From Basidiobolus meristosporus CBS 931.73 (Eukaryota > Fungi > Basidiobolomycota): a stretch of DNA of 64,000 bases. Of the stretch, positions 1-64,000 are shown piece after piece (the stretch's first letter is position 1; the number at the start of each line of letters is the position of its first letter). The notes below the pieces were generated by a model. It was not told the origin of the DNA. It saw nothing but the letters and a program-made list of their open reading frames with translations, and searched no databases. The stretch covers positions 124,001 to 188,000 of the forward strand of contig MCFE01000007.1 of NCBI GenBank assembly GCA_002104905.1, given 5' to 3'. The position numbers and the translations under genes are program-made.

Positions 1-330
1 GAGTGTAGCTCAACTGGCTGCACTTCCAACTCTTGTGAAAACAGCTGTTTTCATGTTGGTAATTTTTCTTTGCAATGATGGGATCCAGTATGATTTGGGC
101 ATGCGGTGCTAATTGGCAAGAACTGCAGTTTTTTTTGCATGGCTCCCTGTCTCAGGCTTGGGTAGACATTTTTCTCTATATCTTGTCCTTTGTCACTGCA
201 GGGTCTTTCACTGCTACTTTATCTAATTGCTTCTTGTAGTGAGCTTTGTCTTTGCATTGATAAATTCTGCTCTGAAACATCTTTTTTGGTCCACTTGTCC
301 CTGGCTGGCACTCTGCTGCCAATCTGCTGC
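1..330 (-). mobile_element. Fragment of CACTA/CMC element copy 1 (accessory-ORF region); continues beyond the left window edge
   Basis: Bases 1-330 align with ~10795-11150, inside CACTA copy 2 (gagtgtagctcaact...cttccaactcttgtgaaa). Confidence 0.8.
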
Positions 331-338
331 TGTAGTGG

Positions 339-706
339 TATTACAAGTCTTGGTATAAGAGTTGTAGAGGAATAGGGAGTTTAGCTAGTATTGTATTCAC
401 TAAAACTTGAACTGATTTTTATTGAGGTTCCAGCAGCTCCTTATATACATTTTGTCAGATCAATTGCTGACTAATTGTATTTCCTAATGTAGGTTGTGGC
501 TGATTACTCATTTGATTGCACCATCCTCACCCAATAAGATCCTACTTAATATATCTATTTCTGTCTGATAAGGATCTGCTGATTCATTTGCTGACTAATG
601 CTACTGATTTTATAGATAATACTGATATAGTGATAACCTAAACATATACTAATTGATTTGACTAAAAACTGATCTAACTTAAACATTCAAGCGGCAGATC
701 ATAACA
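339..706 (-). repeat. Gypsy 3' LTR
   Basis: Direct repeat of 4906-5272; on the minus strand it begins TGTTATGATC right after the PPT. Confidence 0.93.
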
Positions 707-716
707 TTCTCCCCTA

Positions 717-3700
717 CTAAAGTTGAGAGGGTTCTCCTGAATCTCTTTTCTTGTGATACCAATATCTTGATGGTTCAGTATTATCAGCAAGTCTTGCAAG
801 CTTGAGTCTGTCCCTATGCACTAAGTCTTCCCTGATATTGCCTTGTTTGTCCACTATTTGGTAAGTTGCAAATGGACATTCTCTGATGATCCTGAATGGT
901 CCCGTCCATTGTGGCTCAAACTTCTTCCAAGTGTTGTTTCTTAGCAATACAAAGTTCCCTACTGTCAATGCTTCTGGTGCTATAGTCTTATCAAATCTCT
1001 GCTTCATCTTTTCTGCACTTGGAGATACTTTGGCTTGTGCCTCTTGATGTCTTTGTTTGAGTTGCTGGTGTCTGCTTGGCTGACTGAGTTTATCTTCTAC
1101 GGTATCTGTAAGCTTTTATTGTGTGAGATCTCCTGGAATCCTTGGTTCACACCCATACACTAGGTAAAATGGTGATTGCTGGGTGGTGTTGTGTACTCTG
1201 ACTCTGCATGCAAAGAGTGCTTGGTCTATATACTCATCCCATCTACTGACGACTCCATTTGCATACTTGGTCAGCATTTTTCCAAATAATCCATTAAACC
1301 GCTCAGTGACTCCATTAGTTCTGGGGTGATATGCCCAGGTTTTCAAGTGTCTGATCTGCTGCATTTCCAGGTAAGTCTCTAATGTCTTTGCCATAAAGTT
1401 TGCACCTCTATTGGATAAGATCTCCAAAGGGTATACAAACTGCATCAGGATCTCATGGTAAATGAAACTTGCAACTTCTTGTTCACTGGCTATAGGTACA
1501 GCTTTAGCAACTGGCCATTTAGTGGCATGGTCAATTGCTACTAGGATCCAACAGTTGCATTTCCTGGCAGTTGGCAGTCTTCCAATAAAGTCAATTCCCC
1601 ATCTCTCAGATGGTCTTACAGGCTCCAAAGGGAAGAGTTTGGCAATTCTTTGTTGCTGGCCTTGATTGATTTGGCAGTTTGGGCATGTTTTCACTAGCTT
1701 CTCAATATCTTGTTTCATTCTGGGCCACCATGCTCTGGCTTTCACAGGCAATAGGTTCCTTCAATTCCAAGATGTCCATATCCATTGTGTAGCTTATGTA
1801 TTAAATCCAGGCAAGCAACATAAGGACAATAGGCAATAGGGCTTCCATCAACAATTTGGTAGAGTGTTTCATCCTGTACAACAAATTTGCTGGCTTCATC
1901 CTGGATTATCTTCTTGATATCTTCATCCACCTCATTAGGAATGGCTTGGTCCTCCAAGTACTTTGGTAATAGGCTAGGCCAATCTGATTCATGCACCAAG
2001 TTGAGTTGTGCAACTTGATCTAATCTTGATAAGGCATCAGCAACCATGTTGTTTTATCCAGGGCAGTAGACAATCTCCAGGTCAAATTGCTGAATGTATT
2101 CACTCCATCTTGTCATTCTTCTAGAGGGTACCTTCTGAGTAAATATATACTTGAGGGAGGCATGATCAGTCTTCACAGTGCATTTAACTCCTTCAATATA
2201 GCATCTCCATGTCTTCAAACAGTGTATTATAGCAAGCATCTCCTTCTCATGGACTGGATAGTTTTGTTCTGCTGAGTTCAGTTTCTTGGATTCAAAGGCA
2301 ACTGGGTAGTCCTTTCCCTTGTGTTCTTGGCTCAGCACTCCACCAATTGCATAATCTGAAGCATCTGTGCACAGAGTGTACTCTTTTCTGAACTCTGGTA
2401 TTCTTAAGCTTGGCAGCTTAGCAAGTTCATTCTTGAGCGTCTGGAAGGCAGTCTCACAAGCTATGTCCCACTTGTAGGCATTGTCTTTCTTGAGGATATC
2501 AGTTAAAGGGTCTGCAATACTTGCAAAAGACTTGACAAATCTCTGATAATAGGAATCCATTCCAAGGAATGATCTGAGTTCTGATATGCTATGGGGCTGC
2601 TTCAAATCTTGATTACTTCCACCTTCTTGGGGTCTAAGGTTACTCCTGTGCTAGTCACTATGTGTTGCAGATATTCTACGTGTTCCTTGAAAAATTCACA
2701 CTTGGGTAGCTTGCCATAGAGCTAGTTCTCTCTTAGCTTCTTCAAGACCTTTTCAATGTGCACCAAGGGATCCTCTTCTGTCTTGCTGTATGTCAGTATA
2801 GCATCTAGGTAGATTATGACAAACTTGTCTAAGTACTCCTGGAAGACAGTCTGCATCAGGGTCATGAAAGTTGCAGGGGCATTGGTGAGGCCAAAACTCA
2901 TGACTAAGTACTTGTAATGTCCATATCTGGTCCTGAATGCTGTCTTAGGGATGTTTCCTGGCTTCACCCTAATCTGGTTGTATCCTGACATGAGGTCAAT
3001 CTTGCTGAAAATAGTGGCTCCATTAAGTTGGTCCAAAAGCTCATCAATCCATGGTATGGGGTACTTATTCTTGACAGTAACTGAGCTCAGGGCTCTGTAG
3101 TCAATGCACATCCTAAGTGTTCCATCCTTCTTTTTCACAAAAAGCACTGGTGCTCCCCAGGGTGACTTGCTGGGCCTGATGTATCCTTGCTCCAATAGCT
3201 GATCAATTTATCTCTTCATTTCCTCCAATTCCAATGGACTCATTCTGTAAGGTGTCTTGCTCACTGGAGGGTTATCTCCTGTGTCAATGGCATGATCCAC
3301 ATCTCTGACTGGTGGTAGGCTTATAAGCTCATCTGGAAACATGTCCAAATATTTCTTCAAGAGAGTCTGGACCTGCTGGGGTGCTGGTGTAGTGGAATCC
3401 TCCTGTAATACAGCCAGGAGGAACATCTGGGTACCTTTTCTAAGTGCTCTACAGAACTGGGTCTTGCTAAGTTCACTTGTCTCACACATACCGGAATTGA
3501 CCAAGTTGAAATCCAGCCTGGCAGGTAATAGTGCATAGGTCTTGTTTTCTTTTTGGATCTGAGTAGCATGGGTTCTCCAGTTGATTGATGGATTACAACA
3601 AAATAGCCAGGTTTTCCAAGCACAAGGTCAAACTTGCAGTTCCCAAATATATAAGCCTGTAAGTCTTCTTCAGAGTCATTGATCTTCATTCTTACTGGCT

Positions 3701-4905
3701 GGGTAATACAGCTGATTATGTGAGAGTTCCCATCAGCTGTGGAGTCTGAAGTTGATTTGGTAGGTTCTGAGTTGATTCCAGCTTTCAAGGCAAATTGCTC
3801 CAACATGTACTCATGCAATGCACCTGAGTCAATCATGATCTTGGCAGGTACTCCATTGATTACTCCATTCAAGTACAATAACTTCCCTGAGTTTGAGGTC
3901 ATTTGGGGCAAGTACTCCTCTGTCATATGGAAGGTGAGTTCCGAGTCTTCTTCAAGCTCATCTTCCACATTACTGTGTTCATGGGACTCAATATGGTTGA
4001 AGGTACTTGTTGGCTGGTGTCCATTTCTTCTCTGAGGGCAGTACTTTGCAATATGTCCTTGCTGGTGGCAATTGAAGCAAAGTCCTTTCTTCTTACATTC
4101 TTCTGAGGTAGGATTCTTCTGCATAGCATCTATTTCCATTGGTACTGCTTCTGATTGTCTTCTTTCATAATGATTGTAGCCTTTCTGATTAGTCACTGTA
4201 GGCTTCCCAACTCCAAACATAGCTGAGTCATAGTCAATGGCAATCTTGATGGCTTCTTCAATAGTCTGAGGTCTTTGGTAACTCACTTCCTTGCAAGTTC
4301 TTTCTTTCAACCCATCAATAAAGTATTCAACTTGATCCAAGGGGTCCAATCTTTCAATTTGTCCAAGTATACATCTGTACTCATAGATGTATTCTTGCAC
4401 CATTCCTTTCTGTCTGAGTGTCTTTAACTTCCTTCTTAGTAGTGTCTGCTGGTGTGGAGGTTCAAAAGCATCCTGAATTTTGGACACAAACTCATCACAG
4501 GTAGAGATTGTAGAGTAGCCCATCATAGTGGCCAACCTGATCTTGCTGTGGTACCCCTGTAAAGCTGCATCTGCCAGGTAAGAAGCTGCATAATGCAACT
4601 TGCTTTCTGGAGCAATTCCTTTAGCTTTAAAAGCTTCTTCAATCTGAAAGAGCCAAGTTCCCAGGTTTTCATTGACTCTGCCATGGTACCAGTTGACCTT
4701 CACACTAAAGTTGCTGTTAACAGGGCTTTGCTGGTTCTGAGCCGTGGTAGTCATTCCTTGTTGCTGTTGGCTGAGGATCTGGAGTAACTGTCACTGTTGG
4801 GCCAGGATTTGCTGCATGGCATTCTTCCATTCTTGATTGTCCAACATCTTGAGGGTGGTTTCTTCTTTCTTCAGGAGGGAGGTTTCTGGTTATTGCTGCT
4901 ACCAA
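717..4905 (-). pseudogene. Gypsy gag-pol broken by frameshifts and stops
   Basis: Capsid-like region, CCHC knuckle CFNCHQQGHIAKYC, protease IDSGA, RT ([16 protein letters not shown] for YxDD), RNase H (TDASDYAIGGVL, HEKEMLA) and integrase (WGIDFIG, YHPRTNGVTERFN). No chromodomain is visible before the PPT. Confidence 0.93.
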
Positions 4906-5272
4906 AGTTACAAGTCTTGGTGTAAGAGTTGTAGAGGAATAGGGAGTTTAGCTAGTAGTGTATTCACTAAAACTTGAAATGATTTTTATTGAGGCCTAGC
5001 AGCTCCTTATATACATTTTGCCAGATCAATTGCTGACTAATTGTATTTCCTAATGTAGGTTGTGGCTTATTACTCATTTGATTGCATCATCCTCACCCAA
5101 TAAGATCCTACTTAATATATCTATTTCTGTCTGATAAGGATCTGCTGATTCATTTGCTGACTAATGCTACTGATTTCATAGATAATACTGATATACTGAT
5201 AACCTAAACATATACTAATTGATTTGACTAAAAACTGATCTAACTTAAACATTCAAGCAGCAGATCATAACA
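4906..5272 (-). repeat. Gypsy 5' LTR
   Basis: Direct repeat of 339-706; followed on the minus strand by the PBS. Confidence 0.93.
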
Positions 5273-5276
5273 GTGG

Positions 5277-6108
5277 GGTGAAAGTGACACCCACTGACAG
5301 ATATGCTCATTCCCATATTTTCTACTACCCTTGTATTACTTTTATCCCATTTGTGTTACTTGATCAACACTATCTCATAAGGCAGCTGACTATCACACCT
5401 GCTTACCTTATTACATAAAGCATCACTTACTTTATGTATTATTACTAGATGTAAGTGCTTCTATATTAGGCAGGTACATGTGTTGGTACCCATAGCACAT
5501 GACCAAACTGTGTCACCATCCCTACCATTTTCATGCTACACTTGGTATCCCTATGTTATGCAGGTTTCAAAATACTGATCCCTGATTGGTTGGGAGTGCT
5601 GTGCCTCTTAGAACCTTCTGGCACCTACTTAGAACATTCTTTGCTCATTCTGTTATCATTCAGAATTCTATTTGACTGCCATAACCTTCTGGAGCACCAT
5701 GATTGGTGATCACTTTGCCAGTGAGAAAAGTATATGAGGGGGCAATCCCTCAACAATGAGTCATTATCCCTTTTATCAATATGCCAACCTGTTAATTAAT
5801 GTGATCACTGCTACCTGCTGCTACCTGAACTTCCAATCCCAGACCACTAGACACTCCCAGGAAACCGCACTGACAGCCAACTGACCTTGGAGGCACTACT
5901 TGTGAGGAATATTCAGAGTAGGTATCTTTTATTACATTTGATGCTTTCCCAAATCTGTTCTTGTATAGGCAAAAATACTTCTCTGTCTTTGTAGCTATTC
6001 CCTATGACAAATATCAAACTTGGAATTCATTTGATTTTTAGCTAGTATTCTGCTGGTGTTCTGATGCTATTTTACTGATGTTCAGCTAGTATTTTGGGTT
6101 CAAAATTT
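5277..6108. mobile_element. Unassigned ~830-bp insert in CACTA copy 1, possibly a solo LTR split by the Gypsy
   Basis: Absent from CACTA copy 2 and CpG-depleted. Removing the Gypsy restores TGTAGTGGGGTGAAAG (from 331), and a TTACA candidate end lies at 5932-5936. No matching TSD was found. Confidence 0.4.
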
Positions 6109-7393
6109 AGAGCTTTTGTCCCTGCTTGTAGTGGGCTCTTAAGGAAGCCGCTGGTTTTTAGCCATGGCACCCTTGTTCTTCTGCCTCTGAGAGTTTCTGC
6201 AATTCTTAAATCCCTTTCTTAGCATACCAAGGCTGGCCTAAGATCTATTTGCCCATTTGAATCCAGGATAATGCTCATTGAATAAGTCAAGGCATTCTGC
6301 TTGACCTTGATTCCTGATGGTCCCATGATATGCTGGTCTTAAGGTGATGGTGTGCTGGACTTCTGATGGACACTTGAACATTAGCCCACTCTTCATTGTT
6401 GCACTCAATTGCTTCACAGAACTTTAATGCTTTGTGATTTTTGGCTGCAGTATAAACACCACATTGTCTCCCTCCCACACTGTGATAGGTTTTTCTGTGG
6501 GCTATATCTTTGGGCACTGTTGTTGTGCTTTAAAGACTGTACGGTGTTCCTCTGCTATTACATCTGGAAGTGGCTCAACTCTTGGTTGTGACATTAAGCA
6601 ACCTGAGTTCCTTCTTTGCAGCAAAGATACTGCTTTCTCTACCTGGTATATTGATTGCTCTACACATATTTTCCACTCATCTTGTTTCTAGACTATTTCC
6701 TGCTATCTCTGAGCCATTGCATCTATCCTATCAGACACTGCACCTAATTGCTTCATTAATGCTTTGGTATGTGCTGACAATATACTTGCCAATATGGGTG
6801 GTGGTGATGTTATGACAGCTACTTGCTGGTCCTCAACTGAGGTTACTGTGTTTCCTATATTCTCATCTGCCTGAGCGTAACAGTCAGCTTGTGGCTCTGC
6901 AGAGGTTCACTATTATCTACTTGACTGAGAGCCTGAGGAGTCCGCATTATTACCTTCAGTGGGCACACTGTTAACATTGCCTTTTTTGGATGTGGCCCTG
7001 CTTGTTGCACCACATGTCAAAGCAAGCTGTTGTCCATCTGTTTTTCTGCTACTGTCAACAGTGGGGTTTGGCTAGGAACCAGACAATTTTGCTTTGTTTT
7101 TTGGTGGCATATATATGGAAGTGTGTCAAACCAAAGGGGAAATAGTGCTACATATTTATGTGTATGTGGTGTCACAACTTTATATGTAGTGCCTACCATA
7201 GCAGGTCATCATTGAATCTGACATTCATGTAGCAGCAATGTCTCATATACCAGACTGTCTTAAATTCACATGCACATTGACCAAAAAGTGTAAGAATAGC
7301 TTTACATTGTTGAAGGTCAAACTGTTTGATCCATGGACAAGACCACTATGATCCAACGCCATAAGAGAAGATAAAAAAGACCATGTGGCTATT

Positions 7394-7604
7394 AGACTTG
7401 TTTCATTGTGCCAATGATCATAGTGCCAGACAGTGTTGTATATTTTGTTATTAATTTGATATTTTAGGGTCATATGCATATCAATTTTGATCCCAAATTG
7501 GTACTGTATGGCACCATCTGGCACTCTGTGGCATGATCAGGCATCATCTGGCATACTATGGCACTATTGGACACTATGATCAGCTGAAATGATGGAACAA
7601 GTCT
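7394..7604. mobile_element. 211-bp MITE derived from the PHIS element at 14328-18355
   Basis: Termini AGACTTGTTT...GGAACAAGTCT, flanked by ATT (7391-7393) and ACT (7605-7607). The empty site is visible in copy 2 at ~12630-12645. Carries the same TGGCAC/TGGCAT subterminal repeats as the parent. Confidence 0.9.
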
Positions 7605-7609
7605 ACTGT

Positions 7610-9950
7610 AGCAATCCTCTCAGCCATGAAGCACAAAGACAGCATAAGAAGTACTACAAGAATCATGGCCTGTATTTTGCCATACAAGTCATATTTGACC
7701 ATTGATTAGTTGCTACCATACCAACATTATCTTGCTAGCCAGTTGATACTTTCATATTGTCACCTTGTGCAAACTGAGTCAGGTGAAGTTGTAATGCCTT
7801 TAGGCTTGCCTCAGCCTTCTGAATATGACATGCAGAGTGATAGCTCTGACAACTAAGGTTCACTGATGGATTTTGAGCCTATCTCCCCTAACAGCAATAC
7901 CACATATGAGCCCTGGTAAGTCCCAATATATAATGAGACAACACCAGTTGGAACAAATGCCAAGGATACTCTATGGAGCCAAGTGAGCTCAGTAATCCAT
8001 CTACTGGTGAATGATGTAATAATGTGGCTAGAGATGTGGCATGTTTCCACAAATATCAGTAATGGGGGCTTTGATGATTAATTACTACCTGTTGACAAGA
8101 TCATTCTGGGATGCAACTTACCATGTGCATTGTACAAGTGGACAACCATCATGCAGCTAGTAACATTTGTTCCAGAGGCTGTCCTGATTCCAGTATATGC
8201 TCACAGTTGCATGGAATTCACATCCAAAATTGCTACCATTACAACATGTCTATATTGTCAGGAATCCACCACCAATGAGGCAAAGCATTGTTCACACTCC
8301 AGATATATTCTGGTAATATCCTGTCTAAAGAAGCTGATACAGGCCAACAAATATTGCATAGCTATAAAGTACCACACTCAGTATCAGTCAAGTACAAACA
8401 CAACCAATTTATTTGATCGCAAATATTACAAACAGCTAAGAAGCAAGGGCTACTTTGAAGGTGTGTATGATCATTCCTTTTCTTTAGCACTTAATGGATT
8501 CTGATCAAGCAAGTACTCTACCAGCAAATCTTGCCGGCCACTGATTTTGACCAATCTGGATCTGCCACCCTTCTTACAGTATCAGAGCAATAATCTGATG
8601 GTAGTCTCACTGGTATATGGGTCTGTATCACCATCCAACCTGGATAGCTACCTGTATTCATTGCTGGATGAATTCTTATGCTTTCCAGGGGGATGACAGT
8701 AAATGGCTATCATGTCAAAGCTCATATTATTATCTGCATTGGGAGATACCCCAGCCATCAGCAAGATAGCAGGTTTCTCCAGGCACAATGTATGGTATTG
8801 CTGTCAAATGTGTGAGATCCTGGGGATTTACTCCACAACTTGCATATTATTATTACCCAAACACCAGCACTAAGAACCTCATGTTCCCACAGAGAGAATG
8901 TACAGAGGTCAGCATGCAATTGCAGCAAAGTTGGCAAGCTATAAGCCATTGGCTGGAATATGGAATCAATTGGACACTGGAAATACTTAAGATTGAGGGT
9001 ATCTGTTGGAGCAAATGCTTTCCACTGTGAGCAATGCGTTTACTTTTCACCATATTCCTACACTGATGACCAAGTTGTACATGGGTCATTTCAAGCTAAT
9101 TGTGCCCTTCAAGATACTGTGGAAATTAGAAAGAATTGGCAGGATACTACAGAGTATCCACCACCCTAAGCACTTCTCATGGGCTCCAATCTTTTTTCAT
9201 ATGCATATGCAACAATCCTAATACAAAAACTGGATGAACTGGATATGTATTTATTCAAGTGGCATTCTGAAGCCATTCCTTCCAGGTGTACATTGGAAGC
9301 ATTGGGAGTCATATGTGGACATAGTGGAATATTTATCCAGAAGGTGATCACCAATGCCCACTTGATATATCTACAGCTGTTGTGCAAGGAGTTTGTGATG
9401 GGATCTGAGCAGCAATACTACAAACATAAAGCTGAATGTATAGATTTCTGCTGCTGCTTTATCTATTCCTTACTCCATCTTGCACAGTGTGTGGAGAATA
9501 TTGGCCTTGCTTCACCTTTTGGGAGCTCCCTATGCAGCAGATGTGTGGGGAGCTAGGAAAACAAGTCAATTTGCAGGTACTACCATATCCCAATCTCATC
9601 AAGAATATTACCTTCAACTCTGTCATGGATGTGATGAGTGCACATGGAGGACAGCAAAGAAGAGTTGGAAAATATTGAGTACAGATGTGCACATGGAGAC
9701 ACCTATGCCTATGGCATTAAGAAGCTAAGCATCCCCAATTTGCAGGTAATCAGTTAGGCAATCCAGAGTTGGGTTGGGTGCAACAAGCAACTAACTTTTA
9801 TTAGGAAAACACTACCAAGTTATGGTGGATTTCTCTTGGTCACAAGACAACTTCTACTCCATTCAATATAGAATTCACACAAACAAGTGCCAGAGTGCAC
9901 CTATAATAGGTACTAGAATCCAGCAGGGAGAAGGATTTTCTTGGCTCAAT
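7610..9950 (+). pseudogene. CACTA (EnSpm/Tnp2-like) transposase pseudogene, copy 1
   Basis: Fragments LFDRKYYKQL...LALNGF and GEYWPCFTFWELPMQQMCGELGKQV...PYPNLIKNI; many stops and frameshifts. The 5' limit is approximate. Confidence 0.85.
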
Positions 9951-10589
9951 ACCCCTATGAAAAATTATTGATATGATCCTGTCAAAAGGCTGTCACAAAG
10001 TTAAAGTCCCATAACTATGAGGCACTGACCCAGTCAGGACACCATCTAGAGACCATTGAAAAATAAATGCACCCCATATTTCACAAAAAACTTAGTCAAA
10101 ATATTTCATCACAACAATATATAAGTGGCTTTTGATTGGGTCCCTGCCAATTTGCTCACTTTCTGATCCCAGACACTCTGTTGCTTCCTACAATTGTGTG
10201 CATTGATTGGCTATTGCCTCTTTTTCACATTCCTTAGTTCCTGACTCAACTGTTTCTCTTACTTTTCATGCGTACAAATTGATTTATTTCTGTTAAAACT
10301 TCAGTTGTACCTCAATTGCCAATTGTATTGACCTATACAAGTCCCTACACCCTGCACTTACATTAAGCCCAACCCCACACTCAACAAGTAGCTCCATTGA
10401 AATCCACCACTCAATAAGTATTTCTGCAGTAACACTCTAGTTCCACAACTTTGGCAGGAACCCAATGGCATTATGCCACTGTTCATTCACTGGTTCCCAC
10501 ATGGCCTGGTCTTCACCTGGCACTGCAAGGTCTAGCACCTCATCTGCCAGTCTTTGCAATAAATCCTTGCAATATTCCAGTACATTTTC

Positions 10590-12350
10590 TTGAACACTCA
10601 CTTGAAGAAATACTGCAACCTCTTGGTGTGCCTATTAATGTTCCAAAATTCCACTGAAGGCTTTGTGATAGTCTTTCAAGCTCTCAACATTGTAGCCTTG
10701 TCTGTCAGTGGGAGCTCCCCTCTGTCAACAATGGAGGATGTGGAGGCTGTGGTAGACAAATTGCCTTGTTCAGCAAACTCATCTAACTTGGTGGAGTGTA
10801 GCTCAACTGTATGTGCTTCCAACTCTTGTGAAACCAGCTGTTTTCTTGTTGGGTAATTCTTCTTGGCTATGATGGAATGCAGTCTGTTCTAGGCTTGCAG
10901 CATTAATTGGCAAGAACTGCAGTTTTTTTGCATGCCTCCCTGTCTCAGGCTTGGGTAGACATTTTTCCCTTTACCTTTTCCTTTATTGCTGCCAGGTCTT
11001 TCACTGCTACTTTATCTGAGTGCCTCTTGTAAAGAACTGCATTTTCTTCTGGATAAAATCTGCTCTGACACATCTGTTTGGCCTGCTTCTCCCTTGCTGG
11101 CACTCTTCTGGTAACCTGACGTTTCTTTTCCACTTGTTTTGATCTCTCAACTGTAGTTGTGACAGGCTCCTGTAACAGCTGCTGGTTCTTATTACTGCCA
11201 GGTCCTTCACTGCTACTTTGCCTGGGTGCTTCTTGAGTGGTACTATGTTATTTCCTTGACAAGTGCTGTGCTTGTGCATCTGTGTCTGCCTGCTTGTCCC
11301 TAATTTGTACTCTTCCAGCTACCTGACATCTCTTTGATGCTTGTCTGGAGCCTTTGGCCCTGCTTGTAACAGGCTCTTGAGGAAGCCACTGGTTTTTAGC
11401 CATGGCACCCTTGTTCTTCTGCCTTTGATAGTTTCTGCTATTCTTAGGATATTTTCTTAGCTTACCAATGCTGGCCCAAAATCTGTTTGCCTGTTTGAAT
11501 CCAGGATTATGCTCATGGAACAAGTCAAGTTCATTCTGCATAGCCTTGAGTTCCTAATGGTACCATGGAATGCCGGCATTAAGGTGATGGTGTGCTAGAC
11601 TTCTGATGGCCTCTTGTATATTAGCCTGCTCTTTATTATTGCACCCAATGGCTTCACAGATCTTCAGTGTCTTTTGATATCAGGCTTTGGTATAAACACC
11701 ACATTGTCACCCTCCCACACTGTGATAGGTTTTTCTGTGGGCTTTATTTTTGAGCACTGCTGTTGTGCTTCAAAGACTGTAGAGTGTTCCTCTGCTGTTA
11801 CATCTGGAAATGGCTCAATTCTTGGCTGTGACACTGAGCTACTTGAGTTCCTTCTTTGCAGCAAAGATGCTGCTTTCTCTACCGGGGATATTGATTGCTC
11901 TACATGTATTATCTGTTCATCCTGTTTCTGGACTACTTCCTGATTTCTCTGGGCCTTTGCATCTATCCTATTAGCCACTGCACCTAATTGCTTCTTTAAT
12001 GCTTCAGTATGAGCTGACAACATACTTGCTAATATGAGTTGTGGTGATGTTATCATGGCCATTTGCTGATCTTAAACTGATGGTACTGCATTTGCCACAT
12101 TCTCATCTGCCTGAGCATAACAGTCAGCTTGTGGCTCTGCAGAGTCTCTCAATTGCATACTTGACTGAGAGCCTGAGGAGTCTGCATTATTACCTTCAAT
12201 GGGCATACTGTCCACAGGGCCTTTTTTTGATGTAGCCCTGCTTGTTGCACTGAATGTCAAAGCAAGCTGTTGTCCAACCGTTCTTCTGTTGCTGTTGGTG
12301 GTGGGGTTTGGTTGAGAACCAGGCAACTTTGCTTTATTTTTTGGTGGCAT
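10590..12350 (-). pseudogene. CACTA accessory ORF remnants (low-complexity/coiled-coil protein)
   Basis: Chain of minus-strand ORF fragments (MPPKNKAKLPGSQ..., ...LKKQLGAVANRIDAKAQRNQEV...) also present in copy 1; divergent from the transposase. The 3' limit is approximate. Confidence 0.6.
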
Positions 12351-12629
12351 ATATATGGAAGTGAGTCAAACCAAAGGGGAAATAGTGTTACATATACATG
12401 TGTATGTGGTGCCACAACTTTATTTATAATGCTTACTATGGCAGGTCATCATTGAATCTTACATCTATGTAGGTGCAATGTTTCAAATACAAGACTGTCT
12501 TGAGCTCACATGAGTATTGACCAAAAAGTGATATAATAGTGTTATGTTGTTGAAGGGCAAACTGTTTGCTCCATGTACAAGACTACTTTGACTCAATGCC
12601 GTAAGAGAAGAGAAGAGAAAAAAGACCAT

Positions 12630-14327
12630 GTGGCTATTATGGCAAGCCTCTTAGCCATGAAGCATGCAGACAACATAGGAAGTATTACAAGGATCACAGC
12701 TGGTGTTTTGCTACCCAAGTCATATTTGACCAATCATTGGTCACTACTGTACCAATATTATCTTGCTGGCCAGTTGATACTTCTATATTGGCACCTGGCC
12801 ATCTTTGTCACCTTGCGCAAACTGAGTCAGGTGAGTTTGTGACACCTTTTGGCTCATCTCAGCCTTCTGAATATGGCATACACAGTGATAGCTCTGACAA
12901 AGATGGTTCACTGATGGATTTTGAGCCTATCTCCCTTAACAACAGTACCATGTATGAGCCTGGTCAAATTCCTATATGCAATGAGACAACACCCATTGAA
13001 ACAAATGCCAAGGATGCTGTATGGAGCCAAGTGAGCCCAGTAATCCATCTACTGGTGAGTGATGTAAAGTTGTAGCTAGAGAAGTGGCATGTTTCCACTA
13101 ATACCAGTAATGGGGGCTTTGAAGATTTATTACTACTTCTTGCCAAAACCATGCCAGGATGCAACTTACCATGTACATGGTACAAGTGGACAACCATCAT
13201 GTGGGTGGCAACATATGATCTAGAGACTGTCCTGATTCCAGCATGTGTTAACAGTTGCATGGCATTCACATCCAAAAATGCTACCATTGCAACGTGCCTA
13301 ATTGTCAGGAATCCACCACCATTGAGGGAAAACATTGTTCACACTTCAGATTTATTCCGGTCATACCCCGTCTAAGGAAGCTGATGCAGTCCAACCAATA
13401 TTGCAAAGCTATACAGTACTGCACTCAGTGTCAATCAGGCGCAAACATATCCAATATATTTGATGGCAAACATTACAAACAGCTAAGAAGCAAGGGCTAC
13501 TTTGAAGGTATGTATGATCATGCCTTTGCATTAGCACTTGATGGATTCTCATTAAACAAGTACTCTACCAGCAAATCCTGCTGGCCGCTGATTGTCATCA
13601 ATCTCAATCTGCCACCCATCTTACGGTATCAGAGCAATAATCTGATAGTAGTCTCACTAGTATCTGGGCCTAAATCACCATCCAACCTGGATAGCTACCT
13701 GTATCCATTGCTGGATGAGCTTTGTATGCTTTCCAGTGGGATAATGGTAAATGGCCGTAATGTAAAAGCGCATATCATTATCTGCATTGGAGATACCCCA
13801 GCCATCAGCAAGATAGCAGGTTTTTCCAGGCACAATGGATGGTATTGCTGTCAAATGTGTGAGATCTAGGGGATTTACTCCATAACTCACAAACATTATT
13901 ATTACCCAAACACCAGCATTAAGAACACCATCTTTCCGCTGAGAGAATGTACAGTAGTAAGCATGCAATTGCAGCAAAGTTGGCAAGCTATAAACCATTG
14001 GCCAGAATATGGAATCAATTTGAAACCAGAGATACTTAAGATAGAGGGTATCTGTTGGAGCAAAAGCTTTCCACTGGGAACAATGCATTTGCTTTTCAAC
14101 AATATCCCTATACTGATGACTAACTTGTACATGGGGCATTTCAAGCTAAATGAGCCCTGCAGGATACCAGAGAAATTTGAAAAAATTGGCAAGATATTGC
14201 AGAGTATCTGCTACCCTAAGTACTTCTCACAGGCTCCAATTAATATTCATACACATATGCAACAATACAAATGCAAAGACTGGATGAACTGGATATGTAT
14301 TTATTCAAGTGGTGTTCTGAAGCCATT
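12630..14327 (+). pseudogene. CACTA transposase pseudogene copy 2, 5' part
   Basis: IFDGKHY...LALDGF...SCWPLIVINLNLPPILRY...SGPKSPSNLDSYLYPLLDEL...IGDTPAISKIAGFSRHNGWYCCQMC matches EnSpm Tnp2 motifs. Confidence 0.9.
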
Positions 14328-15068
14328 AGACTTGTTCCATTGTACCATGCCAGGGCGCGCGGCGCAATCCGTGGTTGTAAAGAACAATTGGGCACTATAT
14401 AGCTACCAGAAGGCAGGATTGTTCTTGGACAATTTTGCACTATGTGGGACAATCTTGCACACTATGGCATAATCTGACACAATGAGGTTGGCACAGATGA
14501 TTGCACCAACTTGTAATGTTTGCATCATGTGCGCAATTGGATACTGCTATTATGGCAGGTATAATCTGGTATTTGGATATGTTTCTTTAATGTAAATGGA
14601 AATAAATGCGTATCACACTATAAACTACACTGATACTTACCATTTTGGTGACCCTCACTCCAATTGGATGGAATCTCAATGGTTAATTGGTCCAAAAGTA
14701 TCCTGAAGCTGGCAGCCCCCTATTGGCTCATTGACTATTAAAAAAGCTACCTGATTTGCCATCAAATATCCCATTTTGCCCATTGAGCAAGTAAATCCCT
14801 GATCCTAGTAATTGGACAAGGTGTCATAGCTAGCACGCAAGCAATTGTGTAGGTGCAAAACAGATCCAATAGCTGCACTGGTATTACAGATGATGTATAT
14901 ATATGCAGGCTGTTTATTTATAGGGGTTCTGTCTCAAATGTGTGACAACCTTGATTATTACTCATATCAAAAATTTGATGATCACTAATTTGCAATGGCT
15001 CAATTTGGATTGCAAAAAAAATGGGTTGTTGGGATCATTACAAATTTTAGCAATTCAAAGCAATTGCA

Positions 15069-16300
15069 TCATCTTCTCCTGGGTTTTTTTCTCACAGAGA
15101 TTACTACTGAAGCATTTGGTAGTGACTCACTTTGCACAACTATACTACTTCCTGGCTGACTATCATCTTGGCTACTTGTGTATTTGTAGTCAGTATTTTG
15201 CCTCCTAGTTGATGAGTGCAATGCTGCAGCTTGGCCGCATGGAATTGCTCCAACTAAACCAGCTGAACCGGCCTGTAGTGCCACGTGCTGACGTGTTCTT
15301 TTACTTGCCAAGGGCTCCGGTGGTTGAGGCACTTCATGTTGGTCATCATTGGTCATTTCACCAGAAGTAACTTGCTGATGGTCAGGCAAAATGGCATGTG
15401 CAGGCACGCCTTGACACGTTGAGATGGCCCTTGGCTGAGTTTGATGTGATGCTGCATGTTGATGCAACTTGGTCTGCTCCAATGGACTCATGTCTAAATG
15501 AGCAGTTTGGCAAGTTCTTGTAGTTTTGCTCTGAAGCACGTGCATTGACTCAATGCGGGGCATTCTGGTAATGGGTGTTGGCATGGTCTGGACTGACGTG
15601 CACCGGTGCGCTGTGGTTGCAAGAGATGGTAAGGAATCCAGCAAGGCATGCTGGTGCAATCTGGACAATGTTGCTTGCGGTCTGTATTCTTCCTCCTGAT
15701 GCTCACCATCTGATTCCTCAAGGTATTCACTTACCCTCTGTCTGATACTTTGGAGCTGTTGCCTGGATGAGTCCTGTGTATATTGCTCTTGGAAGCCACT
15801 TAGCTCTACTAATGTATCACGTAGTACATTAGTCATTTGAGGCAAAAACTCATTCAAAATCTCTTTGGTTCCCAAAGTTGAGGCACAAACAGACGCATCT
15901 GGCCCATACTGTGCAAATTGCACGCAAAATTGTTCCTGCGCAGCTTCTTTGTCAAATCCTCTCACTCTCAGCTCATTCTTATTTCAATACTTGTCTTGTT
16001 ATGTATCTTCTTACATATATTGGCTGGCATCTTGATGTAGAACTCATGCCACAGCTTTCTACTCAAATTCTTCCATCTTTGTCAACTCTCTGAGGTATCT
16101 AGTTCTGCTAGATTTATCTGTAGTGCCCAAATATCTGTATGAAGGCTCATCATAGACACTTGGGCCATACTAAAATCATTTGGCAAGAACTCAAACAGAT
16201 CCAACATTGACTTTTCTGGTCTGGACCGCGCTTGTGAGCTGGGGGATGGGTTTTGTCTGGGTTGTACTAAAGATGAGTTGAGGCTTGGTACGGGGACCAT
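15069..16300 (-). pseudogene. PHIS accessory ORF (ORF1-like), probably disrupted
   Basis: 298-aa open frame at 15069-15965 plus an upstream ATG frame at 16082-16300. Its TGA is followed in frame by QRWKNLSRKLWHEF, weakly Myb/SANT-like. Divergent from the transposase. Confidence 0.55.
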
Positions 16301-16658
16301 AGCAACAGATTTGGATACTTATACAGCAGTATATTGGCATCAACCTGGTCTTATATGAAATATATATGAAAGCTAATGTATTGTTGAATTTTCCATATAT
16401 TATGCATGATGCATCTTGGATTGCATTGACATGGATCAGATCACATCAATTGTAGATTTCCTATTTGATTATAGACCTATGATTAAAGCATCAATAGAGG
16501 TACCAAGGCATTGTTTGCAGATGATTTTTGCGACATAATGATGGGATACATTGCAATTGATAGAGATTTAACCATAATGCATTAAAAATCAGATAAATAA
16601 CGCAGACCATGCCAAATTGATTCAAACCACCTCCATACAATCATCCACCAATATTAAT

Positions 16659-17543
16659 ATGACTTGCTCATCTGAATGGTCTTTTCTCATCAATCCCATC
16701 ACTACCCCTGGATTTCCTTTTGACACACTAGAGGAGATCTATTCCAAGTACTGTGGGCCATCAACCCCAATCTACTCAAAGAGATCCCTTGTTAAGCTTC
16801 TCTGCTATGACAAGAACTATTGCCCTACAAGGTTTCATCCCACCATCCATGGCAACAAAAGTCCTAGAAGCTTTCATTTGCAGCTGACAGCAATGGAGAA
16901 CCACCTTGCAGAGGGTATGAATGACTTAGAGCAAGCTTGGAATACTAGGCTCAGAAGCTCCAATAGACTTCCATATCCAAGAGTGTTCAGTAACAGGTTC
17001 CATATCAGGAGTATTTTGGATAACTTCCCAGTGAGGATTAACAGACCTTCTAGAGGGCAGAGGCACTTTTATTCTGGCAAGTACAAGGCACACTGTGTGA
17101 AGTTTCAAGCACTGTCTGACATTGAGGGTAACATCATCTGGTTTAGTGGGCCATTTGCTGGAAGTAGGCATGACAAAGCACTCTGGGTAGAGAATCATCC
17201 TGAATTCAGTAGAGGGAAGAAATGTATGGCAGACTTAGCCTATATAGGAGAGGATTGTCACAGATTAGGATGTATTACAGCTTATAGGAAGCCAAGGAAT
17301 GGTGTGCTTAGCAGGAAGCAGAAGCTCTACAATGAGATATTTAATCATTTCAGAGTGAGGGTAGAGCACACATTTGGATATCTGAAGAGATTCAGCATAT
17401 TGGCAGGTAAATACAGAGGAAAGTCATATATAGGAGAAAACAGCAGAATAGGTAAAATAGTTAAGATACTTATTAATGCACAGTATGTTCATACAAGAAG
17501 ACATCCACTGAGAGAAATGTGTCTGGAGCATTATGAAGAGTAA
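16659..17543 (+). CDS. Intact DDE_Tnp_4 (IS5/Harbinger-like) transposase, 294 aa from the first ATG
   Basis: Uninterrupted ORF with triad D (ILDNFPVRINRP), D (MADLAY) and E (RVRVEHTFG), plus the signature FYSGKYKAHCVKFQ...GSRHD. Confidence 0.92.
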   Translation: MTCSSEWSFLINPITTPGFPFDTLEEIYSKYCGPSTPIYSKRSLVKLLCYDKNYCPTRFHPTIHGNKSPRSFHLQLTAMENHLAEGMNDLEQAWNTRLRSSNRLPYPRVFSNRFHIRSILDNFPVRINRPSRGQRHFYSGKYKAHCVKFQALSDIEGNIIWFSGPFAGSRHDKALWVENHPEFSRGKKCMADLAYIGEDCHRLGCITAYRKPRNGVLSRKQKLYNEIFNHFRVRVEHTFGYLKRFSILAGKYRGKSYIGENSRIGKIVKILINAQYVHTRRHPLREMCLEHYEE

Positions 17544-17637
17544 ATAAAGCAAGGAAAGCACTATTCTGAGCAACATAAGTAAGATTAAGTAAAATTACCA
17601 GTAACTGTATCATACCACTGGCATCATGGTAGAAATT

Positions 17638-18339
17638 ATAGTGCCACATTGAGCCATGAGTGCCAAATGATGCCATAGTGTGCCAGGGAGGCCAAGTGAG
17701 CCTACACTTGGCCACAGAGTGTGCAGCACAGCTCTGCATCTTCATGCAAAGCAGCCCCTGTGTTTCACTCATTGTGATGGGGAAAATCCATATTTTGACC
17801 TTTTTTTTTAGGTAAATGTTGTACAGGATGTGCAAGTGCACAAAAGGATTGAAGATATGCATCTGGTACTCAATACCCATGGCACTCTGAATCTAGCTCC
17901 TGTGGCTTGTAGCATGTCACAAAAATGCATGGCACTATCTTTGTCCACTGGTATTATTTGGCACTATAAGTGCTTTGTATTGATCTTACTTTAGGGCTAA
18001 TATTTAAATATAGTGCTGGATAGTACCAGAGGACCAAGATAGTGCCAAGCACTTTTATGACATGTTACAAGCCACAGGAGCTAGATTCAGAGTGCCATGG
18101 GTAGTGAGTACCAGATGTATATCTTCAATCCTTTAGTGTTCTTAAGCATTGTGCACAATATTGATGCACAAAAAAACGTCAAAAAATGGATTTTCTCCTG
18201 CATCATAGGTGAAACACAGGGGCTGCTTTGCATGAAGATGCAGATCTATGTTTCACACTCTGTGGCCAAGTATAGGCTCACTTGGCCTCTCTGGCACACA
18301 ATGGCATCATTTGGCACTCATGGCACAATGTGGCACTAT
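17638..18339. repeat. Long inverted repeat (331-bp arms, 40-bp spacer) at the right end of the PHIS element
   Basis: 17638-17968 is the imperfect reverse complement of 18009-18339. The ORF track shows near-identical spurious peptides on opposite strands (MGIEYQMHIFNP... / MGSEYQMYIFNP...). Confidence 0.92.
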
Positions 18340-18355
18340 CCAACAGAACAAGTCT

Positions 18356-19280
18356 ATTCCTACCAAGAGTACATTGGAAGCATTGGGAGTCAAATGTGAA
18401 CATTGTAGGAATATTTATCCAGAAGCAGATCACCAATGCCAACTTAACACATCTACAGCTGTTGTGTGAGGAGTTTGTGACAGGATTTGAGCTGCTATAC
18501 TACAAACATAAAGCTGAATGCGTAGATCTCTGCCACTAATGTATCCATTCTCTACTCCATCTTGCACGGTGTGTGGAGAATACTGGGCCTTGCTTCACCT
18601 TTTGGGAGTTTCCTATGGAGCAGATGTGTGGGGAGATAGGAAGACAAGTCAATTTGCAGGTACTACCATATCCCAATCTCATCAAGAATATTACCTTCAA
18701 GTCCATCATGGATGTGATGAGTTGGCACATGGAGGACAGCCAGAAAGAGTTGAAAATACTCAGGACAAATGTGCACATGGAGACACCTATTCCTATGGCA
18801 TTAAGAAGCTAAGCAGCCCCAATGAGTGGGTAATCAGTTAAGTAATGCATAGTTGGGTTGGGTGCAACATGCAACTAATTTTTATCAGGAAAACTCCACC
18901 AGGATATGCCGGATCTCTTGTGGTCACAAGCCAACTTCTACACCATTCCATACGGAATTCACACAAACCAAAGCCAGAGTGCACCTATAAGGGGGACTAG
19001 AATCCAGCAGGGAGAAGGAATATATTGGCTAAATATCAAGAAGTTCTTTGCCAATATTCAGGAGGTATTCATGGCAGAAGTGGCAACAACCAAGCATATG
19101 TTTGCAAGATGTATATGCTACCAGCAGTACAAGGTATATGGCAACTTTGCAAGTATCACACTAAAAAGCTGTAAAGCTGAGGTGATAGAAGTATGTCATT
19201 TGTGGCAGGTGTGCATGTTTGTAGAGGTTAGTATGCAGGAGACCATAGTTTTTTTTGATGCCATCAGAGTCTTGCTGTAA
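18356..19280 (+). pseudogene. CACTA transposase pseudogene copy 2, 3' part
   Basis: Resumes exactly after the PHIS TSD; ENTGPCFTFWEFPMEQMCGEIGRQV...PYPNLIKNI is the DUF4218-like region. Confidence 0.85.
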
Positions 19281-19599
19281 GGCCGTCAAAATACTGTCAA
19301 GTTTCTTGCCATAAAAGGCAATTGGAAGTCCTGGCTGACTGGATCCACTTAAAATATTAATAGTGTGCTGAAAGACCGCAACAATACCATGCAAATATTG
19401 TCACAGCACCAATTAAAAATTGTCAAGTTTTATCCCTTTATTTGGCTGTAGATTTGCAAAACACCGTCATGATCTTGTTATAAGATTGTCAGGAGGGTCA
19501 CTAATTCCAAGCTGCTGCTATTATGATGGTCTCTGAACAGGATCTTGACAGATGATCTGGATTGGATCCACTTGCGGGACCAAATTTTTTTTCATAGGG

Positions 19600-22500
19600 T
19601 TAGTCTCTTCCAATGTTGCCTGGTTATTGGCAGCTATAATAAGATCATCTACATATAGAGCTAATAGAACTGGATTTGCTCTATCTGGCTTATAGTATAT
19701 ACCATAGTCAGCATTACTCCTTTTGAAACTCAAAGATTCCAAATAAGAATCTAACTTGCAATTCCAGGCTCTTGGTGATTGTTTGAGACCATATAGAGAC
19801 TTTTTAAGCTTGCAGACCAAATGGGGGTTATCTTGGTCAGCAAACCCGTCAGGCTGGTCCATAGACACATCCTCATCAAGTTCTTGATTCAAAAATGGAG
19901 TATTTACATCCATTGATGAATAAAAAACTTTTATTTGGCTGCAATAGCCAAAATTGATTTAATGGAATTAAACTTGGCTACCAATGCAAAGGTCTCAGTA
20001 TAGTCAGGTCATTTTGTTTGAGAGTATCCTTTGGCCACAAATCTTGCTTTGTATCTTTCAACTGTACCATCAGTCTTGTATTTTGTCTTGAAGACCCATC
20101 TGCATCCAATTGATTTTTAGTTGATTGGTAATTTGACTAAGTCCCAAGTTTGATTTTCTATGAGGGCCTGATATTCCTCAGTCATTGCTGATCTCCAAAA
20201 CTTTGTCTGAGGACTATTTAGAGCCTCTTTTACAGACTGGGGCTCATTGATATGCACTGAATAGGCATGGGCTAAGTTTGTACCCTCATTGATATAGTGA
20301 TTTGGGCTTTCTCTTGTCCAATTGGATCTCCGGGCACTTGATACTGGAATGATTACTTCTGGGATATTCATGGGCACTGCTTCAGGCTGAACTACAGTTG
20401 TAGAGTCCTCTGGAGTGAAAAACTTCTCATTGTTTTTCTCTGATTCAATACAACTTGAGATCAGATTTTTGTCATCATCTGATGTCATTTTTTGAGAAAA
20501 TTTTGAGTTTTCATCAATCAACACATCCCTGGACTTGATTAGCTTCTTTTCTTTGGTACAGTAGAGTCTGTATACTTTACTCTCATTGCAGTAACCCAAA
20601 AATAAGAATTTTACACTTTTTGGCTTAAATTTTGACTGATTTCCAGGCGGTGTCTTGGCATAATCTGTACACCCAAATATTTTTAGATGTACTGCACTTG
20701 GTCTGTATCCATGCTATGCTTCAAATGGAGTAGAATCACCAAGTATTCTTTTATAACTCCTATTTCTAAGGTATACAGCAGTGGCAACTGATTCCACCCA
20801 AAAATCATTGGATAATATTTGATCATGGATCATATATCTTGCCATATCAATTATTGATCTGTTAGCATGTTCTGCTACTCAATTTTGCTGTGGGGAGTAT
20901 GGTACAGTAGTCTCTTGCTTTATCCCATGAATTTTGCAGAAGTGGATGAAGAGTTTTGAGGTATATTCTCTACCATTGTCAGAGCATATTTTCTTGATTT
21001 TTTCACCAGTTTCTCTCTCTACCATGGCTTTAAGCTCCCTGAGCTTAGACAGAGCTTTGTCCTTTCTCTGCATGAAGTAAACCCACATGTATCTTGTATA
21101 ATCATCAATAAAAGTGATTAAATACTTCATCCCACCTAAGGATAAATTTTGCATAGGTCCACACAGATCTGAGTGAATTAGATCTAATATTTTCTTAGTT
21201 TTGATTAACCCAGAGCTCTTTAACAGTTGTCTGGCTTGTTTTCCATATAGGCAGGCTTCACAGTGCTCCAAACTAGCTGGGGATCAATTTTTACTTCAGA
21301 AATTAGCTGATCTTTGATTATTGTGCACAAACAATCAAAATTGATGTGCCCAAATCTCCTGTGCCAAAGCATTAGTGTTTCTTCATTTAAGTTACTTATA
21401 TTGGCTTCCAAATATGATGGAATATAAGTCAACTTGTGTAGATTCTGATTTCTGATACCCAAAGCAATATGGGCACCATTTTGATCAGTGATCTTTCATC
21501 CAGAATTGTCAAAGTTGAAACTGAGTCCTTCTGCAGTGGCCTTGCTTACAGATAGTAGGTTCTTGGCTATTTCTGGTACATAGAATACTTCTTTAAAGGT
21601 CAGTGTATGGCTTCCTTCACTGCTTCTTAGGTCAACTTGGATAGTTCCTTCTCCCACTGCATCAAGTGTTCTATTTTCACCCATGAAAACCTTCTTAATT
21701 AGAATTTCTTGATATTGTGTAAAAAGTTCTTTTTGGTGTGTAAGGTGTTGAGATGCTCCAGAGTCAATATACCACGTCTGAGAATCCTTGTTTTTGGTCA
21801 TATTTAGTGCTGATATGAATAGTCTATCTTCAGTTGTTGCAGCATTTCCATTTTCAGTCTTTTTCTGCTGACTATCTTTCTTTTTGAAGCACTGGTCTGG
21901 TGTGTGTCCTTTCCTTTTGCAGTAGTTACAAAATAGGTTGCTGTTGCCTTTGTAGGGTTTTGGGTACCTCCTTTGTTGGTTATCATTGCTTATTAAAGCA
22001 TTTCTTCTTCCTTCTTATTGGCGCTTGATTTTCTTAATTCTTCATCCAGGAGCCTTCCATATATGTAATTTAAGGTCAAATCTTCAGTTCTGGACTCTAG
22101 GGCTGATACAAGGCCCTGAAACGTGTCTGTCAGGCTGTTCAGGATGGTAACTATCACATCCTCATCAGTAGTTGGTACACCCACAGATTCCATTTCATCT
22201 ACCAGCAGGGTAATTCTGTTATTAGATTTTTCATTTCTTCTCCTGGCCGCATCTTTGTAGTAAAGAATTTCCATCTCAGATACATTTTCTTAGCAGCTGA
22301 ACATGACTGGTAGGTATCTTCTAATGCCTTCCAAGCATTATTTGCTGTTTTTGCTCTTGAGCATTGAATTAGCAATTTGTCCTTAACATTAAGGCATATG
22401 CAGTTAAAGGCACTTTGTTCTTTCTTCTGGTACTTTAAGGCTTCCTCTCCCACATTTTTAGGAGGGCATTCTTCTCCCATGACAATATCCCAAATGTCTC

Positions 22501-22603
22501 TTTCTTGTAGCAGCATCTTCATCTTCAATTTCCACACTTGGTAGTTAGATCCATACAACTTTTCAGCAGAGGGAAAAATTCCAGTAATAGCAGTAGTAGA
22601 CAT
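19600..22603 (-). pseudogene. Copia gag-pol pseudogene
   Basis: Gag (GSNYQVWKLKMKMLL), protease WYIDSGASQH, GAG-pre-integrase LWHRRFGH, integrase LIHSDLCGP...SDNGREY...TVPYSPQQN, RT KSLYGLKQSPRAW...LYVDDLII. Confidence 0.92.
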
Positions 22604-22835
22604 TGCAGAGAGTGACAGCTTGGGGCTTATAACCTGTTGTAAGAGTCTTGGAGATATTGGAAGTGATTGGGAGCAAAAGTAGATTATGTGGTTCTCACTT
22701 AATGATTTATTGAATGTAAAAGTAGTATTTATACTTTTACATGGTCTTGGTATTACAAACATGTAGAATAGATTAAGGAAGGTCTCAAGAACATGTGTGC
22801 AATGTTTGGGGTTGTTTGGACAACTTTGAGAATTT

Positions 22836-23348
22836 AGACTCTAAGGCTGATACAAGAGCCCAAAACCTGTCTGTCAGTCTATTCAGGATGGTAATTATCA
22901 CATCCTCATTAGTAGTTGGTACACCCACAGATTCCATCTCATCCATCAGTAGGGTAATTCTATTGATTAAATTTTTTGTATCTTGTCCTGGCAGCTTCAT
23001 TGTTATAAAGAATTTTTGTCTAAGATACACTTTCTTGGTAGCTGATCATGACTGGTGTGTGGCTTCTTATGCCTTCCATGCATTATTAGTGGTTTTTGTT
23101 CTTGAGTATTAAATTAGCAATTTGACTTTGACATTATGACAAATGCAGTTAAAGACTCTTTATTCTTTCTTCTGGTACTTTAAGACTTCCTCTGCCATGC
23201 TTTTAGGTGGGCATTCCTCTCCCATGACAGTACCCCAAAGGACTCTTTCTTGTTGCAGCATTGTCATCTTCACCTTCCACACTTGGTAGTTTGATCCATC
23301 CAACTTTTCAGCATAGGAAAAAATTCCAGTATTAGCAGTATTAGACAC
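22836..23348 (-). pseudogene. Second, truncated Copia gag copy
   Basis: Homologous to ~22090-22603 and fused at 22835/22836 to an internal position of the next LTR. Confidence 0.88.
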
Positions 23349-23379
23349 TGCAGAGAGTAACAGCTTGGGGCTCATAGCC

Positions 23380-23724
23380 TGTTGTAAGAGTCTTGAAGAC
23401 ATTGGAAGTGATTGGGAAAATAAGTAGATTATGTGATTTTTACTTGATGATTTATTGAATGTAGAAGTGGTAATTATACTTTTGCATGATCTTGGCATAG
23501 TAAAAACATAAAATAGGCTTAGAAAGGCCACAAGAGCATATGTTCAAAGCTAGGGGCTGTTTGGACAACTCTGAGAATTTTCATGTTTGGGGTACCTGAT
23601 ATTTTGGCAAAAGTATTCTAAATCCCAAAAAGGGATTTGGCCAGTATTCTCTGGAATTTGAAGGTCATGATATAAGTGGTTAAGCTAGCTGAATATTAAG
23701 GTGGAAATGCAAATCTTTACAACA
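23380..23724 (-). repeat. Copia LTR (complete, 345 bp)
   Basis: TGTTGT...ACAACA termini; followed on the minus strand by PBS GGCTATGAGCCCC. Confidence 0.9.
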
Positions 23725-24855
23725 TACTGTAAACTGGCAGCTACCCCAATGGAGACAGACTTTAACTTGGTCAAAACTCAACCAAATCAAGAAAACATGG
23801 TGCCATTTGAAAGCCCTGACTTTGCTTATCAATCTAAGATTAGCAGTCTGATGTATATCATGCTTGGAACATATCCAGATATCTCATCTCCAGTGAGAGC
23901 TGTCAGTAAGCACAATTGGAGCAATGGGTCTGATCATATTGCAGCAGTTAAGTGGATTTTTAGATTCCAAAATGGAACTGCTGATATCTACTTAAGGTAC
24001 ACCATAAGAGCTCAGAGCAAATCTTGTGGATACTCTGATGCTGATTGGGGACAAAACTTAGAAGAGAGAAGATCCACAACCAAACACACCTTTCTTTACT
24101 GTAAAGGAGCAATTTCATGGAACTCTAGAGAGCAATCATGTGTAGCACTTTCTATCACAGTGGCAGAGTAAATGGCAGCCTGTGAAGCTGCAAAGGAAGC
24201 AATATGGCTACGAAAGCTTTTTACAGACTTAGCCCTATGTCAAAAAATGCCTGTTACTCTATTTCAACATAATCAAGCATGTATACAATTAGGTAGAAAT
24301 CCAACTTTTCATGCTAGAACTAGGCACATAGATTTGAGACATCATTTCATATGTGATGCTATAGAGAATAACTTTGTTAGCTTAGCATACTGTCCTTCAG
24401 ATGAAATGATTGCAGACATATTTACCAAACCATTAGCTAGAGACAAGTTTCAATATCTTAGATTAAAATTAGGACTAGTCAGTATGAGCATTTAGCTGAG
24501 TGGGAGTGTTGTAAAGATTCATAATTCCACCTAAATATTCACCTAACTTAGTCACTTAGATCATTACCTTCATATCCTAGAGAATACTGGCCAAATTTCT
24601 TGTTGGGATTTACTTTGAGAATTTCCATGTTCTGGGTACCTAGTATTTTAGTGAAAATATTCTAAGTTGTCCAAACAGCCCCAAACTTTGCACACATGCT
24701 CTTGAGACCTTCCAGAGCCTATTCTATGTATCTGTTATGCAAGACCATGTAAAAGTATAAATACTGCTTTTACATTTAATAAATCATTAAGTGAAAACCA
24801 CATAATCTACTGGTCCTCCCAAGTCACTTCCAATATCTCCAAGACTTTTTCAACA
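23725..24855 (+). mobile_element. 3' remnant of a same-family Copia in the opposite orientation (RT end, RNase H, PPT, 3' LTR)
   Basis: CKLAATPME...GYSDADWG...RRSTT...SITVAEMAAC...RTRHIDLRHHF...ADIFTKPL; PPT GAGTGGGAG at 24498-24506; LTR at 24507-24855 (TGTTG...CAACA). Confidence 0.92.
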
Positions 24856-24954
24856 TCAAGTACATATGTGCAAGGTTTAGGGCTGTCCAAACACTTTGAG
24901 ATCTCTGATGCTCTGGGTACCTGATGTTTGGTGAAAATATTTGAAGCAAATCCT

Positions 24955-25286
24955 TGCTGTAAGAGTCTTGGAGATATTGGAAGTGATTGGGAGAACAAGT
25001 AGATTATGTGGTTTTCACCTAATGATTTATTGAATGTAAAAGTAGTATTTATACTTCTACATGATCTTGACATTACAAACACGTAGAATAGGTTAAGGAA
25101 GGTCCCAAAAACATGTGTGCAGAGTTTGGGGCTGTTTGGACAACTTTGAGAATTTTCATGTTCTGGGTAAATATTCTAAGTAAATCCCGACAAGGAATTT
25201 GGTCAGTATTCTCTAGGATTTGAAGGTAATGATCTAAGTGACTAAGTTAGGTGAATATTTAGGTGGAATTCCGAATTTTTACAACA
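24955..25286 (-). mobile_element. Copia solo LTR with a perfect 5-bp TSD
   Basis: Reverse complement of the LTR at 24507-24855. ATCCT on both sides (24950-24954, 25287-25291). Inserted into an older degenerate LTR (~24861-24954 and ~25292-25383). Confidence 0.9.
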
Positions 25287-26177
25287 ATCCTGACAAGTAT
25301 TTGGGCAGGATTCTCAGGAATTTGTAGACAATGATCTAGGTGACCAAGTTGGGTGAATATTTAGGTGTAATTACAGAGTTTACTCTAAGAACCACATGAT
25401 GACCTGTTATTCCAGTCAATTCTAATATCTCCATGACTCTTATAACAGTTTCAACTTCAGTGCAATATTTGGGAAATCTGTGCTAGAGCCTTCCACCACC
25501 TTCTGATATATGCCTGAATATTTCTTACACATTGTGAATAGTTAGCCCACACTTGCCAAGTCAGAGAACTAGTTGTATTTTGGCAGCTATGTAAGTTTTA
25601 GAAACTGAAAAGAAGCCCCAGATATATGCTTGAAGTATGCCTATGCAGATCAGAAAAGGATCTAGTTGGATACTTTGGAATAGATCTACAGCCAAATACA
25701 ATGGAGAGAATATCCACCGCATGATGTAGCTTCATTACTCCGTATAAAAAAAACTCACAAGGGCCAGCACAATACCAACAGAAATTACAGTTTCCTTGAA
25801 TATTTAGGTGTAAATACAAAATTTACAAGAACTACTACTACTAGTTTCAAATAGATTGCCGCAAGTGCAGAATACATTGGACTATAGGCCCTGATTTCTT
25901 ATCCAGAGCAAACCCTGAAGTAAGTGATATAGCCCAAGGCTAATCACTGGTCATAAAGCTCAATTTGGTTCCATTAGGCCTGACATATCATTGAGAGAGT
26001 ACAGTGAGAATTTCTTGTGGAATCAGTACATTCAGCACAATTGGAAGCGTGCTCTGTTTTTATCCCGCCACAAATTACAATCTACCCATCGGTCATAAAC
26101 GAGCCATCGCTATAATAAAAAAAGTCGGCAAGTCTGATTCGATGGAATACAACGATGCTGTGGTAGTGGACTGGGCT

Positions 26178-27268
26178 TTATATAGAGTCGTTTCCATCCC
26201 CCATCGAAATTTCTGGAAATCATGGGGGCACGAAGCTATCAATACCAATGGCCAAGGTAAAAAAAATCAACCTCTCGAGTATTTATGGACGAATCCGTTT
26301 CTTTGCTGATTTTATATATATGCGCAATGTCTTCACCAGTGATGAATAAATGCAGTAAAGATTGGTACTCATTGATCGACAAGAGGAAATTAAATATATA
26401 TTACTACGAGCTGCTAACACCTTAGTGTTGGCTCCTTCAAAAGTGTCTGCCAACCATTCGGTAACCCCTGAACCCAAACAAACTTAAATATTAAACCACC
26501 TTTCAGAAGACTGCATGCCACTTACGATAAACTCTCCGGTGGAAGAAATGCTTACGTGGGTTATGTGCAAAAGGTTGTGAGGTGCAGATATCTCCCTACG
26601 CTTTAGAAATGGTCAAGCTCAGTTGTCTCCTGATCTCAACCAGTAACGGTTACCTTTTTCGCTTGGTTGCTCTCTGCCTTAGCTGGCAATTGTGAGGATT
26701 TAGTGCTCTTGCTTGAAGCTATGGTCGGCCTTGTTGGAACTCTCATGATGGCCTCCACATCGTCACTAGGCAAGTGCTCAGTGTACGTGTTTGAATAACA
26801 CTACGGAGTAGACATATTAGAAGCAAGTTCTCAGAGAAAACCAAGGCTCACTAGCATACATTGAATTCACCAGTTTTGGAGTCGATGCCAGCATGACCGA
26901 AGTGGACGAAATCGCACGGAGCTGAAATAACGATTTTTTTGGTAGTTTTTGTCGGTGGGCCCCTGAAGTAGCCTATAGTAGATGTGAGTGGCTTGCTCGA
27001 ACCAGTATCCGTGCGAGAAGACGAGGTTGAATACCTGTGACTGATTTCAGTAGAGTGGTAAAAGATTTTCGAAGAGCACTGGACTTGTTATTCACGCACG
27101 CATTTTCGGAACAAAGGTCGATGTTACTAGGGATATGGAGGGGACCCAGCACTGGTGGATCATCGATACGACTGATAGTCTTGGAAACGAAGCCTTGGAA
27201 TGAAACCGAGTTAGAACCAGGCGGAGGCTGTTCCATTAAAGTGACGGGTTACCTTTATCGGACAACAT
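26178..27268 (-). CDS. Spliced CRIB/PBD-domain (Cdc42/Rac-binding) gene, possibly a degenerate PAK-like kinase; 3' end uncertain
   Basis: Exons 27253-27268, 27035-27193, 26860-26972, 26654-26800, 26526-26595 and 26421-26467 are joined in frame by GT-AG introns of 59, 62, 59, 58 and 58 nt. Translation includes KIVISAPCDFVHFGHAGIDSKTGEFN, a CRIB consensus match. Exons beyond 26421 are tentative. Confidence 0.75.
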
Positions 27269-30233
27269 GAGGGAACAATGAAGAAGAGTAGATGAATGTG
27301 CTTGTATCTAGATGTGGTGTGAAAACAGGAATGATGGTAGAAGTAATAGATGCAAAATTCGGTTTTCAACAGGGCACCACCGAGTGTTTAATACAATATA
27401 TGGAAGTTGCGCAGCAAGTTTGAAACCAGAGTGTTAATGAAAATGTAAGAAATGTGACCGGCTATTAGCATTGATTGTATGTTTAATGAACTCATCAAGT
27501 GCTATGTATTACTTGCCGGGTGCTATGAATTCTATTGCACGCATTATTAAATTGCAACACAGGGACTTCCCTATTAGGAAAGACACCCCATCCAAGGAAG
27601 CCGTATCCAGCCTCGCAAATTGAAAGTAATACTGGCCTGAATGAGACTAACAAGTAGATTTCAACAAGGAGCATGTGCATTTGAATAATTGGACCTGTGA
27701 GACTTGGAAGGGGAAACAATCTTCCATTAATGCTCTCAACCACAGCCTGAAACCTAACATTTATGTGAGCAGAAATGCTTAGAAGACATCTTTTGGCTAC
27801 ATGGCTTATATGGTCATCAGTTTCCAAATGTTGCCTCGGAATAAATCTTGTTGATCTGGGACTTAGTTAAACCAAGCCGTAATCACAATCTGTCTCCGTT
27901 GAAGCGAGCTGAAGAGATGAATGGCCAGATCTAATAATGTATGCTTCAATGGCTCATATCACCCTAAGCCTACCATGAGAGCTACCTCAGGCTTGGCCTA
28001 TCCTGCGGACTAAGATGGTTGATTTAGGGGATTGGGACGGACAAATGAAATCAGCGGCGGGATTGCGCATATATACATATGAGCAATGTCTTTATGTATA
28101 TCTGGATTGACTGATGCCGGTTAATTGCAGTGAGAATTACTCGCTTCAGTAGCCCCTTGCGATCATGCCAGACTCTGCTGGTGGCTGGTGTTACGAACCC
28201 TATTAACACCGTCCAAACCCTTCCTGTTCACATATAAGATAAATTGAAACTGGCTTCTTGAATGATATAGAAAAAGGGCATTCCTGGATTGCCTTCCTAA
28301 TTACAATCCAGTTGGGAGAACGGGAGACTTGTCTTGTCACACGCTGCATACAATGGTCTGAGGACCAATTGTTAACGGCTCCAGCAATTTTTCTGTTCCG
28401 AGAATGCCAATGGACTTGGCCAATAGTGGGAGAGACGAAACAGAGAAGGAATGCCTAACGATATATAATTGCCTTAAAATCACCAATCAATCCGCCTTAT
28501 AATCTACTATTCCCCCAGGTTCGGTCATAGTGTGTCCAGTCAGACCAGTTGGCTGACCTGAACAGACTGTTAGATATATACTGCCATCTCCTTCGCATGT
28601 ATCTTTCCTGCCAGTGCAGCACTTTGGAAGATGCTTTCTGCACCTTCATCAACCACCATAGGCAGGTAAATATGTATTTTGAATAAATCCGCAACGAATT
28701 GCCTGTGCTGGATCACGTCCACCAAGCATATTTGTATCTACGTGTGTAGAAAAGACTGCACTATTGAGAGGTCGTTGCAATATTTATGGATATGCAATGG
28801 TAGTCCTCGCGGTCGACGAATAAATCCCTAATCTATGCACCTGGACAACTGGAGCAATTTTGCTCACCTGATTTTCCAAGCATTTCGAAAATTTGTGTAT
28901 GTTTCCAGACCAATTACGTAAGTGGATGCTCATTTCGTGACTACGTGATAATCTCGATCCTCATCTATTTATGGTCAACCTGACATAAACATCGTTAAGA
29001 CATCACACTGGTCAACGTGGTTCATTCTCTTAGGATGCCCCGTTGCTGATCTCAAGTGCACATTCACATGGAATTCCTCACTTCTCCAGGAGCATTCTGC
29101 CCTCAGATGCTGTGGGATAAATATCTATTTTTAAGCTTAGCTATAGTTCGGATATCCCTTAGGTGAAGGGCGTACAGATGAAAACACTGATAATAGCCAC
29201 CGGCCCCGCTACCAGCCTTGCTGGGAGAATGCACAGATCGCAACATCTCATGAGGGCGGACTACGCACTTGCAACATCCCAAACGATACTATCTATTCTC
29301 GGATTCTGACCTGCTTATTGGCTACACAATCGAAAGATATCTATGAGTTGTGATCATTACCAGCTTTGATGAATGAATAGAAAATTGCCAACATACCACT
29401 GCAACATAATGTCTGATAATTACCATGCCAACTGGTAGTGACCTGACGGATATGCTTCACGGGGATTTTCATATACTGTCTTATTCTAACTTGGAATCCA
29501 CTCGATAGGAAGTGAGCGCATCCAACTAGGCGGGTTCGGTCCGCAAGTGTGGCAGGTGGGTTCTCAAGAGAAGAGTAAGCACCTCAATTCCTCCCCCTGT
29601 TTGATTCCAGGGTGTGGCCCCATATCGATGCAGAAAAAATAAATGGTTGATGTATTACAGGACTCGCAACGTGTTAATTTTCTTAAGGTTGTTCAATGAG
29701 ACACTAAATATGGTCATCCATATGGAATAGGGTGTATTACTCGAATCTCAGGCCATAGGCACAATGATGGATTGAGGCAGATGTATGTGTCCTTTATCAA
29801 TTGCCACGTTAGTCCAGTGATATGGTGCTACGATGATGCTAGGAGCTACTTTCAACCCTAGGATAATGTAATTTTATTAGGACGAATCGGACGATTCTGG
29901 TCTTCTGCTTTGGAACCCGATGTCACAGAAGTTAAACCTTTTTTATGGATATTATCCAAATGCATTCATGTACACCTATGCTGGTTTATTGGTAATATAT
30001 CCAGAAATTCACTCAATTGCTTGGATTAAATTACCATCTGCTTATACTTATCAGTCTGCCATATGGGCTATGCTTACCCACCCTTTGAACCCAATGGCTG
30101 ATCCCCAAATCTACGTCCCTTTCAAATAAATACCAACTCCATTTTTGTACCATTTGGCCACTTCCCTTTCGCTTCCGATATACGCTTTTAATTGTAGATT
30201 GCCATTTCCTTAATTTCCCCCTCCTACGCAACC

Positions 30234-31580
30234 ATGGTAAACGAACGCTTTCTCCAACACCTACAAAGCCAGGCCACCCAAATAAAACAACTGAGACCGT
30301 TCAGCAGCGGGGACATTAAGATCCTTCTGCTTGAAAACATCAACATCACTGCAGTGGATATGCTGACCAAGCAAGGGTATCAGGTAAGATCATGAGCGGT
30401 TTGGATGCTAGGCCTTTTCTAACGCTTTTTCTCAAAGGTCGAGCACTGCTCCAAAGCCTTGCCCGAAGAGCTGTTGATCGAGAAGATTCGTGATGTCAGT
30501 GCCATCGGAATCAGAAGCAAAACCAAACTTAGCGCCAAGGTTTTGAAAGAGGCAAAGAAGCTCCTGGTCGTTGGCTGCTTCTGTATCGGCACCAACCAAG
30601 TCGACCTTGAAGCTGCTACCAAACAAGGAATCGCTGTATTCAACTCGCCGTTCAGTAACAGCCGGAGTGTTGCCGAAATGGTGATTGGCAATATCATTGG
30701 CTTGTCGAGACAGTTTGGTGACCGCAATAGAGAAATGCACCAAGGGGTCTGGAACAAAGTCTCGGCTGGGTGCCATGAGATCAGGGGAAAGACGCTCGGG
30801 ATTGTCGGATACGGCCATATTGGGTCCCAGCTGAGTGTGTTGGCAGAAGCTATGGGCATGTCGGTCTACTTTCACGATATACTACAACTGATGCCACTGG
30901 GGACTGCTAAGACGTGCAACACTCTTGACGAATTGCTCCATACATCCGATTTCGTTACACTACACGTTCCAGAAACCCCGGAGACCAAAAACCTGATTGG
31001 TAAGGCGCAAATCAAATTGATGCGCAAAGGCTCCTACCTGATTAACGCTAGTCGCGGGTGTGTTGTTGACATTCCCGAGTTGGCCACCGCCTTGAAATCA
31101 GGGCATTTGTCTGGCGCAGCCATTGATGTCTACCCTCAGGAACCGCGCGCAAATGGTGATCAATTCATCAGCGAACTTCAAGGCTGCCCCAATACCATTC
31201 TCACGCCTCATATCGGCGGCTCAACAGAAGAAGCACAGTCGATGATTGGCGTTGAGGTCGCGGGCTCAATGATCAAATACATCAACAGTGGAACTAGCAC
31301 AGGCGCCGTCAATTCCCCTCAGGTTGATCTTTGCGCCATCAGTGCGAATGAGGCCAAAATCCTCCGGATCATACATGCTTATCACAACGTTCCTGGTGTG
31401 CTGCAAGAAATTAACAACATCCTGGCGAAACACAATGTAGAAAAGCAGATTTGCGACTCCACTGCGGATATTGCCTACTTGATGGCCGATCGGAAAATGA
31501 ATGAAGGTGAAGATTCAAATCAGCTTTACCAGAAAATGGGTTCTACTCCGGCAGCCATCATGACGAGTGTTTTATATTGA
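30234..31580 (+). CDS. SER3: D-3-phosphoglycerate dehydrogenase with C-terminal ACT domain (2 exons: 30234-30383, 30438-31580)
   Basis: KILLLENI, CFCIGTNQVDL, NSPFSNSRSVAE, GIVGYGHIG, LINASRG and TPHIGGSTEEAQ motifs; the 54-nt intron is in frame. Confidence 0.96.
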
Positions 31581-32203
31581 CCGCAACTATCTTTTCCGCA
31601 GCCTTTATCGATCTCTCTCCCAGCTTGATAGATCCCTGGCTTTAATATTGTATTATTATAATGATCGGCATAACCGCTTTGATCGCAACCGTTTGGTTCC
31701 TGAGGCATCACACATCCAGGGTTCGTCACTCGTATCATCTATTATAGAATCAAGCATATGCTATGAAACATTACACAAGGACCGTCCGCATACTTATTCT
31801 ATTGTACTCTACTACTCAGCCTGCTTATAATTTATCGGTACTTGTTCGAACTATATTGATAGCAATGAGACACGATATCACCATGATGAAATAAATACGA
31901 CATTTAATGCAGTCCTACGTTCATGCATCTCCTCAGAGATACACTAGAAGCCAGCGTCAACATTACTATAATTCATGCTGGTGCTGGGATGAAACCTAGC
32001 GTTGTGATGAACGCTGAATAAGCCCCATGTAGTCGTATTCATTCCATCCCAGAATTGTCATTGTATGGCGCTTGAAATGCGTTCTAGTTGGTTACTTGTT
32101 CATTTATTCTATCGTGTTATTTACATTGTAGATCAAGCAACGCTTGAATGATAATGTAGGAGTATAGTTAACATACGTGAGATATATGTACATGGAGTGT
32201 GGG

Positions 32204-32854
32204 TCAAGACATAGTAAGGCGAATATCTCTGTCGCAAGTTTGACAGAAATACTTGACTCTCGAGAGCTTTGCTGGAATGTCACATTCAAGTTTGCCAGTT
32301 ACCTGAACTCGACGGGGACGAAATAGCTTATGTACCGCAATGGCCAATTTCTTGAGTAGGGGCGATTTTACTTTGGCGTATACCGTCACGCTTGTTTGGC
32401 AAAATGGGCAAAATGCAACTGTTGGTGTGTGACTTGGCAAGGCAATGATCTCATACTCAGTGGGTCGACGTTCGCGCTCAATGACCTCATATGGGAGTCT
32501 GTTATCCCCACCGGCCAAAATGTATGGAGGGGGCGACTCGATCTGTGAATTCAAGCTGCTCGATTGATCAGTCGATGAGTATTCAGCGATCCAATGGGAT
32601 GTCGAGTCCTCAGTGTCCTCTATCTCAAGAAATGAGGAAAGGCTTTTACGTGAATAAAATTGTCTTTTGTTTACTTGGGTGGAGATGGATGAGGAGAGTT
32701 CAGGGTGGGTTTCTTCCTCTAGATCGGCATAAAGGATACCGCTAACGCCAGAGGCTACTTTGTAAGAGGAGGTTTCTTGTGCTTGTTCCTGAGAGTAGTG
32801 AAACATTTTGACTTTGGATATGTTGGAAGGGACTTGGCCTTGGATTTGACACAT
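32204..32854 (-). CDS. LITAF-like zinc-binding protein with a PPPY motif
   Basis: SPPPY motif followed by CPFC...(~50 aa)...FCQTC at the C-terminus, after an acidic Ser-rich N-terminus. Confidence 0.65.
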   Translation of the reverse strand: MCQIQGQVPSNISKVKMFHYSQEQAQETSSYKVASGVSGILYADLEEETHPELSSSISTQVNKRQFYSRKSLSSFLEIEDTEDSTSHWIAEYSSTDQSSSLNSQIESPPPYILAGGDNRLPYEVIERERRPTEYEIIALPSHTPTVAFCPFCQTSVTVYAKVKSPLLKKLAIAVHKLFRPRRVQVTGKLECDIPAKLSRVKYFCQTCDRDIRLTMS

Positions 32855-33388
32855 GCAATCCTTATATACATCCTGTCACTACAAGTCTACGAATAGAAAT
32901 CGACTGAATCCTTCGCAGAAAACGTGGCGCAAAGTCCAGATCGTTTCGGATGAGATTCTACGTAGAAAGCAGTAGTGGGTGGTGATTGGTTCCGTATAGT
33001 GTAAAAATGGATTAAGCCCATCATTTCATTGAAGAAAATTCCATTTTAAGTAGTTCTGACATATTAAAAGTAGTCCATCCAAACTCAACACTAGCTTTAA
33101 TTTGAATGGAGCTAATATCATGGGACTTGAAATTTACTCCGATTGACCAGTCTTCCCCTTTAGGAAACTCGTTACCTTACAATAGCATCTCCAGGGTACC
33201 AAAACGGGAGTTCCTTTTCTATGGGTGTAGGTCATCATAGTACTGATTCTAATTTGCCGCATATATATTTGGGTACGAGGACTAAAATTGGGGATGAATT
33301 TAATTACTTTTTATTCAAATAACATTGAATTCGATGCTTCCCGGAGAATCACATGCACTTCGCACATCATGGATTTTGAAGAATAAGG

Positions 33389-35203
33389 CTAACTCGCTCC
33401 ACATATTAAGCTTACCAAGCCGTTTACCAAGGAGAGTCTGGACTCAAATAATGGAAGCATTCCATTCCCAAATGTATGAAGAGAGTCATGGTAATTTGGC
33501 GCCCACATGCGCTCGCTCATCGCCGCGAGTCTACCTTCCAAGCCTTTGATCTCATCTTGCACTTTGGCTTCCCAGACTACGATGCTAGCTCCATATACTT
33601 GGGGCTTTCTAGGGTTCCATGATCTGGTGCCTTTAGGGACGGTCACCCATTTGGTCTTCTTTCCTGCCACTGGGATTCCGCCAAATTCCTGACTGCCTTG
33701 CCATTTCAAGATATCCCGAACCGATGACCCATTGGCGCCAACCATGTATAGCGGTGACCAAGCTCCGTTGATTACGCTATACCCATCTCGAATCAGATGA
33801 TCAGGTCGATAATCCTGCATCGACCAAGTCATGACCACAATATCTTTAGGCGGAGTGGGGGTTGAGGTTTGCGAAAACGATTCCCACACAATGGATCTAC
33901 GGGTAGGCTGATAAAAGTTTGGGTCGATTGGACCCACACCAGGTAAAACCGGGGGCGTATACCACGAGGTGATATTCAACCCTTTGACTTTGTCGTTCAT
34001 GAGCTTCATGAAGTCCCATAGTAGTTCTTTATCCGAGGAGATGTGCTTTTTTTTAGCAATGGCGTTCTTAAATGAGGGGTCCTCGTCCGCCCTAGAAACA
34101 TCTACTTCATCAAATCCCACATGAATGTACGGGGAGTACGGGAACAATCTGGCTACATGCTGCAGCATTGGCTGTACGACGCTGTTGGTTACCGTCTCGT
34201 TGGCAAAATTCAATAAAGAGGTGATTCGTGTCTTGCCATCTGAATGAAAGGTTCCCAAGAGTTCGGGAGAGGTGCGAATTAAGGCTTCCGAATGTCCGGG
34301 AATATCTAATTCCGGCACTAGAACAACCCCACGTAAGAATGCGTATAGATTCAACTCTTTAAGTTCATTGATGGTGTATGCTCGTTTGCCGTGTTTGTTA
34401 TACTTGGGCTTTCCAATCTCCGATAGGTTGACTCCATCAACATAGTATTTGGATGTGGGTGGAGGTAACATGAAGTTTTCGTTGTCAGTCAGATGCAGAT
34501 GGAGGTAACGAAGTTTGTACAAACTACACAAATCGATGACTGATTGGAGCTGCTTGATCGGATGGTACTGTCTTGCCACATCCAGCATCAACCCTCGGTA
34601 TTCATCTGGAGTTGAGGGCCAATCCTCAAGTGCAACACTGGGCCAAACGAACTTCTTTGAGCGTTTCTCTGTTAGCTGGATCAGGGTACTGACTGCATAT
34701 GCGGCCCCTTCTGGATCCTGCGCCTCTATAACCACTTTGCGATGGGAAGCATCGATTTTAACCCTATAGCGGCCATTCATGGTGGCATTTCCGAATACAT
34801 GGAGGTTGAACTTGATTTCCACCAGACCTGCTGTTGAAGTTTTCCCCTTAGAGATACCATTCTTGACGGAGATGTTGCTCTGTTTAATTTTCAACGTAGA
34901 AGAAAGCCAGTTTTTCAGGACGAGCGCATTTCCCAGAAACCAATTTGTGTCAGAGCTGATCACTATGCCAACCTTGTCCATGGCAATAGAGGTACGGTTG
35001 TCATATTTTGATACCTTTTTCGGGGCTGGTATCACGTGAAGTTGATGGTTTGACTTCACAACAGCACTGCTGGGCACTGGAGACGATGTAGCCTCGTAAG
35101 GAGTGAACTCAGGTATGTCATTAGTGGGATGAATCTCTCGCTCCCCTAGAAAATCCCGCAAGGCCCTTTTGAAGAGTGTACCAGTTTTTTGCAGAATAGA
35201 CAT
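33389..35203 (-). CDS. Glycoside hydrolase family 20 beta-N-acetylhexosaminidase, intronless
   Basis: YRGLMLDVARQYH, LHLHLTD, VPELDIPGHS, catalytic HVGFDE and C-terminal RLAAMSERMW; a GH20b-like domain precedes the catalytic domain. Confidence 0.93.
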   Translation of the reverse strand: MSILQKTGTLFKRALRDFLGEREIHPTNDIPEFTPYEATSSPVPSSAVVKSNHQLHVIPAPKKVSKYDNRTSIAMDKVGIVISSDTNWFLGNALVLKNWLSSTLKIKQSNISVKNGISKGKTSTAGLVEIKFNLHVFGNATMNGRYRVKIDASHRKVVIEAQDPEGAAYAVSTLIQLTEKRSKKFVWPSVALEDWPSTPDEYRGLMLDVARQYHPIKQLQSVIDLCSLYKLRYLHLHLTDNENFMLPPPTSKYYVDGVNLSEIGKPKYNKHGKRAYTINELKELNLYAFLRGVVLVPELDIPGHSEALIRTSPELLGTFHSDGKTRITSLLNFANETVTNSVVQPMLQHVARLFPYSPYIHVGFDEVDVSRADEDPSFKNAIAKKKHISSDKELLWDFMKLMNDKVKGLNITSWYTPPVLPGVGPIDPNFYQPTRRSIVWESFSQTSTPTPPKDIVVMTWSMQDYRPDHLIRDGYSVINGAWSPLYMVGANGSSVRDILKWQGSQEFGGIPVAGKKTKWVTVPKGTRSWNPRKPQVYGASIVVWEAKVQDEIKGLEGRLAAMSERMWAPNYHDSLHTFGNGMLPLFESRLSLVNGLVSLICGAS

Positions 35204-36354
35204 GGTGTTTGAATACTTGTGTCGGGGATGCGATGTCTTTATATTGCTCTTGGGGGAATGACGGCTACGAAAGCAATTAAAAATACCGGTATATACTCGT
35301 TGATAGGCTAATTTTGATAATCGGTTCCGTGTTTACAACAGTAATTCACGCTCTAATGGTCCTTGTTCGTTGTCACGCCATGAAATCAAGGTGCGGTGAA
35401 TCTAGCCCAAAATTGGAATTCCGATTGAATTTTTCTATCACCGCCCTTACACAACAGCTTAGCCCAAACCATGAAAGGTCTACCAAAGCACATTGATACT
35501 CCAAACAGGGTTGTGATCATGGTATGATAGGCACTAGGGCAATGATCCGATTTCACGATACTATTGATTAATTTGGCAATGCTGCAATGTATCAATCAGC
35601 ATCGTTCAAGTAATTTGCTTCTTGGTTGACAAATGAGAAGAGGACTCGGTACCTGGCATTTTAGCAGATCCTCTTGATAGCACAGCGTAATCAGGATATG
35701 CTTATCGACGTACAAGACGTACATAGCATGGCTTTAGATCCAGTTACAATTGTGTCAATGCAGGTACCATTCAAAATAGGCGACACCAGCTAGGTAAAAC
35801 TCATCGAGAGCTCAATGTGCATCCTTCAAATGATTGCATTATCTCTCGAGTTCCCATTGTCCAACATTCGCGCAGTGAAGGAGCCGCACCTTGTCTCGCG
35901 ATGACACATCCAGTCCTCGATCCATGGCTGACAGGAAGAGGCGGTCATTCACTTTCCTAATCCCAGAAATATCGATGAGGTGTGAGCCAGTCAAGACCCA
36001 TGATTTATTGGCATGAAAAAGCTGGCTCTTGATGCTACTTATGTACAACAGATAAAACTAGCTAGACGTCTTAATATTGGAGAAATGGAATGTAACTTGT
36101 AGAGAATCGAAGAAATCATTGCAGCATGAATCTTGCCTTGAACCTGATGCCTTGATGCCGTCTAATATATTGCTGGGGCAGAATCAGGCTTCGGTATCAT
36201 TAGTTTCCTGGTCTTCTTTATATTAATGGATTGACACGTGATCATCCCATTTCCACTTATAAAATTATACAATCGGTGTAGGAGAACTAGCCAGAGTTTC
36301 CTTGGGGTTAGTGGCGCCTGGGTGGCTGATACGAACAATCACCAGAAAGATATC

Positions 36355-37017
36355 TCACACTCCTTGTCGGCTTAAGGAGAACAGCTCTGATCCAAGCGCC
36401 GAGTAACAATTTGAATATACATTGGTGTACGAGTGGTGGGTAGGCTTCGGGGCTTTGGTAATGCTGCAGTAGCCTGGCTTCTGTGGACTTAGGGAAGGGA
36501 GATCCACTATGTCCAAATAAGAGATCTCATGATGGCGAATGAACTGCTCTATGTAAAGTAGCCATTGTGAATATTCCTCTTCCGGTATGTGTAAGCGATA
36601 TTTGATGGAGTGAAGAAACTCGGCCTCCATCTGATTCAACTCCGACACTGGGATTCGGGTTAACTCCGACCAGGTCTGGTTTGTGTATGTCGAATCCTCA
36701 AGCATCTTGTGGGAGATGATCAAGGAAATCACGAATAGTCGGCATTCGGACCCTTCCTCTCCACGGACATCTGGGCAGTACTTCGTCAGCCGCTGAACAT
36801 ACTTGAGACCCAGGAAAATCACTGAGGGGCTCACTTCACTGCGTATGAACACTGCTTTACAAAAATCCCGGAAGGTTATACTTGGTCCAGCCATGGTTAC
36901 TTTCTGATGCCACATCCGGTGAATCATGTGGGCTACAAAATTGGCAAGGAGCGGGATGTTGGATTTAGAGAAGTGAGGCAACAGCGGGTATTTGACCGAC
37001 AGCCATGTTTGTGGCAT
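36355..37017 (-). CDS. Pcl/Pho80-family (Pho85-type) cyclin
   Basis: Cyclin box SPSVIFLGLKYVQRL...GSECRLFVISLIISHKMLEDSTYTNQTWS...ELNQMEAEFL. Confidence 0.9.
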   Translation of the reverse strand: MPQTWLSVKYPLLPHFSKSNIPLLANFVAHMIHRMWHQKVTMAGPSITFRDFCKAVFIRSEVSPSVIFLGLKYVQRLTKYCPDVRGEEGSECRLFVISLIISHKMLEDSTYTNQTWSELTRIPVSELNQMEAEFLHSIKYRLHIPEEEYSQWLLYIEQFIRHHEISYLDIVDLPSLSPQKPGYCSITKAPKPTHHSYTNVYSNCYSALGSELFSLSRQGV

Positions 37018-38504
37018 CGTTTACGGAAGTTAGATGAAAGTAGGGTTGGTGGTTAGAGGTTTAAGTGTAGATCACCCAAGGCAACAAAGTACAGATACTG
37101 TAAGCAGGGCAGAACCTCCCTACGAAGAAGAAACAGATTCAAGTCGACCAGATTCGTAGCCTTCTGTTAGGGAACAAAGTGAGTACTGTAGAGGGATATA
37201 TCTTTGAAGCCATCCCTTCAGGGGGGTTCGCTTGGATTATATAGAATTAGCCAAAAGAGGACACCCTGAGCGCCTGAGTAGTATTTCAGATTCAGGAGAA
37301 AGCAAGACATCTACATAGAGGTGCCCTATTCATCACTAATCAAATGATGCATGAGGATCGCTTGGTGAATCTTGGTATATTGTGGTTCATTCATATAAAG
37401 CAAATACAGAATGACTCGTAAATACGGGGGAGAAAAATCGTCCATTCATTTCATTGTATTGCCGCTAGTGAGAATAAGCCATGGATCCAGATGCCTGAGC
37501 AACGGAAATGCCATTATCCTTGATCTAGGAAATGGATTAGTATCTCAGGATAATGGGGTCGCTCTTTGCAGCAGAACGAGGTTCTCTGTTGTTGCACGCC
37601 CTTATTACTTTCGCTATTCCTAAACCCTTTTCTCCTCGATTGTCGGAAATGGGTGCCTGTTTTGCAGTCGCGTTCCAGCAGATCCTGATCCGCCATGTCA
37701 TAGTATACACTTACATATGCTTACTATTAATCTCCAACAGCCTGTGCATCACGAGCCATCGTGGACGCCCGGCCTATCCTGAGAGATAGGAAGAATAATT
37801 GAATGTAAGAGTCTTGTGCACATTGCACTACGTCGTCGCTTCCGAGCCTCGCTACTCTAATATAACCATATGGATCAGTATCAGTAAGGTCTTGCTTCCC
37901 TGACTCGGATGACCCTTGTGCGTACATGGATATATTGAATGAATCTTTCGTTATTCAAACACCCAGACCGACCGACCCGAACAATTCATGGTAGGGACGA
38001 GTGAACCCTCGGCATGGGCCAAATGGCCAAGCGAGTGTTATGTAACCAATGTACTTTCATCACCAATCCCTACCGTTGCGATAGATACTATATATATGCA
38101 GATTACCCATATTTGTACCATGGTGTCGATAAAATAAGAAGCCATTATACGCACGAACCAATCACCCGCGGCGGTGAGATGTGTGTGCTCAGGCAGCTGA
38201 ATAATCGGATATAAAATATCGAAAGACTATCAACAATAACCACAATCCACAGATTTCCATTGCCAAATAAATTTTACACTTCGTGAATGTCGACGCGTTT
38301 TCCCACGATAAGCTCCCTACTGCACCATCCATTGGTACATTGATACATTTAATGGTCTATCAATGACCAAAATCAACCAATTACGTCTCAGTCGCCCGAA
38401 GGCCACCCAGGAAAACGGGATAGTCGCAAGAGCGCAGGTTTACTACCAAGCTTCCTTGCATTGACTGCTTGAGAGTGCTTTCCATCCTCCTAGGTAAAGA
38501 AAAT

Positions 38505-39677
38505 ATGACCATTAATCAACCAGAGAACTCCGTGTTTATTCAAAAAGCGCAGCCCGCTCCTGGTTCGGCGACTTCCAAGAAAGAGGTGCCTGGACTTTTC
38601 CAGCCACTACGCATTCGCTCTTTAACCTTGAAAAACAGGGTGGTCGTATCTCCAATGTGCATGTTCTCTTCCGAAGATGGTTTCATGAACGACTTCCACT
38701 TTGTTCATATAGGCCAGTTTGCCAACTATGGTGTTGGTTTAATTCTAGTGGAGGCCACTGCAGTACTGCCTAATGGACGTATCAGTCCGGTCTGCGCTGG
38801 ACTCTGGAAAGACGAGCATATGGAACAAATGAAGCGTATTGTAGACTATGTTCATAATGCAGGCTCGTTGATTGGAATTCAAATAGGCCACGCGGGCAGA
38901 AAGGCTTCAACCCCCGCACCATACACTACCGACAAAGCCGAGCGAGCAACTATTTCTCCGGAACAAGGCGGCTGGGAGGACATTTGGGGCCCGTCCCCTA
39001 TAAAGTGGAACGATGGGTGGGCCTGTCCTCATGAGATGACCGCTGAAGAGATTGACACCGTAAAGCAGGCCTTTGTCGCCTCAGCTATTCGTGCTGAGAA
39101 GATTGGATACGATGTGCTAGAAATCCATGGGGCTCACGGATACTTGATCAACCAATTTCTCTCTCCTGTCTCCAACCAACGTAATGACCAGTATGGCGGG
39201 AGTTTTGAAAATCGTATCCGACTTCCTATAGAAATTGTGAAGGCTGTTAGGGGAGTCTGGCCTAAAGAAAAGCCGCTATTCTTCAGGATATCTTCTGTGG
39301 AATGGGTCCCCGAAGGTTGGTCCATCGAAGATACTGTAGAGTTGTCAAAGCAACTGCTACAGTTTGGTGTCGACCTGTTAGATTGCTCCTCGGGTGGCAA
39401 TTCCGTCAATCAAAAAGTCCTCATTGCTCCTGGATATCAAGTTCCTTTTGCCCAACAAGTTAAGTCCCAGGTCTCTAGCCTCCTTACGGGTGCCGTTGGT
39501 TTGATCACTGATGCTCACCAGGCAAATAATATCATCGAGAGCAAGCAAGCAGATATTGTGCTTCTTGGTCGGGAGCTGCTTCATAACACCTCCTGGACAC
39601 TGAAGGCAGCCTACGACTTGGGAGTCGATGTTAGTTGGCCCACGCAATATGGTTACTGCTGTAAACGCCGCATATAG
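38505..39677 (+). CDS. NADH:flavin oxidoreductase / Old Yellow Enzyme (YqjM-like subclass)
   Basis: LKNRVVVSPMC, QIGHAGRKAS, EIHGAHGYLINQFLSP...NQRNDQYGGSFENR; the first ATG is at 38505. Confidence 0.96.
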   Translation: MTINQPENSVFIQKAQPAPGSATSKKEVPGLFQPLRIRSLTLKNRVVVSPMCMFSSEDGFMNDFHFVHIGQFANYGVGLILVEATAVLPNGRISPVCAGLWKDEHMEQMKRIVDYVHNAGSLIGIQIGHAGRKASTPAPYTTDKAERATISPEQGGWEDIWGPSPIKWNDGWACPHEMTAEEIDTVKQAFVASAIRAEKIGYDVLEIHGAHGYLINQFLSPVSNQRNDQYGGSFENRIRLPIEIVKAVRGVWPKEKPLFFRISSVEWVPEGWSIEDTVELSKQLLQFGVDLLDCSSGGNSVNQKVLIAPGYQVPFAQQVKSQVSSLLTGAVGLITDAHQANNIIESKQADIVLLGRELLHNTSWTLKAAYDLGVDVSWPTQYGYCCKRRI

Positions 39678-40875
39678 TGATTTTCATCACATTTTTTGCA
39701 TAGGACAAGTATTCGAATTTTAATGAGTAAATTCCTCATTAATATGACATGATAGGCTAGATATTTGTTGAGTGCCCATATATTGCTAGCGTTGGGAGGC
39801 TACACGGTACCTATTGTTAAATCTAGTAGATGCTCTCCATGGTATGCTTTAACATGCATTTAAATGGTAACTGGAGATCAATCGAAAGGCGAAATACTTG
39901 ACCTGAGGAGCAATGAGTAGCATAATAAGGGTACACGTAATGTAATAGAGGCAATGGGATCATTGATGCACCACTCCAATCAGGTGTAGATTAGGCCATG
40001 CTAATAATTGCTCCCTGGAAAGCAAAATACCGCATAGTTTAAAAGGTCAGCGCACATTAAGCAGTGAACGGGAGTTAGGAAAATAGGATCCACTCGAAGC
40101 CCAGCCCCAGTCACCTGCGCTGCTTGGCCATCATAGGCCTAGGCTTTCAGTGCTCTTGCTTGAAAGCCTGATTCATCAGGCACACTATTCGACTGGTAAG
40201 CTACTTGGCAAATCAAGTTAACCACTCCATGATTTGTCAAGTTTGAGATGAAACAATCAGCGCCGTTTCTGGAGAGGTGGATTTAAACATGATGATATCC
40301 AATTCGTATCGCATCACTTGCCAATATGTAGAGTTTTCCTGGAACCATGTATCTCATGATCATCGCTTTGAGTGCACCACCCAATGCCAATCGCTGGCCT
40401 ACCTATTTCTGATCAGTGTTTGATCCAGTTCTTCCAATTCCTATCAAAGGCTAGAAGGCGGTTGTATCAATGGAGACGATTGACATGCTTTAGAGTCGTG
40501 GTCGGAGCAGAATCCGCAGTGCTCGAGTCAGGGTAGACTAGATAGATGCGTATACAGGCTCGTTAGGCTCAGTATGAGAGGCGGTGCAGTTAAAAGGTTA
40601 CTAATGTGTTGTGAGTTACTTTAATAATGACGCTAAACACGCAAGCCTAAAATTATATTACTGAAATCCGAAATAATAGACAGACTTTAAAGAAAGGTTT
40701 GCTGAAGGGGTGATGGATAATATCTAATATCGGGCTACAGGAGTTGAGGCGCGATTTAGTCACATGGTATTTACATAGGGATTTCATATATCTTGGCTAT
40801 TTAATCGTTAGTCCGTCTTGTTGGTCGTCAGCTTAGAACATCTTTCTTTAATAGCGGGTGTGTCCAGTAGCCTTC

Positions 40876-41571
40876 TTATCGGTTAATCTCTATGTGATTT
40901 GGATAGGATTTTACTAAAAACAATAGGCCATCGAGTTCGTTGGATTTCAGTGTATCCCAATAGAGATACCCATTTCCTAGTATTCGATGATGAATTGATC
41001 AGTCAGATGCGGTTGATATGTGACTGTGTCATGTCTTACCAAGCGAGTTCAATCTAGGTAATTCTTCCACATCCTCCAAGTAGAATACCCACTTATGTCC
41101 GTTTGTATTTTGGCTAATACAACGATTGCAAGGGTGGACAATGTAGTATCCCACAGTGTTACCACTACAACTTGGTTATTATATCGACCTTCAATCTCAG
41201 TCTGTTTCGGTTGACCTACCAGCAAGAACAAGCGGTACGTTGTAGTTCACAAGCACAAGAAATCCTTAAACGTTCCTGCTCGTCGATGGCAGATTTGCAG
41301 TTCATAGGTTCCCAGTCTGTAGAATAGAGATGCACACTAGGTCTAGCAACTAGCATGGCCTGAATAATACCAAAAATGAATGTTAATAAACGTTTGCTAA
41401 ATTGAAAGTACAGCTTTCTTCAGCCAGCGAGTTGATTTCAGCTTGAAAATCTCATCCGTAAATGCTGCTTCTTACTTTCATAGCTCGGTCAGTGAGTAAT
41501 GTTTGGCAATGCTTACAGCTCAAAGATAAAACCTTTCTACCAGTACTCAACGTTTGCGGTGTTTTGACCAT
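40876..41571 (-). CDS. FAM72: FAM72-family zinc-binding protein, paralog A (153 aa; exons 41476-41571, 41220-41359, 41040-41164, 40876-40976)
   Basis: Manual splice over GT-AG introns of 116, 55 and 63 nt gives ...VLSLSCKHCQTLLTDRAMKAMLVARPSVHLYSTD...CACELQRTACSCCGNTVGYYIVHPCNRCISQNTNGHKWVF...YLYWDTL...EINR*. This matches the FAM72 pattern as I recall it. Confidence 0.9.
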
Positions 41572-42331
41572 GATTCACAGTCCTAAGGGTTTGAGGTTTT
41601 AGTGGACAAAGGTACAGGAAAGTGGAATGTGGAAGGCAGGTGAGGGAAACGTGCAATGGTGTAACTGGTGATAAACAACGACTAAGAAGAAAATATATCG
41701 TGTGCTTGAATGATGCAAGTAGACCCTTGAAAAAAGGAAGCAAGTTAAATATATAGCTCTGGATTGCATACTAGTATAATATTAATGATTGGGCTTTTAT
41801 TCGAAACAGGGATGTTGGCCTCATGTGACTACCTTTTTCATATGCAACATACGATCACGATTCAGGAAATAAAAGATCTCGCAGATTCGTTCGGTCTGGC
41901 GGCAATCATTGTGGTGTTCTATGACGGAAAAATCTTACCAAGCATAGACGTAGCACATTACATAATGCAGAGTTGCTCTCGTAGTGGTGTGCTAGCATAA
42001 TAGTGGATGAGTAATAGCACGGTTTACTTGAGGTTATTTGGATGTCATCAGGCGCTTACAATCATAGATTCGAGATGAGTATGAAATACAGACTTTATAA
42101 AAGGATTTTTAGATTCCGTATCAAGAACATTAGCTTCGACCTTCATTAGGTGGAAATACTCTCTCTTACCTGTATCTTAAGAAGCTAATATTTGGGCGAT
42201 ATTTTTAGAGATATATATATAAAATTACGTATCAACAGGAGACTGATTAGTGCATGTTTCTAATATCCATGTCATTGAAGGTGTCTTGCCCTGGTGGTCA
42301 TGTATGAAATCTGAGCGCCTATCGGAGGGGA

Positions 42332-43025
42332 CTAACGATCCAATTCTACCAATTTAGTTTTTTGCTCGTCTAATTCAGGTGTTTGTATAGCTCCCCATAA
42401 TACTGGGATGGATTCTAACAGATAAGCATTAGTAGTTGTTTGAGATGACTGTTCGGGAAGATGTTAACCTGGCGAGAGGCGCTCCATGGATTTCACCGTA
42501 GCAGAATGGAAGATCCAGTAATGGCCGTTGTTATAGTCCGACAAGCAACTGGGACAGGCTGATGTTACATTGTACCCAACCACGTTGCCACTAAAGTAGT
42601 CCAATAATTAGACCAAGGCCGAATTCACAAGATGTCGACGAAATCCTAACCAATCTAGACATGCGACGTCGCGTATACTACATCCACATTTTTCTGTGAG
42701 GTATTCGGGGCCTACTCCTTGGGCTCTAATTTACAAGGTTGTAAGCTTACACCAAAGAGGTTGTGGAAGCAAACGAACCAGCTTACCTCCAAGGTATAGC
42801 ATCTGTCGAATACAACTCTACTTTACAATCGGCCAGCAATACTGCTTTCATTCCCCGTTCACAAAAGAAATTCTCACAAAACCGACATGTCAGGATAAAG
42901 ACTGGCTTGGAGTCAAACCCGGGTCTTGATTGCGTGCTTCTCAGCAAAACACTTGTACGTGAGCTGTCACGAATGTAAAAACCAGGATTCTGATGACGAT
43001 TAACACTAGTTTCAATCATTGACAT
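42332..43025 (-). CDS. FAM72: FAM72-family zinc-binding protein, paralog B (172 aa; exons 42787-43025, 42651-42725, 42469-42590, 42332-42414)
   Basis: Introns of 61, 60 and 54 nt give ...VFILTCRFCENFFCERGMKAVLLADCKVELYSTDAIPWRAQGVGPEYLTEKCGCSIRDVACLDCGNVVGYNVTSACPSCLSDYNNGHYWIFHS...VLWG...ELDR*. Confidence 0.94.
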
Positions 43026-44263
43026 GCAATACAAAAACTCCAGTTGTGGCAAGATCTCGTCGTTATGGGGCGTCTTTAGGTGTTTCAAGTGTAGTCTAAG
43101 GGTGAGGGTTTGGAATGAAGAAGTATCTAAAAGGAGTGAACAGTCTATAAAGTGCTTTATAAAATGCTGATCATGGGTGTGGCTACTTTTTATTGCGAAA
43201 TGCTCATTACTCTAAATAAGGAACGTTTCATGTGAGTTAGGAATTTCAGTATCTGCATACAAACATGTTTTACTCATTGGTGTGCATGATAAAAGGTCAG
43301 GCTTGGTTGCCCATCAACATAGGAGATATTCTTCAATAATATATGTACGATTCTCGATCCTCATTCACTCTGTACAGTAACAATAATGAGCAATGGAGTA
43401 TCTGCCAAATGAGAAAATGTTGGCAACTTGGTTGTCACTCCATATCTCAATGCCAGTGCCGGGGTGCGACAATGATCGGTACACGTGCGATTGTTGAAAT
43501 TACTCAATAATGCGGCAATGTGTGAGGATTCCATTTCGTTTCTGTTTGTGCGAAACACATGCGATAGTCGACCATACATGTGCAGTATCACCGATTATTG
43601 GTAGGGATGTTGTAAATACAAATCCATGAAAATGCCCTGCACCACTGAACAGTTTCTGTACCTGAGCATTGAGAATACAAGTTTTAAGAGAGGATACTGT
43701 GGATGGCTTAAGTCGCAGCTGCCGGAAAACGCCGCTTGGCCAAATCTATTTGCAAAATCAGAACATCTAGAGGACATGCTGCATGACCTATATTGATGTA
43801 TGTTGTATCAATTACAACAGTGATATACTCCTGGATACGAGTACTTGGTGAGTTTGCAAATGTATTCTAGGGGTTATACATGGCCATTACTGCTTGATTT
43901 ATTAACAAGAAATAACAAGGCATGAAGTTGTCTCAGATATTTAGCCAATTCACAACCAAATGCCTGTGGAAGAAATGGTGACGAAAACGATTCCATCACG
44001 AAATAAGAATTATACACTCTTGCCCCTGAACGTTGTACAGAATTCAATCGGAACATTTCTCCACTAGATACTAGAATAACAACTTCGAGTATTCTAGAGG
44101 GGTTTAACCAAACTTTATCCTGCACACAAATCAACTAACTTAATTCTGAATTAACTCCATTCTAGCAAATATTTAATCCAATCGAATTCACTGGCAACTT
44201 ATCCATTCCAAATTTGGCGATTCGCAATGCAATGATGGAATATTTATTTAATGTGAAATCAGT

Positions 44264-45864
44264 TTATACGGGAGTAAGTACAAGCTTTGGAGCGTAGGCA
44301 GCAAATGCGAAAAGCAAACCGGCGACTAGCCCAGCACATGGTAGGGTTAAAATCCAAGAGAAGAAGCACCAAGCAATCATTCTCCAATTAATGGTTTTGG
44401 CACTGCCGTTACAGAGACCTACAGCCGTAGTAGCTCCAGTGATACAATGGGTTGTTGATACTGGTAGCCCAATCTGTGAGGCAGTAAGGACGGTAAGACA
44501 ACTACCTAACTCCATGCTGAAACCACGGGATGGGGAGTGATAAGTGATCTTGTTACCAAGGGTTCTCATGATATTGTACCCATAGGTAATAAGACCAATA
44601 TCAATGAAGACACCTCCCATAGCAAGAATCCATAATGGCACTGGCGTTTTGCCACTAACATCCACAGTAGCGGTAGACCACACATAATAAATAGTAGAGA
44701 GAGGACCGACAGCGTTTGCCACATCGTTGGAGCCGTGAGCAAAACTGGCCATACTAGCAGTGATGACCTGAATGAAGCTGTACATATACTCAGTATCATC
44801 ATCATATCTATCAGCTGCGTCATGGATCTTTTGAAGCCTCTCGCCTTTGCAGGTTACTACATCTTGACGAACTCCATTCAACACAAAGTTCTTCAATTTG
44901 CTCCAGGGGCCATTGGGTAGTGATTCTTCTACCACGTCGCATTCGGCGACCTTTTCGTTGCGCTCATTCAGCTCAAGGTTGCGTTCAGCTCTAGTTTGTC
45001 GTGGGCCAATGAAGGGGGTAACGAAGACATGGTACCAGCGAAGATATTCGTCTTCCCGGATGGTACGACGGAACCACGGGGCAATGAAGAACCAGCAGAA
45101 TAGCATAACAAGGACAGTAATGCCAGATGTAAGTCCCCAAACCAATCCAACGCTGTTTTGGGTAAGATCCTTGAAGCCAGGTGCCTTGTAGAAGAGATAG
45201 ATGAAGCAGATGAAGATGGTCATGCCGAAGTAGAGAGGAATAGCGCGAAGGCCACGCTCAAATGAGTTGGACTTTTCCAGCACCATGTACTTGGTAACCA
45301 GGTAGATAATACTAGCAACAACACCAGCAGCTACAGGTGAGACGAACCAGGAGGTCACAATCTTGGCAACTCCACCGTAGCCCCAGTCAACACTATCAAC
45401 CCCGAAGGCGGAGATCCCCACTCCAATGATGGCACCCACGATGGCATGGGTAGTTGATACAGGCCATCCATTGCGGGTTGCAAAGATTACCCAGAGAGAC
45501 GAGCCAACGACGGCGCAAACCATAGCAAGCTAGTTAAGGATACGAACGGTTAGCCATAAAAATAATGGTATGGTGGTTAAACATATGAATTGTATCCTAC
45601 CATAAGGAGCTCAGGCTGTCCTGCGAAATTCTCGAGGTCAATAATCTTTCCGCGAATAGTCTCAGATGTTCCAGAACCAAGAAGTAAAGCACCGAAGAAC
45701 TCCGTAAAGATAGCAATACAGCAGGCTTGGGCAAGGGTCAAGGATTTCGAAGCCACGGAGGTGGAGAATGAGTTGGCGACATCATTAGCACCGATACCAT
45801 AGGCATCGAGGATAGAGAATATCATCCCTACCACAAAAAGCCAAGTGTAGTCATGAATCTCCAT
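44264..45864 (-). CDS. PHO89: PiT-family Na+/phosphate symporter (2 exons: 45601-45864, 44264-45529; 509 aa)
   Basis: Signatures GIGANDVANSF and HGSNDVANAVGP, plus PVSTTH twice; the 71-nt intron is in frame. Confidence 0.96.
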
Positions 45865-48533
45865 TGTTTAGCTTCAAGGTTATTTAGAAAATTGAGATGG
45901 CTCGATGATACTCCACAGAACCGAACACCACGATTTTTATACTCTGCGAACTCGCATCTGACCACCTCTCCACAACTTACTTGATGCTTGCTTTTGGCAA
46001 ACAAAAGTTTATTGGTCCAAGGATTTTCTAGATTCGAAGAAGTGACTTGATATTAGGCTTTAGTACGACCTCATGTCCTCAATCTTGCATTTGAGTGGTT
46101 AGCTTAAATGCTATAAAGTTGATACACGATGCATCCCTTAATCGTACGATTCGAGGATTAGATCAACTGGAATGACACCTGAACTCTTGGGTCTGGGGTG
46201 GCAGTATCTTGAGCGGAAAATACTCAATCTGCCCTACTTTTCACAAAGTCAATAATTAGATTGCCAACTGGAGCAGAAAAGAAAATATCCCAATCTGTAC
46301 CCCCCTCTAGGCCATATATGGTTTAAGAAATCTGAAACGGCACCTCGAATGGATGATAATTAAGGGGTTACCAGATTCACCGGAATAGATACCAAAAATA
46401 CCTAGATTTCCTATACGATGATACATGTCGGCGGGCTCTTTTACGAAAATGGCAAGTACGTACATTATGCCCCCCCTAATCAAATACGAGTGTTACTTTG
46501 CGCTGCGTGCCTTCCTACCGATTTAGTCAAACACTGGTACACAGATGGAAAGGTCTTGTAATGGGATTGAAGTGGTGTTTTTAGGAACTGCAGAATATGG
46601 CGATCAAAATGGTCGACCTTCTTGATGCAGACTGGACCTGAAAATTAACATACCAGAATGGAACGATTACGTAGGGTTGGGCCCATTAAACAATCCGCTC
46701 ATCTGCCGAGTGAAGATTAACCTTCATAGCCAATTATAGGAAGGACCCCAGGGGGTTCAGCTCGGAAAATCTCACCATAGCTCTGTTTAGTTTCCGACCT
46801 CAAAACGAGCCCTGAGGTTCAGTATATGTGACCTCGTATTTCAAATTATCTACAAGGCCTGAGTCATTTCGTTACACCATCACCCAATTGGATGCGGTAA
46901 AGCCCCGGTCCAATGGGGTGCTTGGAATTTAGCACGCACTCCTATGCTTGGGTCAATATTGTCGTCTGGGATATTCCAAGAATTAGCCAGTGTGATCTAC
47001 TACAGATGGTTGGCACCACTTCCTCACGGCCCTTGCTTTGTGGCCAGTGATAGCATGATGCAGGCTGACCTAGGATCCCGCCAATCCATTTCATATAATC
47101 CGCACATGTTAGCAAAATGCAAATAAGCTTGGTGCTTTAGATGGATGAGTCTTAGTCATCATTTTGTCAATTAGGCGACCATGCCCTTGACGGCGCCACT
47201 TCGTACCTGATCACCTATGATATCATTCCTACCCTACTTTGTAGACTGCACTTCCGAGGTTGACCTACCTACACATTACCGAATCATTCTAGAGGATATT
47301 GCCTGATATTGTGTGATATCGAGCTACCTGACTCACATTTCCTCCGATTTACGTGACAGATTACGACCTTCATGTCCTTGTATATTATACTTATGCCACT
47401 TGGTATATGGACTGCTTCAAAAGGAGCAATCCTAGCGTTGAGAGCTTCAAGGTAACTCCAAGTCAATGGAACATTGCTGTCAAATCCGAAGTATTACGGT
47501 GAAAGTTGGACAGCTACTGATACAACGACCATGATGAATATGGCTTTCAATGGAAGCAAAGTGTGTGCGTGCAACATTACTTATTCAAGGTTGTAGCTCA
47601 GAGGGAATTATATGCTGACAACCCTCGACTGCAATGGTGATTCATTTGGAAGTATTATTCGTATGGAGTTACAGACACTGTGGTAAGGGAGCTATGCTAC
47701 TATTGCTTACTATGGTTATAGCTCAAATTGTGGGAATTCTCATTTGTTCCAACGTATTGATGTAGATGATTATTGTTTAGCACCTGATCGAGAATGATTC
47801 GTGATGTTGACTGAATTCTTAAGTTCAGCGGAATCTCGGAGATACGCCCAATGGCTGCTGGAACTTGAATGTTTCTAGAAACCGGTGCCTGCAGATGGAT
47901 TATTTGTGGATGAAAATACCTCAATAGTTCGAATTCTCTTTTCCACCGATTCCCGAAGATACCAACAAAATCCCCCATATTTCACATGCCCGCCTGATAC
48001 GGTCTCACAGTTCTCAACAACTATCAGGGTTGCTCGGAGTAGTGGAAGGATACTGGCAATATTTGTGACCAATGATCATTGTAAAACTTGCTCCATCAAG
48101 CTAGGGATTATTAGCTCCGTCTGGCTTTGGATCATATTGACCATCACAGATTACTATTAGATTTGGATCGATACTTTTTGTCAGATTGTCGCACTTCAGC
48201 AAGTGCGCAATAGATGTGTAGCAGCTATCTCAGCTGAGATAAGCATAGTATCGCTTGAAGGATCGAGATTGGTACCATGAATACAGGCAGGGCGGATTTC
48301 TGATGAGCAGTACGAATGAGCAACCCATGTTATAAATTCGGTCCACTTACTGGACCCTGGTGTGTATGGCCGACGCTTACGCTCTGCTTTTCGAGTCCGC
48401 CAATATATTGTGACTGTGCAGCGAAAGGAAAACAATCTTTGTCCAATCACATGATTTGCACCTCAATCAAGATTTGATTTGATTTGATTACCCGCGAGAA
48501 TCTGCCAGAGCTCTTTAGGTACACCTTCTTTCC

Positions 48534-50469
48534 ATGATTCGTACATACGAAAGTAGTTTAAGGACACCCAAGAGAAATACCTCAGCCAGAAGGAATGACT
48601 CGGACCTATCATTTTTTCGGTCTCCCGACCCTTGGGAAAAAGCGCGCCTAGAATTTGGCCCCACTGTACCTATTCATAGTGATCAATCCATCTTGGGACC
48701 ACTTGCTTCATACATACAGTCGCCAGTCTCGCACGATGGTCGAAAAAGGTTTTCGATGACCGATGTAGAAACCCATGGAATGCTTCCTAACCTAACAAAT
48801 CCCCCCGAGGATTGGTTTGCAAGCAAGAATCCGAATATGGAACAATTTTTTGCCGAAGCTTTCAAGTGCCCGCCTGTATGACAGAATTTACTTTCTTGAT
48901 AAGCAAAATGGTATCTGACTCGATGTCTTATATGTTTAATTCTCGCTCCTTTAGAATGAATACTCCCAACGACCAGAAACAACGTACTCAACCCCATCGA
49001 AGATGCCCTCTAGTGCGGCTCCATCTGGTCGTTCTGAGGAGACATTTACCCCTTTAGTCCGAGTTCCTACTGCCGAGTTTTATAGCAAGGTATATTCAAT
49101 TCGTGGCACAAAAACCAAAGCTCATCGCTAAACGTGAATGCTCAGGATGAATTGAAAGTTTTCAAGAAAGGGAAACGCTCAAGTCTATTGTCGCAAAGTT
49201 CTCAGACGTCATCTATAAAGGTCAGTCGATTCGTTGCGTGTCAAACATACATAAATTAAGCCCCTTCGCCAAAACCATTGTAGTCAACTTGCCAACACTC
49301 TTCGATGCAAACGACTGATTCGAAAGACTATAGCGTAGCAGCCCATATTACATCGAAGGTGATATTTTATTGTCCATTATTCATATCAGAAAACTTACCT
49401 CAAGCGTGTACCGTTGAAAGACCAAATATCATATTAAGACGAATCGTATAAACGCCGAGGCAAGCTCGTTTGTTTCGTAACGATTCATTCATACGCTAAA
49501 TGTTTCCCTTTCTTTCAGGCCTCTTCTAAGCGACAGTCGTTGCACCGTAGATCCCACCCCAACATCGACTCTATAGTACAGAAATCAGACATCATCGCAG
49601 ACTCATCTTATAATGCCCGCAAATCCGGAAAATTCAGAAGAGCGTGTAGTTACGATTTCTTGGACTCTGCCGGAAGGCAGGATTTAGAGACCAAGAAATC
49701 CTGGCCTGATAATCGCACGCGAGAGAATGGGGAGGGTTTGATGCTAACCAAGCGGGTTACAAACACAGATGCGCTCGATGCCCATCTGGATTCAGAAGAA
49801 GACCAAGACATATACCAACGCTTGTCGGAGCTCTCCCTAAGCACCTCGCCTACTAACTACTCCATGAACTTGGTATCGAAGATGAATAGACGACCCGTTG
49901 GATATCTACATGAGCGTGACGCTAAGCCTTTAGAGGCATCCAATATTTCACTCCATGTCCATCCACCTACTCCTGTTGTAGATCAAGCATCCAAGTTGTT
50001 GGATACGGCATCCTCATTGAAATCACCAGCAACGTATGCAAATCATGAAGAACAAAGCCCTATGGACGCCAACGCATCAATGCATGTCCATCCACCCACT
50101 CCGTCCATGCACAAAGTTTTCCAACCTCGAAGAACAAGAAGTGCCGCATACATCCCATCTAGCCGCAAAGTAGAGAACTCCGAAAAAGACCTGTTCGACT
50201 CGAAAAGAAAACCTCGAATAATCAAGTCCAATTCCTTTAGCAACGATATGACCGTTTCCAATGACGAAAGCGGGAAATATGATGCGGCACACCTGCGATG
50301 GTCATCTAGGTCTAGCAAAGGCACAGAGCAGAAAGCACCATCTACTTCTGAGCTTTCTCAACAAAAGAAAGTTGATTTGTCTAACGATAAGAGAGCGAAA
50401 ATACACGCATTACTGAAGCATCAAATCCGGCGTCATGAGTTTATGCGCCAAGAAGTTCAAATCCGTTAA
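48534..50469 (+). CDS. Multi-exon Ser/Arg-rich, probably disordered protein of unknown function
   Basis: ORFs 48534-48881 and 49540-50469 can be linked through several short exons with GT-AG introns; one internal junction (~49340-49445) is not resolved. No recognisable domain. Confidence 0.6.
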
Positions 50470-50771
50470 CTCACTGTACTATATTACCACATTAAAGCCT
50501 ATCCTATTTTCTATTCTATACGCTGCATATAGATTTTGAGGGGATGTTTGTCGATCCTCAAGCGAGATTACTTGCCAAGTGTCAACGTCGACATTAGAGA
50601 TAATGGCTAAACCAGGCACACCAGCCAACAATGCATCGGGGTGCAAATTCGTAGTTTATAAGAGGTGTTTTGATGTCAAACATCTTGACTGAGAACAAAC
50701 ACTTGGTGGTGGGTTGGGCACTGCAATGTTCACAAACGCGTCGCTCTATTTGGAGCTAAGCTGAGCATGTC

Positions 50772-51989
50772 TCAATCAGAAGTAAGCTTTGCTTGATTAA
50801 TCGGCAGTTTGACACGAAGACCATCATATGCTGCGCGATAGGTGATCCCGTCTTGCTGGCTGAGTTCACAGAATTCGCGTTCCATCGTATAATGATCCAA
50901 TCTATGGCAAAATCCTGTGAACAGAGTGACCCCAGCTTTGATGCGACGCGCCTCTTCCAATGCTTCTTGTACTCCGTAATGCGAGGGGTGGCTCTCCGCT
51001 GTTACAATTCCAATCAGTACAAACCATGCATCAGTGCTTCAACTAACTTCTACTTACGCTTAAGCATGTCCAAAATGAAGACCTGACTACCGAGGATCTG
51101 GGCTCGAGTTTCCGGTGGAATATAGGAAACATCAGACACATAACTCACTTCCCCAAACCGGAAACCAAGGTTGATTAGGGGTTCTCCTTTGCTTTTGAAC
51201 CCGTGATGGACTATAGTAGGCACCAGGTCAATATACTACATCCGGTTTACGTATCATACCCAAGATCCTCCCGTACCTTCTAGTGGTATGAACTCAAGCC
51301 CCTCGATGTTTAACGGTTTGTTTTTCTCTATTTCGATGAATTGCAACGAAGGAATGTCCCCTCCACCTTAGAATAGGTTTAGTTGTAGTCACCATAGATG
51401 AAATAAATGCATGGATATGCCTTACCAGTTGCCTTGGTTCTGTCGACCAAGTAAGGGAAGGCATGCTCAACCACCTCGAGTGTTTCTGAAGAAAGGTAAA
51501 TAGGTATATGGCTTTGAACTCTCCCCCCAAGCGTCCACTGCCTCAAGTCGTCTAAACCGAGGATGGCATCGGCATGACCGTGTGTGAGAATGATAGCATC
51601 AATTTGCCTTAAACCATACTCGACAAAATACTTGATGGTGGATTCTAGAATGGCAAGTTACTTTTCAAGGTCGATAGGATTTAGTCTACTTGAAGAAATA
51701 CCATAGAAAGTCTTGCCGCAATCGATAATAACAGTTCTATGATGGGTTAGCTTGAAGGTTTCATCCTCGAGGCCGCTGCTTGAATTTACCTTAAACGCCC
51801 ATCAGGATGCTCGAAACGCACCAACAACGAGGTATTTCTTCTTACGTTCTTCTCATTTCCGGGTGTAAGCGTGGATATACATGTTTTACAGGCTTGTTCC
51901 GGGTCGGTCAGGCAACTAACCACTGGAACGCAGCTTGAGGTTCCGGTGCCCAGAAAAATCAGCTCTTTGATCTTGGACGAAGCAATCAT
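50772..51989 (-). CDS. MBL-fold metallo-hydrolase (PhnP-like; S. pombe C777.06c-like), about 7 exons
   Basis: FLGTGTSSCVP, RRNTSLL, IDCGKTFY, ILTHGHADAILGLDDLR, SYVSDVS, HPSHYG and AYDGLRV reconstructed across short introns. Confidence 0.9.
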
Positions 51990-54335
51990 TTCGGAGGATG
52001 AAGGTTTGATGCGGGAGTTACCAAGTGTTTGCGTTTGAAATGGTTGTTGAGTATGTCGGAATCAGTCAGGCTAATGCTGGAGACAAGCTGTTAAGGATTT
52101 TTCCCGGGTGTGGACAGTGAAGAACTAGCTTCTAATCAGGATGGGCAAACTGCATTTCCTTGGATGAAAATGATCTCATTTAATCAGGTTGTAAGCAAAT
52201 GAATTTTCTTCTCGCCCCAAGATAGTATTGGCTACTAAAATGAATTCTAAAATATACAGCGTAGTGATGCATGGTACACAACATTAGTGGCAATGGTTAA
52301 GGACGTTCCCAATGGCCTTGAGCCATTGGTTGCCAGATTCACCAGTGGTGGAGGTTGATGGTGTTTGGTAGGATAATGGTAAATCATGTATCTTCTAGAT
52401 ATAGTCATCGTCGATTGTAAATTTAGTGTTTCGCAGCCTTGTTCTTGAATTGATCAATTTGTTGGATGCTCAGGTATGTAATCATGATGATAGGGGAACC
52501 CGCTTAGTTCTTGTGGAATTGTGTCTTGAGATCGAGAGGACACGACAGCGGAAAAGGTGTTTTTTCTCTGATTAGCGGGTGTGCTTGACAGGTGCTAGGG
52601 AGACTTAATGTAGCCATGTTGTTCGATAGAGTGCGGAGTGATTCGTGCTGCATTTTTGCCGGATTGAACATTATATTTGCCGATCAACGCATGGTGATTC
52701 ACTAATCAGAAGTGACAAGGATTGTACCAGATAGATGCATCGTATTGAGCCTGCCTATCCTAGAGTTGGGATGGATGTGTTAGCTTAACGTGGAATCCCC
52801 GCCTCTGCGTAACCACACTGAGTGTGATTATACCCCCCCAATACAAAGACAACAGGCTGTCTCGGCCCATCTTCTGAACTAATATCAGCACAAGCCTGAT
52901 CCGAGCTGCGTTGAATCCTCCTACCACCATGTACCATCCAACCTAATCATCTCCGCCTCGGCTAGAAAATTGTGCTCGTCTCTCTCAGCATAGCAGATAG
53001 CTGCAGCAATGGGATTAGCTCATGTATCTAAATGAGTTGCATCTTTTCCCTTGAGCACCCACCCTTCCACAGGAAACAGCCAATCGGTAGCACGCAGTCC
53101 AGGTCATCATTTAATTTACAACCTTTAAGCTCCACAACCACTCCCAAAACTGGTGTTCCTCGGAAGAAAAGTCGGATTTAGAATAATTCATTCCAAGTAA
53201 GCTTGATATTCCCTACTCCCGACCGTTTACTCCACAGTATGCCTGGTATGTAACTCATGAACGTAGGTGTATACCGTGCACCATTCGATCACGGTCCCTG
53301 CAGAGATATGGTCAACTTACTCGCATCAATGAGGAAATTGCAGAGATCCCCCAACATGCCCAATCATCCAGCATCCTTGATAAGGCTAGAGTATTTCTGC
53401 TACTACATTCAGTATGCATCTATATGAATTCCTGCCCACAATGGAGCTGGGGTATCACGGACAGCAGGTTGTGAAGAGCCAGGAGCTTAATGCCGGCGGC
53501 AGAGTCATGTCAGGTACACGAGATCCGAGTAGGTCCCTACGTAATGGTTGCTCAAATTGACTGACATTAGCGCAAGTGAATGAATGCCCACTCAGAGGCA
53601 TATACCATCAGTTTCAGTGAGGTGCCTACCGATGGGTGTTTGAGCATGCGTCTGCTTCTGACACTCACCTCTTAATTGGAGCAATGGCTACATCCTCACG
53701 TTGCTCATTGAAGCTGGGAAGCTATCAGTGAACATAGGGTCTGACGCCTGTTTTGGCATCCCATCCAATCGACGCTCAACCAAGTGCAACCCTTGCTATG
53801 ACGGGCTATCTTACATAGTTTGCCTAGGATCAGACACGCGGTTTGCTCAAACTTTGATTCTCTTTTGGAGCCAAACCAGAATGATTCAGGATTCCTCACG
53901 ACCGTTGAATGGTAATGTTCATTATCGCATTCCCTTGGACTATTTTGGGCCTCAGATGAAACGAACGTCTGATGTCGCTGACATTATCTCCATATGGCAA
54001 TTGGCTCACAATCGCATAATTTGTCCAGGCAAACATACATCCCCTATTTCTCTCGATTAAAATACTCGTCACACTGGTTAATTTATGTACAACAAGTCCA
54101 GAGAAGTAGTGGGTTTGCAATTAAGCCTAATATTCACTCATCTTCCAATTTGCTTCAAAATATGCATGAGCTCAACTGGTTCAAGATACATTAATAAATG
54201 AGAACAATGAATACAGCGCGGTCGCTTTTGGAAATAGTATCAAGCTACCTGGCCCCCTAACTGCCTATTCTTATTTAAGTGCTGGTTGGGGATTAGATGG
54301 ATGTGTTGTATTCGATCAACTCGGTTTTAACTCAG

Positions 54336-55520
54336 CCCCCAGATTTTCTTGATTCACGCTAGTCATAGTAAAGAGAAATTGATCATTAGCTTTGGCCACA
54401 AGATGACCGATTTATCGTGGCTTAGAGTATCATTTTTAGAACAAGGACAAAGAGAGCCAACTGCCTTCCACGTCCAAATCGTGGGCGCTTCCAAAGGTAA
54501 CCTACACTCGCACCCTTCTGTACCAGTATTCGCCCTCTAACCACGGACATGAAATAGTCACCTGCGTCAGATGTTCCCAAAACATGTTTGTAGGGCCTCA
54601 GCCCTTCAAAAATATGAGATGCACCAGTTGTGGGATGCAATTTCTCACTCCGCTACATGCCTCCTATGCATGCGACACCCACAAACCAACGGTCACTGAA
54701 GATTTCAAGTTTGAAAGGCCTCTAGATATTGGAGCATTTTTGTATCACTACGGGACTATGCTGGAAGCCTCCTATTCCAGGATCGGCTTTGTATATTATA
54801 AGGATAAAGCCATCAACTCTTCGCTTATTCAGCGGCCGAATCGCAAAATTCGGGGCGATCTAAAGTTTCTTGGTAATGGCTGGGTTAAAGCTTTGGCAGT
54901 ATTGTCGCACCATACTCTGCGATTTTTCGACCTACCCACGGATATAGGTTTCGAGCGACACCAGAAGGTAAGACCAGATGGCTTTAGTGGCTGAGAGATC
55001 TATGCTGAGCTATTGATATAGCTGTTAGGTGAGGTCCAGCTCGAAGATGTCCAAGTTGGCACCATGTCTGAATATAAAGGCCGGCGATTTATCCTGGTCC
55101 TGTCCAAAGAGAGCTCGAGCGTTTTGATTCAGACTGGTTCAGAAGCATTGCAGAATTGGTAATCCAATCCGAACACTTTCTAGACGCACATAATCCCATT
55201 AACACATATAAGGTGGAAGGATTGCTTGGTGGAAAGCTACGAATCTCACCAGGACCCCAGCCCCTTCGATGCCACCCTTGAGAATGATTCCCACACTTTG
55301 AGGACGAAAAAGGATCGGAACTTCAAAAGCCGCACCATGCGTTCCCTTAAAAATGGTAAACCCTCATGCTCTGACGGATACGCCTGCGTGAATTAACGTT
55401 TCTTCTCAAGTGCACCTGTTGACAAAGTCTAGCAGTCGCTTGTTGGACAGAAGTATGAAAATGAACAACATCCTGTTTGATAATGGTACTTATAAGAGGC
55501 CTCCAAGTCTTCGTCTGTGA
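54336..55520 (+). CDS. Spliced gene with an atypical C1 (Cys-rich) domain followed by a PH domain; 5' end unresolved (probably extends to ~53.0-54.3 kb)
   Basis: Exons 54336-54496, 54558-54967, 55022-55158, 55213-55355 and 55411-55520 (introns 61, 54, 54, 55 nt) give H..VTCVRCSQNMFVG...MRCTSCG...H...C, then KIRGDLKFLGNGWVKALAVLSHHTLRFFD...LGEVQLEDVQVGTMSEYKGRRFILV...IQTGSEALQNWWKDCL. Confidence 0.72.
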
Positions 55521-56718
55521 TGCTCAACCCATTTCCTCCAGTACCTATAGCCACATTTCAGTCTAACAACCACCCGTTTTTCTCAATGAACTCTCACGGT
55601 ATACTCCCGTCGTTTATTGAAAGCCTAACCCACATATTGGCTAATCTTGCGTGATCAGAATCGTTACACTGCTTCTCCGACTTAACCAAAACGCCGGATA
55701 TTGACGACTCCTTTTCAAGCGGAACCGAATTAACTCTCGACAGTTCGCCAAGCTCAGACGGAGAAGACTCTAGCTCATTAGATCCTGGCTCTCGGAATTC
55801 ACAAGAATATGAGGAATCCCAATCCGAGGCTGCCGAGGAGTACGGGTGTGGCCGAGGGTCCTCTTGGGAAGAGTTAATTAACGCATTCCCGCTACCGCCA
55901 GTCCGATAACGATGCCAATCCCGCGTATTAAATTCGAATTTATTTTTGTACCATCACACCAACCTGTATTTAACCATAGTCACTTGCCTCCACTAATCGG
56001 CCATTTAATGCTTTGACTTAACTTCCCACGTATATTTTCAGCAACAACGATCAATAAGTATTGTCTTTTTCCTTTAAACATATAAAGCCAATACTTGAGA
56101 GTGCTCCTGTAGCACACCTCCGAAGAAATTGCAGCTTAAGTATATCGCACAGAATCGATGATAAATAAGGAGGAGCGGCAAGGTAAGACCATGTCTACTT
56201 GTGCTCCATAAAGCAAACACCGGTAATCAGTAACCTCGACAAGCAATGGATTTGTGGTGTTGCTTTGTTTATTGCTTTGTGCCCTCATTGGGATGCAGTG
56301 CATGCCGTCAGTTCGAAATGCCAGTCCACCATTGGAAAGGTATCGCAATAAGTAGGATATTCCATGTATGGCGTTGAGGGAGGCTTCAATGTGGGCAGCA
56401 CATTTCCATATACGGCGTGTTCATACAAAACGGTAAGCTACATAGCATGCGGTGCTTGTGTCGTAGTAAACAAATATCCATATGCTCCAATCTAGGTGAA
56501 ACACAACAGCAATGAGGCAATGTCCCCGAGTGGCATTATGGCAAGCAGAATGCTCCAACCTTCTCAACCAATAGACTTTATTATGTATATATGGTGAATT
56601 CGTGAGCAGGTGACGAAATTTCAAAACACTAAATGCTACCTAACTGGATACAGATGAGTAAGGCCGGGTGCAGATTAAATCTGCCGCTAAAAGCTGTCAA
56701 TGCAATTCGTGAAAATAT

Positions 56719-59700
56719 CTATCCGCTCACGCTCTTCTTCCTGAATGACCCGAAGCCGAATTTTTTCGAGCCACCATCCACCTCACTCCCCGGTGCCGAG
56801 CTGTCGCTTGGTACGTTAAGGTGGCTTCCGCCCTCAGGAGAAAATTCAATGCGCAGTTTGATTTGGCCTTTTTCGGCATTTGCTAATGGGGCCATGAATT
56901 CATCCGACAGTATATTGCTTGCAGGACTAATGCGTTCCCAGACATCAAGTTGGTAATCTCCCAAAGCAGTATCTTGTAGGAGATTGTGATCTCGCACCGA
57001 GAATTGGAGTCTAAGCGGGGAGCCATTGGTTGGAATAGTGAAACTTTCATTCCATATGGGTGCAAGTGTCTTCTTGATCACCTTGGTCTTATGCACCACC
57101 TTTCTTCCCCAGCGTATCTTGACATAAGGGTCACTCATGCCATTACTATCAGCCGCTGGCAGATCTTTGCCCTCCAGGATAAATATGGTAATGGTGCCAG
57201 GTTGTCCTGTAGTCTCTGAGCCAGCATTTTCTGGACCACTATCTCCTGTGGCATCACTATCTGCATCGGCGCTCATTTCATTGGCCCCCACAACGGCTGC
57301 TGAGGCTACACCTGCCTCAAGCGGTAGATTTGTAGGTTGAACCGCGTCATTGACCACCATTTCTTGAGAGTCGTTGCCTGTTTTCTTTTTACCTAGACCA
57401 AAAAGGCCCTTGGCACCTCCTACAACTTGTTTACCGGCACCTAGCGTGCCGCCAACGACATGCTTGCCAGCCCCTAGTGTGCCACCGACCACTTGTTTGC
57501 CGGCTCCTAGGGTGCCACCAACCACTTGTTTGCCCGCTCCCAAAGTGCCACCAACAACAGATGCTGCGCCGCCAAGTGCTGCACCATGAAGAGTTCCTTT
57601 ACGATCTGTCATCATCTTGCCAACATACTCAGGAGTGAACAGAAGGCTGAGAGTCAGAGTCCCTTGGCTATTGGTTATGGGGAACTCTTTGACTTGCTCA
57701 ACTGATGGCTCCAGATTCTTCGCATCCACCTGGACAACACCCAGGCTCTCGCTAGACTGGAGCTGGTTCCAGTCAAAGATTTCAAACAAGAGAGTGTCTT
57801 CGTTACGAGCCATCAGAGATGCCACGAATTCCTCATTGAATTCTGGGTTGAGATTCTTCTTGATCGTCTTTGTCTTGAAGATCTTCTCCCCATTCAGCTT
57901 CACAACAACAAATGGATCACTCAGTCCACTAGAGTCGGCAGCCTGGAGTCTGTTGGCCTTTAGAATCTTAACGGCCACTACACCTTTGTTGGTAACACTT
58001 AACGATTCATCAATTTCGATATTGACTGGAGTAAACTTGAATGCCAACTGGATTTTCCCAGGGTGGTTTTCAAATTCGTACCAAGATGATTCATTTGAAT
58101 TGGTCTTAGTCAAATGTTCCAATATTTCCGATGCAGAAAGTGTTGTGCGGGCAATCACAGTACGGTTTTCGTTGTTCTGGCGAATTAGAACGGAAATCTT
58201 CGTAAAGAGGGCTTCTTGGACGAACACCTCGCATTCCTCGTTGAATATTGGGTCGGTGACTTTCTTCTTAACCTCGGTACGATGAACAACATTGTATTCG
58301 TTGTTGTTGAGCAAAACTTCGGCGAAGCAGCTATCAAACTGCTTTCTCATTTCTTTGGTACTTCCAATTAGAACAGACATAAGGCCAGTGTCGTATTTCG
58401 TATAATCAATGGGTTCTGTTGTCTCTTCCAATTCTTGATTGACCAAATCATTTCCCGGCTCTTTCACGGCGGCCTCATGCTCTGCTTGAGGTGTTGTAAT
58501 TGGTTCAGTCGGGTAGAAGTGAGCATTGAAACGAAGTGTACCGGTCTCTTTCCCTTCATGACGAATGGCTGGTTGATATTCCTTCACTGTGCCTTCACCG
58601 TATTGGTTCTCAGAAATCTGAGGGCCCAAAATTTCTTCCAACTTGAATGAAGTACTTCCGATAATCGAGTCCTTCCCGAATTTATCCCAATCGTAAACTT
58701 CGACGGTAATGTTTTCACGTGGATTCCTTACACCGATGAAGTGAGTTTCATTCCATGTTGGATCCAGATTATCTTCGATCACTTCAGTTCTGGCTTTCTG
58801 CTTGTTGGCTATGGACACAACAACATACGGGTCAGACTTGCCCATAAGATCCATTTTCTTCAGCTTGCGGGCAGATAGCAAATCGAGTCGGATAACACCA
58901 AGGGGCGGAGCAAGACGGCCAGCTGAAATTGCTCCTCCTTTGATAACTACGGGCCTCCACACGAATGACATCCTAACTTTCCCGGATGACCCTTCGAGAT
59001 CATACCAGGGATTATCATTGTTTCGGTTTAATGCTTGTTCCAAGGTAACGTTGAGTTTTCCGGTCAGAGGATCAGAGGCAAAACCACGTTCATCATAAGC
59101 TTCAAATCCAAACAAGGCGCTTTTCTTATCACTGATGAACATTTCTACATTTTTCTCCCAAAGTGGGTTATCCTTTTTCTTGATAACTTGGGTCTTGAGA
59201 ACTTCATGTCCATTCAGTTTCAGAATACCGTATGGGTTACCAGAGGTGCTGAAACCCTTGCCTTGATGGACGAAGACTTTCAAAATACCACTGTTGGATT
59301 CCACTGGGGACTCCGTTCCATCTTCATTTTTAATGGGTGGCACGACGGGAGAGTATGCTACATCAAATAGGAGCTCGCCGCACTGCTTCCCTCCCTCTCT
59401 GATAACCTTGGCCAATACGTCTACCTGCTCAGGTGATTCACTTAATGTGGATAAATCGAATGAAGCTGTGCCCAAGCTCCTGTCTTTCTTCACCTCTTCT
59501 TTATCGTAAACTTCGAGGCTCAAGGTATCGCTGAGTCGGTGGAGCAATATAAAATATGTTTCATCCCAGACAGGGTTGAGGGTGTTCTTTTTAACAGAGG
59601 TACGACCTAGTTCCGCACGATTGTTACATTGGAGGATGACATACGGATCTGACATTCCCATGAATTCCAAGTTCTTCAAGTTTCTGCCACTGCGAACTGT

Positions 59701-61059
59701 GATCTTCAGGACTCCCACCGCGGCTTCCATATCGACTCCGCTCATTAATTGAGCTACATCAAGGGTGAACACATTAGGAGCATACATCATTGGGCCCAAC
59801 ACAGCATTTGTTTGATCTCTGATGAATGTTTGAAGCCCAGGAACGTGGGCAATATCAAAACCGAACGTCTCGCCTCCAATTGGCTTCAAGACATAATCGA
59901 TAAGCGGTGGCTCCATGAAGCTGACATCGGCAGTCCTAACGTGGGGAAAAGTACTCATTAAATGAAGTACAATTCTCATTCTTCCCTTGAATGCAAAGTC
60001 TTCAACCAAGACAGGGATACCTGCCCCGACGAACCCTTTACCAACGCGAATTTCTAGGCAAATCTTAGGATTTGTTTTTCTTTCCAACTCCCGTTTAGTC
60101 ATATCTATGATATCGTTGGGAGTGAAAGAGAATTCCCACTCCATTTCCACTTTTTCATCATCATGGTTGTCAAGTGTTTTGACAGAATCGACTCTTGGAG
60201 CTTTAGTACCGAGCGTGAAATGGGATAGTCTCAGCGAGTCAAGAAAACCGGGAGTGTTTTCGGCAAGGATGCCATCCGCGATTTCAACCACCATTGCTGA
60301 AAGTACAGGCTCGTATATCAACCAAAATTTACTGACAAAGCTGTTTAGCCATTCAGTGGATTCTGCATCTTGGAACAGTTTGTTGATTGCCAATTGGCGG
60401 GTGATATCGTCACGAACATTACGTCGGTGGCGTTGTACTGAATTAGTGTAGTACTGTGCACCGAATGCAAGGACTATCAAACACCATCCAAATCCAAAAT
60501 GAAGGCGAGATACAAGAAACCCGGTAAACACCAATACGGTGATAGCGATGTAATTTTGCCACTCCTGGCCCGAGTATTTCTTCATAAAATCCTCACTCGA
60601 CTCCTGCCAACCTACAACGGGTGGTGGGAGATTTTTCTTCGCATCTGCTTTTTCAACAGGTTTGGATGCTTCAGCCTTCGCGTCAGAACTTGCATTGGTG
60701 GAGGGTATTTCTGTCTTCGAGGGTAAAGTTGCATCACTGATCACCGCTTTTGCTGATGGCCCATCTACAATGGGATTGTTATCTGTCACGTCAGTGATAC
60801 CTGCAGCTTCCTTCGCAATCCTCGCCTTCTCTTCTGGGGTCTCATTCGGGTTAAAAGAATGGACTGGTGCCTTAGAATCTGACATGATTTCATCAGCAAC
60901 CGCACGAGCTTCGCTAGGTGTTACTTGTGTCGGACCATTAGCCTCACCGTTGGCTGAATTTGGAAAGTTGGATGGTTGACCGGGAGAATTGTTGGGATGA
61001 GTTATGTCAGGAATCTGTGTGGTAGGCTGGTTCGACTCATAACCAGGCTCGTTAGACAT
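56719..61059 (-). CDS. TCB: Tricalbin / extended synaptotagmin (TM hairpin, SMP domain, multiple C2 domains), intronless, 1446 aa
   Basis: ESTEWLNSFVSKFWLIYEP...LGTKAPRVD SMP domain and repeated C2 motifs (SDPYV...LNPVWDE, NPTWNE, NPEFNE, APIWNE). Confidence 0.97.
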   Translation of the reverse strand: MSNEPGYESNQPTTQIPDITHPNNSPGQPSNFPNSANGEANGPTQVTPSEARAVADEIMSDSKAPVHSFNPNETPEEKARIAKEAAGITDVTDNNPIVDGPSAKAVISDATLPSKTEIPSTNASSDAKAEASKPVEKADAKKNLPPPVVGWQESSEDFMKKYSGQEWQNYIAITVLVFTGFLVSRLHFGFGWCLIVLAFGAQYYTNSVQRHRRNVRDDITRQLAINKLFQDAESTEWLNSFVSKFWLIYEPVLSAMVVEIADGILAENTPGFLDSLRLSHFTLGTKAPRVDSVKTLDNHDDEKVEMEWEFSFTPNDIIDMTKRELERKTNPKICLEIRVGKGFVGAGIPVLVEDFAFKGRMRIVLHLMSTFPHVRTADVSFMEPPLIDYVLKPIGGETFGFDIAHVPGLQTFIRDQTNAVLGPMMYAPNVFTLDVAQLMSGVDMEAAVGVLKITVRSGRNLKNLEFMGMSDPYVILQCNNRAELGRTSVKKNTLNPVWDETYFILLHRLSDTLSLEVYDKEEVKKDRSLGTASFDLSTLSESPEQVDVLAKVIREGGKQCGELLFDVAYSPVVPPIKNEDGTESPVESNSGILKVFVHQGKGFSTSGNPYGILKLNGHEVLKTQVIKKKDNPLWEKNVEMFISDKKSALFGFEAYDERGFASDPLTGKLNVTLEQALNRNNDNPWYDLEGSSGKVRMSFVWRPVVIKGGAISAGRLAPPLGVIRLDLLSARKLKKMDLMGKSDPYVVVSIANKQKARTEVIEDNLDPTWNETHFIGVRNPRENITVEVYDWDKFGKDSIIGSTSFKLEEILGPQISENQYGEGTVKEYQPAIRHEGKETGTLRFNAHFYPTEPITTPQAEHEAAVKEPGNDLVNQELEETTEPIDYTKYDTGLMSVLIGSTKEMRKQFDSCFAEVLLNNNEYNVVHRTEVKKKVTDPIFNEECEVFVQEALFTKISVLIRQNNENRTVIARTTLSASEILEHLTKTNSNESSWYEFENHPGKIQLAFKFTPVNIEIDESLSVTNKGVVAVKILKANRLQAADSSGLSDPFVVVKLNGEKIFKTKTIKKNLNPEFNEEFVASLMARNEDTLLFEIFDWNQLQSSESLGVVQVDAKNLEPSVEQVKEFPITNSQGTLTLSLLFTPEYVGKMMTDRKGTLHGAALGGAASVVGGTLGAGKQVVGGTLGAGKQVVGGTLGAGKHVVGGTLGAGKQVVGGAKGLFGLGKKKTGNDSQEMVVNDAVQPTNLPLEAGVASAAVVGANEMSADADSDATGDSGPENAGSETTGQPGTITIFILEGKDLPAADSNGMSDPYVKIRWGRKVVHKTKVIKKTLAPIWNESFTIPTNGSPLRLQFSVRDHNLLQDTALGDYQLDVWERISPASNILSDEFMAPLANAEKGQIKLRIEFSPEGGSHLNVPSDSSAPGSEVDGGSKKFGFGSFRKKSVSG
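57415..57558 (-). repeat. 33-bp / 11-aa tandem coding repeat (VVGGTLGAGK[Q/H] x4 + VVGG) in tricalbin
   Basis: Read directly from the translation; the DNA copies differ mostly at third codon positions. Confidence 0.95.
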
Positions 61060-64000
61060 GGTTTGAAACTACGAATTTATATTAAAGAAAGAAACCAAGA
61101 ACAGCAAGGGAAATATGAGTTTAAAGGAGGAAATACGATGTTCAGATTCTACACCCAGGAAGTCATATATTTATACCCCATGCATTTCCGAATCGAGCAT
61201 TCTGTGTAACTTCCAAATAACCTCGTCAGCACACCATATATGTTGATCAACCTCACTTGGCATTCTAGGAGGTTGCTATGAGAGCATCATGAGAGATAAA
61301 GTAGTTTACTCAGCATATATTATATTAGATCATACCAATTATGAAGCAATAACATCACTATGACTAGAATCTGATGATATGATCAAGGTCGGATTTAGTG
61401 CAATATTCACCTGCCTTGTTTAGTTGATATTAGCTAAAATGAAATCGACATTTCGATAATATTCCAAATCATGCCGCTTGGGATTCAAAATCACCGTCAT
61501 ATTTCATTGTTTTTGCGAAAATACGCGCTACATTTCAACTTCAGTTGGCTTCTATTGTTGATTGCTCCCTTCCCCCGAAACGTCACAGATCCAGCAACGA
61601 CGTTTGCGGATCTACACCTCCTTACAATATACTTGCGTTATCAAGAGGGCAAGGGTTTTACTCTGTCCAAGGTGGTAGGCTAGATTCGATGCGCATTAGA
61701 AAACTATATTCATTTATTGTAGCATTCTGTATACTACATATAGCCGAAAAGAATGGATGTAGTCGTAAAATAGCAAAAAACAGCCTTGCTATCCTGATTT
61801 CCTTTATTTTTTGATGTTTTCCTGCTTCACAGTTGAGTGTGGAGCTTGAAGTAGCTGTTGTGCAGGACCAATGTTTCTGAATACCAGATGCTATGGGATC
61901 TACTTATTTAAGCTCATCAATGCCATTACATTTTGTGGCGCGTTACAAGATAATGTGTACACAATTTATACTGATTCTTAATTGATACGAATCGCTCAAC
62001 TAATTGGCTCGAATCTAAAACATGAGGTAGGAGACTGAATACGTGACATGTGCAACCTCGCCCAGAAGCAGCGTCACTCGCCAGTAAAACTGGTGATTTG
62101 GTTTTGTGGTGGCCAGCTAATAGCGCTTGGCTTAAGAAAGGCGATGGTTAGCTTCGAGCGCAGAAATCCGGAAACTGCGATACAGAGAATACTTGTCAAT
62201 TTCTTTTTGTTGGTGGATTTTATTTTGCACTGCTTTTCAGTAATCGGTTGCTGAAGTCTTTATATGGTATGCGATGTGTGAACTATTTCGTGTCATGAAC
62301 AAACTCTTGACGCTTTTACTCCGAGACCCCTCAAATGGAGAGAGGAGTCCCACTAATCCCAATCGTCTGAATATCACCAACTTTCGCGCTATCAGTTAGC
62401 CCGAAGAATCCAGCTGGAGTATAATTTAGTATATATGGGGTACTAGGGATTTTTTATTTTTACCTAGTAATAGTGAGCAACGCAACTCCTGATAAACGAG
62501 AAATTGCTGGCATTTGATTCTGTCGATATTTCGTATCAAATCATTATTTATGCTACTTTAGAAGGATTCGTGACCTCATTGATGGTCCCTAACCTAAATT
62601 ATCTTGGTCTTAGAATTGAGATACCCATGTCCTCACCAAAGAAGGCAGTCACTGAGTCTTATCTCCCTGGCTATATCATGTGATACATGACGCACTCTTC
62701 ATAATCAAATCGTTACATCACGTCCTGGTACCGATATGTGTCAGCTAATATCAACAGATATTTAAATGATATTTTTCTTTGTGTTTGGATTCATGCCACT
62801 ATGGTGGATACTTTGGTCTGGAGACCTTTGGGATTAGTATCAACCATCATTTCTGACCCACATTTGCTTAACTACGAATCATGCTACTTCGGAGTTTATA
62901 CCATATCTCCCTTACCTGCACAGCAACATTCCTATATAATATCCTCTTAATCTCTACGCTATTTCGTGGTCCTAGCGGTATGCGTATGGAATACATACCC
63001 AAAGTATATTTTTACCTTCTATCACAATGCGTATCCTCTAAGACTGATTATGCCTCTTCTAGGTTTGATACCTATATAATATTGCTACTAGGGATTTAGT
63101 ACCACGATTACCCTGTTGTGATTGATTGTTATGGGAATCTAAGACGTAACATCACTTTGACACTGTTAGGAGCACAGCTTCAGTATCCGATGAACTACAC
63201 TGCTGCCGCCCCTTTATTTTCCGACCAGGCAGAGGAAGCATACGGAAAAGCAGTATAAGAGTATTTCGAAAAATTTGTAGTCTTGTAAACAAGGTTCAAC
63301 CGGGTGTATATATTTTCACATTACTTGGCATATTCGAGTTCGGATAATGCATTCACAAATCAAAGCGCTGGAATGCAGTTGCTGTGTATGAGTGGATATT
63401 CTGCAGGGCCATCAACTGTAGGTGATGGTATACATACGCATATTAAAATCAGATATCAGTTAAAATGAACCCCTGAACATGTGTACGCACGGATCCGTTA
63501 TTGCGACATACAAACATTTATAGAGATCTCTTGTACTCCAAGTGGGCTCATACATTAGCTTCACCCTTTTAGAATGATTATCTTGACGATCAAACCTTAA
63601 GTGTGGTTGAATACTTGACTAGACAAAAATAGTGCAATAATCATGATCATCGTTCGAAGTGATTCACTTCGGTATCAGTATGTTTTAAGTCACTGCAGAA
63701 ACAACTATGCGTACCTCAAAAATATCGGATAATTGAGTGATCATTATTGATCCCACATTACACTGAATGGTATTCGAGAATGACAATTTTTAAAATGGCT
63801 TGCTACTTACCCCAATAGGATATTCGAATAGCATAGCGTGTGAAGCAAGCACATCGCACCACCGATTTTGAGAAAAAGGGTGTATTTTTCGGTTGAATGG
63901 GGGCAAAGTACGATTATTTGGCACATTTTGAGCAGAATGGTAGGGGTTCAAGTTGTCATTGCTGAAATTTCAACTGTTGCCAACATTATGTCTCTATTAT

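Follow-up and report, generated by a model that had tools for sequence, protein, structure and literature searches.

Two FAM72-like genes lying side by side in a fungus, Basidiobolus meristosporus, raise the question of whether both are intact members of the family and, if so, what they do there. To our knowledge, FAM72A has been studied only in vertebrates and was explained only recently. The human protein serves as an adaptor through which a ubiquitin ligase receives the DNA-repair enzyme UNG2. Since 2024-2026, it is viewed as a muskelin-CTLH adaptor recognizing an acetylated N-degron on several substrates, and not as a dedicated UNG2 factor. We analysed the fungal pair, called here A and B, in the 64,000-nucleotide stretch of DNA that surrounds it (the window), whose numbering is used throughout; the window derives from strain CBS 931.73 or one nearly identical to it.

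Gene models and their conservation

The original prediction described two spliced genes on the minus strand. Both models are rebuilt exactly from their coordinates as four-exon genes, B at 43025-42332 (172 aa) and A at 41571-40876 (153 aa), with intact frames and GT..AG borders in six introns out of six. Their features are given below; bit scores refer to the Pfam profile PF14976, and Greek letters name intron positions.

42787..43025, minus strand: B exon 1, 239 nt; start codon, unconserved N-terminal extension of 36 aa, F8 equivalent, first CxxC, GMKAVLLAD and YSTD motifs; 54.6 bits, E 1.8e-14; gapless against B. ranarum, nucleotide identity 84%
42726..42786, minus strand: B intron 1, 61 nt, phase 2, position alpha
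42651..42725, minus strand: B exon 2, 75 nt; CxC zinc knuckle and first Cys of the second CxxC, ending within a Cys codon (phase 2); 21.4 bits over profile positions 52-71
42591..42650, minus strand: B intron 2, 60 nt, phase 2, position beta, in the Cys codon preceding GNxVGY
42469..42590, minus strand: B exon 3, 122 nt; GNVVGY (Y83), third CxxC, NNGHYWIFHS; 52.3 bits
42415..42468, minus strand: B intron 3, 54 nt, phase 1, position gamma
42332..42414, minus strand: B exon 4, 83 nt with stop; VLW motif (W125 equivalent), C-terminal ...ELDR
41476..41571, minus strand: A exon 1, 96 nt; start codon, first CxxC, end ...AMK (phase 0); 15.9 bits
41360..41475, minus strand: A intron 1, 116 nt, phase 0, position delta, after GMK
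41220..41359, minus strand: A exon 2, 140 nt; YSTD, CxC knuckle, start of the second CxxC; 21.0 bits
41165..41219, minus strand: A intron 2, 55 nt, phase 2, position beta
41040..41164, minus strand: A exon 3, 125 nt; GNTVGY, third CxxC, NTNGHKW (N97 equivalent is Thr); 37.6 bits
40977..41039, minus strand: A intron 3, 63 nt, phase 1, position gamma
40876..40976, minus strand: A exon 4, 101 nt with stop; YLYW motif (W125 equivalent), C-terminal ...EINR

The pair had been thought hidden, which it is not: GenBank lists both genes as neighbouring entries, ORY07613.1 (A) and ORY07614.1 (B), and UniProt names them "Protein FAM72". These public proteins are exact sub-sequences of our models and both are truncated. 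ORY07613.1 is devoid of A exon 1, while ORY07614.1 misses B exon 4, running into B intron 3 and then a stop. Both absent exons are present in the B. ranarum proteins KAK9701862.1 and KAK9701861.1. The find is thus sound rather than new, as the pair is already public under the FAM72 name.

Between the two species, A aligns with KAK9701862.1 (140/153 residues identical) and B with KAK9701861.1 (153/172), both without gaps. Exon lengths are equal and intron lengths unequal; identity amounts to 74-84% in exons and to 52-64% in introns, which contain many gaps and indels. The differences fall at codon positions 1/2/3 in the numbers 14/11/76 for B and 12/8/78 for A. Over both genes, pN is 0.04-0.06 and pS 0.66-0.84, with a dN/dS of ~0.04 for B, and a pN of 0.042 versus a pS of 0.84 for A. 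The gene order PHO4-B-A is syntenic with B. ranarum, where the A/B adjacency is kept at two loci; A-type copies with no B neighbour (L007, L008) occur as well. The same architecture is found in five A-type and three B-type copies. The B. ranarum tandem pair was annotated independently.

Judged from this comparison of sequences, A and B are functional genes under purifying selection, whose splice junctions are backed by the second species; the two spliced genes originally proposed stand, with canonical splice sites and gapless cross-species alignments. That one or both models could be prediction artefacts or decaying pseudogenes, as the truncated public entries might suggest, is almost certainly wrong given the intact frames, the strong third-position bias next to the intron indels and the constant architecture across copies. 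The tests of selection and of synteny both contradict such a reading.

The immediate neighbours of the pair are PHO4, Old Yellow Enzyme, cyclin and GH20 genes, with no transposons. At three related loci the pair is followed by a HECT/TRIP12 gene; tblastx did not find this gene in the window.

Family, fold and origin of the pair

Exons were scanned singly against PF14976 (FAM72, present name YPEH2ZP), whose gathering score is 27 bits. Matches of the first three exons run colinearly along the profile in both genes (54.6, 21.4 and 52.3 bits for B; 15.9, 21.0 and 37.6 bits for A), and three exons exceed the gathering score individually: B1 (54.6), B3 (52.3) and A3 (37.6). The profile is also precomputed on ORY07613.1, ORY07614.1 and both B. 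ranarum orthologues. Exon by exon, these matches establish the predicted FAM72 membership of A and B. The Cys/His pattern on which that assignment was first based (CxxC, CxC, CxxC, CxxC, NGHxW) is present in both, and eight out of eight zinc-type cysteines are found in A, in B and in every Basidiobolus copy. In human FAM72A, zinc is bound by C18, C21, C74 and C77 of the CxxC pairs and by C65 and C67 of the CxC element (bioRxiv 10.64898/2026.09.19.752822); we presume that C89 and C92 complete the second zinc site.

The B. ranarum orthologues, identical to the window proteins at 89% (B-type) and 92% (A-type) of residues, were modelled with AlphaFold2. The two mean pLDDT values are 80.3 and 78.9, and most 10-residue core blocks of the B-type model exceed 90. 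The closest solved structures are YPEL5 on the CTLH E3, the Yippee domains of Mis18, and cereblon. Judged from these orthologue models, A and B would belong to the Yippee/CULT beta-tent fold class. A sequence search of the PDB with exons B1 and B3 did not find a FAM72 chain, and no usable match came from searching Atlas features with exon B1.

On the fungal side, FAM72 annotations occur in chytrids, an aphelid, Neocallimastix, Mucorales, Mortierellomycotina and Glomeromycotina. Among those named are Gonapodya prolifera (KXS13360.1), Spizellomyces punctatus (XP_016604270.1), Synchytrium microbalum, Zopfochytrium, Mycotypha, Pilobolus, Zychaea, Dissophora, Mortierella, Ambispora, Neocallimastix and Amoeboaphelidium. 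No member from Dikarya appears among the named matches, which are a sample and not exhaustive. The gene was proposed to be an ancient opisthokont one, lost in Dikarya. Its presence in many early-diverging fungal lineages bears out the first part; for the second, the named matches give a sampled indication.

In a maximum-likelihood tree, the A-type forms a clade (support 100/99) on a long branch of 3.78, with its attachment point not resolved, and paralog B groups with the annotated fungal FAM72 proteins in an unresolved polytomy. As the tree leaves the A-type unattached, the timing of the A/B duplication rests on the tandem position, genus restriction and intron pattern. On present sequences, the A-type is a Basidiobolus-specific subfamily, not seen elsewhere.

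We mapped introns in 14 genes, comparing both alignment column and phase; Zychaea introns were read from tblastn and DNA, its last exon being proposed, and in Mycotypha only the donor was seen. Intron phases are 2, 2, 1 in B and 0, 2, 1 in A. Intron alpha (phase 2) is common to B, to the B and B2 copies of B. ranarum, and to Mycotypha, Zychaea, Dissophora, Lingula and Callorhinchus. It is absent from A, where YSTD lies inside the uninterrupted exon 2, in line with the claim that A lacks an intron after the STD motif. Beta occurs in 14 genes out of 14, and gamma in A, B, Lingula and Callorhinchus. The two were rightly described as shared by A and B: beta is a phase-2 intron splitting the Cys codon that precedes GNxVGY, and gamma a phase-1 intron ahead of LxW. 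Intron delta (phase 0), in turn, was taken as private to A. It is present in all five A-type copies, but Mycotypha, Zychaea and Dissophora have it too, at the same column and phase. The recorded positions and phases amount to complementary intron losses after the A/B duplication.

The introns of human FAM72A were also said to fall at the B positions. This is true for the vertebrate Callorhinchus (elephant shark) and for the brachiopod Lingula, with three out of three matching in position and phase; the human gene, which has four exons (PMC7957592), is judged by this proxy.

Pocket and docking residues

Residue roles in human FAM72A are taken from bioRxiv 10.64898/2026.09.19.752822 (sections 6-7) and PMC13676621. 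The pocket grips an acetylated Met-[Ile/Leu/Val]-Gly N-terminus, with Y83 providing the hydrogen bond to the acetyl group; in ITC, F8Y cuts binding >15-fold, and N97A substantially impairs or abolishes it (bioRxiv 10.64898/2026.09.19.752822).

Paralog B keeps F8, A32-V33-L34-L35, L42, S44, the eight cysteines, Y83, V85, L93, N97, N98 and W125, including all four pocket residues important in human (Y83, N97, N98 and F8). Since the pocket is conserved, B probably recognizes the same acetylated Met-[Ile/Leu/Val]-Gly type of N-terminus as human FAM72A. A tryptophan stands at the W125-aligned position of both A and B; W125 is needed for UNG2 and MKLN1 binding, and its mutation abolishes the former (PMC11364545).

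The near-complete match of the B pocket to that of a UNG2-binding protein, together with the W125 retained in both paralogs, would suit a pair acting specifically on uracil-DNA glycosylase, as happens in vertebrate B cells; this was the function first suggested for the pair. It would lower UNG and favour mutagenic handling of deaminated cytosines, perhaps along with C-to-T decay of repeats. We regard such a dedicated role as unlikely: the same degron in the human pathway serves further substrates (IST1, QKI, HPF1 and HEBP1), the pair is adjoined by ordinary genes and not by transposons, and deamination of 5mC yields T, not U.

In A, Y83, N98 and most hydrophobic pocket residues are kept, position 8 is S and position 97 is T. 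All A-type copies have S or R in place of F8, M or K in place of V33, V in place of L35, T in place of N97 (one copy has A) and K or L in place of F101. Eight of the 17 pocket positions of A carry the vertebrate residue, and the pocket has diverged no further than the remaining sequence, so that an altered specificity is read from two key sites only. Being changed at F8 and N97, two of the four positions tested by ITC, A probably has a different or weaker peptide preference.

One may ask if A recruits substrates at all. It could act as a regulator or decoy, occupying muskelin or pairing with B in a two-seat dimer, with no canonical substrate recruitment. YPEL5, which blocks WDR26, offers a parallel. 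The zinc sites, W125 and the C-terminal Arg are all present in A, but F8 and N97 are lost; A and B are adjacent at two B. ranarum loci; and human FAM72 paralogs heterodimerise (PMC11377751), FAM72A being a dimer in the ligase. We nevertheless find this reading improbable, as some A-type copies (L007, L008) have no B neighbour, and Y83, N98 and most of the hydrophobic pocket are retained in A.

The C-terminal Arg, which in human FAM72A inserts in the MKLN1 Kelch channel and drives affinity (PMC13676621), is present in B (...ELDR), in A (...EINR) and in 108 of the 116 family members with matches extending to the C-terminal region. In the zinc loop that docks on the discoidin domain (F20, C21, A73, L75, K76, C77 and N79), B keeps six of seven residues and A four of seven. 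Residues of the human dimer interface are poorly conserved in both A-type and B-type proteins. Taken on their own, the loop changes F20H, L75S and K76C in A and K76D in B, as well as the weak interface conservation, count against an adaptor role.

FAM72 proteins were reported to bind RPA and chromatin, making a ligase-independent role possible (PMC11377751). A and B might accordingly have nothing to do with the CTLH ligase and be Yippee/Mis18-like factors associated with chromatin, centromeres or RPA. The fold shared with Mis18 is compatible with this, as is the behaviour of human FAM72B, which binds RPA and accumulates on chromatin (PMC11377751). We hold it to be very improbable: the family-wide C-terminal Arg and the docking residues of the zinc loop are explained by muskelin binding, whereas a chromatin role does not require them.

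Proposed role and comparison with known systems

Altogether, we favour, with some reserve, a tandem pair of functional FAM72 proteins serving as muskelin-CTLH receptors, in which B would be the canonical degron reader and A would have an altered preference. By homology with human FAM72A, both would bind fungal muskelin at its discoidin and Kelch domains and, once docked, serve the CTLH/GID ubiquitin ligase as substrate receptors. Muskelin itself arose in opisthokonts and occurs in many fungi (PMC3797097). We infer muskelin binding, degron reading and the substrates of A and B by analogy with the human pathway. More tentatively still, and with low confidence, Basidiobolus may have split an ancestral receptor into two types, often adjacent: B with the ancient degron, and A with a new specificity or as a partner of B in the two-seat muskelin dimer. 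If true, the Ac/N-degron branch of CTLH would be older than animals and would have diversified independently in a fungus.

The fungal pocket, the zinc sites, the C-terminal Arg and the introns shared with animals suggest that the opisthokont ancestor already had the receptor module, well before antibody diversification arose. Early-diverging fungi that can be cultured may hence serve to seek its ancestral substrates. In practical terms the yield is modest: the two truncated GenBank models are corrected, an A-type specific to Basidiobolus and an intron history are described, and there is a sampled hint of absence from Dikarya.

Compared with known systems, A and B belong to the same family as the annotated fungal FAM72 proteins, which have the canonical NNGH and the C-terminal Arg wherever the model is complete. 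Many of these, however, carry long N-terminal extensions, and the A-type is known only from Basidiobolus.

YPEL5 or Moh1 (Yippee-like) on CTLH-WDR26 has the beta-tent fold in common with the pair and is its top structural match (9rsd_Y, 8qbn_Y). It also docks on a Gid7-type CTLH subunit, a further likeness to the role proposed for A and B. In contrast to them, it belongs to a different Pfam family and is devoid of the second zinc element (CxC), to which acetyl-Met binds (PMC13676621); this element is found in both A and B.

Likeness is broadest with vertebrate FAM72A: PF14976, the eight zinc cysteines, the three introns of B (in the vertebrate proxy and the brachiopod), Y83, N97, N98, F8 and the AVLL hairpin in B, and W125 and the C-terminal Arg in both paralogs. 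B differs from it by its 36-aa N-terminal extension and by K76D, C96Y, P88A and F101Y; A differs by F8S, V33M, L35V, N97T, F101K, F20H, L75S and K76C, and in its gene intron alpha is missing while a phase-0 intron is added.

Gene models and public annotation of the FAM72 pair

On the minus strand of 40600-43300, assembled by script, lie two genes, B and A, whose reading frames are both intact once their exons are joined; all six introns have GT..AG borders.

43025-42787, 42725-42651, 42590-42469, 42414-42332, minus strand: exons of B, encoding a 172-aa product; introns of 61, 60 and 54 nt, phases 2, 2 and 1
41571-41476, 41359-41220, 41164-41040, 40976-40876, minus strand: exons of A, encoding a 153-aa product; introns of 116, 55 and 63 nt, phases 0, 2 and 1

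The Pfam profile PF14976 (FAM72 family, now YPEH2ZP; gathering score 27 bits) is matched exon by exon at successive positions, with 54.6, 21.4 and 52.3 bits in B and 15.9, 21.0 and 37.6 bits in A. The last exons, both short, have no Pfam match on their own. This colinear match is far beyond chance and establishes the predicted FAM72 membership of both genes; the tandem pair is confirmed, and the evolutionary reading given to it mostly holds.

An exhaustive profile search, with an alignment of the homologous third exons of A and B as query, returned 412 FAM72-family clusters at E ≤ 0.001. The top two matches, ORY07613.1 and ORY07614.1 of Basidiobolus meristosporus CBS 931.73, are public gene calls for exactly this locus, with adjacent GenBank accession numbers and the UniProt name 'Protein FAM72'. 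Databases thus already list the pair, which the original prediction called hidden, yet both public models are truncated. ORY07613.1 corresponds to A from Met34 on, without exon 1 (41476-41571) and hence without the first CxxC. ORY07614.1 starts at the second Met of B, runs into intron 3 and stops; it lacks the last exon (42332-42414), with the Trp equivalent to human W125 and the C-terminal Arg. Both genes, and the presence of the family in early-diverging fungi, are thus already known through public annotation; this analysis contributes corrections to both models, recognition of the A-type subfamily, a history of the introns and the conservation of features by which human FAM72A is anchored to muskelin.

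Conservation and paralogous loci in Basidiobolus

B. ranarum carries an adjacent pair of the same lengths, KAK9701862.1 (153 aa) and KAK9701861.1 (172 aa), identical to the window proteins without gaps at 140/153 (A) and 153/172 (B) positions. Its reconstructed exons have the same lengths as those of the window, while intron lengths differ; exon identity is 74-84% with no gaps, against 52-64% and 10-32 gap columns in introns. Differences at codon positions 1/2/3 number 14/11/76 in B and 12/8/78 in A. By the Nei-Gojobori method, dN/dS is ~0.04 for B, and pN is 0.042 for A against a saturated pS of 0.84. These values show strong purifying selection on both genes, and conservation between the species supports the splice sites.

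The B. ranarum contig reads PHO4 transporter, B, A, HECT gene, and shares PHO4, B and A with the window. A second B. ranarum locus has the same layout (B2, A2, HECT gene). In B. meristosporus, a paralogous locus carries two PHO4 genes, then an A-type copy, then a HECT/TRIP12 gene, with no B copy; a further A-type copy of this species, a divergent one, stands alone. With a full-length A orthologue as query, a word search matched solely Basidiobolus proteins. A maximum-likelihood tree groups the five A-type copies in one clade (support 100/99) on a very long branch, and the B-type copies in a 100/100 clade within an unresolved polytomy.

The PHO4 phosphate transporter upstream of FAM72 is tandemly duplicated at that paralogous B. 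meristosporus locus (L007, 122-4214), the one with an A-type but no B-type copy. After the FAM72 gene(s) comes a convergent E3 ligase gene of HECT (TRIP12-like) type at three related Basidiobolus loci (L001, 6888-8801; L006, 3135-5165; L007, 6073-10537); none was found anywhere in the 64-kb window, where the first two of the following genes occupy its place.

38469-39677, plus strand: Old Yellow Enzyme gene
36355-37017, minus strand: cyclin gene
33389-35203: intronless ORF of 604 aa, with Pfam matches to both the catalytic and the N-terminal domain of GH20

A role in uracil repair near transposons had been proposed; the genes adjoining the pair are the PHO4 transporter, Old Yellow Enzyme, cyclin and GH20 hydrolase, with no transposons among them.

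Intron history and distribution of the family

Exon structures of public FAM72 genes were accepted only if their translation equalled the annotated protein exactly, and introns were placed on a single alignment of 14 genes. Four positions recur.

beta, phase 2, within the Cys codon before GNxVGY: 14/14 genes
alpha, phase 2, behind the STD motif: three B-type copies, Mycotypha, Zychaea, Dissophora, Lingula (brachiopod), Callorhinchus (elephant shark)
gamma, phase 1, ahead of the LxW motif: B-type and A-type copies, Lingula, Callorhinchus
delta, phase 0, behind GMK: all five A-type copies, Mycotypha, Zychaea, Dissophora

Beta and gamma are common to A and B, as predicted; delta, taken to be private to A, is not. 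The proposed agreement between vertebrate introns and those of B is upheld by proxy, with Callorhinchus as the vertebrate in place of human DNA; human FAM72 has four exons (PMC7957592). Gonapodya prolifera KXS13360.1 shares only beta and has three further introns at alignment columns 96, 167 and 180.

Gamma is probably present in Mucorales as well, because a GTAAG donor, read through by the public models, sits exactly there in Mycotypha africana (L005, ~1600-1640) and Zychaea mexicana (L009, 1137), and in Zychaea a candidate unannotated 'PLLWG' exon lies downstream. Mycotypha has an 'IPLPWG' stretch in another frame. The simplest history is a zygomycete-lineage ancestor with four introns and, after duplication, loss of delta in B and of alpha in A.

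Named family matches come from animals, chytrids (Gonapodya with three paralogs, Spizellomyces, Synchytrium, Podochytrium, Zopfochytrium), Neocallimastix, the aphelid Amoeboaphelidium, Mucorales (Mycotypha, Pilobolus, Fennellomyces, Dichotomocladium, Circinella, Zychaea), Mortierellomycotina (Dissophora, Mortierella), Ambispora of the Glomeromycotina, and Basidiobolus. Most sequenced fungi are Dikarya, and none appears among these named matches, a sample of the 412 clusters. This distribution supports the predicted old opisthokont gene, and its absence from Dikarya to the extent that such a sample, short of proof, allows. Many fungal members, as modelled publicly, have long N-terminal extensions before a C-terminal FAM72 domain (P0133 of Mortierella, 609 aa; P0089 of Amoeboaphelidium, 403 aa; P0069 of Spizellomyces, 320 aa; P0108, 940 aa). 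A literature search found no paper mentioning FAM72 jointly with fungi.

Probable muskelin-CTLH adaptors

According to recent work, human FAM72A has the Yippee/CULT beta-tent fold. One of its zinc sites (C18, C21, C74, C77), with F20, A73, L75, K76 and N79, docks on the discoidin domain of MKLN1 (muskelin); the tunnel lined by its second zinc knuckle (C65, C67) holds a Met-[Ile/Leu/Val]-Gly peptide with an acetylated N-terminus, whose acetyl group is bonded by Y83 and whose Gly3 is clamped by F8, in a pocket organised by N97 and N98 (bioRxiv 10.64898/2026.09.19.752822). The muskelin Kelch channel takes the C-terminal Arg, which drives affinity (PMC13676621), and with W125R the binding of UNG2 and of MKLN1 is lost (PMC11364545). 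Muskelin is an opisthokont innovation found in many fungi (PMC3797097). Residues were numbered via a 149-aa lizard orthologue, which has 28/28 landmark residues at the published positions.

Human FAM72A residues in the two Basidiobolus classes
Eight zinc cysteines: B-type kept; A-type kept
Y83, N98, W102, W125: B-type kept; A-type kept
F8: B-type kept; A-type S or R
V33 / L35: B-type kept; A-type M or K / V
N97: B-type kept; A-type T (A in one copy)
F101: B-type Y; A-type K or L
Other pocket residues: B-type A32, L34, L42, S44, V85, L93 kept; A-type mostly kept or conservatively changed
Docking loop: B-type kept except K76D; A-type F20H, L75S, K76C

For the B. ranarum orthologues, AlphaFold2 gives mean pLDDT values of 80.3 and 78.9, and the model cores are confident. 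In a PDB copy without a FAM72A entry, the models come closest to YPEL5 on the CTLH ligase, to Mis18 Yippee domains and to cereblon. B ends in ELDR and A in EINR, with Arg last in both.

From the residue conservation, the C-terminal Arg, the fold matches and the occurrence of muskelin in many fungi, we think that A and B probably encode substrate adaptors of a muskelin-CTLH ligase. B would recognise the canonical degron, and A may differ in its preference or act as a regulator. UNG is one substrate among others in the human pathway and, for Basidiobolus, a possible candidate. Arg is also last in 108 of the 116 family members (among public proteins P0001-P0215) whose match reaches the C-terminal region, in line with the Arg/C-degron anchor reported in human FAM72A.
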